Below are positions 1 to 64,000 of a stretch of 64,000 nt of DNA, piece after piece (position 1 is the stretch's first letter; each line of letters begins with the position of its first letter). The translations under genes and the position numbers were made by a program. The notes beneath the pieces are model-generated. The model saw only the letters and a program-made list of their open reading frames with translations, was not told the origin of the DNA and did no database searches. The DNA lies in assembly GCA_038734825.1 (NCBI GenBank), contig JAVYOD010000001.1, positions 1,382-65,381 on the forward strand, written 5' to 3'. This DNA comes from Thermoplasmatales archaeon (lineage in GTDB: Archaea; Thermoplasmatota; Thermoplasmata; Thermoplasmatales; GCA-001856825).

Positions 1-94
1 CAATGAGAGGCATTAACTCCTCCTTTGTTGAAGCCTTTGTCTCGAAACCGCAATTCATTCCTATATCTGCGCATTTGAATGAATATTTTGCCAT
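1..94 (-). CDS. DUF1059-like small protein, 5' part only (gene continues past the left window edge)
   Basis: Absent from the ORF track because no stop lies in the window. Reverse-strand ATG at 94-92 reads MAKYSFKCADIGMNCGFETKASTKEELMPLI. This matches my memory of the DUF1059 N-terminal pattern (KC.D.G.dC.F...teeEL). Confidence 0.55.
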   Translation of the reverse strand, partial: MAKYSFKCADIGMNCGFETKASTKEELMPLI

Positions 95-164
95 GTGTAC
101 TAATACCGTTTTCGAGATTTAACCTTTTGCATCTGAAAAAATTTTTCTAGACCTCTTACATTAA

Positions 165-680
165 TTGAGAATGGAAAGGCCATCTTGGGACGAATATTTC
201 ATGAGGATCGCTTTCCTTGCTGCTACTAGGTCCAACTGTGTCAGAAGGAAGGTTGGGGCGGTGATAGTAAAAGAAAAGAGGATCATAGCTACAGGATACA
301 ATGGGCCACCTAGGGGTTCAATTCACTGTGATGAAATGGGATGCCTGAGAGAGCAGCTAAAGGTCCCCTCCGGGGAAAGGAGAGAACTGTGTAGAGGTCT
401 TCACGCAGAACAGAATGCGATAATACAGGCAGCTTACAATGGCACTGCTATCAACGGCAGCATCATATACGTTACAACTCATCCTTGCTCAGACTGCTCA
501 AAAATGATAATAAATTCTGGCATTAAGGAAATCATATATTCGGAGGGTTACCCTGATGAACTGTCAGAGCTAATGCTGATAGAGAGTAACATAACTACAC
601 GCCAGTACGATGTTTCTCCAGAATTCAAGAAATTGTTATTTGGAGAAAAAATAGAATTGATAACTAAAGAGGAAGATTAG
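165..680 (+). CDS. dCMP (deoxycytidylate) deaminase
   Basis: Cytidine/deoxycytidylate deaminase zinc motifs HAEQNAI and [10 protein letters not shown]-terminus [18 protein letters not shown] is typical of ComEB-type dCMP deaminases. Confidence 0.85.
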
Positions 681-686
681 CCCTGA

Positions 687-1619
687 TCAGAATAGATCTA
701 TCTTATCCTTTATTTCCTGGTATTTCTCCTCAATTCTTCTGTTCTGTTCCGAATTCAGCCTCCATCCGCTCGATTGGAGGTTTATTGTCGCTTGATCCCT
801 ATTCTTTGCTCCTGGAATAGGAACCACATTTCCCTTCGATATGAGCCAGTTAAGTGCTATCTGTACGACAGAATGCCCCGTCTCCATGGATATTTCCCTC
901 AGTACTGAGAGAAATGATGAGATTACTTTTATATTACTCTCGGAAAAGAGCTTGTTGTTTCGCCTAACGTCTGTCGGTTCGAAAGATGGATGGTCATACT
1001 TAAACGTAAGGAGACCCTGCGCAAGCGGCGAATATGCTATGACGCTGATTTTTTCTTTGTTAAGATAAGGGAGCATTTCATCCTCGATCTCCCTCTGAAT
1101 AATGTTATACCTGACTTGATTTGAAACCACATCCATAGTTGAAAGGTATGATCTGGCTTCTTCTATCTGGCATACACTGAAATTTGAAAGACCTATGTAT
1201 CTAATCTTTCCGTTAGCAGCTAACTTTTCAAGAGTCTTCATGGTATCTCTTAAAGACGTATAAATATCTGGCCAGTGAATTTGGTATAAATCAACGTAGT
1301 TCGTATTCAGTCTCTTCAAGCTTCCATCAAGTGCCCTTTCTATGTAGTCCGGCTTTAAATGGTTTCCCGAAACCTTGGTAGCTATGACTATCTCATCTCT
1401 GAAGTCCTTTATAACCTGTCCTATGACTTCTTCTGAGTGCCCGTCTCCATAAACCTCCGCAGTATCTATGAAATTTAGGCCCAATTCCACAGAAGTCATG
1501 ATAGCATCCTTGACGTCAGAATCTACTATCTTTCCCCAGCCTTTTGCACCTGCCTGCCACGCTCCTAGGCCAATAACTGAAACCTTTAGATCGGACTTTC
1601 CTAACGTTATAAATTCCAT
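687..1619 (-). CDS. aldo/keto reductase family oxidoreductase
   Basis: 310 aa. LGAW...FIDTAEVYG...SE, GLSNF and the overall AKR layout. Confidence 0.8.
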   Translation of the reverse strand: MEFITLGKSDLKVSVIGLGAWQAGAKGWGKIVDSDVKDAIMTSVELGLNFIDTAEVYGDGHSEEVIGQVIKDFRDEIVIATKVSGNHLKPDYIERALDGSLKRLNTNYVDLYQIHWPDIYTSLRDTMKTLEKLAANGKIRYIGLSNFSVCQIEEARSYLSTMDVVSNQVRYNIIQREIEDEMLPYLNKEKISVIAYSPLAQGLLTFKYDHPSFEPTDVRRNNKLFSESNIKVISSFLSVLREISMETGHSVVQIALNWLISKGNVVPIPGAKNRDQATINLQSSGWRLNSEQNRRIEEKYQEIKDKIDLF

Positions 1620-1657
1620 AACCCTTCATAAGAGGCTTTATAATTATTTTTTGTTTA

Positions 1658-2731
1658 ATGTGTGGAATGAAGGTAATCTTAAATCAATCCGTCTTCTCGC
1701 AGGATTACATACCGTCACGGTTTCTGGGAAGAGAGCAGTATGTTTCTAAAATCGTAGACATGATCCGCGTAGGGAATTCATCTTCTACGTTCGTCGTTAG
1801 GGGAAACCCGGGTGTCGGGAAAACTCTTCTAGCAAAATACTTGCTGAAAGAGCTGCCAGAGCTTAATGGAATTTATATAAACTGTTACCTAAATTCCACG
1901 GATAGGTCCATAGTTACATATATTTTAAACACAATAACCGGTAGGTCGTATGATAGCCAGAATATTTCAACAGATCTTCTTTTCAAAGTTCTGTTGAAGG
2001 AATTACCTAATAGGTCTTTGATAATACTGGATGAGGCACACTCTCTTAAAAGGGCGCATACTGAAGCTGTCTACCTCCTATCACGCAGTAAAGAACTTGG
2101 AGGCCCAGATCTAAACCTGGTGCTCCTTACAATAGAGGAGCCTGAGATGTTTCTCGACAACAGTACACTTTCTGGTATAGGAAAATACAACAGGATTATC
2201 CTCAAAGAGTACTCCAGGGAGGAACTCCTTCAAATAATTACAGATAGAGCAAATTCAGGACTCTATGCAGGTTCTTACACACCCGAGGCGTTGGAAAGGA
2301 TCTCCTATCTGGTCGAAGATAGCGGGAGTGCGAGAACAGCAATAGAATTATTAAAGAACTCATCTTTCCTAGCCGAGGCCCAAAACTCCTATCTTAATGA
2401 AGAGATTGTTCTCCAGGCCTACAGGGATTTCTCGCCTCCTCTTGAAGATAGTTCGCTTGCAAATCTTGAGCAGGAGGATATGCATATTCTCTTGGACATA
2501 TTGAACGAGATTGGAGATAGAGTAACATTCAAGAGTACTGAAATTAGGAAGATTCTGCCTAATATCTCTGATTCAAAGTTATACAGGCTCATTAACTCAT
2601 TGGAGCTCTCAGGTTTCATAGGAAAGAAGAAGATGAGCAAAGGATATAAGGGCGGGGTAGAGAACGAGTATTTTTTTAGAGTTCCTCCAAAGGTTCTTCT
2701 AACGAAGCTTGAAGCTTTACTTAAGGAATGA
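1658..2731 (+). CDS. cdc6: Orc1/Cdc6-type AAA+ replication initiator paralog (short form)
   Basis: Walker A GNPGVGKT, Walker B LIILDEAH, sensor-2-like SGSARTAIELL, and a C-terminal winged-helix-like region (LYRLINSLELSGFI). The start could instead be the second ATG at 1667. Confidence 0.75.
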   Translation: MCGMKVILNQSVFSQDYIPSRFLGREQYVSKIVDMIRVGNSSSTFVVRGNPGVGKTLLAKYLLKELPELNGIYINCYLNSTDRSIVTYILNTITGRSYDSQNISTDLLFKVLLKELPNRSLIILDEAHSLKRAHTEAVYLLSRSKELGGPDLNLVLLTIEEPEMFLDNSTLSGIGKYNRIILKEYSREELLQIITDRANSGLYAGSYTPEALERISYLVEDSGSARTAIELLKNSSFLAEAQNSYLNEEIVLQAYRDFSPPLEDSSLANLEQEDMHILLDILNEIGDRVTFKSTEIRKILPNISDSKLYRLINSLELSGFIGKKKMSKGYKGGVENEYFFRVPPKVLLTKLEALLKE

Positions 2732-2790
2732 TTCAGGTTATACGTTCGGGTACCAAAAGGTATAAGTAGTGTCATATTAATGTCATTAAT

Positions 2791-3321
2791 ATGTCAGACA
2801 AAGTCCTCATAATAGGAATAGGAGGCGCCGGGGTAAATATAGCAAAATCAATAAATTATCCCAAATGCATACTCCTCGATTCGTCTACAGTTCCCTCACC
2901 CGATAAGGCCCTTGAAAAAATAGATTGCAGGAACCAAGAAGATGTGATAATTATCTCATCGCCTGCGGGTAATTTTTCATCGTCAGTTCTTCCCTCTGTA
3001 TGTAACGAGCTCAACGAAAACGGAAGAAAGGTTTCTCTTATTGCAATAATGCCGTTTAATGCAGAGTCTGAAGAGAGGAAAATCAGAGCTGAAAATACAC
3101 TGAGAAGCCTGAGGAAAATGGTGACATCCTGTGAAATAGTTGAAAACGAAAATTTTGCTTCAGCGATGCTCGAGAAGCCCTGGAGTGAAGCAATGGATAA
3201 AATAAATTCATATGTCCAAACGCTGATATTTAAGCTGAATCCAGCCGCTTCTCAGGGTGCAGCAGACTATCGAGATGACCATCATCCAATAGTGAGTTTT
3301 CAATCCCCATTGTCAACCTGA
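2791..3321 (+). CDS. truncated, degenerate FtsZ/tubulin-like GTPase-domain protein
   Basis: N-terminal VLIIGIGGAGVNIA parallels the FtsZ G-box IKIVGCGGAGSNTI. IAIMPFNAESEERKIRAENTLRSLRK parallels FtsZ IVTLPFSAEGRVRMDNALYGIEKLRK from the ftsZ in this window. The T4 signature GGGTGTG is replaced by SPAGNFSSS, and there is no C-terminal domain. Confidence 0.5.
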   Translation: MSDKVLIIGIGGAGVNIAKSINYPKCILLDSSTVPSPDKALEKIDCRNQEDVIIISSPAGNFSSSVLPSVCNELNENGRKVSLIAIMPFNAESEERKIRAENTLRSLRKMVTSCEIVENENFASAMLEKPWSEAMDKINSYVQTLIFKLNPAASQGAADYRDDHHPIVSFQSPLST

Positions 3322-3463
3322 AAGTTGCGTTATGCAACTCCTCACCTATTACCGCTATTAGAATCACAATAAAACAGCTCTTATACTATCATTTTCAAAC
3401 TAAGATTCCGAAAATTTGCTTTTTAACAATTCACAAAGTGAAATCCTGAGAAATTAAATGTGA

Positions 3464-4165
3464 TTAACACTTGCAGCTAATTGCACCCATTAGAACCCTG
3501 TGCTCGTATTCTGAAAGCATGGATCTTGTTAAAATTCTCTTGAATATAAGACTTGTTTTTTCTATCCTGTGTTTGGGATATCCATTTGCCTCAAGGTTTT
3601 CTCTGAATTTTGCAACTAGAGCATCAATTTTATTTCTCGAAGCGGGCTTATCTAGTGCTTTGCCTTTTTGACCAGATAATTCATAAAGTATTATTGCAGC
3701 AGCAGATGAAACATTTAGGGTAGGATAGCTAGGCGATGCCGGGATATGAACGAAAAAATCGCACTTCGAAAGTTCTTCATTTGTAAGCCCCCTATCTTCC
3801 CGTCCAAATACTATACCAATTTTTCCTTTTATTTTTCTGGAAAATGCCTTAAATTGTTTTGGTGTCATGTATTTTCTCACCACGCTTTTAGGGGAGGCCC
3901 CTCCAACATCAGATGTTCCGACCAGGTACGTTAGACCTGCGGATGCTTCTTCGAGAGTATTAACCATCTTCGCATTCTTTAGGATTTCATAACCTTTCAT
4001 CGATCTAAATATATCCTCGCTGGGTATCCTGTGAGCGTTTACTATGACTAGGTCTTCAACGTCAAAATTTTTCATTATCCTGGCGATAGCACCTAGGTTG
4101 CCTGGATTCTTAGGTTCGACGAAAATTACCCTGATCTGACTCATAGCCTCATATCTTTTTGTCAA
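3464..4165 (-). CDS. SpoU/TrmH-family RNA 2'-O-methyltransferase (TrmJ-like)
   Basis: IFVEPKNPGNLGAIARIMKNF, FGREDRGLTNEEL and IPASPSYPTLNVSSAAAIILYE are SpoU-MTase motifs. Confidence 0.75.
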   Translation of the reverse strand: MTKRYEAMSQIRVIFVEPKNPGNLGAIARIMKNFDVEDLVIVNAHRIPSEDIFRSMKGYEILKNAKMVNTLEEASAGLTYLVGTSDVGGASPKSVVRKYMTPKQFKAFSRKIKGKIGIVFGREDRGLTNEELSKCDFFVHIPASPSYPTLNVSSAAAIILYELSGQKGKALDKPASRNKIDALVAKFRENLEANGYPKHRIEKTSLIFKRILTRSMLSEYEHRVLMGAISCKC

Positions 4166-4198
4166 TAAATTTTTTATTCAGTAATACCTAACTACCCA

Positions 4199-5512
4199 AT
4201 GGATTGGGAAAAATACCTTTTCTCTCTTTCAAGATTCGGAGTGAAGCTTGGTCTCGGACCGACAGCTGCCTTTTCCAGCATGCTTGGAGACCCTCACAAA
4301 TCGTTCAAAAGTGCCCACATTACTGGTTCCAACGGAAAGGGATCAACTACTTCTTTCATCTACAACATCTTCAGAACAAAATTCAGATCAGGCATTTACA
4401 CTTCTCCACACCTCAGAAGGTTTAACGAAAGGATTATTGTGGATGGTGAACAGATACCATCATCATACATTAAAGAATTTGTTGAGAAAAATCCATCAAG
4501 GATCAATTTCCACAATGAGGTAATTCAACTAACTTTCTTCGAATACACAACTGTCATGGCATTTGAATATTTCAAAAAAATGGGGGTACAATTTGCATCC
4601 ATTGAAGTAGGGCTAGGGGGAAGATTGGATTCTACGAATATAATTTTGCCAGAAGTATCCGTTATAACAAGTATATCCCTTGAGCATGCGGATAGGTTGG
4701 GTGGAGAAATTGAAGATATCGCAAGGGAGAAGGGCGGGATAATAAAAAAGAACAGGCCTGTTGTTATAGGAAGGGTTCCTGATAAGGCAAGGGAGGTTCT
4801 CCTTCATATTGCAAAGGAAAACGGATCTGAGGTGAGAGAGATCGAAGACTGCACTATTAAAAATCTCTCATTTTCACTAAATGGTACAAGATTTAGCCTT
4901 GATACTGGAAGGGAAAGCTATGATGTATTCCTCAAAGCTCTAGGAGCTCATCAGGTTAATAATTCTGTTGCAGCAATACTAGCAGCGGAGTCCACAGGGA
5001 TTTCCCCCCCTAAGGAAGATATTCTCAGGGGTATCTCTGAAACTAGGATACCGGGAAGATTTGAGATCAGGAGGAAAAAGCCTCTTTTCATCCTTGATGG
5101 TGCCCATAACTCTGAGGCAATGAGAGTCCTTTCAGATAATATAAAGCTGTATAGCATAAAGGACCCGCTTGTAGTTCTAGGCGTATTAAAGGACAAAAAC
5201 AGCTACAATATACTTCAAAATCTATCTGAAGTTTCATCAAAAATCCTCATAACTGAACCAGACGAACCTGAGAGGAAAAAGGATGCGTCCTTGTTAAAGA
5301 AGGAGGCTTCGCTATTCTTCAAGGACATTGAGATTAAGAAGAAGCCAGTTGATGCAATTTCTCAGGCGTACAACAGCGGAGAAGACGTTGTTGTTACAGG
5401 GTCCCTATACCTAGTTGGCGAGGCTGAAAAGATCCTGGATTCCTTCGAAGGAAAGGGTGAAATAACAAGCGACATTTATAGTTCTAATGGAAAGGAACTT
5501 CCAGTTGAATGA
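4199..5512 (+). CDS. folC: folylpolyglutamate synthase / dihydrofolate synthase
   Basis: Mur-ligase-type P-loop HITGSNGKGST, EVGLGGRLDSTN and DGAHN motifs. 437 aa. Confidence 0.8.
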   Translation: MDWEKYLFSLSRFGVKLGLGPTAAFSSMLGDPHKSFKSAHITGSNGKGSTTSFIYNIFRTKFRSGIYTSPHLRRFNERIIVDGEQIPSSYIKEFVEKNPSRINFHNEVIQLTFFEYTTVMAFEYFKKMGVQFASIEVGLGGRLDSTNIILPEVSVITSISLEHADRLGGEIEDIAREKGGIIKKNRPVVIGRVPDKAREVLLHIAKENGSEVREIEDCTIKNLSFSLNGTRFSLDTGRESYDVFLKALGAHQVNNSVAAILAAESTGISPPKEDILRGISETRIPGRFEIRRKKPLFILDGAHNSEAMRVLSDNIKLYSIKDPLVVLGVLKDKNSYNILQNLSEVSSKILITEPDEPERKKDASLLKKEASLFFKDIEIKKKPVDAISQAYNSGEDVVVTGSLYLVGEAEKILDSFEGKGEITSDIYSSNGKELPVE

Positions 5513-5527
5513 AACCCTAATATGAGA

Positions 5528-5550
5528 TTTCCACTCGAAACTGTGGGGGG
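5528..5550 (+). promoter_or_regulatory. origin recognition box (ORB)-like element upstream of orc1/cdc6
   Basis: TTTCCACTCGAAACTGTGGGGGG fits the archaeal ORB pattern TTCCA-N3-GAAAC-N4-G-string. It lies about 90 nt upstream of the orc1/cdc6 start at 5639. Confidence 0.5.
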
Positions 5551-5638
5551 TAAATGCCCCCGCGAAATATATTACCCTTTTGGTAAAATAACTGATAAGA
5601 AACCGTTTTAATAAAGAACTATCTAGACGCTAGTAGGT

Positions 5639-6895
5639 ATGGATAAAACATCGAGCAACATATTTGATAAATTCCTAAGCTCAAGCTCAATAATAACCGG
5701 GGAAAGAAAAGCACTTGAACCTGGATTTCTTCCAGACAGGCTGCCGCATAGAGAACAGGAAACGGAGCAGCTTGCGAGAATTCTTTCTCCATCCCTTAAG
5801 AATAATAGACCATCCAATGTGATAATCTTCGGGAAGCCCGGCGTTGGTAAAACAAGCGTCGTAAGGTTTGTTGAAAAAGAGATGATAAAGGCAACTGAAT
5901 CTTCAATAAAAACGAATGTTAAAATAGTGGATATAAACTGTGGAATAGTAGATAATTCTTACGGAGTACTGCTATCCGTAGGCGAGGGAATCCGGGATGA
6001 ATGGGAGGAAAAGCTGCCTTTTACAGGATGGCCACTTGACAGGCTATACAACGCAGTTCTTGAAAAGATCAGGGCACTAAACGGAATAGTCATTATTTCA
6101 CTAGACGAGGTTGACAGGTTGGTCAAGAAGAACGGAGATGCTGTTCTATATCAGCTTCTCAGGCTGAACGAAGAACTTGACAGATCCCGAGTATCGATAA
6201 TAGGGATAAGCAATGATTTAAGGTTTACAGAATATCTTGACCCAAGAGTTAAAAGCCGCCTTGTCGAGGAGACCATTGTTTTCAACCCGTACAACGCATC
6301 CCAGATCTATGATATACTGCAGGATCGAGTTATGTATGCAGGCATATCAAGCTTTGTAGATGACTCAGCCCTCAAGGTATGTGCAGCGATCGCAGCTCAG
6401 GAACATGGAGATGCAAGGAGGGCCATAGATCTTCTGAAGGTGGCCGTTGAGCTCGTCGAGATGAGCGACGAAAAGAGAATCACTGAAGATATAATATATA
6501 AAGCGAAGAGTAAGCTGGAAAGAGATGTTGTGGCAGATACCATTGTGTCCCTTCCTCTCCATAGTAAGCTGGTCCTATTCTCCGCCACTTTGATAAGCGA
6601 GATTAGGAATGGAGGAAAATCTACAATGGGTGAACTATACGATCTCTATGTTAAGGTATCTGAAAGACTTGGTATAGTAAATCTAACTCAGAGAAGAGTA
6701 GCAGACATCGTAAACGAGCTAAACAGCCTCGGTTTTCTCAATTCAGAGGTTATGAGTTTCGGGAGATACGGAAGAACAACTACTATAGCGTTAAATTACG
6801 ATACAACGCAGCTCAAGGATCTCTTGATAAGAGATGAGCTTATTTCCCAGCTCAAGGATGTTAAACCGCTCCAAAAGTCCCTTCCCATCTCCTAA
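5639..6895 (+). CDS. cdc6: Orc1/Cdc6 replication initiator
   Basis: LPHREQE..L, Walker A GKPGVGKT, Walker B ISLDEVD, sensor-2 HGDARRAIDLL, and a C-terminal winged helix. 418 aa. Confidence 0.9.
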   Translation: MDKTSSNIFDKFLSSSSIITGERKALEPGFLPDRLPHREQETEQLARILSPSLKNNRPSNVIIFGKPGVGKTSVVRFVEKEMIKATESSIKTNVKIVDINCGIVDNSYGVLLSVGEGIRDEWEEKLPFTGWPLDRLYNAVLEKIRALNGIVIISLDEVDRLVKKNGDAVLYQLLRLNEELDRSRVSIIGISNDLRFTEYLDPRVKSRLVEETIVFNPYNASQIYDILQDRVMYAGISSFVDDSALKVCAAIAAQEHGDARRAIDLLKVAVELVEMSDEKRITEDIIYKAKSKLERDVVADTIVSLPLHSKLVLFSATLISEIRNGGKSTMGELYDLYVKVSERLGIVNLTQRRVADIVNELNSLGFLNSEVMSFGRYGRTTTIALNYDTTQLKDLLIRDELISQLKDVKPLQKSLPIS

Positions 6896-6925
6896 ATGTA
6901 TAAATTTTCGTGATCATAGGGGATC

Positions 6926-7471
6926 GTGAAAGCAAAGGCTATACTTGTTATCGGAATGCCGGGCTCTGGAAAGGACGAATTCGCCAACGTGGCAAAGGAG
7001 ATCGGCGTCGAGGTCATCAACATGGGTGATATTGTAAGGGAGTATACGATAAATAGTGGCCTTGATATCTCAAAGAGTGGTGACGTTGCCTCGATGGAAA
7101 GAAAACTCAACGGCATGGATATTTGGGCAAAGAGGACAATAAAGAGAATCAAGAGCAATTTTGTCGTGATAGAAGGAATAAGAAATGTAGAGGAGATTGA
7201 GAGATTCAGGAAGGATATTGAAATTGGACTTGTGGTTGGGATAGCCTCGGGAAGGGGGAACAGGTATGACAGATTGATTCTCAGGGGAAGGGGAGATGAC
7301 CCTCACAACATAGAGGAATTTAATGCCAGAGAGCAGAGGGAGCTCAGCTGGGGAATTGGTAATGTCCTAGCTACGGCAGACTTTTACATTTGCAACGACT
7401 CAACTCTTGAGAACTTCAGGGAAAAGGTTAGAATGTTTATCTCTGAGCACATACCTCGAGAAAATTCCTGA
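6926..7471 (+). CDS. P-loop nucleotide kinase-like protein (archaeal UPF0200 / adenylate-kinase-related)
   Basis: GTG start. P-loop GMPGSGKDEF. Size (181 aa) and layout resemble archaeal UPF0200 proteins. Confidence 0.55.
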   Translation: MKAKAILVIGMPGSGKDEFANVAKEIGVEVINMGDIVREYTINSGLDISKSGDVASMERKLNGMDIWAKRTIKRIKSNFVVIEGIRNVEEIERFRKDIEIGLVVGIASGRGNRYDRLILRGRGDDPHNIEEFNAREQRELSWGIGNVLATADFYICNDSTLENFREKVRMFISEHIPRENS

Positions 7472-7952
7472 ATATAGTTTGACCATGCTGTGTGTGCTCG
7501 ACCTCCGGATGAAATTGCACCCCGTATCTTGCAAGTTCATCGTTGCACATTGCCTGAACGGTGCACGTTTTTGAAGACGCAAGGAGCAAAAATCCCTGAG
7601 GAACATAGCTTATCTCGTCGTTGTGATTTTCCCAGGCAGTGAACGAAGGAGGAACGTTCTTTAAAATTGTATCCGAATCTAGCACATTAATCGTAACAGG
7701 ACCAAATTCGGGGTGTGGCGCAGACTTCACCTCAGCTCCGTAGAATTTTCCCATGAACTGAGCACCTGCGCATATTCCTAAAATTGGAATCTTTAGTTTC
7801 TCCAGATATTCTGCCGTCTTTCCAAGCTTGAATCCTTCTTCAACTATTGAAGGGGATCCACCTGATAGAACAAGACCGTCGGCATCCTCCAACGTTGAAA
7901 TATCTGAGTCATTTCTTTTGATCTGGCAGTCAGTGCCGAGATCCCTGAGCAC
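7437..7952 (-). CDS. guaA: GMP synthase, glutamine amidotransferase subunit A (true start probably upstream, about 8000-8012)
   Basis: Class-I GATase motifs ILGICAGAQ and GVQFHPE. The conserved N-terminal strand IYVIDNGGQWTHREWR is encoded in frame upstream of the GTG at 7952 (see finding). Confidence 0.8.
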   Translation of the reverse strand: MLRDLGTDCQIKRNDSDISTLEDADGLVLSGGSPSIVEEGFKLGKTAEYLEKLKIPILGICAGAQFMGKFYGAEVKSAPHPEFGPVTINVLDSDTILKNVPPSFTAWENHNDEISYVPQGFLLLASSKTCTVQAMCNDELARYGVQFHPEVEHTQHGQTIFRNFLEVCAQR

Positions 7953-8016
7953 CCTCCATTCCCTATGAGTCCACTGTCCGCCGTTATCAATTACGTATAT
8001 TCTAAGCGCCAGATTC

Positions 8017-8721
8017 TCACTTCTTGTTCATAAGCATGTCAATGTAGCTGTTTATGTGATCGGCAAGCAATGGATTATCAGTGTAGCCGCAGGCTGACAA
8101 ATCTGGAGCTGCGATGAGTGCCTTTGTCCCGTCAGCAACCATATCCGTCGCTATAAGGGAATTATTTCTAAATATTCTTGTCCCATGTGGTACCCTCTGG
8201 TTATCCGGTGCAACTATCGAAACAACTACATTCCTGGTTATTGCAGACTCAATTTCTTTTCCTAGCTCCTGCCTCAGCTCCCTAAGCTTTGGTGTCGATA
8301 TTGCGGCGAATTTTTCTGCTGAATTCAAGAGCTCCTTCATTTTCTCCAATACCTTCTCCCTCCCGTAAATGGTGTAAATAAGTTGAGGTAAGCCTCTTTC
8401 TGTCAGCTTTTCACTCAGGTCTGTGAGTTTTTCAAATAGCTCGTCAAGGTTTTTAGAAAATGTTTTCCGTATCTCATAGATATTTTTTGCCTTAAAGACT
8501 TTAGGGCGCCCCTCTAAGGATGTTATGAAGCCCCTTTCTTCGAGTTTTTCAAGTACTTTGTACGTGGACGTTCTGGGAATTTTAGCTGTCATTGCTATCG
8601 TATCAGGGGTGCTAGCACCTAAGAGGACAAGCGCTAGAAACCCCCTGAGCTCGTAGTCTGTCATGGCGAACGCCTCAAAATATTTTGATATATCTTGTAA
8701 TTCTTTGTCAAAATCTTCCAT
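8017..8721 (-). CDS. TrmB-family transcriptional regulator
   Basis: N-terminal winged HTH LTDYELRGFLALVLLGASTPDTIAMTAKIPRTSTYKVLEKLEERGFI is typical of TrmB. Confidence 0.7.
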   Translation of the reverse strand: MEDFDKELQDISKYFEAFAMTDYELRGFLALVLLGASTPDTIAMTAKIPRTSTYKVLEKLEERGFITSLEGRPKVFKAKNIYEIRKTFSKNLDELFEKLTDLSEKLTERGLPQLIYTIYGREKVLEKMKELLNSAEKFAAISTPKLRELRQELGKEIESAITRNVVVSIVAPDNQRVPHGTRIFRNNSLIATDMVADGTKALIAAPDLSACGYTDNPLLADHINSYIDMLMNKK

Positions 8722-8767
8722 AACTAATAATAATAAAGGCTTTTATAATTTTTTTCACTACAACGAT

Positions 8768-9691
8768 ATGCGATGTTCTTTTTGCGATAACGATGCAGTG
8801 ATCCATATAAGGTACAATGGAACTCATCTCTGTGAAAAACACTTCATTCGCTTCTTCCAAAAGAGGGTCAATCTAGAATTCAGAAATGAAGTGAAGATTA
8901 AGGGTAATACGAGAATTGGAGTCGCACTTTCAGGTGGGAAGGATAGCTCTGTTGCACTCTTTGAAACAAAAAGAGTCTTCGGGAAGATGAGGAATGTATC
9001 AATAATCGCGATAACGATAGATGAGGGAATAAGTGGCTACAGGTCGAAGACTATTGAAGCAGCGGTTTCTCTAACTAAAAGACTTGGTGTGGAACACGTT
9101 ATTCTAAAAATGTCAGACTTTTACGGTATCACGATGGATGAAATTTCCACGGGCAGGAGGATGCTGCCATGCAGTTATTGTGGAGTATTCAGGAGGAAGA
9201 TGATCAATGTAGGTGCACTCGGTCAGAATCTGGACTATGTAGTTACTGGCCTGAATTTGGACGATACAGTTCAATCATTCGTGATGAACATGGTGAGAGG
9301 GGATCTTGAAAGGCTCTCAAGGATGGGGCCTCACTTCACCGTAAAGGAAGGCCTTGTCCCAAGACTTCAACCATTAAGGAAGATTCCGGAGAGAGAGGTT
9401 CTCCTCTATGCAATCCTAGAGAAAATTGAGTTCTCGCATGCCGAATGCCCCTATGCTGGATTTGCAATAAGGAATGAGTTCAGGAACTCTATAGACTCCT
9501 GGGAAGAGAGGACACCAGGTACTAAATTTGCACTGTTGAACTCCTACGATCAGATTAAATCTCTCCTTTCGCAGAAGCGGACCGAGCCGCTGGGTAAATG
9601 CAAGGTGTGTGGATCCCCTACACCTGGTGATATATGCCAGAGCTGTTTACTTAAAATGGAGATTGAAACATGGACCTCATCCCAGGGATAG
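8768..9691 (+). CDS. PP-loop ATPase, tRNA 2-thiolation enzyme (TtuA/NcsA-like)
   Basis: PP-loop SGGKDSS. N-terminal CSFC...H.C zinc finger and C-terminal CKVCG...CQSC finger. Start placed at the ATG at 8768, not the ORF-track 8663, which overlaps trmB. Confidence 0.75.
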   Translation: MRCSFCDNDAVIHIRYNGTHLCEKHFIRFFQKRVNLEFRNEVKIKGNTRIGVALSGGKDSSVALFETKRVFGKMRNVSIIAITIDEGISGYRSKTIEAAVSLTKRLGVEHVILKMSDFYGITMDEISTGRRMLPCSYCGVFRRKMINVGALGQNLDYVVTGLNLDDTVQSFVMNMVRGDLERLSRMGPHFTVKEGLVPRLQPLRKIPEREVLLYAILEKIEFSHAECPYAGFAIRNEFRNSIDSWEERTPGTKFALLNSYDQIKSLLSQKRTEPLGKCKVCGSPTPGDICQSCLLKMEIETWTSSQG

Positions 9692-10158
9692 CAGCCCTTA
9701 TTATTTCGATACTCCTAGTTCTCCTGCTCAGAGGTGCTATTCTGAGGAAATTAAGAAATTCCTACAGACAACTTTACAAAGACCTCCCAATATCATCTGT
9801 AAACGGGCTAAATCCAGGGCTGATGACGTATCTCATTTCTATTATCACCGCAATCATAGGACCATTTTCATTCAGGCTTTACCATCTAACTTTACTAGAC
9901 TACATATTTCTCAACGTTTTGGCAGGTGTTTTCTTTTCCCTGACTTATCCTTATTTTTCTCCCATAACTTCTTTCTCAAAATTAGATATAATTGAGAAAA
10001 ATGGAAAAACATTCTGTGTAGCAGGCAAGATCCTTAACAGAAGACTCACTGTTATCTCAATAAAAAAGGATTTGTCTATGGAAATAGATGTCAAATGTGG
10101 TCGTGGAATCTGCACAATAGAGACACCTAATCCTGACTTGATCCAGAAGTCATCTTAG
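9670..10158 (+). CDS. hypothetical membrane protein
   Basis: Hydrophobic segments (IAALIISILLVLLL, LISIITAIIGPF, LNVLAGVFFSL). No family recognised. Confidence 0.4.
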   Translation: MDLIPGIAALIISILLVLLLRGAILRKLRNSYRQLYKDLPISSVNGLNPGLMTYLISIITAIIGPFSFRLYHLTLLDYIFLNVLAGVFFSLTYPYFSPITSFSKLDIIEKNGKTFCVAGKILNRRLTVISIKKDLSMEIDVKCGRGICTIETPNPDLIQKSS

Positions 10159-10774
10159 ATAGGACAGATATTGCAGTTGTCATATATTTCTCGTCCATTA
10201 TGTAAGTGATATCGTTGTAGAAAGCTGCCACCTGATATACATTTACCCCATTGACAGCAAGAGCTGTAGAGATATACGCCACGTACCCTCTCAAATTCTC
10301 TATGATTAATGGAGAAATAACAACCAACTCTCCCAACGATTCCCTGAATGACAGAATATCGGTCTCCTGAAATTTTGATCTTATTAACTCTACATTTCTT
10401 TTGTCCACGACAATGACAATCCCTTGGCTGCCCTGTACAATTCTAATCTTTCCGCCTGATGAATAAATCTCACCGTAAGCTTCGACGAGTCTGGTGAGAT
10501 TATCAACTGAATTTTTCACCGTGAGATTGCATATAGAGTAATAGGCTTCGAGCCTAGATTCCCTCAGAGCTGATTTATAAGAAGATTCTAAAGATGGATT
10601 CTTTTCCGGGTATCTTTTGAGTGCAGCTAGGATTGCGTTAAAATTCTCTGTCTTCAGCTCTTTCATGAGAAACCTCGCGAGCGATGAATAATTGACGATC
10701 CCTGATTGTAGTGCGCTTATCGCGCATGGATTTGACGAGAGGTACTCAGAGACTCTCTTACTGATTCTCTCCAT
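10127..10774 (-). CDS. ACT-domain-containing protein (ACT_7-like C-terminus)
   Basis: The C-terminal RGYVAYISTALAVNGVNVYQVAAFYNDITYIMDEKYMTTAISVL resembles aspartokinase-type ACT domains. Confidence 0.4.
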   Translation of the reverse strand: MERISKRVSEYLSSNPCAISALQSGIVNYSSLARFLMKELKTENFNAILAALKRYPEKNPSLESSYKSALRESRLEAYYSICNLTVKNSVDNLTRLVEAYGEIYSSGGKIRIVQGSQGIVIVVDKRNVELIRSKFQETDILSFRESLGELVVISPLIIENLRGYVAYISTALAVNGVNVYQVAAFYNDITYIMDEKYMTTAISVLSKMTSGSSQD

Positions 10775-10853
10775 GTGATGATATAATATTACTGGTAAAT
10801 AACGCTAATGAAAAATATATCAATATCCTTTGTTTTTATAGCTGGCGTTAAGA

Positions 10854-11051
10854 ATGACAAAGGTAATGATACTTCATGAATTCAAAAAAGATGAATACTT
10901 ACAGCTTCTGAAGTGCATGAAGGAAGCTGGAATATATAATGACACCATCGTCGCCATGACAACGGAAACAAGCATTAACTGGAAATTGGGGGACCTTATA
11001 AATGAATTAATTTTAGAGGATGAAAATTTAAAGAAAAAAAATGAAATTTAA
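10854..11051 (+). CDS. small conserved protein, possibly DUF3783-like
   Basis: 65 aa. The pattern AMTTETSINWKLGDLINELILEDE resembles the DUF3783 core as I remember it. Weak. Confidence 0.3.
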   Translation: MTKVMILHEFKKDEYLQLLKCMKEAGIYNDTIVAMTTETSINWKLGDLINELILEDENLKKKNEI

Positions 11052-11551
11052 AATTTCTTGAATTTTGTGCCACTAGTCCCACATACTGGGCACTTTTCAG
11101 GTGCCTTTCCAACGACGGTATAGCCGCAGACTGGACAGATATATATGTCCTTTGGGGGGATATCGCTGTTTTTCTTAACACTCTCAAGGGCTTCCTTGTA
11201 GAGTGTCTCGTGAATCTTTTCGGCTTCTAGTGCGTATCTTGTTGATGTCTCAGCAGCCGCCTCCTTTTGGAATTTTGCTACTTCATTATATACGGGATAC
11301 ATTTCAGTTACTTCGAAGTGTTCACCGGCAATCGCGTCCTCAAGGTTCTCGCCCGTCCCCTTTATCATTCCTAGGCTTCTGTAATGGTTGGTCGCGTGAA
11401 CTGTTTCAGCATAGGAGATTGCTCTAAAAAGCTTAGCGATATTCGGGAAACCATTCTTCTCAGCCACGTCTGAATAAATCATGTATTTCATCGCAGCTTT
11501 GCTTTCTCCACAGTATGCATCGTTCAAATTTTTCTCTGTCATAGATTTCAT
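11048..11551 (-). CDS. rbr: rubrerythrin
   Basis: Ferritin-like di-iron ligand pattern (E...E..H twice) plus a C-terminal rubredoxin-type CPVCGY...CPVCG. Confidence 0.85.
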   Translation of the reverse strand: MKSMTEKNLNDAYCGESKAAMKYMIYSDVAEKNGFPNIAKLFRAISYAETVHATNHYRSLGMIKGTGENLEDAIAGEHFEVTEMYPVYNEVAKFQKEAAAETSTRYALEAEKIHETLYKEALESVKKNSDIPPKDIYICPVCGYTVVGKAPEKCPVCGTSGTKFKKF

Positions 11552-11955
11552 GTCAATCGTATATATGAGAAATTCTTAACCTAAATATTTTTGTCCTAAA
11601 GTCACGGTTTTTTCAACTATTAACATTAATTTACCGTGAATTCATATGTTACTCACTTGCGTGAGACCTCGATTATATCAAAAGAATTTCTTAGCTTACT
11701 ATCAAGGAAGAGCATGTTTTTAAGCCTAATTTTTTGTGGAGTAATCAGATTTATAAAGCTTAGAAATCACAATAGAATTTGTCTTTTTCGTTGAACTAGA
11801 CTTTTCATGCAACGCTTCACATAACAACACGATTTTAACCCAAGAAAACTTAAACTGAGATCTGTAATGAGCGTAGGTTTTCCATTATTCAACATATTTT
11901 CCTCGATTAGTAAGAAAAAGATTTTCTACAATAATCATTCACGTCAGGAACACAA

Positions 11956-13119
11956 GTGGGCTATTCCTTAAAGACATATTCCGTTATCATTTCAAGGGCG
12001 CTGTACGCGTTAAATTGGTTCGATATAGCGCCAGGTTTGGTATACATTTCCAGCGACTTAAACCTTAGGGTAGTTGACTTAGGGATAATAACGACGTTCT
12101 TCTATCTCGGACTTGCTATTTTCCAGCTTGTCGGAGGGGCCATGGCATCTCGGATCGGCGCCAAGAAGGTCGCATTTCTCGGTTTAATGATTTTAGGACT
12201 AGGGGGTATATTTTCCGGCATTTCAACAACTTTTCCAGAACTGGCTGCCGCGAGATTCCTAGCAGGGACCGGTTCTGCCCTATTCTTCTCACCTGGGCTA
12301 ACAGTACTGAGGGAAGTATCGCCGCCTGAAACGTATAGCTTCCAAGTAGGACTCTACAACGGCGCATTTAATCTCGGCGGTGGTATAGGTGCCTTTGGAT
12401 GGGTGTTTGTTGACAAGGCAATCGGCTGGCGGCTAGGGCTGATCACTGGTGGCCTCATGGTCGTAGTAGCAGCAGTAGAAAATGCCATCGTGCTTGGCAG
12501 GGAAAAAGAGGAGCGTAGCGAGGGAAGAGAACTAGCGAGCAGGATGTTAGATGTAGTTAGAGACAGAGTTCTTTGGATATTACCTGTTGCAACCGCAGTA
12601 TCTATGTTTGCCGAGACCGTTGGCGGTCAATTCCTTGTATTTTACGCTGAAAATTATTTAAAACTACCAAAATCCGAGGCAGGATTAACCGACGGTCTCT
12701 TTCTTTTGCTAGGATTCATAGGCGGAGTCGTAGGTGGTAGAATGCTTTCAAGTGAGAGACAGAGGGGTTGGTTTACCTATTTCATTCTTATCCTTACAGG
12801 ACTATCATTTTCGCTGATTTCGATCGCAGAAAACTTCCAGACACTTTTAGTATTCACCTCTATAGCGGGATTCTCTCTAGTATCAGGATTTACGGTCCTT
12901 TACATTGAATCATTAAAATCTATAAATTATAGGCCCATCATCCCATTTGCACTAGCGTTCGTGAATTGTTTAAGTATAGCGATTGGATCTGTTTCGCCTT
13001 ATTTCTTCACCTTTTTATTAGATAAAGTGAATAGCCATTCTGGTTGGCTTGTTTTAGGAGTGATTGGTCTTGCTTTAATCCCACTACTTTATTTTTCTAG
13101 AAGAAATTATAATCATTAA
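11956..13119 (+). CDS. MFS transporter
   Basis: About 12 hydrophobic segments. GGAMASRIGAKK-type loop between TM2 and TM3. GTG start. Confidence 0.65.
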   Translation: MGYSLKTYSVIISRALYALNWFDIAPGLVYISSDLNLRVVDLGIITTFFYLGLAIFQLVGGAMASRIGAKKVAFLGLMILGLGGIFSGISTTFPELAAARFLAGTGSALFFSPGLTVLREVSPPETYSFQVGLYNGAFNLGGGIGAFGWVFVDKAIGWRLGLITGGLMVVVAAVENAIVLGREKEERSEGRELASRMLDVVRDRVLWILPVATAVSMFAETVGGQFLVFYAENYLKLPKSEAGLTDGLFLLLGFIGGVVGGRMLSSERQRGWFTYFILILTGLSFSLISIAENFQTLLVFTSIAGFSLVSGFTVLYIESLKSINYRPIIPFALAFVNCLSIAIGSVSPYFFTFLLDKVNSHSGWLVLGVIGLALIPLLYFSRRNYNH

Positions 13120-13148
13120 AAATTTAAGTTAGCTGCTATTTACTACGG

Positions 13149-13571
13149 ATGATTGAATGTCCATTCTGCAGGATCATTAGAGGGGAACAAGAGGCTATCA
13201 TATTGATCAGAACAGACAAGGTCACATCATTCCTAGACTACCGACCTATTGGGATGGGTCACTCTTTGGTCATATCCAACGAACACTTTACCAACATTGC
13301 AGACGTTAAGGAAGATGTTTTATCTGAGGCAATGCTTGTTGCAAGGAAGATAGCGTTAGCTCTGTGGAAATCATTTGATCCTCTGGGCATAAATATAATT
13401 CAAAACAACGGATATCATGGCGGCCAAACAATATTTCATTTCCATATTCATGTAATTCCGAGATACGATAACACTTATTCCAATATGCTGGAAGAGGTTG
13501 CAAAAAAGAGGGTTATTGTTAGCAACAGAGATTTAGGATTAGTGAAAGATAAAATGAAATATTTCCTTTAG
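13149..13571 (+). CDS. HIT (histidine triad) family protein
   Basis: CPFCRI near the N-terminus and the histidine triad HFHIHVIP. Confidence 0.85.
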   Translation: MIECPFCRIIRGEQEAIILIRTDKVTSFLDYRPIGMGHSLVISNEHFTNIADVKEDVLSEAMLVARKIALALWKSFDPLGINIIQNNGYHGGQTIFHFHIHVIPRYDNTYSNMLEEVAKKRVIVSNRDLGLVKDKMKYFL

Positions 13572-13652
13572 AGGAAAGGATAGTCGCATAAGACCTAACG
13601 AGTAAGCTGTTTTCACAAGGTTTTATTACCTCCTTTTTATGGGGATAAGGGA

Positions 13653-14666
13653 ATGTATAGATTTGGAATTGCCGGTATACCTTTGGGTTCTAAAGGTAGA
13701 ACTGTTAAGGATGCGATTGAAAACACATTCCAGCTAGGTCTCAATTATTTGGAGATTCAATTGTTCAGGATTAGTACCCAGGAGAGAGAGCTCAGAGATT
13801 TTGTAGGAATGAAACCTAAAGATCTTGATGATATCCTATTAGTTGACTTACTCAGAAGTGATGATGAAGGCAATTACGCTTCCATTGGGATCAACAATGA
13901 GATAGAGGAGGACGATATTGGCACGGAACTTTTCTGGAGCATGGCGAGGGATTACAAAGAACTGGCGCTGGCAAGGGATATCGCAAAGGAACTTGATGTT
14001 AAGATTTCAATGCACACACCATATTACGTTGACTTCTCCAATGAAGAAAAGATGATATTTGATTCTATACAACATACCATATGGGGTGGAGTTCTTGCGG
14101 ATGCGCTAGATGCAGAATACGTGATAACTCATCTAGGCCTAGCATCGAGTCAAAGAAAGAAGGATCTAAACACAACGGCATCTTCCCTGAAACAGATAGT
14201 TGATACGATGGGGAAATTGAAATTGAAACCCAAACTCTGTATAGAGAACTCTGGAAAAAAGGAGGTGCTTGGAACCGAGGAAGAGATAGAATTCCTGATA
14301 AATAAGGTTAAGGATCTCGGGGTCATAACTAATATAGCACACCTTTATTCGATAAACAAAGGACCTGTGCTTGAGCGTGATGATTTTAAAGAGATCATAT
14401 CAGAGACAAAAAGGAAGGGGAGACCACTATATTTTGAATTTGCCGGGGTTGAATTTTTAGACCAGGATGAGTACAGGATCACACCAATAAAAAGAGGGAA
14501 CCTGAAATTTGAACCGTTCGCAGATGCCATGGCAGAATTTGATGATGAGATGAATGTAATATCGTTTTCTCCGTTACTTGAACACGACGCGCTTTACATG
14601 AAAGTAATTTTTGAGAGGAGTATACTAAGGAAAATAGGAAAAACGGTAAAACCATTGCCTCAATAA
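13653..14666 (+). CDS. xylose-isomerase-like TIM-barrel protein, endonuclease IV-related
   Basis: MHTPYYVDFS (compare HAPYLINL), ITHLG and CIENSG resemble AP-endonuclease-2 / Nfo motifs. Contains an acidic insertion. Confidence 0.5.
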   Translation: MYRFGIAGIPLGSKGRTVKDAIENTFQLGLNYLEIQLFRISTQERELRDFVGMKPKDLDDILLVDLLRSDDEGNYASIGINNEIEEDDIGTELFWSMARDYKELALARDIAKELDVKISMHTPYYVDFSNEEKMIFDSIQHTIWGGVLADALDAEYVITHLGLASSQRKKDLNTTASSLKQIVDTMGKLKLKPKLCIENSGKKEVLGTEEEIEFLINKVKDLGVITNIAHLYSINKGPVLERDDFKEIISETKRKGRPLYFEFAGVEFLDQDEYRITPIKRGNLKFEPFADAMAEFDDEMNVISFSPLLEHDALYMKVIFERSILRKIGKTVKPLPQ

Positions 14667-14676
14667 ACTTACCGTA

Positions 14677-15201
14677 CTACTTAACAATGAATTCCGGAAA
14701 CTCTTCCTTAGCCTTCTGAACCTTGGGGGAGATTACGAGACGGCAATATGCCTTATCCGGGTTCCTTTCAAAGTAATTCTTATGGTACTCTTCCGCTGGA
14801 TAAAAGTTATTCAGCTTTCTAACGTCCGTTACAATTTTATTTGTGTGATTTTTTTGCTCGGCTGAAATTACATTTCTTATTGTATTCAGATCAGATTCAT
14901 CGTTATAGAAGATAGCGGATCTGTACTGGTATCCAACATCTTCCCCTTGTTTGTCGATGGAAGTCGGATCGTGAATGTTGAAGAAGATATGGAGAAGGCG
15001 ATCGAGTGTTATCTCACGCTCATCATAATCGACCTTAACAACCTCTATATGACCTGTATCCCCCTTACAGACCCTTTCATAACTCGGGTTGGGTATGCTA
15101 CCGCCTGAGAAACCAGGTGTAGTAGATATGACACCCTTTATATGCGAGAATACAGCTTCAGTGCACCAGAAACATCCTGCTCCCAATACTATGCTCTTCA
15201 T
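14677..15201 (-). CDS. msrA: peptide-methionine (S)-S-oxide reductase
   Basis: GAGCFWC active-site motif, HDPT and GYQYRS. Confidence 0.9.
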   Translation of the reverse strand: MKSIVLGAGCFWCTEAVFSHIKGVISTTPGFSGGSIPNPSYERVCKGDTGHIEVVKVDYDEREITLDRLLHIFFNIHDPTSIDKQGEDVGYQYRSAIFYNDESDLNTIRNVISAEQKNHTNKIVTDVRKLNNFYPAEEYHKNYFERNPDKAYCRLVISPKVQKAKEEFPEFIVK

Positions 15202-15569
15202 TTAATTTCATCCGGCAGAAAGCGAATGGATATAGAGTTTACGCAATGCCTAACATTTTTGGGAGTAAACCCCTCACCGTAAAACACGTGACCGAGGTGA
15301 GCATCACACTTCGAACACCTGATCTCAACTCTTCTCATATCCTTGTCCATCAACTCCCTAACGGAACCCGGTATCGAGTCATCAAAGCTGGGCCACCCGC
15401 ATCCTGCGTCGAACTTGCTTTCAGACCTGTAGAGTGCCTGCCCACACCTCTTACAGACGTACGTCCCTTTCTCAAAGTGGTTGTAATATTCACCTGTGAA
15501 AGGCATCTCGGTACCACCGTATACGATTACAAACTCTTCTTCCTTAGTTAGAGGGTTTAGTTTTTCCAT
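15198..15569 (-). CDS. msrB: peptide-methionine (R)-S-oxide reductase
   Basis: Two CxxC pairs (CKRCG, CSKCDAHLGHVF) and RHCVNS. Start moved to the internal ATG at 15569 (MEKLNPLTKEE). 4-nt overlap with msrA. Confidence 0.85.
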   Translation of the reverse strand: MEKLNPLTKEEEFVIVYGGTEMPFTGEYYNHFEKGTYVCKRCGQALYRSESKFDAGCGWPSFDDSIPGSVRELMDKDMRRVEIRCSKCDAHLGHVFYGEGFTPKNVRHCVNSISIRFLPDEIK

Positions 15570-15653
15570 ACTTATTGATGCAAAATCAAACCTTAAGTAT
15601 GTTGTCACTTAGATAGCAAATTTAAATATTTCATTGAAAAAAGATATTATGTT

Positions 15654-16106
15654 ATGAGGAATACTGAACCATTGCAAGAAGAGTACTATGTTGATAGCTG
15701 CATATTCTGCAGAATCGTAAGGGGAAAGGAAGAGGCTACCTTTGTCTATAGAAATAATCTTGTGTCAGCATTTCTCGACATTCACCCCCTGTTCGAAGGC
15801 CATGTCCTAGTGGTTCCGAATAAGCACTTTTCAGACATAAGAGACGTGGACAAGGAGTCGCTTGATGCCACGATCGAAGCTGCAAAGCTGGTTAGCGGGA
15901 TATTAATGAAAAACCTAAAGGCAGACGGTATAAACATAGTTCACTCTACCGGGAAATCCGCAGGTCAGACAATATATCATTTCCACCTTCATATTTTACC
16001 TAGGCACGAGGGGGATGACCCAGAGTTTCAGAGGTGGTGGTTTTCTCGATCCCACAAGGCTTCAAGAGATGAACTCAATGCCCTAGTTTTAAGAATTCTG
16101 GGATAG
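15654..16106 (+). CDS. HIT (histidine triad) family protein, paralog of 13149-13571
   Basis: CIFCRI and HFHLHILP. Confidence 0.85.
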   Translation: MRNTEPLQEEYYVDSCIFCRIVRGKEEATFVYRNNLVSAFLDIHPLFEGHVLVVPNKHFSDIRDVDKESLDATIEAAKLVSGILMKNLKADGINIVHSTGKSAGQTIYHFHLHILPRHEGDDPEFQRWWFSRSHKASRDELNALVLRILG

Positions 16107-16151
16107 AGGAAAGTGATCTGACATTTAAATAGGAAATCCTAATTATCAATA

Positions 16152-17531
16152 ATGTCACGCATTGAAAAAGATTCTCTCGGGAATGTAGAAATACCAGACG
16201 ATAGGCTTTATGGGCCCGAAACTGCAAGGGCTTTGGCTAATTTCCCTTATAAAAGGGAGATGGATAAAAGGATAATAGACACGCTCATCGGCATCAAGAG
16301 ATCCTACGTTAGTGCTTTTATGTCCGTCGGAACAATCCCGAAAGATATCGGGGATGCTATAATTAAGGCGGCAGATTTACTCCTAAAGAACAAGAATGAA
16401 AACGACTTTCCGCTGAAGTACATCCAGGCTGGTGCAGGGACATCAACAAATATGAATGTAAATGAAGTTCTTGCAAATAAGGCACTTCAGATTCTTGGAA
16501 AACCCCTAGGAAGGCACGATATAATTAGCCCTCACAATCACGTGAATATCGGCCAATCTACCAACGATGTCTTCCCAGCCGCAGTAAGAATAACTCTCCT
16601 CTTTTCCATAAAAGAATTTTTGAATCATCTCAAAGGTGTCATAGATAAACTTAATGAAATGGCGCAGGAGCATGAGGCTAGCATCAAAACAGGCAGGACT
16701 CACCTCCAGGATGCATCTGCAGTGACCTTTGGTGGCGAATTCAAGGCGTACGCGGACGAGCTCTCCTCTTTCGTTGTTCAGGCAGAATTCATCATGCAGA
16801 GGTTGCGAAGGCTAAATCTTGGAGGGACAGCTGTCGGTACTGGAGCCAACCTACCGGTGAAAGTACGTAAGATCTTATACGAGAAAATAAATGAACATTT
16901 TAAGGAGAACTTTACTCCAGCAGAAAATTTGATGTCAGTAATGCAATTCACTTCAGATTTCAATCTCGTGGCTTCATTCTTTTCAAACCTTTCTGCTTCG
17001 ATCATCAAAATTGCAAGAGATTTTAGATTGATGAATTCTGGTCCGGTCGCAGGCTTTAACGAGATAGTTCTCCCTGCGGTTCAACCGGGGTCTTCAATAA
17101 TGCCTGGGAAGGTAAATCCGAGCATTTTCGAGGCTGTTACCATGAGCGCACTCTATTCAAGAGGCCTGGCCCAGACTGTTAATGAGGCCTCAACACAGGG
17201 TGAAATGGAGATAAATGTGTTTGTCCCGATTATATACACGTCATTAATGGAAATAATAGATGTTCTAACGGTGTCTATGGATATAATTAAAGAGAAAACT
17301 CTTGAAGGCATAAAAGTAAATAAGGAGTACGCATACAACGTTCTGATAAACTCACCCGGTACTGCTTTACTTCTGAATCCTGTTATTGGTTACGAAAAGA
17401 CAGCAGAGTTAGTGAATGAGTCGAAGGAAAAGAAGATACCACTTCTGGAACTCCTAAGACAGAAGAAAATATTATCTGAGGAGGAAATAAAGAAAATTTT
17501 TTCCGTCGAGAATATGCTGAACAAAGGTTGA
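16152..17531 (+). CDS. fumC: class II fumarate hydratase (fumarase/aspartase family)
   Basis: GSSIMPGKVNP signature, TGRTHLQDA and N-terminal EKDSLG..EIP. MPGKVNP favours fumarase over aspartase. Confidence 0.75.
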   Translation: MSRIEKDSLGNVEIPDDRLYGPETARALANFPYKREMDKRIIDTLIGIKRSYVSAFMSVGTIPKDIGDAIIKAADLLLKNKNENDFPLKYIQAGAGTSTNMNVNEVLANKALQILGKPLGRHDIISPHNHVNIGQSTNDVFPAAVRITLLFSIKEFLNHLKGVIDKLNEMAQEHEASIKTGRTHLQDASAVTFGGEFKAYADELSSFVVQAEFIMQRLRRLNLGGTAVGTGANLPVKVRKILYEKINEHFKENFTPAENLMSVMQFTSDFNLVASFFSNLSASIIKIARDFRLMNSGPVAGFNEIVLPAVQPGSSIMPGKVNPSIFEAVTMSALYSRGLAQTVNEASTQGEMEINVFVPIIYTSLMEIIDVLTVSMDIIKEKTLEGIKVNKEYAYNVLINSPGTALLLNPVIGYEKTAELVNESKEKKIPLLELLRQKKILSEEEIKKIFSVENMLNKG

Positions 17532-17613
17532 AAACAACGTAACTGATACTGTGTTTAAGAAAATTTGAAAAAGATATATACTTAGGACACATCTAGCCTA
17601 ATAAGAGGAGCAT

Positions 17614-18192
17614 ATGTATTTCATATTAGAGATGAATGATACTGTCAGGGTTCCACCAGAAAACCTTGGTGCAGACTACGAAAAAACTGCAATAGCAACC
17701 GCTATAAGCAACGTGGAAGGAAAAGTTGGAATGCTGGATAGAAATCTGGTGAGGGATCAGAACGACAGAAGGTACATCAATCTTCTTGTTCTTGATGTGA
17801 AATTGGAGGGCGAAGGGAGGGTGGTCCATGGAGACGGAGGTGTCTATCAGAACGTTGTGCTCAAAATCCTGGCCTTCCAACCAACACTCCAGGAAGTTGT
17901 TGAAGGGGATGTTGTAGATATCAAAAAATTCGGGGCCTTCGTTAGCCTCGGACCTGTCGAGGGCCTTCTTCACGTGAGCCAGGTTATGGACGACAGAATA
18001 GAGGTAGACGAGGAAAATAAAAGAATGATAGGTAAAGATACCAAGAAAGATCTAAAAAATGGGGATTACGTTAGAACGAGAATAGTTGCACTTTCACTCT
18101 CCGATACGAATATTGAGGAAAGTAAGATTGGATTAACAATGAGACAGAATTTCCTGGGGAAAATATCGTGGCTCAAGGGTGAGGCCAAATGA
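17614..18192 (+). CDS. rpoE: DNA-directed RNA polymerase subunit E' (Rpo7)
   Basis: MYFILEMNDTVRVPPENLG N-terminus and an S1 domain (GDVVDIKKFGAFVSLGPVEGLLHVSQ). Confidence 0.85.
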   Translation: MYFILEMNDTVRVPPENLGADYEKTAIATAISNVEGKVGMLDRNLVRDQNDRRYINLLVLDVKLEGEGRVVHGDGGVYQNVVLKILAFQPTLQEVVEGDVVDIKKFGAFVSLGPVEGLLHVSQVMDDRIEVDEENKRMIGKDTKKDLKNGDYVRTRIVALSLSDTNIEESKIGLTMRQNFLGKISWLKGEAK

Positions 18193-18374
18193 TAAAATTA
18201 AGGGCCTGCAGGAACTGCAAAAATATTACGGAAAACACTAAATGCGAAAAATGCGGCGGAGATACCGTCCTTGAGTGGAAGGGCTACATATTTGTATTAA
18301 ATCCAGAGATGTCTCTCATTGCTAAAAAAGCAGGAATAACATCGCAGGGTGAATATGCAATTAAAGTTCGATAA
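18189..18374 (+). CDS. spt4: transcription elongation factor Spt4 / RNAP subunit E''
   Basis: 61 aa. Zn ribbon CRNC...CEKCG followed by W.G...V. ATGA overlap with rpoE'. Confidence 0.8.
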   Translation: MIKLRACRNCKNITENTKCEKCGGDTVLEWKGYIFVLNPEMSLIAKKAGITSQGEYAIKVR

Positions 18375-18876
18375 GGATCTTGTAGTACCGGATAAATACA
18401 GGGAACATCTGTCAAAGATGCCAGATGTTCTTATCAAAAAAGAGTCGCAGGTAGAGTTTCTGTTTACAAAGGTTTTAATCACAGTGGGTGACGTGGTCAC
18501 ATCTACTGCCTTGAAGTACAAAATGGTACCTAAGGTCTCCGTTGTAGATTTCAAGACAAAAAGAAACGAACCTATCTCGCCTCTACCCTCGAAATGGGAA
18601 AGGAACGTAAAAGTCAAGAATCCGCCAGGCTGTATATCTGTGGCCTTGTGGAATTCCATAGATGAGGCTATAAGGTCTAAAGGAAATACGATAATCGAGG
18701 TAGAAGGAGAAGAAGATCTTGCCTCTATCCCGGCAATAGTTCTGGCACCAGACGGAGCGATAGTTATTTATGGAGTCCCTGATAAGGGAATCGCAGTGTA
18801 TGAGGTTGGTGAGGTCCTTAGAAAGAGTGTGACCGATCTGATATCGACGATTAGGAGTGAAGAGCATGAAGATTGA
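18349..18876 (+). CDS. DUF359-family protein (GTP-dependent dephospho-CoA kinase type)
   Basis: ITVGDVVT and VDFKTKR motifs. Conserved archaeal context rpoE'-spt4-DUF359-S24e-S27ae. Confidence 0.65.
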   Translation: MNMQLKFDKDLVVPDKYREHLSKMPDVLIKKESQVEFLFTKVLITVGDVVTSTALKYKMVPKVSVVDFKTKRNEPISPLPSKWERNVKVKNPPGCISVALWNSIDEAIRSKGNTIIEVEGEEDLASIPAIVLAPDGAIVIYGVPDKGIAVYEVGEVLRKSVTDLISTIRSEEHED

Positions 18877-19186
18877 AATAATAGAAAAAAAGGAAAACAA
18901 ACTTTTGCGCAGAAATGAAATAAAATACAGGCTTATTCATCCCGGGGAACCTGTACCTAGCAGAAAGAAAGTGAAGGAACAGCTTTCTGCTAACCTTCAG
19001 GTGCCTGAGGATATCGTTATTATAGATAACCAGCACTCCAAATTCGGTAGGACATTAACAGAGGGGTATGCCAAGGTATACACCTCTAAGGAAGACGCAA
19101 TAAGACTTGAGCCAGATTTTATCCTGATACGCAATGGCCTCAAATCGAAGGAAGGGGATAAGAGTGCAGAAAAGGGAAATGTATAA
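18866..19186 (+). CDS. rps24e: 30S ribosomal protein S24e
   Basis: [25 protein letters not shown] is typical of S24e. Start set at the ATG at 18866. Confidence 0.85.
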
Positions 19187-19322
19187 GGTCGAAAACGGCA
19201 AGTTACTAAGGCTAGGAAAGTTCTGTCCTAAGTGCGGACCTGGCGTGTTCCTGGCAAAGCACAGCGATAGGCTAACCTGTGGAAGATGCGGCTATTCTGA
19301 GCTTATCGTTCGCGATCACTGA
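19179..19322 (+). CDS. rps27ae: 30S ribosomal protein S27ae
   Basis: Zn ribbon CPKCG...CGRCGY. Start set at the ATG at 19179 (MYKVENGKL), overlapping the S24e stop. Confidence 0.8.
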
Positions 19323-19389
19323 TTGCTAGAGATTATGAATTAGTCGAGGAAAAGCTTAAAAGGTCGTAATTTTTTAACTTTTGATAATT

Positions 19390-20130
19390 ATGCTTGAAAT
19401 CAAAGTTGACGCTAAGACTATCAGGGAATTCTTTAATCTCATCTTAACACTTGTTCAAGAAGCACGGGTCGATTTTAAGTCAGACGGGATCTCATCCAAA
19501 GTTATGGATCCTGCCAGAGTGGCCATGATATCACTGGAGATCAAAAAGGATGCATTCCAGGAATTCAATGTGGATGGTGAAGATAGCCTTGGACTAGATA
19601 TCGAGAAAATGAGAAATTTCCTTAGGTTAACAGGTCCCGATGATATAATAGATATAAAGTTTGATGGAAAGAAAATTTCAATGAAAGTAGGAAATCTTTC
19701 GGCGAGTGTACCGATGATAGATCCCTCAACGCTAACTACTCCTAAAATACCCACCATAGAGCCCCAAGATAAGATTGTGACAGACCTATCCCTTTTAATG
19801 AAAGGGATCAAGGCGGCAGAAGGTATATCTGAGGTTGTTACATTTTCCATGAAGGCCGATGAAGTCAAAATATTTGCAAAAGGTGAGACTGACTCGGAAA
19901 CTACAGAGATGACCGTGCCGAGAAGTCAGGCCAAGGAATACATATACAGTTCTGATGCAAAAAGTTCATTTGCGCTCGAATACCTGACAAAGTTTTTGAG
20001 AGCATTAGAGAGCACTGACGAGATATCAATCGCGATCGGAAATGATTACCCTCTGAGAATGGAAGCACCAATACTTAACGGAAAAGGTAAGGTCACATTT
20101 CTAATTGCACCTAGAATAGAGAACATCTGA
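19390..20130 (+). CDS. pcn: DNA polymerase sliding clamp PCNA
   Basis: About 246 aa. The two-domain pattern (MLEIKVDAKTIREF..., LGLDIEKM, YLTKFLRA, PLRMEAP, FLIAPRIE) is typical of archaeal PCNA. Confidence 0.85.
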   Translation: MLEIKVDAKTIREFFNLILTLVQEARVDFKSDGISSKVMDPARVAMISLEIKKDAFQEFNVDGEDSLGLDIEKMRNFLRLTGPDDIIDIKFDGKKISMKVGNLSASVPMIDPSTLTTPKIPTIEPQDKIVTDLSLLMKGIKAAEGISEVVTFSMKADEVKIFAKGETDSETTEMTVPRSQAKEYIYSSDAKSSFALEYLTKFLRALESTDEISIAIGNDYPLRMEAPILNGKGKVTFLIAPRIENI

Positions 20131-20803
20131 ACCTGCTGGTCCTAAGACCGGAAATCGCCCTGAGCTTGAATAAGAATAGAAGGTTTCTTATACCATCCTT
20201 CCAAGGTTTTAATTTCTTCTCTCCCATTCTCCTCTGGTACGTGATAGGTATTTCAACATAGCAGAATTGAACTGCCGCCCTAATTTTTATTTCTTCCGAG
20301 AATTCCATTCCTGTCCCTATAGGCAGAATTTTCGGTAGCACTTCCCGCTTGAAGAGCCACATTCCGGACTGACTGTCCTTGATATCTACCATAAAGAGTA
20401 CCCGACATACTAAATTGAGGATGATATTTCCAACCATGTGCATCGAACTCATTGCTTCCTTTGAAACTCCTGAAAGCCGTTCACCGCTCACGAAATCTGC
20501 GCCCTTTTTTAAGGCATCTAGTAAAAGTGGAATGTTTGAACCAGGGTATGTACCATCGCCATCCAATGTACATATTATGTCTCCTTTCGCAGCCATGAAA
20601 CCTCTCTTGTACGCGTAGCCATACCCCTTGATCTTTTCATTTACTACAATCGCACCTTTAGAACGAGCGATCTCTGCAGTTCTATCTGTTGAGTCTGAAT
20701 CAACAACTATGATTTCACCTTCTTTGTCGATTTCCCTTATGGAATCTATGACTCCACCTATCGTAGCCTCCTCATTCATAGCAGGAATTATATAAGTGAT
20801 CAC
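20111..20803 (-). CDS. family 2 glycosyltransferase (dolichyl-phosphate sugar transferase-like)
   Basis: IIPAMNEE...VVDSDSTD...LDGDG is a GT-A DxD layout. Confidence 0.75.
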   Translation of the reverse strand: MITYIIPAMNEEATIGGVIDSIREIDKEGEIIVVDSDSTDRTAEIARSKGAIVVNEKIKGYGYAYKRGFMAAKGDIICTLDGDGTYPGSNIPLLLDALKKGADFVSGERLSGVSKEAMSSMHMVGNIILNLVCRVLFMVDIKDSQSGMWLFKREVLPKILPIGTGMEFSEEIKIRAAVQFCYVEIPITYQRRMGEKKLKPWKDGIRNLLFLFKLRAISGLRTSRFRCSLF

Positions 20804-21606
20804 TCGAAACCACCAAACGCATAACCTATTATTCCGGAAACAAGCCTGGATGATTCTATAAACGGATGTTTCTTCAAATTTGAAAAATTCAGGCTGCTCC
20901 TCAGACCATGCTTTTTTCTTATGAGCCTTCGGCCGACGCCGTCATAGTAACTCTGTTTCATGAGCGAGGAAAAGGATAACCTCGGACGGTGAAAGACTAC
21001 AAGCTCTTCGTCATAAAATATCTTGAACCCAGCCTTTACCGCCCTTATATTAAGGTCTATATCTTCAGCAGTATTGAAATTTTCATCGAATGTACCTATC
21101 TTCTCTATGACCTTTCTAGAATACATCAGATTGTTAGAGGGAAATGTTACATCTGTTCCTTCGAAATACATAGGAACCCGATTTAAATCTGCCCACTTCT
21201 TTACAGATTCCTGAATTATCCTTCCTGCCACGATATCCCTGCCCATATCTCTCATTAATATTTCACCCCAATTACGGGATACTTCTGTATCAGAATCCAA
21301 GAACACGAGATTTGAGCCAGAAGATAGTCTTATACATTCGTTTCTCCCCACTGACCTCTTTCCGGCTTTTCTCGAGAGAATGAGACCCATCTTTTCCCTG
21401 ATGTCTTCAAGGTATTCATATGTTCCATCTGTAGAGTATGCATCAACCACCACTATTTCAAATAGCCCACTAAACGTCCTGAGCGATTCCATGAGTCTTG
21501 GTATACTGTCCCTGTCATTTTTTACTGTTATTAGGACGGAAATATCCATCTGAACCTTATTGATAGGTTTAAGATTATGATTTCCATCTAATGTGCTAAA
21601 CTGCAT
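20800..21606 (-). CDS. family 2 glycosyltransferase
   Basis: VLITVKND...VVDAYSTDGT...LDSD...AEDIDL. 4-nt overlap with the downstream GT2 gene. Confidence 0.75.
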   Translation of the reverse strand: MQFSTLDGNHNLKPINKVQMDISVLITVKNDRDSIPRLMESLRTFSGLFEIVVVDAYSTDGTYEYLEDIREKMGLILSRKAGKRSVGRNECIRLSSGSNLVFLDSDTEVSRNWGEILMRDMGRDIVAGRIIQESVKKWADLNRVPMYFEGTDVTFPSNNLMYSRKVIEKIGTFDENFNTAEDIDLNIRAVKAGFKIFYDEELVVFHRPRLSFSSLMKQSYYDGVGRRLIRKKHGLRSSLNFSNLKKHPFIESSRLVSGIIGYAFGGFE

Positions 21607-21800
21607 TTTAAGGCCATTTTTAAATAAATAAATTTTTCAATATAAACGATAAAGTCCTTCCTCCCTTTGATTTTTTGATTGAATTAGCGTTTTTAAATGA
21701 TTATGTAAATAATTAATTCTAACCTCATTGTCGTAGAAATGGACCATTTCTAGAACGTCTATCCGCAACCATATTATCTGAGATTAAATTATCAAGCAAT

Positions 21801-22664
21801 ATGGTGCTTCTTCTGGATGAGGAGTACATAATTCAGCTAGATGATACGCCACCATTTTCCTGGATAAAGGATACGCCAGACAGGTTCATGTACTGCAGGA
21901 AGATTCAACATAAAAAAGTGCATATATACGCTAACTCCCCTCTCTATTCTATTGCCCTGATGGCTGAGGACCTGTTGGGTTCTGAGAGGGCAAGTGTATT
22001 TCATGGATACGAGATAAAGGATGGAGAACATTTGGACATCATACTTTCAGATGATGGGATATCGACAGACGCAATATCTGCCATCAGAAGCCAAAATAAG
22101 AAAGGTATCGTCTTTTCTGCAGGAGGAAGTATAAAGAAAGAAGCAAGAGAAAACGGGTGGGAATATCAATCGTTGCCTAAGGGGTATCCTATGAAGTTCA
22201 TGATGCCAGAAGTATTAGGGTGTATACTGTCTATGTTCGGAGAGGCCATTGACATAAGGGGGTTAAGCGAATTTATCAATATGCAGCTTCCCTCATCGAT
22301 ATCGCAGTATAACATATCAAAAAGACTCGCATATGAACTTCTTGATAAAGCAATAATTATTATATACGATGGAAATACAAAAGGGCTGGCGAACAGGTAC
22401 GTTGATCTTCTTAAAAGGAATGCGAACGTAAATGCTGTTGCAAGGCCAGTCGAATATTCTACAAATCTGCCCCCAAGCAGTGAAGCCAAATTCATAAATC
22501 TAACTAGTAACGGGGAAGTACCATCGCCAATCTCGGTAGAGGGATTTCCGTTCAATAACAACAATATAGAAGGGTACTTAAAAAATGAACTAGTCGGTGA
22601 ATTTACATCAGTTTATATGTCTATCCTTTTAGGGGTGGAAATAGATCTCCTTGAATTGAAGTGA
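21801..22664 (+). CDS. hypothetical protein with remote SIS / archaeal PGI-PMI-like layout (degenerate)
   Basis: By-eye co-linearity with archaeal bifunctional PGI/PMI. ILSDDGIST aligns with SYSGNT, VFSAGGSI with TTGG, LPKGYPMKF with PK..PR, and ANRYVDLLKRNANV with RyKn.fNENAK. The GMGGSG loop is not conserved. Confidence 0.3.
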   Translation: MVLLLDEEYIIQLDDTPPFSWIKDTPDRFMYCRKIQHKKVHIYANSPLYSIALMAEDLLGSERASVFHGYEIKDGEHLDIILSDDGISTDAISAIRSQNKKGIVFSAGGSIKKEARENGWEYQSLPKGYPMKFMMPEVLGCILSMFGEAIDIRGLSEFINMQLPSSISQYNISKRLAYELLDKAIIIIYDGNTKGLANRYVDLLKRNANVNAVARPVEYSTNLPPSSEAKFINLTSNGEVPSPISVEGFPFNNNNIEGYLKNELVGEFTSVYMSILLGVEIDLLELK

Positions 22665-22716
22665 ATTACTAAATCTAAATTAAAGTTTATATGTTGAAAG
22701 AATATAGTATTACGTA

Positions 22717-23085
22717 ATGAAAAAAGAGCCAGTTGGCGAAATTATTGAAGAGTACTCAAAAAAACCATATATTGACAGCCTCTTGCTAGTATCCAGCGTA
22801 AACGGTTCAATATCAAGCACCAAAAATGTTCCGGCAATTACCCGATCTATGGCCTCTTTATTGAGCATCACGTACGAAGGTACCAGGGAGCTTGTGAGCA
22901 ACGTTGGGCTAAAACTTTCTGAGGTTGATGTCAAAACCCATAATGGTCAAAGCATTATCATAAAACCTCTAGACGATATACATTTCCTCGCTGTCCAGGT
23001 AAGGTCATATGATGAAAAAGTGATGCAGGATTTAGATAACCTAATAAGCGTTCTAGGATCGCGTGTAGATGATCTTGAACTCTGA
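22717..23085 (+). CDS. Roadblock/LC7 (MglB-like) domain protein, tentative
   Basis: 122 aa. The pattern IDSLLLVSSVNGSISS...SMASLL...DVKTHNGQSIIIKPLDDIHFLAV resembles the Roadblock/LC7 fold signature. Confidence 0.4.
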   Translation: MKKEPVGEIIEEYSKKPYIDSLLLVSSVNGSISSTKNVPAITRSMASLLSITYEGTRELVSNVGLKLSEVDVKTHNGQSIIIKPLDDIHFLAVQVRSYDEKVMQDLDNLISVLGSRVDDLEL

Positions 23086-23849
23086 AAGCTTATAAGAAAG
23101 AAAAGTCTGAAATTGCTTCGCATTCGTAAATATCTCATAAAGTGTATTAGCATATACGAGAAATGAGTTTACGGTACTAAATAGTAAGATATCGATATTT
23201 AGTTATTTCCATAGAAATGTAATTCAATGCAAATGTTGACAGTGATTTTTAGTAACTTAAGAATCATTAATCTTAAGCGATAGGCGAAATGGTAAAAAGT
23301 TTGATTATAAATTCTCATTATTCTAACCATCCCTTACGTAATCTAATTGCTCTTAACCATCTTAATCTCGAAAAGTGAAGCACTACTAGTTTTCAATTAT
23401 ATGAATTCAGCAAAGCTCGCTTCGCTACATGCAGTTATTTCAGAAATTTTCATCGTCCAGGGAACTTAGATATGCTCTGCTGAATAGGATCAATAAATCT
23501 AAGATCGCGGCACTACAAAGTCACAAATTGGTTATAGCCTTTTTTTAACCATATATCTTGATCCTTGTGTTACATTTGTTCGTTACATTCCCGCTCAAAA
23601 TAAGGAAAAAGGTGATCCCTTCGCTAATTAGATTGAAACGCGAAATGCTAGAATAATATTTGGAGATACAAATGAATTCTTCAAAAATTTTTAAACTTAA
23701 CGCTGAACCTTGGTAAACTTAAGCACAATATCGGAAACTCATGCGAATGACATGAGAAAACCTGATCTCGCAACATACAGCTTAAAAATGATTGAAAATT
23801 CTGTTTGTCACGACATTTGGTCTCAATACCATTAACTTTTTTAGTTTCC

Positions 23850-23926
23850 ATATCTAAAATTTTAATTGAAAAGTATTAAATATCTAAATTAGATATCTCT
23901 TTAAGATATCTAAAACAGATATCAGG
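23850..23926 (+). promoter_or_regulatory. cluster of five (A/G)ATATC(T) motifs, candidate PadR operator and promoter
   Basis: ATATCTAAAA at 23850, ATATCTAAAT at 23880, AGATATCT at 23891, ATATCTAAAA at 23906 and AGATATCAGG at 23917. The last motif ends 12 nt before the PadR ATG at 23938. Confidence 0.45.
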
Positions 23927-23937
23927 ACGGTGAGAAA

Positions 23938-24417
23938 ATGAATGGAGAATTTGGAGGATGGAGGCATCGTGGAATGGAAGGTTGGAGTGGGACTGTTAGG
24001 GGCCACCACACCGGATTCGGACTCAGGTACCTGATCTTGGGGATAACTCAGAAACAACCTTCAACTGGCGCCATGATAATGGATTCATTGGAACAGATAA
24101 CCATGGGAAGATGGAGACCATCACCAGGCCATGTTTATCCACTCCTAGAGGAGATGACAGATGAAGGTCTTCTTAACATGGAAATAAAAGAAGGAAGAAA
24201 ATTTTACAGTCCAACTGACAAGGGAAAGCAGGTTCTAGACGAGAGCTGGTTCCCATGGAGATTTGCACAGGGGATTCAAACATCATCCTATAAGGATGCT
24301 ATTAGAAACCTGGAATTATTGACAGATTTTCTAGTGGACTCAAAGGATAAGATAAAAGAAGACCCAGAGGCGAAGAAAAAAATTAAGGATATAATAGATA
24401 GATTGCAATATATCTAA
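23938..24417 (+). CDS. PadR-family transcriptional regulator
   Basis: Winged helix with GHVYPLLEEMTDEGLL (PadR YP.L..L...G) and Y.PTDKGK. Confidence 0.75.
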   Translation: MNGEFGGWRHRGMEGWSGTVRGHHTGFGLRYLILGITQKQPSTGAMIMDSLEQITMGRWRPSPGHVYPLLEEMTDEGLLNMEIKEGRKFYSPTDKGKQVLDESWFPWRFAQGIQTSSYKDAIRNLELLTDFLVDSKDKIKEDPEAKKKIKDIIDRLQYI

Positions 24418-24419
24418 TT

Positions 24420-25049
24420 TTATATCCTTTTGAACCCCCTTAGAATATAATCTTTCCCGAGTTTTAGATAGAGGGAAATTGCACCAATCGCGTTAAGATC
24501 AATACCCAGCAACTTGACGTGGCCCAAAAGGATCTCCTTCCTGATAGATTCTTCGTCACTCGCTTCAACCTCCATATAAGCGCGGCCAATTTCCTCGTAG
24601 TGGTGAGCATCGCTGCCTGCGGTACAAGGTTTTGATTCTGCTAATAAATTTAATGCTTTCCCGTTGCACTTTGAATTGCACCGACCGTTCTTAGCTTCTA
24701 TAGCATCATAAACATTCCTATAAGCATTCCTCAGACCGTTCACCCTTCGAAAGGGGTGCGCCGCAACAGCAATTCCGTTCCTCTCGTGAATAGCTTCCAC
24801 CGTCTCCTCCTGAGTCAAGCCCTTCCTCACCTCCCCTTGGAGGAAAAGGCCTAGAATATGCCCATCTATAGATGATATCTCTTCTCCCTGAATTGCGATG
24901 ATACCATTTAGTTTGTGCGTGTGGAATGAGTTGTGATCTGTTATAGCTATGAAGCCAAGGCCCATTGACCGTGCAACTTTACCAATCATTTCCGGTTCAA
25001 GATTTGAATCCACAGAATACTTGGAATGTATGTGAAGGTCCCCTTTCAT
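24420..25049 (-). CDS. PHP-domain metal-dependent phosphoesterase
   Basis: GDLHIHSKYSVDS, ITDHN, AHP and GSDAH are PHP motifs. 4-nt overlap with metG. Confidence 0.75.
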   Translation of the reverse strand: MKGDLHIHSKYSVDSNLEPEMIGKVARSMGLGFIAITDHNSFHTHKLNGIIAIQGEEISSIDGHILGLFLQGEVRKGLTQEETVEAIHERNGIAVAAHPFRRVNGLRNAYRNVYDAIEAKNGRCNSKCNGKALNLLAESKPCTAGSDAHHYEEIGRAYMEVEASDEESIRKEILLGHVKLLGIDLNAIGAISLYLKLGKDYILRGFKRI

Positions 25050-27148
25050 TTAATCTTTAAACCTCCCGCCGGTGAACCGTCCACGAACAACTCCTGGTCC
25101 ATTGCCTTCAGGAAGAATGATCTCCCTCCAAAAGTCATCTTGGCAAGTGTTCTTCCATTTACCACTTCCGTTTTTATGTCCATTTTCCTAAAGTCATCTA
25201 TTGATATTTCAGAATCTTCTATTTCAAACCCTCCGAGGTTCACAATTTCCCCTTCTTTCACAGATTCAGGAGAAAGGAGAAGATGAACACCTTTCTCGTC
25301 TTCAGCCGCAAGGAGCATACCGTTCGATTTGACCCCCCTTATAACTGCAGGCTTCAAATTGTAAACAATTACTATCTTCTTTCCAATCAGATCTTCTTTA
25401 CTATAACTATCCCTTATGCCACTTACAATTGTTCTCTTCTCGCTGCCCAGGTCAAGATCAAGAACATAGAGCTTTTCTGCATTTGGATGCTCTACTACCT
25501 TTTCTATCTTTGCTACCACTAGCTTCAGGTTTACCTTCGTCTCACTGATCTTTTGGAACAGTCGTTCCGGTTTTGTAACAATCTTGGCAACCGGAAAATT
25601 CAGATCCTGGACTAAAGGGACACGTTCAGAATAGCCCAACCAGGAGAGTATCTTCTCTGATGTAGCAGGGAGAAAAATCTGGCCCGAGACGGCAAGGGCA
25701 AACACGAGCTTAACGCCCGTATATATAGCAGCATTGCAATCACCGTTACTAGTTTTGCAGGATTCCCAGGGCTTCCTCCGTGTAAAATATGAGTTGCTGT
25801 AGTAAACTAGGTCTAACCATCTTCTGAATGCCTCGCGTATGTTCACATTTTCCATGTTTTCAATAATGCTCCCCAGCGTACTCCTTATCTTCATTTCTGC
25901 CTCAATATCTATATCGTTCTGAGCTATTTGATCAATAGAAACCGGACCGTGCTTGAAAGCAAGCACAAGAGCTCTGTTAACAAAATTCCCGAACTTGTCG
26001 ATCATCTCAGTATTAACTTTATTCTGGAATTCCTCTAGTGTGAAATCAGAATCGTGCTCTTCAGGAAGATTGTAAAAAACTCCAAACCTTATGAATTCTG
26101 GGTCATACTTTTCAAGCATTTCAGGCATAAAGACGCCGGTTCCCCTACTCTTAGAAAACTTTTCCCCCTTGAAGTTTAGATACTCGTTTGCAGCTATGTA
26201 ATAAGGCAGTGTTAATCCCTTATGAGCAATTAACATGCCAGGCCATATGATTGAATGGAATACAATGTTGTCCTTACCCATGAAATAGTAGTGTTTTATA
26301 TCAGGATCTGACCAGAGTTCCATGGCGTCCTCATAACTGCCAAGAAATGTCGCGATCCCGGTGATATATCCTATAAGAGCCTCAAACCACACATATATCC
26401 TCTTGTTCTCGTAACCTTCTTTTGGAACCTCAACCCCCCAGCTTAGATCCCTAGTTATAGGTCTATCCTTTAAGCCTTCATTTATGAAATTTCTCGAGTA
26501 GCGCAGAACATTTTGCCTCCAGTAGGTTTTATTTTCAACATAATTTCTTAACTCATCTTGGAGACTTGACAATTTGAAGAAGAGATGCTTCGTTTTTCTG
26601 AATTCCGGTGTGGTTCGATCGAAGATGCAAACCGGATCAATAAGATCCGTAGGTTCTAGCGCGGACCCACAGTTCTCACATTGGTCTCCTGTAGCCTGTT
26701 CGTACCCGCAGTACGGGCATTTCCCGGTAACGTACCTGTCAGCTAGAAAAATTGATTCCTTAACGCAAAAAGGCTGGGTCATCTCAGCTTCGTAGATGAA
26801 ACCAGCTTCCATAATTTTCTCTACAAAATTTTTTACAACCTTCTTATGCAACTCTGATGAAGTTTCGATGTAGGCATCAAATTCTATACCCATTTTTTTA
26901 AAGATTTCTCTATTTATTTTATGATATCTCGAGACTATATCCTGAGGCGGAACCCCCTCTCTAATAGATCTCAGGGTTATGGGTGTGCCATGTTCGTCAC
27001 TGCCGGATGCGGATATTATCTCAACGCCTCTCAATTTGAGAAATCTCCTGAAGGCATCGTATGGAAGGTAGGCACCAGCTATTTGACCGAGATGTAGTGC
27101 GCCGTTAGCATAAGGTAACGCAACGAAAATAAACGCTTTGGGTTTCAC
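25046..27148 (-). CDS. metG: methionyl-tRNA synthetase with C-terminal tRNA-binding (EMAP/Trbp111-like) domain
   Basis: PYANGALHLGQ (HIGH region), KFSKSRG (KMSKS), a Zn knuckle CPYCG...CENCG, and the C-terminal LVVAKIEKVVEHPNAEKLYVL. GTG start. Confidence 0.9.
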   Translation of the reverse strand: MKPKAFIFVALPYANGALHLGQIAGAYLPYDAFRRFLKLRGVEIISASGSDEHGTPITLRSIREGVPPQDIVSRYHKINREIFKKMGIEFDAYIETSSELHKKVVKNFVEKIMEAGFIYEAEMTQPFCVKESIFLADRYVTGKCPYCGYEQATGDQCENCGSALEPTDLIDPVCIFDRTTPEFRKTKHLFFKLSSLQDELRNYVENKTYWRQNVLRYSRNFINEGLKDRPITRDLSWGVEVPKEGYENKRIYVWFEALIGYITGIATFLGSYEDAMELWSDPDIKHYYFMGKDNIVFHSIIWPGMLIAHKGLTLPYYIAANEYLNFKGEKFSKSRGTGVFMPEMLEKYDPEFIRFGVFYNLPEEHDSDFTLEEFQNKVNTEMIDKFGNFVNRALVLAFKHGPVSIDQIAQNDIDIEAEMKIRSTLGSIIENMENVNIREAFRRWLDLVYYSNSYFTRRKPWESCKTSNGDCNAAIYTGVKLVFALAVSGQIFLPATSEKILSWLGYSERVPLVQDLNFPVAKIVTKPERLFQKISETKVNLKLVVAKIEKVVEHPNAEKLYVLDLDLGSEKRTIVSGIRDSYSKEDLIGKKIVIVYNLKPAVIRGVKSNGMLLAAEDEKGVHLLLSPESVKEGEIVNLGGFEIEDSEISIDDFRKMDIKTEVVNGRTLAKMTFGGRSFFLKAMDQELFVDGSPAGGLKIK

Positions 27149-27199
27149 CAGCTCAGATCAACAAATAGTATATAAAATCACACAAAATAAAAAAGAAAA

Positions 27200-27580
27200 T
27201 TAATGGGCTTTAACTCCAAGTTTTGAGGAGGTTCGCCCATAGCTTGCTGAGTACAAAGCGTAAAGGTAGCTTATGGCAGCAATCGCAGCAGTTGTTGCAG
27301 CAAGGTACAGGAACATTCGACTACCGCCCACTATTATCTCAACAGCGTATATTACCGCGAGACCTGCACCAAGATAGATGAATGGAACGATCCTTACATA
27401 TCTGTTCTGCGAACTGTATAGAGCAAGGTACGAGGCTAGCGAATATGCCAGCAGAGCGAAGGATGTGTATAGTATCGCCTGAAGAAGTGTGTGTGCTAAC
27501 TGGAATATGTATAGAATGAATAGAATAGAAGCTAGAAATCCGAGTATGCCGGAAACTAGCTTAAAATTCTTTTTATCCAT
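27200..27580 (-). CDS. small 4-TM membrane protein, tightly coupled downstream of ftsZ
   Basis: Four hydrophobic segments. The ATG at 27580 lies 1 nt after the ftsZ stop (27582-27584). Confidence 0.5.
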   Translation of the reverse strand: MDKKNFKLVSGILGFLASILFILYIFQLAHTLLQAILYTSFALLAYSLASYLALYSSQNRYVRIVPFIYLGAGLAVIYAVEIIVGGSRMFLYLAATTAAIAAISYLYALYSASYGRTSSKLGVKAH

Positions 27581-27581
27581 T

Positions 27582-28670
27582 TTACATCACCGAGTCAACC
27601 TCTGCATCTAGACCCCTTGCCCCTTTAATTGCAACGCCCTTAGTAGAGCTGAGGAAATACGGAGAGTTAACACCAGTCAGTACAACAAGCACCTTGAATT
27701 CTCCCTTTAGATTCGGATCCACGGAAGCCCCCCATACTATCCTAGCCATGGGATTTATCCTCTCTTGTATCAACCTGACGGCCATCTCGGCCTGGGAGAC
27801 ACTCATATCCTCACCTCCAACTATCCTTACGAGTGCACCCTTGGTCGTGGAAATGTCAGCCTCGATGAGAGGGGAAGTTATTGCCTCTGTCACTGCTTCC
27901 TCTACGCTCGCCTTTCCGCCAACGCTTTCCCCTATTCCTATCATTGCAACCCCTCCCTCCTTCATAACCGTCTGGATATCTGAGTAATCAAGGTTCACAA
28001 GTCCTGGTTTAGTAATTATCTCAGTTAGACCTTTAAGTGATTCCATGAGGATTTCGTCCGCAACCTTGAATGCTTGGTCGAGAGGGAGCCTAGGAACAAT
28101 TTCTAGAAGCTTATCGTTAGGGATCACGATCGTAGTGTCTGAAACCTTTCTAAGCTTCTCGATGCCGTATAACGCGTTGTCCATCCTAACCCTACCCTCT
28201 GCTGAAAACGGTAGTGTAACGATGCTTATTACGAGGGATTTCTGCCTCTTAGCTGCTTCAGCAACTACCGGTGCAACACCGGTACCTGTCCCGCCACCCA
28301 TTCCCGATGTTATAAATACGATCTCCGAGTTCCCGATTAACGAGACTATTTCGTCGTAGCTTTCCCTTGCAGCCTCTTCACCGACCTGCGGAAGTGCACC
28401 TGCGCCCCTACCACCCGTTGTTCTCTTACCTACCAAGAGCTTTCTGTTCGCCTGAATGGTCAAAAGATGGGGAGCGTCTGTATTCATCGCTATGAGATCT
28501 GCCCCATAGATTCCAGATTTGGCGCATCTATTGATCGTGTTTGATCCCGCCCCACCACACCCTACAATTTTTATGTTTACTTTCAAGGATTCGACAATCC
28601 TGGCAAGCTCCTCATCGTCTGGAGAGACGAAGTTTCTCTGATTTTGGAGATTGTTGTCTACCATAGTCAT
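27582..28670 (-). CDS. ftsZ: cell division GTPase FtsZ
   Basis: IVGCGGAGSN, the tubulin signature GGGTGTG, and NVDFADV-equivalent VNLDYSDI. 362 aa. Confidence 0.92.
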   Translation of the reverse strand: MTMVDNNLQNQRNFVSPDDEELARIVESLKVNIKIVGCGGAGSNTINRCAKSGIYGADLIAMNTDAPHLLTIQANRKLLVGKRTTGGRGAGALPQVGEEAARESYDEIVSLIGNSEIVFITSGMGGGTGTGVAPVVAEAAKRQKSLVISIVTLPFSAEGRVRMDNALYGIEKLRKVSDTTIVIPNDKLLEIVPRLPLDQAFKVADEILMESLKGLTEIITKPGLVNLDYSDIQTVMKEGGVAMIGIGESVGGKASVEEAVTEAITSPLIEADISTTKGALVRIVGGEDMSVSQAEMAVRLIQERINPMARIVWGASVDPNLKGEFKVLVVLTGVNSPYFLSSTKGVAIKGARGLDAEVDSVM

Positions 28671-28824
28671 ACGTATGTCAGACGAGATATTTATACTTTT
28701 CTTACTAGTTCAAAAATAAGAAGGGTTTTTAGTGTAAGACATTTTTAAAATATAACCATCTAAATAAACCAGGGGAAGAAAAATGGCCAATATTTCCATA
28801 AAATTTGATTCAAGAATTTGGAAA

Positions 28825-29595
28825 TTACCTCTTTTCAAGGTCTTCTGACCCGTAAAATACATTCTGAAGGAAAGCGTAGATATCCTCCATTCCGTCACCT
28901 GTTTGCGATGATGCGAATATGCTGTTACCAAGCAGATTCAAAGATTCTGTAGCACTTATGATTTCCTCTGATAACTGAACGTTCACTGTAGCGGCAAGTC
29001 TTCTGAGATCTTCTATGAACTCTGCCTTGTTTCTATCCCACCTCTTAATATTTTCAATTTCTTTAGGCTCCAGAAGGTCAGATTTTGAAGCAACAGGGAG
29101 GAATGGCATATAGAATTTTGTAAGGATGCTAAGACCTAAAAATCTAAGAGAAGCATATGACTGCGGATCTTTTAGAAGTGCAGAATCAAGCAAATAAACA
29201 ATTGCACTACTGTCTATTCCGAAGCTCTCAACGAGCATCGAAGAAGACTGCCTGAAAGCGAATAGCTCGAGCTGGCCTGGTGTATCTATGAGAACGTAGT
29301 CTGAATCGAATGACTCGATTCTTTCTGTTATTTCCCCCACTTCGTTGACCAGAAGATCTGCAGCAACAATCTGAGCTCCATTAGGTCCTAAGTTATATTG
29401 AGCCATAACATCCTCAAGCGATATAGATTCCCTGACATCTACGTCAGGTTCGTAAGGAAGAAATTCTGCCCCCGGATCAAGGTTAACTGTAATAGCGTCG
29501 TAATTTAACCCTACCAGCCAATCCTTGAATGAGTTTACCATGGTAGATTTTCCAGATCCTGCGGTTCCGACAAAGAACACCCTAGGAATCGTCAT
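28825..29595 (-). CDS. GPN-loop GTPase
   Basis: P-loop GTAGSGKST, GPN motif NLGPNGA and DTPGQ.E. 14-nt overlap with the polD large-subunit 3' end. Confidence 0.8.
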   Translation of the reverse strand: MTIPRVFFVGTAGSGKSTMVNSFKDWLVGLNYDAITVNLDPGAEFLPYEPDVDVRESISLEDVMAQYNLGPNGAQIVAADLLVNEVGEITERIESFDSDYVLIDTPGQLELFAFRQSSSMLVESFGIDSSAIVYLLDSALLKDPQSYASLRFLGLSILTKFYMPFLPVASKSDLLEPKEIENIKRWDRNKAEFIEDLRRLAATVNVQLSEEIISATESLNLLGNSIFASSQTGDGMEDIYAFLQNVFYGSEDLEKR

Positions 29596-32500
29596 AATCC
29601 TCCAGTGTCTTAAAGTTAGAAGGTTTTGCGTTGAATATTGAGTTGACGGAATCCCTCATTATTTTTATCCTTTGGCTAACATAGTTGCTGACCTGGAACT
29701 CATTAGTTATGCTGTAGCTTCTCTCAAGATACTTAGTAATATTTCCCTTGTGCACTGTACCGACCAATGGCACTTTGCATTTCCTGCATTTCCCATTTAT
29801 TGGGGGTCTTCTATAAATGCGGTTGCAGGATGTACATCTGAACGTCTGCGAACCAAATTTATTAAGATTTCCCATTATGTCAGGTATGAAGTGATATTTC
29901 AAAATCCTCTCTGCCATGTCAGAGGCATCAACTGCAGACAGCTTTTTGGCGAGTTCCAGTTGCCTGATGAGTTTCATCTCCATGCTTTCAATACTTTTAT
30001 AGCTAGAATTGAGCGTCCCGATGTCTATTGAATACGTATCGTCCGTGAATTTGCATTCAGGGAATGTTTCGCCTGCCTTAACCATTGAACCGGCTGTGAC
30101 AAGGTAACCCATAATTTCCTGCGGTTCTGGAAATTTCCAAGTCATTTCCAGCAGCTCTGGCGGGTAAACTCCTGTTATGTCTAAATTCAGCGCCTCCTTG
30201 TCGATCTCATTTGGATTAATTTTCATAGATAATACCAAGGGTGCATCCATTAGACTTCCTCTGGTGCTGGGTAGAAAGTCTCTCGAGAAATTCAGTAGAC
30301 CATCGAGAAGGAGCATAACGGAGTCCTCATCACCATCACAGTTGCGTCTTTTTGCAGCATGATAAAATGGATGAGCATAACATACGTCTGCTTTTGAGTA
30401 TCCTATTATTCTCCCTAGCACACCACCTGAGGTATGTGGAGCCAGTCCGATAACGAGTCTACCTATTAGGTCCTCTTTTGAGTTCGCATTGTAATAAGGA
30501 GGAAGATTATAGAATTTTACTAGGAGATCGTCCAAAAACTTGGAAACCCTGAGAAGGTAGTCTCCAGCCTTGGCACTCAATACTATGTCTTGAGGAAATA
30601 TCTCAATAATCTGAGATTCATCCACGATTTCTTTTCCAAGGTAGTCCTTGTCGTATCCTAGCTCCTTTGCCTTCTTGGCATTAATGGATATCTCACCGAT
30701 CTTAAAATGTGTTAACGGGAGATCAGACATATCAAACCTGCATGTTCCATCTTTAAAGGGATAAACGTTATGAATCGAGCGGAGAATTCCCTTTTCAATC
30801 GGCTCTGGGGTCTTACTTCCAGATATTAAGCCTCTCACACCATTAACCTTTCCGTTGAGTTTTACATTCATCTTCATAGCACTTTCTTCCAGGATATTGC
30901 TAATATCTACCTCGAATTTCTTGGTTTTACCTGTTGGCAATGTGTGAACGTTGCACTTTTCACAGAGATTAAGATATGTGAGCTCTCCACAAGATGGGCA
31001 AGTTCTAACCTGCATTTCTGAACCTGTCAGTTCATCATACTGTTTGAGGTCTCTCCTGTTCTTTTGAACGTTACCTATTGGAAAGAGGGCGTGAACGGGC
31101 GGGGACATCACTCTCTCCTCCGCCTTTTCTGGTCTCCCCATTCTCGCGCCAATTCTGGATGGTCCTTTCGGATAGATTGGGAACCCTGCCTGCTTCGAAA
31201 CAATATCAATAGGATCCAAACCTTCTACTTTCCTAACCCTCTTTAACCTATCTCCTTCAACCTCGATCCCAAGAGGGTAGATGAGGCTCATATAATTGCT
31301 TACAAATATGTCCCCTGATAAGCTGTACTCGCACAGAAGCTTTGTCAAGAAATCCCTGTTGAAGTTATCATCGTTAATCTTCAATTTTCCCTCTTTTATT
31401 ACCCCCGTTTCCATGACCTTATCGGCAAACCTCTGGATCTCTTCGTTGGAAACATCGTGCCATAAGAGGGTCCAATCCGGATGAAGCGGAACGTTGTACT
31501 TAATCGATATCTCAACAGCCTCCTTATCGTTAGATACCTTTGGAACAAATCCTATTTTCCGTTCGCAGATCTGTTCCCACCAGGAGACTGTAAACGCCCC
31601 GGGGAAAATCACCTTGTTATTTTCGATAAATTCCCCAAAAGATATCATTATCTCCCCTAGATCAACTATCTTTTCTATCGTAGATTTGTTTCTCTCATAC
31701 GATTCTAAGTCCCGGAGACGTACTAGGGAACCGTCCCTTAGCTGGACAGTCGGACCTTCTATTTTATCATTGGAGACTACAGCACCAGCCTTTCCCGGAC
31801 GTTCCATTTTTATCTGTGTCCCTACAGCTATGAAATCATCGAGAACTTTCATCGTTATTGGATTGATTGCGACTGCAGCTAGACCTGTATTCCTCGATCG
31901 CCCGTACCTGAGCCGAAATCCACCTTTCATCGAAGGATAAGAAAGCGCTGGTCTCCCAGCTACCATCTCTTTGAGATAATTGTAGTTTGGCTTGACGTCC
32001 TTTTCCTCCTTTTTCTCACTCGTGAATGACCATCCTTCTAGGCCAAATGTGCTAACATATTTTCTCAGCTTTGAAGCCTTAAGAATGAGACCTTCTGCAA
32101 TAACCAGTGCCATTCCTCCCCTGAGCCTATTTGTCTCTACGTAAGGAAGATCTCTATGTCCCGCAACTTCAGCCTCCTCCGTACCTTCACCCGTAATACA
32201 TACAGGTGAACCAGCAACCGCATTTTGTATCTCCTGTGAGGTTGGAACGTACTGAAGGTGCTGGACTCTCGCGTAAAGAGGTATTTCCTCTTTATATCTT
32301 TCAATCTCATCTTGAGACGCAACGTATTTCCCCACGCCAAATTTTCTTCTGAGGAGATCTCCTATAAAAACGCTCAACGCTTGTGCAGTCCCCCCGGCAC
32401 TCCTTATAGGACCAGAATAATATATAGAAAGAAATGAATCGCCGTCTCTCTCCTTTATTTTGACACCAGTAATGCCCTCAAGCGGTGCGACAAGAATGCC

Positions 32501-32854
32501 CTCCGTCAGGATCGCGAGGGCCACTCTGATGCCTTTCTCTATTTTTACCTCGTCAGATCCATCAACGCTCTGGGAAACTGAAAGAGCGGCCTCAATGGCA
32601 ACCCTTTCCCTATCATACTTACTTGAAAGTTCCCTTATGATATCTGTGCACTCAATCCCTGTCAGTGCTTGAACCCTTCCAGCTAGATCCTCGGCCTGAG
32701 GTATCTCAACAAATATCTCACTGTCTTTACCCTGCATCCTCGCTTTTTTGGCTATTTCGTATTCCGCCTCAACACTTCGTTTCAAATATTGAAAATATGC
32801 ATCTAGGTTCCTACCCACCTCTTTAGTATGTGATAATCGCATAAATAATTTCAA
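29582..32854 (-). CDS. polC: DNA polymerase II (PolD) large subunit DP2
   Basis: 1090 aa. N-terminus YFQYLKRSVEAEYEIAKKARMQGKD...VEIPQAEDLAGRV and ALAILTEGILVAPLEGI...YYSGPIRSAGGTAQALSV are collinear with Pyrococcus DP2 as I remember it. No intein-sized insertion. TTG start, with an alternative ATG at 32842. Confidence 0.92.
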   Translation of the reverse strand: MKLFMRLSHTKEVGRNLDAYFQYLKRSVEAEYEIAKKARMQGKDSEIFVEIPQAEDLAGRVQALTGIECTDIIRELSSKYDRERVAIEAALSVSQSVDGSDEVKIEKGIRVALAILTEGILVAPLEGITGVKIKERDGDSFLSIYYSGPIRSAGGTAQALSVFIGDLLRRKFGVGKYVASQDEIERYKEEIPLYARVQHLQYVPTSQEIQNAVAGSPVCITGEGTEEAEVAGHRDLPYVETNRLRGGMALVIAEGLILKASKLRKYVSTFGLEGWSFTSEKKEEKDVKPNYNYLKEMVAGRPALSYPSMKGGFRLRYGRSRNTGLAAVAINPITMKVLDDFIAVGTQIKMERPGKAGAVVSNDKIEGPTVQLRDGSLVRLRDLESYERNKSTIEKIVDLGEIMISFGEFIENNKVIFPGAFTVSWWEQICERKIGFVPKVSNDKEAVEISIKYNVPLHPDWTLLWHDVSNEEIQRFADKVMETGVIKEGKLKINDDNFNRDFLTKLLCEYSLSGDIFVSNYMSLIYPLGIEVEGDRLKRVRKVEGLDPIDIVSKQAGFPIYPKGPSRIGARMGRPEKAEERVMSPPVHALFPIGNVQKNRRDLKQYDELTGSEMQVRTCPSCGELTYLNLCEKCNVHTLPTGKTKKFEVDISNILEESAMKMNVKLNGKVNGVRGLISGSKTPEPIEKGILRSIHNVYPFKDGTCRFDMSDLPLTHFKIGEISINAKKAKELGYDKDYLGKEIVDESQIIEIFPQDIVLSAKAGDYLLRVSKFLDDLLVKFYNLPPYYNANSKEDLIGRLVIGLAPHTSGGVLGRIIGYSKADVCYAHPFYHAAKRRNCDGDEDSVMLLLDGLLNFSRDFLPSTRGSLMDAPLVLSMKINPNEIDKEALNLDITGVYPPELLEMTWKFPEPQEIMGYLVTAGSMVKAGETFPECKFTDDTYSIDIGTLNSSYKSIESMEMKLIRQLELAKKLSAVDASDMAERILKYHFIPDIMGNLNKFGSQTFRCTSCNRIYRRPPINGKCRKCKVPLVGTVHKGNITKYLERSYSITNEFQVSNYVSQRIKIMRDSVNSIFNAKPSNFKTLEDYDDS

Positions 32855-33471
32855 TACAAGTTCAGAGTTCCTGTAATCGAGTTAATGGTCTTCCAAGACT
32901 TCCTGATGTGTGGAGGCAATGATCTGTACTTTTCATAATATGACCTCAGAAAATCTATGGTCCTCTTGTCTGAGGGATATCCTGAACCAAAATCACCTAG
33001 CTGAGCCTTTATATTGCCAATCTCACGTTCCCTGATTACTTTAGCTACTATTGAAGCAGCAGAAACTGTGGGATACTTTTCGTCTGCCTTGTGTTCAGCC
33101 CTTATTTTATGATTCCCAGTTAAACTAATCAAAAGTTCCGTAAACCTGACCTCGTCAACGTCAGGACAATCGATCACGTATTCCATACCGTTCTTTATCA
33201 TCCTTGATATAATTCTGGCCTCCAGAATGTTTAGTTCATTCTTTATCACGGCCCCGTCGATCTCTTCTTCGCTTACTATCGTGTAGTCAACGCTATCAGA
33301 TACCTTTGTTATCTGTTCAAACAGGTACTCCCTCCTCTTCTGTGAAAGCTTCTTTGAATCTTTGACTCCAATTTCATGGAGCAATGAATCGTCACCGCAT
33401 ACAACTGCTATCACCATAGGACCTATTACCGGCCCCCTACCTGCCTCATCGCAGCCACATCTTAATTGCAC
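32851..33471 (-). CDS. rnhB: ribonuclease HII
   Basis: GCDEAGRGPVIGPMV, DSKKLS and SAASIVAKV motifs. The stop overlaps the polD TTG (TTGA). Confidence 0.9.
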   Translation of the reverse strand: MQLRCGCDEAGRGPVIGPMVIAVVCGDDSLLHEIGVKDSKKLSQKRREYLFEQITKVSDSVDYTIVSEEEIDGAVIKNELNILEARIISRMIKNGMEYVIDCPDVDEVRFTELLISLTGNHKIRAEHKADEKYPTVSAASIVAKVIREREIGNIKAQLGDFGSGYPSDKRTIDFLRSYYEKYRSLPPHIRKSWKTINSITGTLNLY

Positions 33472-33493
33472 GTATTTACCATCTGAAATTGTT

Positions 33494-34435
33494 TCACCCC
33501 CTTAGCTTTATCGCGCCTTCGAATGATATACCCTCTTCGCCCTTCAATACCCTCTCTGTTATCAGGAATATCTTTCCATATTCCGTGTCGAGGAGGTAAT
33601 TGTTCGATATCCCTTTCTCCTCGTGCAAGATCTTAAATTTTACATCTCCCCCAACCCTCACTTTTGTTGGGTGTATTGCATAGAGAGAGCCATCACTCTC
33701 ATAAATGTTGTATCCCAAAATACGAGCAGTATCTGTTGTAACAGGATAGTTTAGAACTTCGAATTTATTGCCTTCCTCAATTATTACACCGTTACTAAGT
33801 ATTGATATTGAATCTGCGAGAATCTCGGCATCTGCTATATCGTGTGTAACATATATTATGGAGACATCGAACCGTGAAGGTATGTCTTTGACATACCATC
33901 TTATGTCATTTCTATGAAATGAGTCAAGGGAGGAGAGTGGTTCATCCATAAGGAGAAGATTTGGTTCAGTTATAAGAGTCCTTGCAAGGGCAACCCGCTG
34001 TTTTTCGCCACCGCTAAGCTGCGATGGGTATCTATTGAGCTGGTCACTTATGGAAAAAATCTCTGCCATTTCCCTTACCTTTCGATTGATCTCTGATAAG
34101 CTAACCTTTCTGATCCTGAGACCGTAAGCTATATTTTCAGCAGCTGTCATTGAATAAAAAAGACCTAGGTCCTGGAATACAAACCCTATCCTTCTTTTGT
34201 TCATATCTAAATTTGTGACGTCCAATCCATCTTTGAAGACCCTACCTGAATCAGGTTCGATTATCCCCGAAATTATGTTCAGTATTGTTGTTTTCCCGCT
34301 TCCGGAAGCTCCTAGTATAACCTTAATTTCTTTATCAGCTAATGAAAAATTTATGTCCCTTAAGACCTGAATTCCATTTATTCTCTTAGATATATGCTCG
34401 ACCCTAAGCCTCTCCACTGGCACCACTTCGCCCAA
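33494..34435 (-). CDS. ABC transporter ATP-binding protein (thiamine-type operon)
   Basis: Walker A GASGSGKTT, signature LSGGEKQRVALAR and Walker B LLLMDEP. The start is uncertain (TTG at 34435, or GTGs at 34426 and 34417). Confidence 0.85.
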   Translation of the reverse strand: MGEVVPVERLRVEHISKRINGIQVLRDINFSLADKEIKVILGASGSGKTTILNIISGIIEPDSGRVFKDGLDVTNLDMNKRRIGFVFQDLGLFYSMTAAENIAYGLRIRKVSLSEINRKVREMAEIFSISDQLNRYPSQLSGGEKQRVALARTLITEPNLLLMDEPLSSLDSFHRNDIRWYVKDIPSRFDVSIIYVTHDIADAEILADSISILSNGVIIEEGNKFEVLNYPVTTDTARILGYNIYESDGSLYAIHPTKVRVGGDVKFKILHEEKGISNNYLLDTEYGKIFLITERVLKGEEGISFEGAIKLRG

Positions 34436-35921
34436 GTGTATTTATCACGTATGAGGAAATAAATATTACAATTAGGAAAATTTCAGTCAATCCGTATGTA
34501 CCTTTGACATCTCTTAAGGTGAGTAAATTGTAAATCCCTATGGTAAGTGTTTCAGTGGAATGGGTGTAAACAGTCTCTATTGAGGCAAATTGGCCTATCA
34601 CTGTTATGAATGCTATGGAAAGTATTGTCGAAACCTCAACCCTTATCCTTGGTAATTGAACCCTGAAGAATGATGAAATTGGACCATCTCCAAGCACTAT
34701 TGAGGAGGCGCGTTCTGACGCTGGAACAGTGGAAATTGATTGTCCTAGCATTCTAAAAATTATTGGAATTATAGATACTGCAAAAATGCATATCACTAAA
34801 ATGTTGTTAGGAAGATATGAACCATAAAATAAAAAGAAGGATAGAGCAAGCGTGACGGGCGAGAATATCAGAGGCAACAGAAGAAACAAGTTTGCAAATC
34901 TTCCGTATGCATATATCACAAGGAAAGCTGAGACAATTAGCGAAATAAAAGTGCTTGCAAAGGAAAACAGTACGGTATTTGAGATTAGTTGATATAGTGG
35001 TACCTGCAACTTCGTCTGTACCTGAGAAAAGCTGACAGCCCAAATGGGGTACTTAAAGAACATAGAAAAAAATGGGAAATAAATAAAAAAGATATAAATT
35101 ATCAACACTACAAGAGATAATAATCTATATTTAGAAAATGGATTTTGAGAAGTAGGCACGCCACGAAGTGTACCAGTCCTGACTGTCACATATAAATATA
35201 AGGGTAATAAGAGAATTAATATTTGCAGAATACCTACGAATGAAGCGTTAGAAAATGGAGAAGAAACATAAGAAGGAAAGATATTTTTTAATTCATATAT
35301 GAGAACTTCAATTGTTGAATACTTCGGTCCTCCAACGATCAATGGAAGACTGAAACCCTCGAAGCATAAAATGAAAGTCAGAATGATACCCAGAAGACCT
35401 CCCCTCAAAAGATTCCTTAGGTAAAATCCTCTGAAAATTTCTCCGTCGGATGCACCCAAGGAACGGGCTGAATAAACTTCCTGCATATTGGTTGTGCTTC
35501 CAGTAGAATAAGATAGTACTGCTATAAGCGGTGAGTTATAGGCAACATTTCCATATATGATTTCCCAAAATCTGGAGGAATACCCGAAAATTGAAATAAT
35601 TCCTAGCGCCATAATGATTCCAGGCATTACATAGGTAACAAGAAAGAGAGAAACTATCGCGTTTTTTCCCCTTCCATTGTAAATAGTCAAAACCATACCT
35701 AATGGGATACCAATTGCAGTCGCAATTGCTGTTGAAACAGAAGCCTGTAGGAAAGACTGCTTTAATGCATCGGTCAGGACTGAAACTAGTAAAGACGAAA
35801 TTGTCACGTGCAACGCAGAATTTAAAAGGAAGATAAGAGGGATCAATAATACTAGCAAAGAGTAAATAGAAAAAGTTAAAACCGGGAAAAAGTTGTTTTT
35901 ATTCAATACTATTCCATTCAA
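34404..35921 (-). CDS. ABC transporter permease, duplicated (two-module) type, ThiP/FbpB-like
   Basis: 505 aa with about 12 TM segments in two permease modules. Lies in an operon with the ATPase and the binding protein. Confidence 0.75.
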   Translation of the reverse strand: MNGIVLNKNNFFPVLTFSIYSLLVLLIPLIFLLNSALHVTISSLLVSVLTDALKQSFLQASVSTAIATAIGIPLGMVLTIYNGRGKNAIVSLFLVTYVMPGIIMALGIISIFGYSSRFWEIIYGNVAYNSPLIAVLSYSTGSTTNMQEVYSARSLGASDGEIFRGFYLRNLLRGGLLGIILTFILCFEGFSLPLIVGGPKYSTIEVLIYELKNIFPSYVSSPFSNASFVGILQILILLLPLYLYVTVRTGTLRGVPTSQNPFSKYRLLSLVVLIIYIFFIYFPFFSMFFKYPIWAVSFSQVQTKLQVPLYQLISNTVLFSFASTFISLIVSAFLVIYAYGRFANLFLLLPLIFSPVTLALSFFLFYGSYLPNNILVICIFAVSIIPIIFRMLGQSISTVPASERASSIVLGDGPISSFFRVQLPRIRVEVSTILSIAFITVIGQFASIETVYTHSTETLTIGIYNLLTLRDVKGTYGLTEIFLIVIFISSYVINTLGRSGASGEA

Positions 35922-36996
35922 GTATCCAGGTGGGCAGACTTTTAGCCACCTGGCTGATGTTAAGGTATTCGTTAAGCGGAATGATCTCAGATATAGGAGG
36001 ATTCACGGAATAAACCTGAGGTAATTTTACTTCTATGTTCGCGGGGTACATCCATTCGTTGAGTGGAATAAGAGACTGAACCCTACTACCTAGGAACCAG
36101 TTAACGAATTCTTCATCCAAACTCTTGTATTTTGAAGAGTTAAGAATACCCAAACTCAGCACTTGAATCCAGGCGTAATCCTTACCATCGAAATGAAATG
36201 GCGTAGTACCTATCTTTGAATAATTGAAGTACTGATTGTAAGAAGGATCTGTCTGATATGAAAAGAACATCTGCTCAGAACCATCCTCGAAGAGCTTGAA
36301 TCCTGAGTCCCAATCCTCTGTTACCACGATTCCCTTAGAATTCTTCCAGAACAAAGTCCAGTTTTGTCCCAGTATGTTTTCGTAAAATGCAATCTCCCCG
36401 AGCAGAAAATCTTGGCCATTAATACTGCTCACTGGATTTTCTACTATGTACTGCTTTCCTATTGTAGAATTGTAAAGATCCTGATATGAAAGATTTTCGA
36501 CTATGCTCATTGGAATAGGACCGGAAAAATTGTAGTCCGTTGTGAGAGCAGAATATTCATAAGGAACTGCGTAACCATTCCCTTGGATGAAGCTAAAGAT
36601 TGTTTCGTTGAGATAAGATTCGTTGCTCACATTAAACCTGTAGAACAGCCCGCTGCGCGCAGCAAGATACGAATCTATGTTGTTTAGACCAATTACAATA
36701 TCGTACCCCTTTCCGTGACTTTCTACGACCTGTTGATATAGGTCTCCGGAAGAAGTCACTATTCTTACGTTTACATTGTACCACCTTTCAAAATTCCCTA
36801 TTATATATTTTAGGGTTGCATTAGGGTTGGCCCCGTACTGGAAAAACGACGGATACGTAAGTATGGTTATTGTGGGCCTAGATGAAACCACGATCTCTGG
36901 ATATTCCATATATACGAGCACACCCGCTAATACAACAATCCCTACTACAATGAAAACTTTATAGTCTATCTTTTTTTTGACCAAATCTTCACTCAT
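35899..36996 (-). CDS. ABC transporter substrate-binding protein (probable thiamine/TPP-related ligand)
   Basis: N-terminal membrane anchor and a periplasmic-binding-protein-sized domain. First gene after a TPP riboswitch, so the ligand assignment is inference from the riboswitch. Confidence 0.65.
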   Translation of the reverse strand: MSEDLVKKKIDYKVFIVVGIVVLAGVLVYMEYPEIVVSSRPTITILTYPSFFQYGANPNATLKYIIGNFERWYNVNVRIVTSSGDLYQQVVESHGKGYDIVIGLNNIDSYLAARSGLFYRFNVSNESYLNETIFSFIQGNGYAVPYEYSALTTDYNFSGPIPMSIVENLSYQDLYNSTIGKQYIVENPVSSINGQDFLLGEIAFYENILGQNWTLFWKNSKGIVVTEDWDSGFKLFEDGSEQMFFSYQTDPSYNQYFNYSKIGTTPFHFDGKDYAWIQVLSLGILNSSKYKSLDEEFVNWFLGSRVQSLIPLNEWMYPANIEVKLPQVYSVNPPISEIIPLNEYLNISQVAKSLPTWILEWNSIE

Positions 36997-37000
36997 TTTT

Positions 37001-37085
37001 CTCCCTCCGCCAGTATTGTCTGGATCAGGTTCAAAGGGTCGATCCTTTCGATCCTCTCAGCCCGCCTTTACGAGCTCCCCTGTGC
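37001..37085 (-). promoter_or_regulatory. TPP (THI-box) riboswitch
   Basis: The reverse strand reads GCACAGGGGAGCUCGUAAAGGCGGGCUGAGAGGAUCGAAAGGAUCGACCCUUUGAACCUGAUCCAGACAAUACUGGCGGAGGGAG. It contains the invariant CUGAGA and ACCUGAUC..G..AAUAC..GCG.AGGGA blocks of the TPP aptamer and ends 4 nt before the ATG. Confidence 0.85.
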
Positions 37086-37440
37086 ATTCTTGATGGGAAA
37101 TTGATATAAAAACATTTAGAGTGTTTTTATCCCATCAATTCCACTTCTCATTTTTATTTCGCGATTAATTCTTTCTTTTTTGGACAATACTCAATATATT
37201 AATTATGATCCTTTCTATTTCTAGAAAAATTTTGTCTAAAGGAAAATAGGGATATTCCTTAACTGATAGGTAACCTTACATTTTTATTGTTCCCCTGAAC
37301 TGTTTAAACATTTGCACTTCCGACTGATGCCCGAGTTCATCTTTTCTTGAAGGAAACAGAAAGTCATGTAGATATTTAAGGTATACAGCACGAAGGACTT
37401 AGAGAGGCATAACTTTTATTAGGATTTACATTACCTTATT

Positions 37441-38898
37441 ATGTTTGTATCAAAATTGGAAACAGCAAAGATTGGCTACACCTATGATGATGTTCTTGTT
37501 CTTCCTGGGCCAAGCAGGGTTGAACCAAGCCAGGTAAAGGTTGAATCTATGCTTTCAAGGCATATTAAACTGAATATACCAGTGGTCTCTTCGCCGATGG
37601 ACACAGTTACAGAAACAGATATGGCTATTGCCATGGCAAGGCTTGGTGGAATTGGCATTATCCATAGAAATAATAAGAGGGAAATACAAGCAGAAATGAT
37701 AAAGAAGGTGAAGAGAGAGGAATCGCTGATTATTAGAGATCTGTATACTGTCACACCGGACACAACTGTCGGAGAGGCCATTAAACTGATGAATGAAAAA
37801 CATATAGCCGGCCTACCCGTTGTGGAAAACAGCATTCTAAAAGGTATTCTTACTAATAGAGATGTGAGATTCTTGAGAGATTTCAATAAGAGGGTTGGGG
37901 ATGTTATGACAAAAAAAGTGATCACGGGACATGATAAGATATCAATGGAAGAAGCACTTTCCATAATGAGAGAAAAAAAGATAGAAAAACTCCCTCTTGT
38001 TGACAGTGGAGGTAACCTTGTAGGTCTGATAACAGCCAAAGACATAATGAAAAGGGAAACTTACCCAGATGCAGCTCGGGATGAGGAGGGAAGATTGTTG
38101 GTTGGGGCTGCAGTTGGCCCATTTGATATAGAAAGGGCCAAGATGCTTGAACAAGCCGGGGCTGACGTGATAGTTGTAGATAGTGCACACGGCCATAATT
38201 TGAATCTGATCGAATCGGTAAAGAAAATGAGAAAGGAGATCAATGTAGAACTGATTGCGGGTAATATAGCAACTGCAAAAGCCGCCGAAGATCTAATAGC
38301 GGCAGATGTTGATGGAATAAGGGTTGGGATAGGTCCAGGGTCAATTTGCACCACTAGGATTGTCGCCGGTATAGGAGTACCACAACTTACTGCCATTACG
38401 GAAACTGCCGAAGTTGCTGAGAGTTATGGAGTACCAATAATAGCTGACGGAGGCATTAGATATTCAGGGGATATAGTTAAAGCACTCGCAGCGGGTGCCA
38501 GCACAGTGATGCTTGGTTCTCTACTAGCAGGTACGGACGAGGCACCTGGAGCCGAGATCAATATATCTGGAAGAAGGTATAAAACGTATAGAGGTATGGG
38601 ATCCCTCGGTGCTATAATGAGTAGCGAGAATGACAGGTACGGGAAGATTGGTGCTAACAAATTCGTACCGGAGGGGGTTGAAGGGGCTGTCCCTTACAAG
38701 GGGAAGGTAGCAGACACAATGTTCCAATTAATAGGCGGCCTTAAATCTGGAATGGGCTACACTGGTTCGCCAGATATTGATACGCTTCGCAAGAATACAA
38801 AATTCGTCATACTGACCCAGTCAGGTATAGTGGAGAGTCATCCACACAACGTAATTCTGCTTTCTGAACCACCGAATTACACAAACAGATCGTTCTGA
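37441..38898 (+). CDS. guaB: IMP dehydrogenase (with CBS pair)
   Basis: Catalytic loop [19 protein letters not shown], a CBS region and the N-terminus [11 protein letters not shown]. Confidence 0.92.
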
Positions 38899-38905
38899 GA
38901 TTCCT

Positions 38906-39610
38906 CTAATCTTTTTCTTTTCCCTCAAGCGTATACATATAAAGATCAAGATACGGCTCGATGGACTCCATAAGTTTATTTTTAGCCTTCTCCAAATGCT
39001 CTTGAAGAGTTGACTTTGATGATCCAAGTGCCCTTGAAATATCGCTTAGCTTCCCTTTTCTTGGAACTGAAAAGTACCCCATCCTTATAGACTGTTGAAG
39101 CGATTTCAACTGTAGTTCAGTCATTTTACCGAACAGATCAGAAAGCCTTATTAAGAAAGAATCACGAAACATCCCTGTCGTGAACACCTTTTTCCTGCTT
39201 ATGCTGACTTTGCCAATGCTTTGGAGCAATGAGTAGAACTTCTCTGAAGAGGATGTCGTAAGAGAAAAAACATTTATTTGCTCTTTTCCCTGATAATATG
39301 ACAGTGGAGCCTCCCAGATACATCCAGACTCTTCAGCCATACTTATCGTGGAATTATCTACTGTGCACCTGCAGGAAAACATAACAACTAGAGATCCGTG
39401 GTTAATCCTTTTAAAAACTATTTTGCTTCCTAAAGATTTTTCTATATCTGGCAGAGCTTCATCTAAGGCCTCGATGCTGCCTGTATTGCCGTAAAATTCA
39501 AGATAATCCACAGCAGAATTGCACCATCTGAAAAATTTCAGGTCAGGATATCTCCTTGACAAGGAGCAGAATGGAAGGCTATTTTCGGAAACAAATTCTA
39601 ATCTTTCCAT
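38906..39610 (-). CDS. HTH_10 (bacterio-opsin-activator-like) DNA-binding protein
   Basis: C-terminal LTELQLKSLQQSIRMGYFSVPRKGKLSDISRALGSSKSTLQEHLEKAKNKL is a typical Bat-type HTH_10. Start set at the ATG at 39610. Confidence 0.65.
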   Translation of the reverse strand: MERLEFVSENSLPFCSLSRRYPDLKFFRWCNSAVDYLEFYGNTGSIEALDEALPDIEKSLGSKIVFKRINHGSLVVMFSCRCTVDNSTISMAEESGCIWEAPLSYYQGKEQINVFSLTTSSSEKFYSLLQSIGKVSISRKKVFTTGMFRDSFLIRLSDLFGKMTELQLKSLQQSIRMGYFSVPRKGKLSDISRALGSSKSTLQEHLEKAKNKLMESIEPYLDLYMYTLEGKEKD

Positions 39611-39672
39611 AGGCAACCGGTCATGACCGGTACAATATATTTCCCTTACCGTCTTATAAGGGAACGATAAGC

Positions 39673-39933
39673 ATGACAAACCTGATAGTGGAGCATACTT
39701 GGAAACCTCAGGACAGAGATTCTGTTCTGAAGGTAGTTAGTGGGATTGTTGATATGGCTAAGAATTCAAAGTTGCCACAAGGATTTTCACTAAAATCCGT
39801 GAATGCAATCTTTGATGAAAACAGGGCAATTTGTAACTGGGAGGCACCAAGTAAGGCAGCTATGGAAAAGCTTCTGTCTGATGTAAATCCACCTACATCT
39901 CACAGGGTGTTCGAGTCTACGAAAGTATATTGA
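39673..39933 (+). CDS. DUF4242-like small protein
   Basis: 86 aa. AICNWEAPSKAAMEKLL matches the remembered DUF4242 core (C.yeAps.eav). Divergent from the HTH_10 gene. Confidence 0.45.
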   Translation: MTNLIVEHTWKPQDRDSVLKVVSGIVDMAKNSKLPQGFSLKSVNAIFDENRAICNWEAPSKAAMEKLLSDVNPPTSHRVFESTKVY

Positions 39934-40018
39934 ACTCTAACTTGTTCTTAATCTATCAATAAATTTTCTTATTTTTTAATAATAGAAAGTTTTCGATTTT
40001 TAAAAAATGAAAAAATAA

Positions 40019-40630
40019 TTATGGGGGAGAGAGCAGATGTTGAGGTACCGCTTCTATGGCAGTAAGTGCAGAGAGAATAGTAGAAATTACGAGCCCGATC
40101 CAGAACAATATTAGAACCACCGTCCACAATCTAGATACCTTTTCCTTTGCCGGCAGGATGTCATATATGAGCGTAGACGGAAATGTAAAGACCCCTGTTA
40201 AACCGAATGATATGTACAAACCGAGCATTGCGATTGGACTTGCCGTCATCTTGTCTATATAGGCATTGGCACCATAGTAAAGAGCTATTAATCCGGAAAA
40301 AAATGCAAGTATTCCGGAAAACTGTAACTTCTGGCCAAGTATTATTGAAAGCGAGACAGACATTAGAACAATACCAAATAACAAGTAAGGATCGTAGAAG
40401 AGTATATTGTAACTGCCTGGCAATGGCCAGGTCATTTCACCGTAGATACCCATTATCAATACTATAACTGCTAAAACAGCTAGAACGAACGCCCCTGGTC
40501 TCATTACCTTTTCTACATCCTTTATTCCCTTGCGGTAGTAAATATAAGCTGTCCCAGTAAGATATATCGACACAACTCCTATTAATGAAAGTGTGAATAG
40601 CTCCAGTGCAAGATCGTCAATAAACGCCAT
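40019..40630 (-). CDS. integral membrane protein (possibly DUF981-like)
   Basis: About 6 TM segments. The GEMTWPLPGSYNILFYD loop is reminiscent of archaeal DUF981. Weak. Confidence 0.4.
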   Translation of the reverse strand: MAFIDDLALELFTLSLIGVVSIYLTGTAYIYYRKGIKDVEKVMRPGAFVLAVLAVIVLIMGIYGEMTWPLPGSYNILFYDPYLLFGIVLMSVSLSIILGQKLQFSGILAFFSGLIALYYGANAYIDKMTASPIAMLGLYISFGLTGVFTFPSTLIYDILPAKEKVSRLWTVVLILFWIGLVISTILSALTAIEAVPQHLLSPP

Positions 40631-40931
40631 CCTGGCCGCATTGTTAACTTTTATTAATACTTTTATACCCGTATGAGGTCAAACAAATTGAACCTTCATC
40701 TCTATTGATAAACTAGAACTCTTATCCATTTGGTGCCATACTCATCACTTAATACGACAGCTTTTCTCTTGATCTCATTTTCTCAATCAGAAGAAAAGCG
40801 TTCATAACTGCCCCTTATTTCTGATGATTCTCAAAATAACACGCTCCAAATCCGTCACTAAAATTGCTTCTATTTATTCAGTTTTGGTATCGATTCACCC
40901 GTGTTTAAAAAGGGAAACTAACAATTAGTAA

Positions 40932-41033
40932 TCCCGGCTGCCGGATTTGAACCAGCGACCTGTGGATAGCGGCGGTTGCGCCATTACGCTTTCCCTCTAC
41001 AGTCCACCGCTCTTCCAACTGAGCTAAGCCGGG
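40932..41033 (-). tRNA. tRNA-Tyr(GUA) with a 29-nt intron after position 37
   Basis: Manual fold. Acceptor CCCGGCU/AGCCGGG with the archaeal Tyr C1-G72 pair, D arm GCUC-AGUUGGAA-GAGC, and anticodon stem GUGGA/UCCAC with loop CUGUAG[intron AGGGAAAGCGUAAUGGCGCAACCGCCGCU]A. T arm GCUGG-UUCAAAU-CCGGC, discriminator A, no encoded CCA. Confidence 0.85.
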
Positions 41034-41205
41034 TGACACCTTATTACCGCTTACAAAAATATTTTTCTGTGTAAAAAGAGGAACTGAAAATGTGCCAGAA
41101 ATATGACGGCCTCCTCACGATAAAGAAAAATGAAGATTATTTTTCGATTGCGATATGAAAATATTAATTAATAAGTAGTTTATTTGTAAACAGGTGACCC
41201 TTTAG

Positions 41206-41583
41206 ATGCCAATGACATTCAGGAAAAAGACGGTCATAAGAACGGATAGACCGCCGAAAGAGCCAAGGAAGTACATAGACCTAAACGATTACCAGTTCTC
41301 TGACGAGCCTGGTGCTGGTACCTCTATAAAGATCGGAGAACTACAAAAATTCGAAGAGATCCCTCAATTCAATGAGATTGTTCTCAATGGAGATGTTCTC
41401 ATATTGGATTATGGAGCAGTACAATCCGATGAACTTCAGCTCAGGAGGATCGTCAGTGAACTTAAACGAGCGGCCACAGACAACGGGGGAGATGTTGTTG
41501 CCCTTGGAAACAAGTATCTCATAGTAACGCCGAGGGGTATGAAGATCGATAGGAACAAGATTCGGGTCTCCCAAACACTTTAA
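41206..41583 (+). CDS. sepF: SepF-like (DUF552) cell-division protein
   Basis: 125 aa. IKIGELQKFEEIPQFNEIVLNGDVLILDY...LRRIVSELKRAATDNGGDVVALGNKYLIVTPRGMKI follows the SepF core pattern. Confidence 0.55.
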   Translation: MPMTFRKKTVIRTDRPPKEPRKYIDLNDYQFSDEPGAGTSIKIGELQKFEEIPQFNEIVLNGDVLILDYGAVQSDELQLRRIVSELKRAATDNGGDVVALGNKYLIVTPRGMKIDRNKIRVSQTL

Positions 41584-41689
41584 CTAATTTCTTAATTTAA
41601 TTGATTTCAGTAATTTTATTGGATTCCTGCTAAATCCTGAAGACTTTCATAAGGGAAAAGTATTATTAATACACTGGGAATCCCGATTT

Positions 41690-43780
41690 ATGGCTACAAA
41701 CCTGTTCTATTGGGAACTATTTATTCTAATTGCTGCACTATTGGGTATTTTATACGCTGCGATACAAAGCTATCTTCTCTTGAGAATACCAGTTACTGAC
41801 AAAAAGGCAGAAAAGATATCGCTTTCAATAAGGCAAGGCGCTAATGCCTTCATGAGGAGGCAGTACACTAATATATTCATATTTGCCGCAATCTTAGCAA
41901 TAATCATTTTCATAGCCTTCTATTTCTCCTCTGGGGTTTCTACGGCCTGGAAATTGACACTCGGATTTCTAGTAGGCTCAATAGGATCTGCAGTTGCCGG
42001 TCTGATTGGTATGAATATATCCGTAAGGGCCAACGTCAGAACTGCAGTTGAGGCCAAAAAAGGACTTAATCCAGCACTAAAATTAGCCTTTAGAGGTGGT
42101 ACGGTAACCGGCTTGATGGTCGCCTCACTTGCATTACTTGGGCTCATCGCATTTTATATCTGGTTCAAGAACCCTGAAGAAATGGTAGGCTACATTTTTG
42201 GGGCATCCCTTGTTAGTCTTTTTGCAAGGGTTGGTGGAGGCATATACACAAAGGGAGCAGATGTTGGAGCTGATCTCGTAGGAAAGGTCGAGACAGGTAT
42301 ACCGGAAGATGATCCAAGGAATCCGGCGGTTATAGCGGACAATGTAGGAGACAATGTCGGAGACTGTGCAGGTATGGGTGCAGATCTCTTTGAAACGTAC
42401 GTCGTAACAGCCCTTGCATCTATGCTGCTAGGATACCTAATTTACACTTCGGAATCTGGTTCAAAAATCATAACCAGCTCTGCAGTTATTCTCCCTCTTG
42501 CTATCGGTGGAACTGCTATTATAGCGACTATAATAGGTTCGTTTTTCGTAAAGAAGGGTGAGAAACAGAGAATTATGACGGCGATGTATAAGGGGCTCGC
42601 GGTAGCAGTCATTCTCTCCGCAGTAGGTTTCTACATCGTCGACTATTTCCTCATGAAAGGAAATATCGCGATATTCATCGATGCAATAATAGGAATGATA
42701 ATAATGGCAATAATTGTCTACGAAACTGAATACTATACCTCAGAAAGGTACAAACCAGTAGCACTGATTTCAAAGGCTTCGGTAAGCGGTACAGGTACAA
42801 ATATAATTACTGGTCTAGCGTACGGTCTTCAGGCTGTGTTTATCCCTGCAATTGTCATTGTCGCCGGCATCGTAATCTCTTTCACTATAACCTTCTACTC
42901 CTATGGTCAGAATTCACAGCTCGGCCTTTACGGAATCGCAATAGCAGCAGCGAGTATGCTGTCTGCCACAGGCATGATAATATCCATTGATTCTTATGGA
43001 CCAATTACAGATAATGCAGGTGGGATTGCTGAGATGTCAGGTTTCGACGAAAAAACTAGAAACGAAGTTACAGATCCTCTGGATGCTGTTGGAAATACTA
43101 CAAAAGCAGTCACTAAGGGATACGCAATAGGAAGTGCTGCACTTGCTGCTCTCACTCTATTCGCAGCGTTTAAGACATTGATATCCTCTATTCCGCAGTT
43201 TGCTAACATTCAGCTCGATGATCCTATCGTTGTATCTGGCCTGCTCATAGGGGGCGCTCTTCCTTTCTTCTTTACATCTTACCTGATGAACGCAGTTGGA
43301 AAGGCAGCGTCGGCGATAGTTGAAGAAGTTAGGGCCCAATTCAGGAACAAACCAAAGATACTTTCCGGGGAAGAAGAACCAGATTATGGAAAGGCGGTTG
43401 ATATAGTTACAAGAGAAGCTCTTAGGCAACTGATGGTACCTGCTCTCATCGCAGTTCTTACCCCAATAGTCCTCGGCTTTTTGCTTGGACCGCTCGCAGT
43501 TGGGGGTCTTTTGCTTGGTGTCATAATATCTGGTTTCCCGCTGGCTATCATGATGACAGTAGGGGGCGGAGCTTGGGATAACGCAAAGAAGTATATAGAA
43601 CAGGGAAACTATGGTGGAAAAGGATCCGAGGCGCACAAAGCCGCTGTGGTTGGAGATACAGTTGGAGACGCGACAAAGGATACAGCAGGCCCTGCTATAA
43701 ATCCTCTTGTGAAGGTAGTTAATACAATATCAATCCTATTCGTAGGAATAATAATGTACCACTACCTTCTACATATTTAA
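41690..43780 (+). CDS. hppA: membrane-bound proton-translocating pyrophosphatase
   Basis: GGIYTKGADVGADLVGKVE, DNVGDNVGD, AWDNAKKY and DTVGD motifs. About 16 TM segments. 696 aa. Confidence 0.92.
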   Translation: MATNLFYWELFILIAALLGILYAAIQSYLLLRIPVTDKKAEKISLSIRQGANAFMRRQYTNIFIFAAILAIIIFIAFYFSSGVSTAWKLTLGFLVGSIGSAVAGLIGMNISVRANVRTAVEAKKGLNPALKLAFRGGTVTGLMVASLALLGLIAFYIWFKNPEEMVGYIFGASLVSLFARVGGGIYTKGADVGADLVGKVETGIPEDDPRNPAVIADNVGDNVGDCAGMGADLFETYVVTALASMLLGYLIYTSESGSKIITSSAVILPLAIGGTAIIATIIGSFFVKKGEKQRIMTAMYKGLAVAVILSAVGFYIVDYFLMKGNIAIFIDAIIGMIIMAIIVYETEYYTSERYKPVALISKASVSGTGTNIITGLAYGLQAVFIPAIVIVAGIVISFTITFYSYGQNSQLGLYGIAIAAASMLSATGMIISIDSYGPITDNAGGIAEMSGFDEKTRNEVTDPLDAVGNTTKAVTKGYAIGSAALAALTLFAAFKTLISSIPQFANIQLDDPIVVSGLLIGGALPFFFTSYLMNAVGKAASAIVEEVRAQFRNKPKILSGEEEPDYGKAVDIVTREALRQLMVPALIAVLTPIVLGFLLGPLAVGGLLLGVIISGFPLAIMMTVGGGAWDNAKKYIEQGNYGGKGSEAHKAAVVGDTVGDATKDTAGPAINPLVKVVNTISILFVGIIMYHYLLHI

Positions 43781-44862
43781 ATTTCATTAATACTTCTTAT
43801 TATTTTTATAAGTTTTATGCTCTGCTCAACATCATGAACGCGAATTATATCCGCACCATGAAGTAATGCTATGGAGTTGAAAATAAGACTGGATTGTTCC
43901 CTTTGTTCTACGCTCTCACCTGTGATAGCCCCTATAAAGCTTTTCCTCGAAAGGCCAATGAGCAATGGATGACCCAATTTTAGATCTTGAATATTTCTAA
44001 TAATGTATAGGTTATGCGCCACGCTCTTCCCGAAACCTATACCAGGGTCTAGAATTACATTGTTACTGATGCCCAGCCTATTTGCTTCTTCGAGTTTCTC
44101 TGCGAAAAAGGATATTATCTCTTCCGTTACGTTTTCGTAGTATGGTGAAAGTTGCATTGTTTTGAAATCTCCCTTTTTATGCATTATAACTATTGGAGCT
44201 TGGTATTTCCTTGAAAGCTCACCCATTTCCTGATTTTCCATTCCTGTAACGTCGTTTATTATTTTTGCACCGAGATCCAGGCATTCTTTTACAACCTTCA
44301 CCTGGAATGAATCGACTGATACGATGAATCCCATATTCAACGATTCCTCTACGGCAAATCTAATCCGTCTTATTTCTTCCTCTGCGTCAACCCTTTCACT
44401 TCCAGGTCTAGTACTCTGACCACCGATATCGACTATTCTGACTCCCTGTTTTTTATATTTTTCTAGTAGAACCGGAAGATCCTCATCTTTAAACCTGCTT
44501 CCTGGGAAAAAAGAATCAGGGGTCATATTTATTATAGCCATAATTTCCGGAAAATGAATTCCTAGAATTGACTGAATGTAGTTTCTTTTCTCGTTATTAA
44601 GCCAAAAAAATTCACCTGCAGGATATTTCATTGATCTTATGAATGTATTGAGCTGCTCTGAGCTGACCGGGTATATGTATCTTCCTTTTCCTTCAATGAA
44701 ATCGATCTCCGAATTTAACCTATTCTTAGAAATCAGGAAAATACTATGGTCCGCTATCTTATCAATAGGAATATCATATTCCCGCGACACAGCCCTTGGG
44801 TCGAAGCGTATGAAAAAATCATTCCATTGTTGAGAACTGGGCATGCGGTACACCCATAACAT
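43777..44862 (-). CDS. folP: dihydropteroate synthase with an uncharacterised ~105-aa N-terminal extension
   Basis: The DHPS core starts at IMAIINMTPDSFFPGSR, followed by DIGGQSTRPG, INDV and DPGIGFGK. The start codon is uncertain because the gene overlaps the DUF424 gene. Confidence 0.8.
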   Translation of the reverse strand: MLWVYRMPSSQQWNDFFIRFDPRAVSREYDIPIDKIADHSIFLISKNRLNSEIDFIEGKGRYIYPVSSEQLNTFIRSMKYPAGEFFWLNNEKRNYIQSILGIHFPEIMAIINMTPDSFFPGSRFKDEDLPVLLEKYKKQGVRIVDIGGQSTRPGSERVDAEEEIRRIRFAVEESLNMGFIVSVDSFQVKVVKECLDLGAKIINDVTGMENQEMGELSRKYQAPIVIMHKKGDFKTMQLSPYYENVTEEIISFFAEKLEEANRLGISNNVILDPGIGFGKSVAHNLYIIRNIQDLKLGHPLLIGLSRKSFIGAITGESVEQREQSSLIFNSIALLHGADIIRVHDVEQSIKLIKIIRSINEI

Positions 44863-45124
44863 GAATTATGTTATCTCGAGACACAAAACCGAGATCGATC
44901 GCAATTCCTATGCATCTTTCGCCAACGAGATTGGCAACGGTACATATCTTTAGAAGATCTGAAAAAACACGCTCATCAACCAACTTGTCCATATAGAAAT
45001 TCTCCGACACCTTCAATTTGAATTTTCCTTCCTTGAACTCCTTTCCCAACAGTTCTTCATCTGCTGCAGCGAGGAGTGTATCTGTTGGCATTCTGTATAT
45101 CTTAGTCCATATCAAACGGATCAC
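44819..45124 (-). CDS. DUF424-family protein
   Basis: LLAAADEELLGKEF...LKVSENFY...ANLVGERCI...GVPHAQ matches the DUF424 pattern as remembered. Confidence 0.55.
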   Translation of the reverse strand: MIRLIWTKIYRMPTDTLLAAADEELLGKEFKEGKFKLKVSENFYMDKLVDERVFSDLLKICTVANLVGERCIGIAIDLGFVSRDNIIHVMGVPHAQFSTME

Positions 45125-45147
45125 CCGAATGAGCTCTCATACAGTCC

Positions 45148-47220
45148 CTACGTTCTTATCAATCTGTAGTATCCGGATCTTGGTTCTATCAACTGTCCTC
45201 TTTCTCTTAAAAGCTTGATATTTCTTTCCACCTGATCTAGGCTAAGCCCCAAGCCTTTAGCCTCTTCTTGGATCTGACTAAGAGAGACATCCTTTCCATG
45301 GTTCTCATCTTCCAGCTTCCTGATGATTTCGCTCAATGAAAGTAGATTCTTTCTTTCTTTGGATGGATAGCCGGTCAATATTATGTCTATATCCGGAATT
45401 CCATTGACCAAGGTTGTCTGTGATAGAAATGATTCCATAAGTTTGATCCCCCTTTCTACATCCTCCTCGGTAACGCGATCGGAGAGTCTTATCCTTGCAG
45501 AGGCTTCAGATAGCCTTATCAGTGCCTCTAATTGCCTGGGTGTAATTGCAACGGTACCAGGTTTCGATGACATTCTTTTATCAACGTAGAACTTACTTAT
45601 TTTTTCTTTAGCCCCCGGTGATAGAACAGGAAAACAATATCTCCTCGCGTATACGATGTATTTTTTCAAAAATTCCCTATCAAAATACGGTTTAAACTCA
45701 GATTTCTCAATAGAAATACCCCCTGCAATCTTTTCTCCATCAGAGTGGACCTTTAATATATAATTAGACATCTCAACATCGCTTTTCCCTGGCCTATCGA
45801 CGATCACAAATATCAGGTCGAACCTAGAAAGCAGTGTTGGGGGAAAATCTGTTTGATTTATGAAGGGCTCTGTCTCATCGTATCTTCCGAACTTTGGATT
45901 AGCAGCAGCAAGAAGTGCACATCGTGACATAAGTGTTGCGTTTATTCCGGCCTTGCTTATGGTTATTGTCTGCTGTTCCATCCCTTCATGAAGTGCACTG
46001 CTGTCTTCCTTTGACATCTTGTCCAGCTCATCCACTGCAGCCAGTCCTCCATCAGCAAGAACAAGCGTTCCAGCTTCCAATGACCACCTGCCCTCAGAGA
46101 ATTCGTCCTTTACAGCGGCTGCCGTTAATCCGGCGGCAGACGCTCCTTTACCAGATGTGTAAACTGACTTCGGCGATAATGTTATCGCGTACTTTAAAAT
46201 TTGACTTTTAGCGGTTCCGGGATCACCAAAAAGCAAGATGTGAATGTCTCCCCTGACGTAAGTTCCGTCGTCAAATACTTTCCTAACACCGCCGAAAAGT
46301 TGGAAAATAACAGCCTCTTTCACTACCTCCATGGCGTATATTGTAGGTGCCACGCTAGAAACGAGCTTCCTGTATATGTCGGGGTCACTTGCGGCTTTCT
46401 TAATCTCTTCAACATCTTCCTGGCTTAATTCTATCTCCTCGTACTCTGAAGATTCCTTCTCTATATACATAGCATCTAGAAATATGTCGAACTGATTTGA
46501 TGGAGCACCGCTTATAAATTTCTGTTTCCCCTTGAGAATACCGTTTATCGTTACACGGTCTCCAGGGTTCAATTTACCACATTCCTCGTCCTGAAGATGC
46601 ACCGATAGCTTTGCTGGCTGAGCTACACCTCTCAGCAGTTCTGGTCTCTCCTGAACCTCAATCTGCTGCATGTCGATGTATATACTCTTCTCTGGAAGGA
46701 ATTTAAAATCCGTGCTTTCCTTCCCTTTTCCACACGTTGAACAGGCTACCGGAGGTTGAAGTTTTGTTCCTGTAACAGGGTATAGATCAACATTCCGACA
46801 GTAAGAACACCTGTATGCTGCCATCGTTAATGTAGGTACAACTTCTGACACCCTCTTAACGATCCCCTCTACCTGTACGAATGTATTAAGGTCAGCGCTT
46901 CTCAGTTCTCTAATTGATCTCCTAAGGTCCGGAAGTGATGAGGAAATTCTGATATCTACCCTTCTACTCTTGTTTGACTTGAAGCTCTCGGAAAGAAAGT
47001 TTTCGTAAAGTTCTTCATTTAACAACCTTAGGTATTCCTCTGGAGTCTTTAGGAAACTTAAGGCAAAATCCCTGTTCAACGCATCCATATCTTCATACCG
47101 TATGTGAAGTGTTTTTTCTCTTGAATCTGGTTCATTAAGTCTAGAAATCTCAGCGCTCTTGTCTGTCAGTATTTCGCGCCACAGACTTCTAATTTCATTA
47201 TCTGTAAATGACATCCTCAT
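45148..47220 (-). CDS. mcm: MCM replicative helicase
   Basis: Zn finger CSYC...CSTCG, Walker A GDPGTAKS, Walker B AAVDELDKM, arginine-finger region SRFDLIF and a C-terminal winged helix. 690 aa with no intein. Confidence 0.92.
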   Translation of the reverse strand: MRMSFTDNEIRSLWREILTDKSAEISRLNEPDSREKTLHIRYEDMDALNRDFALSFLKTPEEYLRLLNEELYENFLSESFKSNKSRRVDIRISSSLPDLRRSIRELRSADLNTFVQVEGIVKRVSEVVPTLTMAAYRCSYCRNVDLYPVTGTKLQPPVACSTCGKGKESTDFKFLPEKSIYIDMQQIEVQERPELLRGVAQPAKLSVHLQDEECGKLNPGDRVTINGILKGKQKFISGAPSNQFDIFLDAMYIEKESSEYEEIELSQEDVEEIKKAASDPDIYRKLVSSVAPTIYAMEVVKEAVIFQLFGGVRKVFDDGTYVRGDIHILLFGDPGTAKSQILKYAITLSPKSVYTSGKGASAAGLTAAAVKDEFSEGRWSLEAGTLVLADGGLAAVDELDKMSKEDSSALHEGMEQQTITISKAGINATLMSRCALLAAANPKFGRYDETEPFINQTDFPPTLLSRFDLIFVIVDRPGKSDVEMSNYILKVHSDGEKIAGGISIEKSEFKPYFDREFLKKYIVYARRYCFPVLSPGAKEKISKFYVDKRMSSKPGTVAITPRQLEALIRLSEASARIRLSDRVTEEDVERGIKLMESFLSQTTLVNGIPDIDIILTGYPSKERKNLLSLSEIIRKLEDENHGKDVSLSQIQEEAKGLGLSLDQVERNIKLLRERGQLIEPRSGYYRLIRT

Positions 47221-47847
47221 TGTAGTTGTGATAGTTCTTTCTTATTTAATCCTTTTAAGATGCTTTCGTCACCTGCTATTAACGAACTAGGGAAAATTTA
47301 TTGATATTTTCTTAACTGCAAATAGATACCTATGGCTATTTCTGGATATCTCGGCTTTCTGCTGATCAGAGATATTATTCTGGCTAGCACAATACAAATT
47401 TCCGAGTGCCAGCAATATTTTCCAGAGGATATAGCTCGGCGATGCATTCTTCTCTGTCTATGATTTATGTTCTTTCTGAATCGAAGTGCCAGAGGTCTAT
47501 GCTGTCGGAGAAATAGCGGATGTTTTACGGATTAAATAGCCCTATGTCTTGCCAAGGTCGTGGTATTTCTGTGTACCAAAGGTTGAAAATGATATATTCC
47601 CATATTTACAACGTTTTATTAATCTATATCGTTTCCGCAGTGATGTTATAATATCTTTAGATTTAATTTGTAAAGCTGGGGGTTTTATTTATTTAATAAG
47701 AAGGCAATGCATCGAGTAGTTTGCAAAAAACGCCTTTCACATAGCTAGAGGAAATAACGATACAGCTTCATATACTTCATTTTTTCATTTTTTTCATTTG
47801 TGAATAAACTCTGCAAAGTTGAAATATCTGCATAATGATTATAAATC

Positions 47848-48318
47848 ATGTTCAGGATTAAAGGTCACCACTCTTATCTATTGATTATGGAGGAGTTCAA
47901 TTCAGCGATACTTGAAGATTTCGTAAAAAGTTTCGGGCGTGTTGTTCTTTTGCTAGGCGATGGCGTATTCGTAGATGCGTATCGTCTGAAGAGAAATCTA
48001 GGCGATGATATTTATATCCAGCGAATATTGAATATGTATCAATTTCAGAAGACAATTGTAGAGGATTTCTTCTATGACGATCTCTCTATATTTATAGCAT
48101 TGAGGTTATCTGAAATTAAAGAATGGAAAGAAGGTATCCTAAGGAATGTTGCAAATGCACTTGAATCAATATCACGGAAAAACGATACACCAAATATATT
48201 TTACCTGATAGAAGATGAAGAATTCAAACCGCTGTGGCTAGATCATATTTTTAGATATAAAGTAACAGAGAAGGTCAGAGAATGGGAAGAAATACCCCAA
48301 GCCTTAGAATGGAAATAG
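47848..48318 (+). CDS. hypothetical protein, first gene of the PolB-like cassette
   Basis: 156 aa. No family recognised. Followed by overlapping genes. Confidence 0.45.
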   Translation: MFRIKGHHSYLLIMEEFNSAILEDFVKSFGRVVLLLGDGVFVDAYRLKRNLGDDIYIQRILNMYQFQKTIVEDFFYDDLSIFIALRLSEIKEWKEGILRNVANALESISRKNDTPNIFYLIEDEEFKPLWLDHIFRYKVTEKVREWEEIPQALEWK

Positions 48319-48500
48319 AGAGCATAGTCGAAGAATTAAGGAAAGCTGAGAAGCTTCTAAAGATCGAAGACAAACAGATAGTTGAAGATATGATAAAAAA
48401 GGCAAGAACACACATCCCAGAAGGATCGATCACAAGCTTAGACCCGTATTTTTTATTTTTGTTTTTCATATTATTTGAAATGAACAAGGAAAAGAAATGA
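48309..48500 (+). CDS. hypothetical small protein (helical N-terminus, hydrophobic tail YFLFLFFILF)
   Basis: The ATG at 48309 overlaps the upstream stop (48316-48318). Its TGA overlaps the PolB-like ATG (ATGA at 48497-48500). Confidence 0.4.
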   Translation: MEIESIVEELRKAEKLLKIEDKQIVEDMIKKARTHIPEGSITSLDPYFLFLFFILFEMNKEKK

Positions 48501-50476
48501 TAATAGACGCTTGGGGAGGCAGCTCAATATACACAATAAACGAGAAAAAGCAGATTAAAAGATGGGATTATAAGCATGTCATATACGTAGCAGGCGATAG
48601 ACTTGAACTAATAACAGACGACATAGATGGTCTTCCCTGGGTAAAATGGGAATTAAAGGAAATGAACGATATCTTTTCAAGGAAGAAAGTTCTATCAATA
48701 GAGCTTCCACCTGAAAAGATAAGCCTCTTAATAGATGGTATTGAAAGAATTGGAAACCATAGTTTCAAAATTTACAATGCAGACATAAACATAATACAAT
48801 CCTTTATGGTTAAGAATAACCTCCATTTCTTCGGGGAGGGGGAAGATATGGATTTTTCTCTTCCTGACCTTTCAGTTCTAAACATAAATTTTATAGATGG
48901 CCTGAGCGAAATCGAAGTAAATGGTAAATTGTTTACTAATATCTATTCTTCAATTGATCATTTTTTCTCTCTGTTACAGGATTCTAATATAGTAATATCA
49001 GAGAGAGGGGATACATATTTCCCAGAGTTCTTCAGAATAGCTAAGGAATATGGATATTACATAAAAAATTCCATAACTAAAGACAGGACGTTTACATCTT
49101 ATGGCAGGATAAATCATAGGAGAAGTGGTTTCATGATCCACGGAATTCCGCATGTTGACAGTACAACCTCGTTTCTGTTCTCTGAAGGCGGTTTAGAAGG
49201 CCTCGCAACTATAACCAGACTTACATCACTCCCTATTTTTCATACCGCTAGGATTACACCTGGAACGGCTGTTTCCTCATATGAAGTACGTAAAGCGCTC
49301 GAAAAAGGGATAATGATACCACTCTACAAAGATGATCATGAAAGCATAAAGAACATACGTTCTTTTATAGAAGCAGACAGAGGTGGTTTGTATCTACAAC
49401 CTGCCCCAGGGATTTATGAAGATGTAACAGAACTTGATTTCAGTTCAATGTATCCTTCGATCATAGTAAAATACAATCTTTCACCAGAAACTATAAATGA
49501 AGCGTGTAGCAATTATTACACGGTTCAAGACCTTGGGTACAACATATGTATAGATAAGAAGGGAAAACTTCCAGAATTCCTTTCGGATCTGCTAAATCTC
49601 AGATTATATTTCAAAAAAATGAAGGAAAGAAGCGAGATTTATAGGAGGAAGGACGCGGTCCTAAAATGGTTGCTTCTGACATCTTTTGGTTATACGGGTT
49701 ACAAGAATGCAAAGTTCGGGAGGATTGAGGTACACGAAGCCATAACTAGCATAGGTAGAACTATATTAACGGATAGTGTGAGAATAGCGGAGGATGAAGG
49801 ATTCAATGTAATTCACGGCATAGTGGATTCATTATGGTTGCAGGGGCACGGGAATGTTGAAAATGTAATAAAAAGAATAGAGCAGAAAAGCAAATTGAGG
49901 ATTTCACTGGAAGGAAAATACAAATGGATAGTCTTCTTGCCGACAAAAGAAAGTACGGGGGCACTTAACAGATATTTTGGACTGAAGTATAACGGTGAAT
50001 TTAAGGTGAGGGGTATAGAGTTGAGAAGGAGTGATTTCCCTAACATATGCAAGAAAATGCAGCAGGACATCCTTGACATATATTCCAGGGTCGAACACAT
50101 AAGTGATTTTAGAAAGTATTATAATGATGTAAAGCACGTATACGAGGTATATTTGAACAGAATAATAAATGGAGATGTTGACGATTCTGATCTTATGATA
50201 GATATGGTTGCTACAAGATGGCCAGAGTACTACAAAGTCAATAGCATCCGAAAGAGAGCGATAGAGAGTGCTAGGACGGCAAATCCAGGAGATAAGGTCT
50301 CTTTTTTTGTAGTATCTGAAAGAAGCGGTTTTGTCAATATTGAAAATTTAGAAAATAGATACGACAAGGGCTATTATGCCAGAAAACTTCGCACTGCCTG
50401 GGAGACTATATCTTATCCATTCTCCTTCCTACCTATAATATACCAAAAAAACATGATGGAATATGATACAAATTGA
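48497..50476 (+). CDS. family-B DNA polymerase homolog with degenerate exonuclease and motif-C residues (PolB2-like)
   Basis: Motif A DFSSMYPS (aa 314-321), motif-B-like LLTSFGYTGYKNAKF and KVRGIELRRSD. HGIVDS stands where YGDTDS is expected (aa 440-445), and LNINF where ExoI FDIE is expected. Confidence 0.7.
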   Translation: MIIDAWGGSSIYTINEKKQIKRWDYKHVIYVAGDRLELITDDIDGLPWVKWELKEMNDIFSRKKVLSIELPPEKISLLIDGIERIGNHSFKIYNADINIIQSFMVKNNLHFFGEGEDMDFSLPDLSVLNINFIDGLSEIEVNGKLFTNIYSSIDHFFSLLQDSNIVISERGDTYFPEFFRIAKEYGYYIKNSITKDRTFTSYGRINHRRSGFMIHGIPHVDSTTSFLFSEGGLEGLATITRLTSLPIFHTARITPGTAVSSYEVRKALEKGIMIPLYKDDHESIKNIRSFIEADRGGLYLQPAPGIYEDVTELDFSSMYPSIIVKYNLSPETINEACSNYYTVQDLGYNICIDKKGKLPEFLSDLLNLRLYFKKMKERSEIYRRKDAVLKWLLLTSFGYTGYKNAKFGRIEVHEAITSIGRTILTDSVRIAEDEGFNVIHGIVDSLWLQGHGNVENVIKRIEQKSKLRISLEGKYKWIVFLPTKESTGALNRYFGLKYNGEFKVRGIELRRSDFPNICKKMQQDILDIYSRVEHISDFRKYYNDVKHVYEVYLNRIINGDVDDSDLMIDMVATRWPEYYKVNSIRKRAIESARTANPGDKVSFFVVSERSGFVNIENLENRYDKGYYARKLRTAWETISYPFSFLPIIYQKNMMEYDTN

Positions 50477-50750
50477 GACAATTTCCGAAAACGGAAACAC
50501 ATATACTGGCATAAAAATAGACTCCGTCCCAGCACCAATTGTTATAATAACAGGAAAAGTAGGTTTCTTAATGTGTGGATACCTTGACATTCAGGCAGCA
50601 GATAGGCTCGGATCGATTGCAGCTTCATCCACAGGCGTGAATTCAATAGAAGATCTTTTAAACAAGGAAATAGTGAAAGTCAGTTCCAAGGGTAAAGAAG
50701 CAGGAATAAAAGTGGGAATGAAAGGCAGAGAAGCCCTTAAATTCATTTAA
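50463..50750 (+). CDS. DUF1805 (YunC-like) domain protein
   Basis: IVIITGKVGFLMCGYLDIQAADRLG...STGVNSIEDLL...GIKVGMKGREALKF fits the DUF1805 pattern. 14-nt overlap with the PolB-like gene. Confidence 0.55.
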   Translation: MIQIETISENGNTYTGIKIDSVPAPIVIITGKVGFLMCGYLDIQAADRLGSIAASSTGVNSIEDLLNKEIVKVSSKGKEAGIKVGMKGREALKFI

Positions 50751-51172
50751 CGCAATTCGTAAACCTTCAGGTACGAACCCTTTTTCCTAGAGATAATGTC
50801 TGAAACCTCTGATGATACTATTGCAGAACCTACAGGAATTTCGTTTGGATCTTCAATTACGCAGGTTGAACCCTTGACGATATTTCCCTTTATTTCTTTT
50901 ATACCTGCAGAGTAGAGATTTGCGCCGTTTCTTATTCCCCTAAGAGCGCCCTCATCCACAGTAACTCTTGGAAAATTGTTTGAAACCATAAGGGACATCG
51001 TAGGAAGCCACGTGCCTTCGAACTTTATAAGAATAGGCTTCCCGTTATCATATATAATTGAATGGTCATTTTCCTCAATCTCTAGGGATTTTGAATTCGT
51101 AGTCACCCCGAACCTTTCAATTAGTTCCTGGAGCTCACGAGTCTCCCTCTTGGAGAGGAAGTGCCTTTTCAT
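50747..51172 (-). CDS. PUA-domain RNA-binding protein
   Basis: C-terminal VTVDEGALRGIRNGANLYSAGI...GSTCVIEDPNEIPVGSAIV is a PUA-like pattern. Confidence 0.5.
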   Translation of the reverse strand: MKRHFLSKRETRELQELIERFGVTTNSKSLEIEENDHSIIYDNGKPILIKFEGTWLPTMSLMVSNNFPRVTVDEGALRGIRNGANLYSAGIKEIKGNIVKGSTCVIEDPNEIPVGSAIVSSEVSDIISRKKGSYLKVYELR

Positions 51173-51206
51173 AATAGTATATCACTTAGCAATTAATTAT
51201 TGCTTT

Positions 51207-52418
51207 CTATGCGGATATTTCTCCCCTAGATATCATTGAATCCCTTTTTTCACCATTCCCTACGAACACAATCGGTACTTTGAGCTGACTTTCAACAAAT
51301 TCCACATATTTTTCTAGATTTGCAGAGTTTTCTGCCCACGGTTCAAATACCTCGTAATTAACTCTCTCAGGGGGATTTGATGGATCAAATTTGTACACCT
51401 CAGATCCGTTCACCTCGTACGAAACTGCTGCCTTTATTTCCTTTAGCTTTCCAAGAACATCCACCTTAGTCAGAGCGATATAGTCAAGCGCATTTATATC
51501 GACTGCAGCCCTCAACATTGGAATATCCAGGTAACCAACGCGTCTCGGCCTTCCGGTAGTCGAACCGTACTCATTTCCAATTTTCCTTAAATGTTCTGCT
51601 ATAGGTCCAGTTAATTCTGTGGGAAAAATACCCTCGCCAACGCGTGTAGTATAAGCTTTTGCAACACCCAGGAATTTGCTGAAGTACTTTGGAGGTAGAC
51701 CTGTACCTACGGTTACGCCTGGACTTGTAGTATGTGATGATGTCACATAAGGATAGGTACCATAATCTACATCTATGAACGTCCCGTTTGCAGTCTCAAA
51801 TAGGACACCTGATCCCTTTTCGATCTCCTCCTTCAAATAGATACGGGTGTCTGCAACGTATTTACTAACCTTGGAAAAGTCAGAAAGTAGGCTGTTTATG
51901 TAACTCTTCTCGTAGTTCATACCGTATATCTTGCTAAGAAATTCCAGTTTGTCCTCAACAACCTTAGGGTCGAATAGGTCAACAATTCTCATTCCGTACC
52001 TGCCGTACTTGGACTCATAAGCTGGACCTATACCCTTCAAGGTAGTTCCAATTGCCCCTTTTCCTCTTAATTCCTCGAGATATTTATCCCTCTTAAGGTG
52101 AAGATCAGTTACAATATGGGCTAGATGTGATATCCTGAGATCAAATTTTCCCCTGTACTTACTGAGAAATTCTATTTCCTCCACCAATCTGCGGAGGTTT
52201 ACCACAACACCGTTTGCTATAACTGATGTCCTGGACCTAAGAAAACCAGCAGGAACAAGATGAAACTTTATGGTGTTCCCATCAACTACAACAGTGTGAC
52301 CAGCGTTCTCTCCGCCATTGAATCTGACCGTTATATCATAATTTTCTGATAAAAAATCTATAACTTTCCCCTTACCTTCGTCACCGAATTGACAGCCGAC
52401 AACAGTAAGTGTATTCAT
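51207..52418 (-). CDS. purA: adenylosuccinate synthetase
   Basis: GCQFGDEGKGK, GTTLKGIGPAYE, TTGRPRR and TKVDVL motifs. Confidence 0.9.
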   Translation of the reverse strand: MNTLTVVGCQFGDEGKGKVIDFLSENYDITVRFNGGENAGHTVVVDGNTIKFHLVPAGFLRSRTSVIANGVVVNLRRLVEEIEFLSKYRGKFDLRISHLAHIVTDLHLKRDKYLEELRGKGAIGTTLKGIGPAYESKYGRYGMRIVDLFDPKVVEDKLEFLSKIYGMNYEKSYINSLLSDFSKVSKYVADTRIYLKEEIEKGSGVLFETANGTFIDVDYGTYPYVTSSHTTSPGVTVGTGLPPKYFSKFLGVAKAYTTRVGEGIFPTELTGPIAEHLRKIGNEYGSTTGRPRRVGYLDIPMLRAAVDINALDYIALTKVDVLGKLKEIKAAVSYEVNGSEVYKFDPSNPPERVNYEVFEPWAENSANLEKYVEFVESQLKVPIVFVGNGEKRDSMISRGEISA

Positions 52419-52525
52419 TGCCTTTTTACCATATTTCTATTCACATAATAACCTTTCACCGTAATGCCTATTCTTGTATAATAGAATAAGCACAAAATGT
52501 TTCTATCATAATTGGATCGGTAAGA

Positions 52526-53110
52526 GTGACGGATAAAGACAAATGGACTCCAGCGCACCACTTTTATCATGGGCAATTCAACAGAGGCGACCCCACCAAT
52601 ATCATCCAAAGTCTCGGTATCAAGAAAGGAATGAAAGTTGCGGATCTAGGTAGTGGCGTTGGTTTCTATTCTATTCCAATATCTAAGGAAGTTGGCGCGA
52701 CAGGTAAGGTCTTTGCAACTGATATAGACTTCGATTCGCTCAAAGAAGTTAGAAAGAAAGCAATGGAAACTGGGTATCAGAACATAAATGTATTGAGATG
52801 TAGTATCGAACGACTTCCCTTCAAGGAAAATCAGATGGACGTCGTTTTTATGGCAAATGTATTTCACGACATTGAAGATAAAAAATCTCTTCTCTCTGAG
52901 ATAGGGAGGATAATTAAACCGGAAGGTTTTGCGGTAGATTTGGACTGGTCAGATGTCCCAACTGAGCATGGCCCTCCATTGCATATGAGGATAAATGAGA
53001 CCAGTGCGGTTAAAATATTTGAAAGTTCTGGATTTAAGCTAATTAAATCAATGCACGAGAAATATCATTACATTCTAATTTTTACCGTGGACCATAAGAA
53101 TATTTCTTAG
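52526..53110 (+). CDS. class I SAM-dependent methyltransferase
   Basis: Motif I VADLGSGVGFYS and post-I ATDID. GTG start. Confidence 0.7.
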   Translation: MTDKDKWTPAHHFYHGQFNRGDPTNIIQSLGIKKGMKVADLGSGVGFYSIPISKEVGATGKVFATDIDFDSLKEVRKKAMETGYQNINVLRCSIERLPFKENQMDVVFMANVFHDIEDKKSLLSEIGRIIKPEGFAVDLDWSDVPTEHGPPLHMRINETSAVKIFESSGFKLIKSMHEKYHYILIFTVDHKNIS

Positions 53111-53156
53111 TGTCAGGAGTACATAACCTTATTACATTATTTGTCGTTATGCTATT

Positions 53157-53540
53157 ATGCTATTCGTAGAGAGAGAATTCGACGGAAACTTTTCAGAATT
53201 GATGGATAGCCTTCTTTTCCATCTTAAGAACAATGGATACGTAGCAGTTGCCGACGTTGACGTCAAAGGTATTTTGAAAAAGACGATGAACTTCGATTTT
53301 AAGGAGTACCATATTTTAGAAATATGCAAACCTCAGGCTGCAAAGGACCTTATAGGCGGGGACGACAATAACGGTCTATTTCTGCCATGCAAAATGGTCG
53401 CCTATGAATCAGAAACGAAAATAAAGGTTCGCATTTTGCTTCCTTCTGAATTAACAGAAAGATTTAACTTAGGTACCCCAGACAGGATCAAGAAATACGA
53501 AAGTGAACTAATAGAGATATTCAACTCTTTTATGCCATGA
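53157..53540 (+). CDS. DUF302 domain protein
   Basis: YHILEICKPQAAKDLI...LFLPCKMVAYE is the typical DUF302 core. Confidence 0.55.
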   Translation: MLFVEREFDGNFSELMDSLLFHLKNNGYVAVADVDVKGILKKTMNFDFKEYHILEICKPQAAKDLIGGDDNNGLFLPCKMVAYESETKIKVRILLPSELTERFNLGTPDRIKKYESELIEIFNSFMP

Positions 53541-53620
53541 TCAGCTAAATATGGCCTCATACTTTTCGATCATTGAAAAAACTACATCACAATTAAATCA
53601 AGTTTTGAAATAACATTCAC

Positions 53621-53983
53621 ATGGACGCATTTGAAAGACTTAAAGAAATTCAAAGCCTCTTCGACGACATAATGAAGCAAAAGAGTGATGTCGGAAAGGA
53701 TTACTCGCAGCTAGTGGATCGCATAATCAGTAGTGGTTCAATACCCCAAAAATACAAGGAATTAATATTCGTCGCACTCTCATTGGCCAAGAAATGCGAA
53801 TGGTGCCTCTCATACCATCTGAGGAAAGCTGTAGAATCCGGAGTTACATACGATGAACTTATTGAGGTAGCCTTCATATCATTTCTGATGGATGGAACTC
53901 CGTCACTTATGGAATCAATAAAGATGAAGGATTTCTATTCTGACCTCGTTAATGCAGGTGATATTAAAAGGCGTGATGATTGA
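53621..53983 (+). CDS. carboxymuconolactone decarboxylase / AhpD-like family protein
   Basis: KELIFVALSLAKKCEWCLSYHL contains the AhpD-type CxxC-H motif. Confidence 0.6.
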   Translation: MDAFERLKEIQSLFDDIMKQKSDVGKDYSQLVDRIISSGSIPQKYKELIFVALSLAKKCEWCLSYHLRKAVESGVTYDELIEVAFISFLMDGTPSLMESIKMKDFYSDLVNAGDIKRRDD

Positions 53984-54024
53984 TACCAATTGGTATATAT
54001 GCCAAGGCGCACTCTTAAGAAACA

Positions 54025-55551
54025 ATGACCTTGGCTGATCGGATTAAAGGATTTCAAATTGCTCTGAGATTTTATCCTCGTGCAAGGTATCTTAGGTATT
54101 ACCAGAGGTATCTAGAAAGGACGGGTAATCCACCCTCTCCGGAGAAGACCCGGATTGAAGCATTGAAGTTGCGCGATGCGATGATAAAATCAGGCCCCCT
54201 TTTCATAAAAATGGGTCAGCTACTTTCATCAAGGAGGGACGTCATACCTGAGGAGTATATACAAGCATTAACAGATCTTCAGGATCAGGTTCCCTTACCA
54301 GATTTTGCCCCTGTTAAGAAACTTCTAGAGAAGGAACTAGGTAAACTTGAAGATGTGTTTGAGAGCTTCGATTCCGCTGGAATTTCAGGTGCCAGCCTGG
54401 GTCTCGTTTACAAAGCCAAATACAAGGGAAAGGATGTGGCCGTAAAGGTCAACAGGCCAGGTATCGAAGAAACCATAAGGAGGGACAAACCTAGAATCGA
54501 AGCGTTCGTCAAGCTGCTTGAGAGATATCTCCTGAAGTCATTTTCTCTCTCGACGTTCACTCAGGAGTTTCTTGCAAGTCTTGAACTTGAACTTGATTAT
54601 AAAAGGGAGGCTGAGTCTATAGAAATTATTGGACGCAAGATAGACGATCTCGATCTTGGAATGGAGATAGTGATACCGAAGGTATACAAGGAGATCTCTA
54701 CCTCAAAAGTTCTCGTTATGGAATACCTGGATTACATAAAAATAAGCGATGTTGATGAACTCAAAAGAAATGGTGCTGATACTAGAAGATTAGCAGAGGT
54801 TATAGACAAGCTCTTCCTCAGACTTGCCTTGAGGGCAGGAAGGTTCCACGCTGACCCGCACCCTGGAAACATCGGCTGGAGGAAGGACAATAAACTTGTC
54901 CTAATGGATTTTGGTATGACATCAGAACTAAGCGAAGAACTCAGAGATAAACTTCTGATGGGTTATTATTATCTGGCGACATTCAACGCAAGAAATCTCC
55001 TTCGTGTACTCGTAGATCTCGACTTGATTGATCCCGCTGCAGACAAGCTTTTCATGGAACAGCTTTTGACTACTGTTTTCAAGGATTTGGAAGGTAAGGA
55101 GGTAACAAGCTTTGAATATAGCGAGCTTATGCACCGCGCGAATGTCATACTCTTCCGGTTCCCATTCAGGCTACCTTACAATCTGGCTCTTTTCGCTAGG
55201 ATGTCCGTAATACTGGAGGGAGTATGCAAAACACTTGATCCGAACTTTAAATTCATAAGCGTTGTGGCAGAAATTATGGACGAAGAGAAGGCTTCTTTTA
55301 AAGTAATTAAGACTAGGATCCTTAATTTCCCAAGACGAATAGAAAGGGCAATAGAAGATTTTATGAGTATTCCAGAATTAGTTAGAAATGTAAATAGGGC
55401 TTTGTATCAGAGAAGACAAAGAAATTATTCTTCTGCTATATTATCTGCAGGATTGTTTGTTACTGGCTCTTTACTCATATTTAAGTTATATATCGCGATA
55501 CCTTTCTTCGTTGTTGGTGCTATTCTTGCCTTTTTCGCCTTGAGGAGCTAG
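54025..55551 (+). CDS. ABC1/UbiB-family atypical kinase
   Basis: GPLFIKMGQLLSSRRDVIPEEY, ASLGLVYKA..KG..VAVKV, FHADPHPGN and DFGM motifs, plus a C-terminal TM. Confidence 0.8.
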   Translation: MTLADRIKGFQIALRFYPRARYLRYYQRYLERTGNPPSPEKTRIEALKLRDAMIKSGPLFIKMGQLLSSRRDVIPEEYIQALTDLQDQVPLPDFAPVKKLLEKELGKLEDVFESFDSAGISGASLGLVYKAKYKGKDVAVKVNRPGIEETIRRDKPRIEAFVKLLERYLLKSFSLSTFTQEFLASLELELDYKREAESIEIIGRKIDDLDLGMEIVIPKVYKEISTSKVLVMEYLDYIKISDVDELKRNGADTRRLAEVIDKLFLRLALRAGRFHADPHPGNIGWRKDNKLVLMDFGMTSELSEELRDKLLMGYYYLATFNARNLLRVLVDLDLIDPAADKLFMEQLLTTVFKDLEGKEVTSFEYSELMHRANVILFRFPFRLPYNLALFARMSVILEGVCKTLDPNFKFISVVAEIMDEEKASFKVIKTRILNFPRRIERAIEDFMSIPELVRNVNRALYQRRQRNYSSAILSAGLFVTGSLLIFKLYIAIPFFVVGAILAFFALRS

Positions 55552-55913
55552 GTAATAGGAACAGATTTAACTTCCTTGCGTGTTACTTGAATCTCCAGCA
55601 CTCCATTGTTCATAGAAGCTTTTACTGAATCAGAATCAAATTCGCCTGGTATCCTTATGAATTTCGAGAATTCATCAACCCTCTCTTCGTACAAAATCTT
55701 TCCCTTGAGCTCCTTCTTCCTTGTACCTGACACCTTCAGCCCGTTTTTTGTGCTCAGGATCTTTATATCCTCTTTCGAAAATCCAGGCAAATCTAGGTAT
55801 ATGAATACGTGTTCACCTTCTTCCGTGATATCAATAGGTGGATAGAAAACTTCTGATATTGTCTTAATCTTTTGACCTGCCTTTTTCATGACACCTTCTA
55901 TCCCGATTTCCAT
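55548..55913 (-). CDS. hsp20: Hsp20/alpha-crystallin small heat-shock protein
   Basis: PPIDITEEGEHVFIYLDLPGFSKEDIKI...F.R.I.LP...D...A...NGVLEI. Start set at the ATG at 55913. Confidence 0.8.
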   Translation of the reverse strand: MEIGIEGVMKKAGQKIKTISEVFYPPIDITEEGEHVFIYLDLPGFSKEDIKILSTKNGLKVSGTRKKELKGKILYEERVDEFSKFIRIPGEFDSDSVKASMNNGVLEIQVTRKEVKSVPIT

Positions 55914-55968
55914 ATTCAATAAGATTTTATAAAGATTTAAGATTTTTGTCTATTTCCCTCTACACATT

Positions 55969-57294
55969 TTATGAAATAATGTCCATAATTTCCTTTTCCT
56001 TAGCCGCAATCCAGCGATCGTCAAGAGAGCTTATAAAGAGTCTAATAGCTGGCTCTGTTCCTGACTTCCTTATAAGTATAAAACTATCGCCGTCTACCAA
56101 TCTCAAACCGTCAATTTCATCTTTCTTCATATAGCCGAAGTGGGACTTAAGCTTCTCCTTCAAAGAGTCAAAATCCACTCTGTTCGTTATTTTTATTCTT
56201 TTGAGCTTGTAGTCAGGGAGTTGCCCTATCAAGTCTGAAAGCTTCTGTTCTGTATCCGATAGCAAGTCGAGAACGAGAGCAAGTGCAAGGCCCCCATCCC
56301 CAGAGTTTAGATGTTCCGGCAAAACTACTTTCCCGTTCTCCTCGCCCCCCATTACCGCTTTGTATTTTTTAAGAGCTTCAGAAATAACGGGTGTTCCTAC
56401 CGGAGTTCTTATGACCTTAACGCCGTGCTTCTCCGCTATTCTTTCGATTAGAAAACTTGAGGCAACAGGGAAAACAAGATCGCCTTTCCGTGATGAAAGT
56501 ATATGATCAGCTATGAGGGCAACAAGTTTGTCACCATCAACTGGATTTCCCTTCTCGTCGAGAAAGAAGGCCCTGTCACCATCTCCATCGTGGGCGACTG
56601 AAAGATCAAATTCACCTGCCTTCGCTGCATTTATCATGTCTGCCACGCTTTCAGTAGTCGGTTCCGAGTTTCTCCCTGGAAACATGCCGTCAAGGTTGGA
56701 GTTAAGGCTAACATACCTAACTCCCATCCTATTCAAAATAGCTGGAGTAGAAAGCGACGTTGTAGAGTTCGCGCAGTCAACCATTACACGGAATCTTTTT
56801 GATCTTACCTTATTTGGCTTCACATTTTTTAGTACCGCGTCTACATATGGCCTTATGGGATCATCTTTCCTAGTTTTACCGACGAAGTCCCAGGTTGTCT
56901 TATAATAGCTTTCTTGCGTAATAATCTTCTCAATTTCCTCTTCCTCACTTCGACCAGGATTCGAACCGTCGTACGAAATTACCTTTAGCCCATTAAATTC
57001 CGGAGGATTGTGGGAGGCCGTAATCATAACGCCGGGGATCCCATTAAACTTGCAGTAAATCTGCGCTGCTGGTGCTGGCGCTATCCCTAGATCGACAACG
57101 TTCTTGCCGGAATTCAAGATGCCTGCCATAACCATGTTTTTAAAAATATCGGATGTTGTTCTGTTGTCATACGCAACGGCGATTTCTTCTCGATCGTAGT
57201 AAGTTGCAACGGCCATACCAAATTTGAATGCTAGTTCTGGTTCTAACGTTTCATTAATTATCCCCCTTATACCGTTAGTTCCAAATAGAGGCAT
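55969..57294 (-). CDS. glmM: phosphoglucosamine mutase / phosphomannomutase family
   Basis: Active-site TASHNPPEFNG, metal loop DGDGDR and GGEENG. 441 aa. Confidence 0.85.
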   Translation of the reverse strand: MPLFGTNGIRGIINETLEPELAFKFGMAVATYYDREEIAVAYDNRTTSDIFKNMVMAGILNSGKNVVDLGIAPAPAAQIYCKFNGIPGVMITASHNPPEFNGLKVISYDGSNPGRSEEEEIEKIITQESYYKTTWDFVGKTRKDDPIRPYVDAVLKNVKPNKVRSKRFRVMVDCANSTTSLSTPAILNRMGVRYVSLNSNLDGMFPGRNSEPTTESVADMINAAKAGEFDLSVAHDGDGDRAFFLDEKGNPVDGDKLVALIADHILSSRKGDLVFPVASSFLIERIAEKHGVKVIRTPVGTPVISEALKKYKAVMGGEENGKVVLPEHLNSGDGGLALALVLDLLSDTEQKLSDLIGQLPDYKLKRIKITNRVDFDSLKEKLKSHFGYMKKDEIDGLRLVDGDSFILIRKSGTEPAIRLFISSLDDRWIAAKEKEIMDIIS

Positions 57295-57341
57295 ATTTAG
57301 CTAATGAAGGGCCATAAAAATATTTTGCGTGAATTTTTATT

Positions 57342-58406
57342 CTAGAGGATTATTCTTTCGCTTTTTGTATCGTTCCTGTTATGTACTTCCGAGATATTCA
57401 GGGTTCCATTCGTGATACTAAAGTAATCTCTCACAAGGTTTTCAGAAATCTTTGCCCTCGCAGGGGAGTCAGCTAACACTATGACTGAACCTGAATATTC
57501 GCTCACCGTGAACACGTAGTTCCTTATTGAGTATTTTTCGAGAAGCGACGCAACATTTCTCTGAAAGCTGGAAATAACACCTAGATTATAAGCAATCGAT
57601 TGAGAATATTTTGACCAGGCCCAGACAAATCGATCGGTGTCATCCTTCAGCAACGCGTCTATTATATTTTCTACCATCTCCTGCTCTGTTGAAAAGTGGT
57701 TGAAAAAATTAAGAAATGGATAAGAAAGTGAAGATGTCTTTTGATTTAACATCCCTAAGCGCCTAAATTTTTCCATATTCCTTTGAAAGGTCCGGTAATT
57801 TTCATTTTCTTCAAGGGAATTACTAGATATAACTACCAAGCTGTAAGGTTCAAGCTTTACGGGTTCATTCCTGAATGTTTTATTCTTTTCATCATATATG
57901 AGAACATTACCATCCCTGCCGTTAATTCTAGTAAGCGTTTCAGCCGGAATATAAAATCCCCTCGTAATTTCTTGGACTTCCCTGCTTAACTCAACAATTT
58001 CCGCTGCGCCTAGATTTACATTGTTGACAAGTGAAAAAGCCCGGATTAATACGTCTATGAAGGCGGAGTAGTAAGCTAATCCCATGTGGAATTTCAAATC
58101 CTCTTCAGCAAGAACGTATGGCGGGGTTTGCCATCCCCTTTGGATTGAGATATTAGTTAAAATCTTTATAGGGTCAAACCAATCATTTGTGGTCTTGGAA
58201 ATTTGATAAGGTATTATTACTTCATTCGTTCCCTTCCAGTGCACAACGCTGTCTGCTCTCGTGAGAATGTGTAGGGAAAGTGAAATTGGCATTGAAATAG
58301 AATAGCCTAGATTTGACAGCTCTGGGGAGCCTGCTACATTAATAATTCCGGAAGCGGATATTTCATATCCCCCTACAAACGCATTAACAGTTTCTGGTTC
58401 AAACAC
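57342..58406 (-). CDS. hypothetical protein (354 aa)
   Basis: Long uninterrupted ORF. Only a weak resemblance of HMGLAYYSAFIDVLIRAF to the GHMP-kinase motif II position. No family assigned. Confidence 0.4.
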   Translation of the reverse strand: MFEPETVNAFVGGYEISASGIINVAGSPELSNLGYSISMPISLSLHILTRADSVVHWKGTNEVIIPYQISKTTNDWFDPIKILTNISIQRGWQTPPYVLAEEDLKFHMGLAYYSAFIDVLIRAFSLVNNVNLGAAEIVELSREVQEITRGFYIPAETLTRINGRDGNVLIYDEKNKTFRNEPVKLEPYSLVVISSNSLEENENYRTFQRNMEKFRRLGMLNQKTSSLSYPFLNFFNHFSTEQEMVENIIDALLKDDTDRFVWAWSKYSQSIAYNLGVISSFQRNVASLLEKYSIRNYVFTVSEYSGSVIVLADSPARAKISENLVRDYFSITNGTLNISEVHNRNDTKSERIIL

Positions 58407-58447
58407 TCATCAGCAAATATTTTAAACATAAAAGGTTTCTTTAGGCC

Positions 58448-58873
58448 ATGATCCTGTCTGATCAAACGATAATGGAATTGATCTATAACCACACTCTTTC
58501 AATAGAACCTTTTAGTGAAGAGAGACTTACACCCAACGGTTACGATTTTGGATTGCAGGAGACAGTCACCATACCACCAAATAAGGGAATTCAGCTTGAG
58601 AGCAAGGAAACTGTATCACTCCCTGCATATATTGGAGCTATGATGTTTTTAAGATCTAGTTACTCTAGGATCGGAATATTTGGAAGTTTTGGGTTTGTCG
58701 ATGCAGGATTCCGGGGGAAAATAAGGTTCTATCTCAAGAACCTTGGAGATCAGGAAGTTATGATATCAAATGATAAGGGGGTATTCCAGATGATTTTCAT
58801 TTCACTAGACAAAGCCGCCTCAAAAACGTACGATTTGCGGTCAGGCCATTATCAGAATCAAGGGATTAAGTGA
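58448..58873 (+). CDS. dut: dCTP deaminase / archaeal dUTPase family protein
   Basis: MILSDQTI...I.PF......PNGYDF.L and GFVDAGFRG fit the dcd-type beta-barrel family. The short length (141 aa) favours the dUTPase type. Confidence 0.65.
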   Translation: MILSDQTIMELIYNHTLSIEPFSEERLTPNGYDFGLQETVTIPPNKGIQLESKETVSLPAYIGAMMFLRSSYSRIGIFGSFGFVDAGFRGKIRFYLKNLGDQEVMISNDKGVFQMIFISLDKAASKTYDLRSGHYQNQGIK

Positions 58874-59205
58874 AATATGGATAGCCAATCTCGTCCTCGA
58901 AATCAAAATCACGTAATGAGGCGAGTAATAATTAAAGCACTACTGCTAGATTTGCAATTTTATAAATGCAATTCCTTATCCGGAATATTTAACACTCCTC
59001 TAGTTTGGGGATAATTATGCACCTCTAAAAGAAACTTTTTTAAAATGTAGCGTTGCTTTCGGCGTTACTTAACCTTTTTTAATATGTTAAAAGTGCGAAA
59101 TGACATCGGTACACTCAATTTTTCTATCTAATAAAAATCTAAGGAGGCTTGATTATCTCAAGAAATTAAATAAAACTTATGTCCTAGTTGAAATCTTGAA
59201 ATTAA

Positions 59206-60321
59206 ATGGGTATAATCTGGTTAGTGGTATTCTTCCTCAATCTTCTCTTTGCGTCGGGGATTATGGTAACCTATCTAGCTAGGAATCACAAAAATAAATC
59301 GTTAGACAACGCTGGACCCAACTACAATCTCAAGAGAGCTCTCGTCATACTGCCAATAAGAGGAGTCGATTACAGGCTTGAGGAAAATCTAGAATCACTT
59401 AAGAAACAGACCTGGAAAAACTATGACGTTATTGCCGTGGTTGATAGCGAGGATGATTCATCTGTTCCATTTTTAAAAAATGCTGGAATAAGATATATCC
59501 ATTCATCTGAAAAATGCGATAATTGCAGCGGAAAGGTACGTGCAATCCTCTCTGCGCTTAGAAAATTTCCAAGCTATGACTTCTATGTAATTGCCGATTC
59601 TGATATCAGAGTAAAAAGAGAGTGGCTTTCACTCTTGCTAGCTCAGCTTAATAATTGTGATGTTGGGGTATCGACCTCATTTCCCGTATTTTATCCTGTA
59701 GGGGGGTTTTGGAGCAGAGTCAAGATGTTTTGGGGAGCAGTGGGGCAATCGATGATGGAGTCAGATTTGACTAAATTCGTATGGGGAGGCTCCATGGCGT
59801 TCCGGAGGGATTTCATCGATGAGGATTTAATACGAGAGTTATCAAATTCTATTTCAGACGATGTTGCCGTCCTCAGGATCGTAAAAAACAAGGGGTTAAA
59901 AATTTCATATGTTCCTGACGCAGCGCCAGACATCTACTCAAATGAAGATTTCACCAGATTTATGGAATGGTCGAACAGGCAAACGTCATTCTCAATGTAT
60001 TCAACAAAAAAAGTTTTCATTTTCGGTATAATATATTATGGCATAACGATCTATTTAGTAATCTCATCTATTTTATTCTCTGTTTTAGTGAACACCATAT
60101 TCCTTTTATTCATATTTCCATTCATTTTTAATTCAATTAATAGTCAGAGGAAGCTGCCTGTAAAGGTGTGGTACTTTTTTGCGATAACATTTATACTTCC
60201 GTTCATCTACGCGTGGAATCTTATACAAGGTTTGTGGCGTAATGAGGTTACTTGGCGCGGGAGGGTATATAACCTTTCCAAAAATTACCAACCAAAACCT
60301 GAAAGCACTCGTAGGTATTAA
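59206..60321 (+). CDS. membrane glycosyltransferase, GT2 / ceramide-glucosyltransferase-like (GT21-type)
   Basis: N-terminal TM, ILPIRGVD, VVDSEDD, ADSD (DxD), and C-terminal TM segments after a (Q/R)xxRW-like WSNRQT. Confidence 0.6.
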   Translation: MGIIWLVVFFLNLLFASGIMVTYLARNHKNKSLDNAGPNYNLKRALVILPIRGVDYRLEENLESLKKQTWKNYDVIAVVDSEDDSSVPFLKNAGIRYIHSSEKCDNCSGKVRAILSALRKFPSYDFYVIADSDIRVKREWLSLLLAQLNNCDVGVSTSFPVFYPVGGFWSRVKMFWGAVGQSMMESDLTKFVWGGSMAFRRDFIDEDLIRELSNSISDDVAVLRIVKNKGLKISYVPDAAPDIYSNEDFTRFMEWSNRQTSFSMYSTKKVFIFGIIYYGITIYLVISSILFSVLVNTIFLLFIFPFIFNSINSQRKLPVKVWYFFAITFILPFIYAWNLIQGLWRNEVTWRGRVYNLSKNYQPKPESTRRY

Positions 60322-60539
60322 GAATCGGCAAATACAGTTGTTATTATTTCTTCCAAGAATTCGTGTTGGAAAACCATTTTATGTTTTGGACGGAGAAGAT
60401 TTCGCCTAGATATTTGCAATATTATTCTAGCGACGCTTCTTGAAAAGGAACTTTCACATTCTCGCGTTGGTCACAAAAAAAGAACCAGTTAGGCAGTAAT
60501 GAAGGAAAAATATCAGTTATTGCATTCGTTCAGAAATTA

Positions 60540-60612
60540 TGCAGGTGCCGGGATTTGGACCCGGGCTAAAGGCTTGGAAGGCCTTTGTGCTACCAGGCTA
60601 CACAACACCTGC
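60540..60612 (-). tRNA. tRNA-Gly(UCC)
   Basis: Manual fold, 73 nt. Acceptor GCAGGUG/CACCUGC, D arm GUGU-AGCCUGGUA-GCAC, anticodon arm AAGGC-CUUCCAA-GCCUU, T arm CCGGG-UCCAAAU-CCCGG, discriminator A. Confidence 0.85.
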
Positions 60613-60774
60613 GTACCTTCTGTAATTACAGCTGCATATTAATTTTTCTAACTACTTTAGAATCCTAAAAGCATCTATATATTAGGAACTTCTCGTTAAT
60701 GCTAAATAAGAATTCATAACAACGCTTGCCGTCAAATTTAAGGGGGCAATTGGGATAAGGGGAAAAGTGGAATA

Positions 60775-61266
60775 ATGAGAAAAAGTACAGTTATCATAGG
60801 AATAACGATTCTACTAATAGGAATAATAATGATCGGATTATCCTTTGGAGAGGTAGATAAAACAATTCATATTACCACAGCGGATATGACATTAACTGAC
60901 AAGGGTTACTCGATATCTCCGGCAATTACTGCCTCTGGGGATCTTAAGATGATCATAATCTCTAATAGTACTGTGTATCTAATACCATCACAGGATATTC
61001 CTATTCTGAACTCTACAAATATTGCATCATACGGCGTTCACCCGTCACTCACTGAAGGGGATTCTTCGCTATTTTATAATATCAGTGGCGTATTTTATAT
61101 AGTTGCACCAGGAAATAAGGTCCCTGAAGTCAGCTACAGCCTGATGGATCTCAACAACTCGCTTATAATATCTTACGGCCTGTTACTTATAATTGGACTG
61201 GCACTGCTGGTGGCCGGGATAATCATCTCTGTCGTTGGTATATTCCTTAAACGAAAGGTTAATTGA
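60775..61266 (+). CDS. hypothetical bitopic surface protein (N- and C-terminal TM, N-glycosylation sequons)
   Basis: TM IIGITILLIGIIMIGL and a C-terminal TM LLLIIGLALLVAGIIISVVGIF. NST, NST, NIS and NNS sequons. Confidence 0.45.
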   Translation: MRKSTVIIGITILLIGIIMIGLSFGEVDKTIHITTADMTLTDKGYSISPAITASGDLKMIIISNSTVYLIPSQDIPILNSTNIASYGVHPSLTEGDSSLFYNISGVFYIVAPGNKVPEVSYSLMDLNNSLIISYGLLLIIGLALLVAGIIISVVGIFLKRKVN

Positions 61267-61984
61267 GCTCGCTAACGCATATTAATCCGACAAAAATTAT
61301 CTATCTAACTTAGATCTGTAATAGGGAGTTATTTTACAGATAGCTATAAGCTATATCCTTTCTGCCATCCAGTTTTTTATCAAATTAAATGATGATTGTG
61401 AGTTTGAGAACAGTAATAGAAACCTCCTTGATCCATCATTAATAAATTGTTTGAAAAGGAGTTGTAGAGAATATTCTATGCAGTCACAACCCACCTGGGA
61501 ATATTCGCTACCACAGGCACATTCCTGCATGCTGGCAAATATGAAGGCCACTGAAGTCGCAATTCCAAGAAAATCAGATTATATAAACAAGCCCTTGAAA
61601 TTGGCTGGAGACTACCGGCAAAATAATATAAAATATATGTTTTTAAAACCATCGAATGACTTTCTTTCTGCTTGACACACACTTCAAGGTGTGAAATACC
61701 TCATCATAAAATTTTTAATTTTTTACCGCTTCGATCGCTTAACATTTTTCCACACCCCTTAACTACATCCATAGGTACACATAGTGTAACTGATATAGAA
61801 ATAGAATTAACTTCGCAAGTTCGCATCTTCTATATTTCGCTGTAAGAATGCGAATCCAATAAAATGTTCCCGTACACGAGCTTTAAGAAAATCGTTCTGC
61901 TCAAGCCGTTGAGCGCGAATTTTGATATTTCATGATGATCTCAAAAATCGCAAGCATAAAAATACCAGTTAAAAATTTGTAAAA

Positions 61985-62512
61985 TTAAGCTCTGACAACT
62001 GTAAAAGCTACCACGGATGCACCACTTGAAGATTCTACGAGCACCTCAACGAGATAGGGATATATCTCATCCTTCATAGGATTTGAAATCTTCATCTGCT
62101 GAAATACAGAGGAATTTACGTAGAGAGTTATGGGAAAAGTGGTGTTGATACCTGGGTTCACGTTTACTACCTCATAGTTCATAGGGTAGAGTGTTTTATT
62201 TAAATAAGTCAAACCCGGCAAGGAATAAAGCTGAATACTGCCTACAGTGGGGGGTGAAGCAGGCGAAATATCGAATATATAAAGGCGTGAAGAAGAGGAA
62301 TTGATACTGATGTTCAGGTGAATCGTATCATTCGGACTCTCCAATACAAATGTTGTACCGTTAGATGGAGAATAAAGGTGAAGCTCGGATTGCGCTGAGG
62401 ACAGACTCGTTGTTAGACTGGTTGAACTCTTTTCTATTGTTCCAACAGCAATGACAGAGAATATAACTATTACTATGACGCTAATAATTATACCGGATCT
62501 TCTTGATAGCAT
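61985..62512 (-). CDS. hypothetical membrane-anchored or secreted protein, sequon-rich
   Basis: N-terminal TM IIISVIVIVIFSVIAVG. Multiple NxS/T sequons (NGT, NDT, NIS, NSS, NKT, NTT, NSS). Confidence 0.45.
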   Translation of the reverse strand: MLSRRSGIIISVIVIVIFSVIAVGTIEKSSTSLTTSLSSAQSELHLYSPSNGTTFVLESPNDTIHLNISINSSSSRLYIFDISPASPPTVGSIQLYSLPGLTYLNKTLYPMNYEVVNVNPGINTTFPITLYVNSSVFQQMKISNPMKDEIYPYLVEVLVESSSGASVVAFTVVRA

Positions 62513-62605
62513 TTCGGTCGATAGTTCATTTTTTTATTAAAATATTATCTCGCTTATGCCTCCAATTAACTACTTATATGAAAATTTACTACCCTTGAAG
62601 ATAAA

Positions 62606-64000
62606 ATGGTCCAGTATAAGTGGATAGCATTATCAAACACCACACTGGGTGTCCTGATGGCATCCATCAATGGAACAATTATGATGATCTCGTTACCAGC
62701 AATATTCAGGGGGATTGGAATAAATCCGTTTGAGGCTAGTTCTTTTGTCTATCTTCTCTGGATACTGATGGGTTATATGATTGTCACAGCTGTCCTCCTC
62801 GTGACTGTTGGCCGACTTTCTGATATTTATGGACGGGTTAGACTATTCAATCTGGGTTTCCTGATATTTACCATAGGTTCAATACTCCTATTCATTACGC
62901 CTGGCAAAGGCGATACGGCCGGAACAGAACTGATCCTATTTAGGGTGATACAGGCTGTGGGCGGTTCATTCCTCTTTGCAAATTCTGCTGCAATAATCAC
63001 GGATAGCTTTGGCCCGAATGAGAGAGGGAAGGCGATGGGAATAAACCAGATAGCTGGGCTTGCAGGTTCACTTATAGGCTTAATACTGGGAGGTATACTA
63101 GCATCTATAAATTGGAGATTCGTATTTCTTGTAAGTGTACCCGTAGGGCTACTTGGAACTATATGGTCTTATCTGAAGTTGAAGGATACTTCAACGAGAC
63201 ATGAAGGGCAGCGTGTAGATCTTCCCGGCAATGTAACATTCGCGGGAGGTTTAACCCTTATCCTTATTGGACTTACATACGGACTGATGCCTTATAGGTC
63301 ATCCTCAATGGGATGGAGCAATCCTTGGGTGATAACTTCCATAGTCGTAGGTCTCGTTCTACTGGTCATATTTGTGATTGTAGAAGGGCACGTGGATCAC
63401 CCTATGTTCAATATGTCGCTTTTCAAAAACAGAGCATTTGCTACTGGAAGCATTGCGGGTATGATACAGTCCATGGGAATGGGTGGAATCATGTTTATGG
63501 TTATTATTCTTCTCCAGGGAATATGGCTACCTCTCCACGGTTATTCATACAGCAGTGTCCCGTTCTGGGCCGGGATATACACAATACCGATGATGGCTGG
63601 ATTTGTTGTATTCGGGCCACTGAGTGGTGCCATTTCTGATAAGACTGGTGCAAGAGCAATATCAACTATTGGAATGCTAGTCGGAGCAATAGCTCTAATC
63701 CTTCTTACTACCCTTAACTACGACTTCACCTATTCTATTTTTGCAATCCTTTTGTTCGTGCTTGGTTCCGGAATGGGACTCTTTGCAGCACCCAATATTA
63801 CAGCAATAATGAATTCCGTTCCTCCTCAACTCAGAGGGACAGCATCTGGAATGAGAGCCACACTCCAGAATAGTGGTCAAACTGCAAGCATGGGTATATT
63901 TTTCACTATTGTCCTGGTATCGATAACATCTGGACTACCGAATGCTATGACATCTGCGCTTGCTTCGGCCGGTGCAGCGCCACTTATCCCATTCCTTTCA
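62606..64000 (+). CDS. MFS transporter, DHA2 (EmrB/QacA-like) type, 3' end beyond the window
   Basis: Absent from the ORF track because no stop lies in the window. My translation from the ATG at 62606 is open for 465 codons to the window end: [36 protein letters not shown]...[13 protein letters not shown]...[24 protein letters not shown]. These are DHA2-like motifs across many TM segments. Confidence 0.75.

Follow-up and report, generated by a model that had tools for sequence, protein, structure and literature searches.

A single-domain FtsZ-like protein encoded beside a short Orc1/Cdc6 paralog in uncultured Thermoplasmatales archaea

The window analysed here, a stretch of 64,000 nucleotides from a Thermoplasmatales archaeon, contains at positions 2791..3321 of the plus strand a gene with an ATG start (miniZ), encoding a protein of 176 residues (mini-FtsZ) that corresponds, as judged from the reading frame, profile searches and a structural model, to the N-terminal domain of FtsZ only. 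The segments equivalent to those of FtsZ are the T1 G-box GIGGAGVN (residues 9-16, nt 2815-2838), the T4-equivalent SPAGNFSSS (residues 57-65, nt 2959-2985), the T5 segment MPFNAESEERKIR (residues 87-99, nt 3049-3087), the T6 segment ENENF (residues 118-122, nt 3142-3156) and helix H7 (residues 131-149, nt 3181-3237), followed by a disordered tail whose end is conserved (residues 150-176). The same genome encodes a canonical full-length FtsZ of 362 residues (27582..28670; TIGR00065, 384.6 bits), which the initial annotation of this DNA had rightly taken as the genuine FtsZ for comparison; its gene is, however, on the minus strand. The NCBI annotations of an identical FtsZ protein begin at the second ATG, at 28664.

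Upstream of miniZ, at 1667..2731 of the plus strand, is orcS, coding for a short, lineage-restricted Orc1/Cdc6 paralog of 354-357 residues, and its stop at 2731 gives the 59-bp gap reported previously. OrcS has the Walker A and B motifs and scores above the Pfam cutoffs for AAA_22 and Cdc6_lid; its C-terminal winged helix is divergent, without a Pfam Cdc6_C match, and the TIGR02928 score is 121.9 bits (cutoff 181). It matches the Orc1/Cdc6 chains of the PDB with an E-value of 3e-16, one alignment extending to residue 337. Its sequence identity is at least 45% within the clade and then falls to 26%. The element TTTCCACTCGAAACTGTGGGGG (5528..5549, plus strand), which precedes the full-length orc1/cdc6 (5639-6895) by 90 bp, is preserved in 19/19 loci as TCCA(G/C)T(G/C)GAA..GGGG, and we take it to be ORB-like by its resemblance to ORB consensus sequences. 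MiniZ is 2.2 kb from this element beside the main orc1/cdc6, and the presence of the element suggests that the region is origin-proximal. Apart from the repeats of the miniZ promoter, no centromere-like repeat array is found near orcS and miniZ.

The relationship of mini-FtsZ with FtsZ is seen in sequence profiles as well as in predicted structure. Mini-FtsZ scores 37.3 bits with the Pfam profile PF00091 (gathering cutoff 33, E 4.4e-9), the comparison that the initial annotation had suggested, and this profile is matched with E ≤ 0.001 by all 18 family members tested. When the mini-FtsZ family profile is aligned with the FtsZ of the window by hhalign, the probability is 93.5% (E 2.3e-7), direct BLASTP comparison being weak (26% identity over 88 residues). 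The peptides quoted earlier for the collinearity of the reading frame with the N-terminal GTPase domain of FtsZ are all real matches: IIGIGGAGVNIA with IVGCGGAGSNTI, IAIMPFNAESEERK... with IVTLPFSAEGRVR... and EIVENENF with TIVIPNDKL. Foldseek comparison of the AlphaFold2 model (pLDDT 76.7) with the PDB, likewise proposed at the outset, finds FtsZ structures first, and the top 50 matches are all FtsZ, CetZ or TubZ, with a probability of 1.0 and a query TM-score of about 0.6. The SulA:FtsZ complex (PDB entry 1OFU) is among the Foldseek matches of the models of both size forms of the family, described below. In a profile search against the FtsZ chains of the PDB all matches are weak and unordered, and they assign mini-FtsZ to none of FtsZ1, FtsZ2 and CetZ. 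The profile matches and the predicted fold support the view that ORF 2791-3321 encodes an FtsZ-derived protein. No description of the family was found in the literature searched by family, locus tag and motif, in agreement with the initial annotation, and the family is placed as a variant within the FtsZ/tubulin superfamily.

Mini-FtsZ shares with canonical FtsZ the N-terminal Rossmann-type GTPase fold with T1 (GxGGxGxN), T5 (PFxxE..R), the T6 Asn and H7, as well as the layout of a core, a linker and a terminal peptide, but it is about half the size, has motifs of its own and is without the T3 unit, the T7 loop and the C-terminal domain (which is shrunken in the long form). In both the BLASTP and the hhalign alignments the GGGTGTG of FtsZ T4 is aligned with A59-G60-N61-F62-S63-S64-S65 of mini-FtsZ, which bears out the earlier statement that the signature is replaced by SPAGNFSSS; of the glycines in the signature GGGTG(T/S)G this AGxFSSS segment keeps only one, and the threonine has become an invariant phenylalanine. 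The stretch between T1 and T4 is about 40 residues, versus about 78 in the FtsZ of the window, and because the model has five strands, not six, one β-α unit (the T3 region) is missing. The model ends with H7 and the disordered tail, without T7 loop or C-terminal domain; PF12327, the FtsZ C-terminal domain, is not matched by the 176-residue protein in the Pfam search, and the score with TIGR00065, the canonical FtsZ equivalog, is 24 bits (cutoff 295). The reduction of the T3 region and the absence of T7 and the C-terminal domain, both claimed previously, are therefore seen in the model.

Of the FtsZ elements that contact the nucleotide, mini-FtsZ keeps the G-box of T1, Glu and Arg of T5 and Asn of T6 in the hhalign alignment; T3, T4, the H7 Phe (now Met/Leu) and the H7 Asp (now Asn) are lost or changed. 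Impaired nucleotide binding, as proposed in the initial annotation, is not established. In three species the T1 G-box has become GDAG, with an aspartate, and every other motif is retained, which argues against conserved phosphate binding via T1. The 28 invariant columns of the family, in which identity goes down to 31%, cluster in T1, T4, T5 and T6 and include the motifs SSPAGxFSS, ESxERKxR and ENENFAS, which are its own; all invariant residues are at the C-terminal ends of the strands, being the ligand crater of a Rossmann-type fold. These conserved residues of the former pocket suit a small-molecule ligand as well as a protein interface. Without T3, tubulin signature, T7 and C-terminal domain, mini-FtsZ should not form a canonical head-to-tail GTPase filament, and, judging from known FtsZ filament structures, it would be unable to build a canonical protofilament or to hydrolyse GTP in one. 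The polymerisation incompetence proposed in the initial annotation is probable on these grounds.

Intact mini-FtsZ orthologues are found in 19 species-level genomes, all of uncultured Thermoplasmatales/Thermoplasmata, and dN/dS is 0.06-0.14. Together with the ultra-conserved promoter described below, these values identify miniZ as an actively maintained gene; the term 'remnant' used for it earlier is misleading, and a pseudogene fragment without conservation, which had been considered, is ruled out by the low dN/dS and the intact reading frames. Two size forms exist: a long form of 248-252 residues in basal lineages and a derived short form of 175-183 residues. The model of the long form still has a shrunken fold like that of the FtsZ C-terminal domain and matches the whole FtsZ core over about 300 aligned columns (Foldseek, E 6e-14, query TM-score 0.7), and as the long form has neither the NxDxxD motif nor a PF12327 match, and its C-terminal domain shows no sequence-level homology to FtsZ_C by Pfam or hhalign, the predicted structure is what suggests the kinship of the two C-terminal domains. 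In a tree of neighbouring proteins the long forms are basal and the short forms are one derived clade, which indicates that the short form goes back to a single additional loss of a domain. The first stage of the reduction would have removed the T3 unit, the T7 catalytic loop and the GGGTGTG signature, with the C-terminal domain shrinking to give the form of 248-252 residues, and a single complete loss of this domain would have given the form of 175-183 residues at a second stage. A tblastn search with long-form C-terminal domains as queries finds no leftover coding DNA for this domain 3' of the short-form genes. A weak match in the same search, when unfiltered (E 1e-4), is to the orcS C-terminus and is treated as compositional noise.

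The distribution of orcS is as narrow as that of miniZ; the two genes are linked in every genome found, as the initial annotation had asked to be examined, and adjacent in 18 of 19 species. This adjacency carries little independent weight, because synteny within the clade extends to the entire neighbourhood. No other genes of the neighbourhood evolve as fast as orcS and miniZ.

The most conserved DNA of the neighbourhood is the miniZ promoter. Here an archaeal BRE/TATA-like box AAAAGGTATAAGT can be read from the sequence (2755..2767, plus strand), with its centre about 26 nt 5' of the miniZ ATG, which predicts a leaderless transcript from a promoter of its own. Upstream of it is the conserved box GTTATACGTT (2737..2746, plus strand), and downstream an operator-like element, recognised by its conservation (2770..2800, plus strand), with TGTCA at 2770, 2781 and 2792 (11-nt period). 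These repeats lie 3' of the TATA box, ahead of the ATG, and extend into codons 1-4, the third belonging to the palindrome TGTCAGACA (2792-2800), and the arrangement TGTCA-N6-TGTCA is unique to the miniZ copy in the window and across 32 loci. Among the 19 species the mean pairwise nucleotide identity of the region -22..+11 is 90%, versus 57% for the coding sequence, and that of the region -55..-1 is 78%, the best-conserved neighbouring gene having 74%. Codons 2 and 3 are fixed at synonymous sites as well, TCA being found in 19/20 loci and GAC in 20/20. A structured RNA in the leader is rejected, since there is no Rfam match and the variation preserves the TGTCA direct repeats, not a hairpin. 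OrcS has its own promoter, different from that of miniZ, and at one locus the miniZ TATA box and promoter are kept though three genes (2.7 kb) part orcS from miniZ; an orcS-miniZ operon as the sole mode of expression is thus unlikely.

The ftsZ promoter has related elements, in this clade and in its relatives. Between its TATA box (28688-28696) and the start codon is a conserved element CGTCTGACATACGTATGACT (28665..28684, minus strand). It contains the TGTCWGACA palindrome with one mismatch, and its opposite strand includes the 9-mer ATGTCAGAC, the same as at the miniZ start; this 9-mer has three copies in the window (0.37 expected), one at the miniZ start and one in the ftsZ promoter. The element is invariant in five orthologous loci despite diverged flanks. 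In 440 kb of miniZ loci TGTCWGACA occurs at miniZ and nowhere else, and in 228 kb of FtsZ loci 6/6 copies are found 5' of ftsZ at a distance of no more than about 260 nt, against a chance expectation of about 0.1 (a rough Poisson estimate), two of the six being in the 3' end of the preceding reading frame. The motif is between TATA box and ATG in the group of the window and about 90 nt upstream of the TATA box in the I-plasma group. The word GTTATAC of the miniZ upstream box recurs 5' of ftsZ in four loci (L095-L098). The sharing of the motif between miniZ and ftsZ is partly a post hoc observation, with the window's own ftsZ copy mismatched at one position, and the motif may descend from an ftsZ promoter that was duplicated. 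These TGTCA/TGTCWGACA elements are the sole new, cis-regulatory evidence pointing toward a division role, and they provide a first handle on the transcriptional control of ftsZ in Thermoplasmata.

In the favoured reading, mini-FtsZ is a division modulator derived from FtsZ and under tight regulation, which would probably act through heterotypic binding to FtsZ. It would be produced from its own tightly controlled, leaderless promoter and would retain only the nucleotide-pocket ('top') face, having no T7 loop to offer to a neighbouring subunit. This top face may dock on the T7, or bottom, face of FtsZ monomers or filament ends, and such docking would cap or sequester FtsZ and modulate division; orcS may bind the TGTCA operator or otherwise couple miniZ expression to replication status. 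That mini-FtsZ is a functional, highly derived FtsZ paralog, reached by stepwise reduction, and that it acts by this mechanism is jointly given a probability of about 0.35. The capping or regulation of FtsZ as such is not established. Against docking, the pocket of mini-FtsZ is acidic (E92, E95, E118 and E120) and so is the T7 loop of FtsZ, and the tail has no similarity to the FtsZ C-terminal peptide, so that mimicry of this peptide by the tail is rejected.

The best functional precedent by analogy would be ARC3 of plant chloroplasts, an FtsZ-like inhibitor of FtsZ assembly (PMC12232670; bioRxiv 10.1101/2024.01.08.574726). ARC3 differs in being eukaryotic, of independent origin and a multi-domain protein (FtsZ-like and MORN) of about 740 residues. 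SulA blocks the T7 face of FtsZ. MipZ caps FtsZ (PMC9897490), and SulA, MciZ and MipZ, which are unrelated folds or peptides without homology to mini-FtsZ, would resemble it in the proposed action only, the binding of one longitudinal face or end of FtsZ. Extra FtsZ copies without C-terminal parts are also known as Agrobacterium FtsZ3/Atu_4215 and FtsZ1 and Magnetospirillum FtsZm. Atu_4215 has a partial GTPase domain only (bioRxiv 10.1101/412759), is dispensable and diffusely localised, and shares 48% identity with E. coli FtsZ, an indication of recent truncation, whereas mini-FtsZ is far more diverged (26%) and has rebuilt motifs, strong purifying selection and a dedicated conserved promoter. 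FtsZl1 and FtsZl2, described by Makarova and Koonin (2010, PMC2875224), also belong to the FtsZ-tubulin superfamily, as divergent prokaryotic families. Filament formation by FtsZl1 is doubtful because its region past H5 and its C-terminal domain are not FtsZ-like (PMC2875224); it is a long protein with a coiled coil and an α-helical C-terminal domain, found mostly in Proteobacteria in a different gene context, whereas the 176-residue mini-FtsZ retains both T6 and H7 and carries no extra domain, only the disordered tail past H7.

The properties of the former pocket also fit a function unrelated to FtsZ filaments, in which mini-FtsZ is a ligand-sensing partner of orcS and regulates it in replication initiation or transcription, the rebuilt pocket (SPAGxFSS, ESxERKxR, ENENF) binding a nucleotide or a small molecule other than GTP. 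The invariant residues lining the crater and the retained Glu and Arg (ribose-contacting in FtsZ) and Asn (base-contacting) favour this, as do the adjacency, equally narrow distribution and fast evolution of the two genes and the origin-proximal locus; Sulfolobus Orc1-2, moreover, acts as a transcription regulator. However, the GDAG variant with its other motifs intact, the separate and unrelated promoters with three genes between them at one locus (L018), and the motif common to the ftsZ promoters, which is left unexplained, make this function doubtful, if possible. A role as adaptor in origin or chromosome segregation, by analogy with TubZ/TubR, would have orcS on origin-near DNA and mini-FtsZ linking it to FtsZ or the membrane. 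As in TubZ/TubR, the gene of a tubulin-superfamily protein adjoins that of a winged-helix DNA-binding protein, the pair is 2.2 kb from the ORB-like element, and the conserved terminal peptide of the disordered tail could bind a partner; but TubZ is a two-domain polymerising GTPase, and without T7 and C-terminal domain the cytomotive filament, its working principle, is not available to mini-FtsZ, whose neighbour is an AAA+ Orc1/Cdc6 paralog. With neither a centromere-like array near the pair (promoter repeats apart) nor an evident membrane-targeting sequence in mini-FtsZ, such a role is distinctly improbable.

The low identity to the FtsZ of the genome, the loss of the signature motif and a weak PADLOC match to a CARF-type Rossmann model (E 0.002-0.02) would also be expected of a decaying, non-functional FtsZ fragment or of a generic Rossmann-like protein with a chance likeness to FtsZ. 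This is very improbable indeed, considering the purifying selection on reading frames intact in 19/19 species, a promoter conserved beyond any neighbouring gene, the PF00091 match, above the gathering cutoff in this protein and significant in 18/18 members, and the structural matches, of which the top 50 are all in the tubulin superfamily, with the long form matching both FtsZ domains. An origin from a mobile element or defence system is rejected as well: the GC content equals that of the neighbours, and the searches of PADLOC and PHROG give no significant match, the other weak one being to PhuZ (E 0.007). The viral structures matched by mini-FtsZ are full-length FtsZ/PhuZ only.

If the division modulator is the correct reading, mini-FtsZ and orcS might further serve as a checkpoint linked to the origin, through which the wall-less Thermoplasmatales would couple replication and division; this is considered unlikely. 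OrcS would then monitor replication or the state of the DNA and govern the TGTCA operator, and induced mini-FtsZ, mimicking the top face of FtsZ, would hold FtsZ capped or sequestered as long as the chromosome is not ready. Archaea would thereby have a counterpart of SulA or nucleoid occlusion, made out of FtsZ. To our knowledge, almost nothing is known of negative regulators of archaeal FtsZ or of the link between replication and division, and mini-FtsZ, being conserved, tightly regulated and single-domain and encoded beside an Orc1 paralog and an origin, is a concrete candidate division regulator. Its reach is narrow, because the family occurs in a single uncultured clade only, unless short Bacteroidota FtsZ-like proteins work alike. 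The family also provides a natural experiment in the reduction of the tubulin/FtsZ fold, with two extant stages, a two-domain form without T3 and T7 and a form with the N-terminal domain only, and one can see from it where in the nucleotide pocket selection persists after the loss of polymerisation.

The miniZ ORF proposed in the initial annotation (2791-3321, + strand) is present with an ATG start and encodes a protein of 176 aa, mini-FtsZ, which is a descendant of FtsZ. The peptide matches drawn earlier with the genuine FtsZ of the window (27582-28670, - strand, 362 aa; TIGR00065 384.6 bits; PF00091 and PF12327) are accurate. Aligned directly by BLASTP, the two proteins share only 26% identity across 88 aa, the mini-FtsZ family profile matches the window FtsZ with 93.5% probability in hhalign, and the PF00091 search gives mini-FtsZ 37.3 bits (gathering threshold 33, E 4.4e-9). 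The AlphaFold2 model, calculated with 15 homologues as input (mean pLDDT 76.7), runs S1-H1-S2-helix-S4-H4-S5-H5-S6-H6-H7 and ends in a disordered tail (residues 159-176). Its fold is that of the N-domain of FtsZ less one beta-alpha unit. When this model is compared with the PDB using Foldseek, the top 50 matches are only FtsZ, CetZ and TubZ chains (E about 1e-5, probability 1.0, query TM-score about 0.6), and in a viral structure library only full-length phage FtsZ, PhuZ and TubZ are matched. The missing unit is the one that carries loop T3, in agreement with the shortened T2-T3 region described before, and the claimed absence of T7 and the C-terminal domain is borne out by the model, where nothing except the tail follows H7. 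The GGGTGTG signature is indeed lost, being paired with A59-G60-N61-F62-S63-S64-S65 in both the BLASTP and the hhalign alignments.

The roles of the nucleotide-contacting residues of FtsZ are established from FtsZ-GDP structures, for example 1FSZ and 3VOA. When these contacts are projected onto the hhalign columns, mini-FtsZ is seen to keep the G-box of T1, two ribose-binding residues of T5/H5 (Glu E92 and Arg R96) and the Asn of T6 (N119). The H7 Phe is changed into Met or Leu, the H7 Asp is a near-invariant Asn (N139), T4 is rewritten and T3 is missing altogether. As there is no T7 loop and no C-domain, we infer that GTP-driven head-to-tail assembly is excluded and that mini-FtsZ is incapable of canonical polymerisation.

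A word-indexed search finds 15 homologues of 174-183 aa, all in Thermoplasmatales MAGs, and when 1.84 billion cluster representatives are searched exhaustively with an HMM, only five clusters have E below 1e-30, three of which are 248-252 aa long. When one genome per GTDB species is scanned, miniZ is found in 19 species, all uncultured Thermoplasmatales or Thermoplasmata, including the acid-mine-drainage 'I-plasma', and in no cultured genus. The ORF is intact in every species and dN/dS is 0.06-0.14 wherever dS is unsaturated. Mini-FtsZ is under purifying selection and is not the unconserved pseudogene fragment that the initial annotation had allowed for. The invariant columns (M1-S2-D3, GxGGAGxN, SSPAGxFSS, PFxxESxERKxR and ENENFAS) are in loops surrounding the old nucleotide pocket. 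In three long-form loci (L009, L027 and L028, from two species), T1 reads A-x-G-D-A-G and all other motifs are kept. The tail is variable, yet its terminal peptide is conserved, being of the ...SISLN type in the I-plasma group and F-x-S-P-x-S-(S/T) in the group of the window; neither resembles the FtsZ C-terminal peptide KGLD..(I/V)DSV.

The long form (248-252 aa) has the same N-domain and about 80 extra residues, which the model (pLDDT 82) folds into a beta-alpha-beta-alpha-beta-beta domain. Aligned as a whole, the long-form model covers the FtsZ core completely, over about 300 columns (E 6e-14, query TM-score 0.7), with no NxDxxD motif and no FtsZ_C match at the sequence level. A neighbour-joining tree built on the concatenation of six flanking proteins places the long forms at the base, as a paraphyletic group, and the short forms together in one derived clade. 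The tree and the model therefore give the order FtsZ, reduced two-domain protein, N-domain-only protein: mini-FtsZ arose through stepwise domain loss. No vestige of the lost C-domain is found downstream of miniZ in the short-form loci. In long-form species the 3' ends of miniZ and the convergent SpoU methylase gene overlap by about 80-90 nt (L008:7671-7759, L009:7668-7747, L010:736-821), and in short-form species these genes are 140 bp apart or have a PALP-family gene inserted between them.

The gene order at every locus is dCMP deaminase, aldo-keto reductase (-), orcS, miniZ, an optional insert, SpoU methylase (-), FolC, full-length orc1/cdc6 and an AAA_18 kinase-like gene. The short paralog orcS (1667-2731, + strand) ends 59 bp before miniZ, as noted earlier, and is a real Orc1/CDC6 relative with Walker A and B motifs, a lid domain and PDB Orc1/CDC6 matches at E 3e-16; orcS has no recognisable Cdc6_C domain. 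It co-occurs with miniZ, its range is as narrow (at least 45% identity within the clade, then 26%), and the two are the fastest-evolving pair of the block. The full-length orc1/cdc6 is preceded, 90 bp upstream, by TTTCCACTCGAAACTGTGGGGG (5528-5549), which is ORB-like when judged by ORB consensus sequences and is conserved throughout the 19 related loci. It therefore places miniZ at about 2.2 kb from what is probably an origin. The element consists of TTTCCACTCGAAAC and a G-string, is adjoined by the conserved block TTTTGGTAAAAGAC.TGATAAGAAAC.GTTTTAAT, and is the only ORB copy found in the 64-kb window.

The best-conserved DNA of the region is the 55 nt upstream of miniZ, with a mean pairwise nucleotide identity of 78% (-55..-1), rising to 90% at -22..+11, as compared with 57% for the miniZ coding sequence, 74% for the best-conserved neighbouring gene and 40% for -115..-56. 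miniZ thus owns a dedicated conserved promoter, which differs from the conserved promoter of orcS. It is laid out as GTTATACGTT, a gap of about 13 nt, a BRE/TATA-like box and TGTCAT-N5-TGTCAT-N5-TGTCAGACA. Since the centre of the TATA box is about 26 nt away from the ATG, the mRNA is predicted to be leaderless. Codons 1-4 lie under the third repeat, where synonymous sites are frozen (Ser2 is TCA in 19 of 20 loci, Asp3 is GAC in 20 of 20). Between-species changes in the leader preserve the direct repeats, not a hairpin, and the leader has no Rfam match. The repeats are a putative operator for a DNA-binding protein, sited such that it would block the pre-initiation complex. At L018:5337-7815, orcS and miniZ are separated by an insertion of three unrelated genes (a 359-aa ORF, one ORF of SDR type and one that contains an HTH), and the miniZ promoter is undisturbed.

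Related elements occur at ftsZ. The 9-mer ATGTCAGAC has three copies in the window as compared with 0.37 expected (three are reached in 0 of 100 shuffles): at the miniZ start, in the ftsZ promoter on the opposite strand and at 9110-9118. The last copy codes for K-M-S-D within ORF 8663..9691 and is probably a chance occurrence. The palindrome TGTCWGACA is found only at the miniZ start across 440 kb of miniZ loci, and the six copies present in 228 kb of FtsZ loci are all within about 260 nt upstream of ftsZ (four intergenic, two inside the preceding ORF, at its 3' end), where about 0.1 would be expected by a rough Poisson estimate from the rate in the window. The TATA-to-start space of the window ftsZ is occupied by CGTCTGACATACGTATGA, invariant in five orthologous ftsZ loci despite diverged flanks. 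I-plasma-group and L008-lineage FtsZ loci have GCGTCATACATA..GATGACA in this space, and TGACA-N6-TGACA or TGTCAGACA, plus GTTATAC, are farther upstream. These motifs, partly recognised post hoc, are suggestive of a common regulator, and miniZ is presumably co-regulated with ftsZ. Upstream of a 60%-identical Thermoplasmata ftsZ (L041:1242-1263), the direct repeat TGTCAGACAAT-CGTCAGACAAA, in the preceding ORF's 3' end, has the same 11-nt period as the miniZ repeats.

The window ftsZ has two in-frame ATGs, 6 nt apart (28662-28670); NCBI records of the identical protein start at the second (360 aa), and the TATA spacing (about 27 nt) is also consistent with a leaderless start there. On the same strand, 2 nt past the ftsZ stop, a 126-aa ORF of hydrophobic, membrane-protein-like composition (27200-27580, -) could encode a protein that is co-expressed with FtsZ as its partner or anchor. 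Orthologous ftsZ genes in the I-plasma group and the L008 lineage (L095-L098) encode longer proteins of 388-396 aa, extended at the N terminus, and are flanked by CDC48 and an NTP-transferase gene, whereas the window ftsZ is near a GPN-loop GTPase-like ORF (upstream, 28825-29595), the small membrane protein and MetRS.

It can be speculated that mini-FtsZ binds the T7 face of FtsZ, thereby capping or sequestering it, and that orcS controls miniZ. The main rival is that mini-FtsZ is a ligand-sensing partner of orcS, a reading which the conserved pocket fits equally well; the adjacency of orcS and miniZ is by itself weak evidence, because the whole block is syntenic.

Mini-FtsZ belongs to the FtsZ/tubulin superfamily but is outside FtsZ proper, having none of the signature motif, T3, T7 and C-domain of canonical FtsZ. 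It is also distinct from FtsZl1 and FtsZl2 (PMC2875224) and from copies of recent truncation, Agrobacterium FtsZ3 for instance. Public annotation is 'hypothetical protein' or, in IMG, 'cell division GTPase FtsZ'. A literature search finds no publication on it, in line with the initial annotation. A wider set of short FtsZ-like proteins (140-220 aa; P0021, P0026, P0031, P0050, P0055, P0059, P0072, P0073, P0117, P0139 and, in a Salinivirgaceae MAG, L030:6099-6767 and L030:7959-9155) also appears undescribed. These have only the N-domain, without T3, and, unlike miniZ, keep a GLGG-type T4 and PFxFEG. Bacteroidota are the source of at least part of this set, and one protein of 398 aa resembles a tandem of two such domains.
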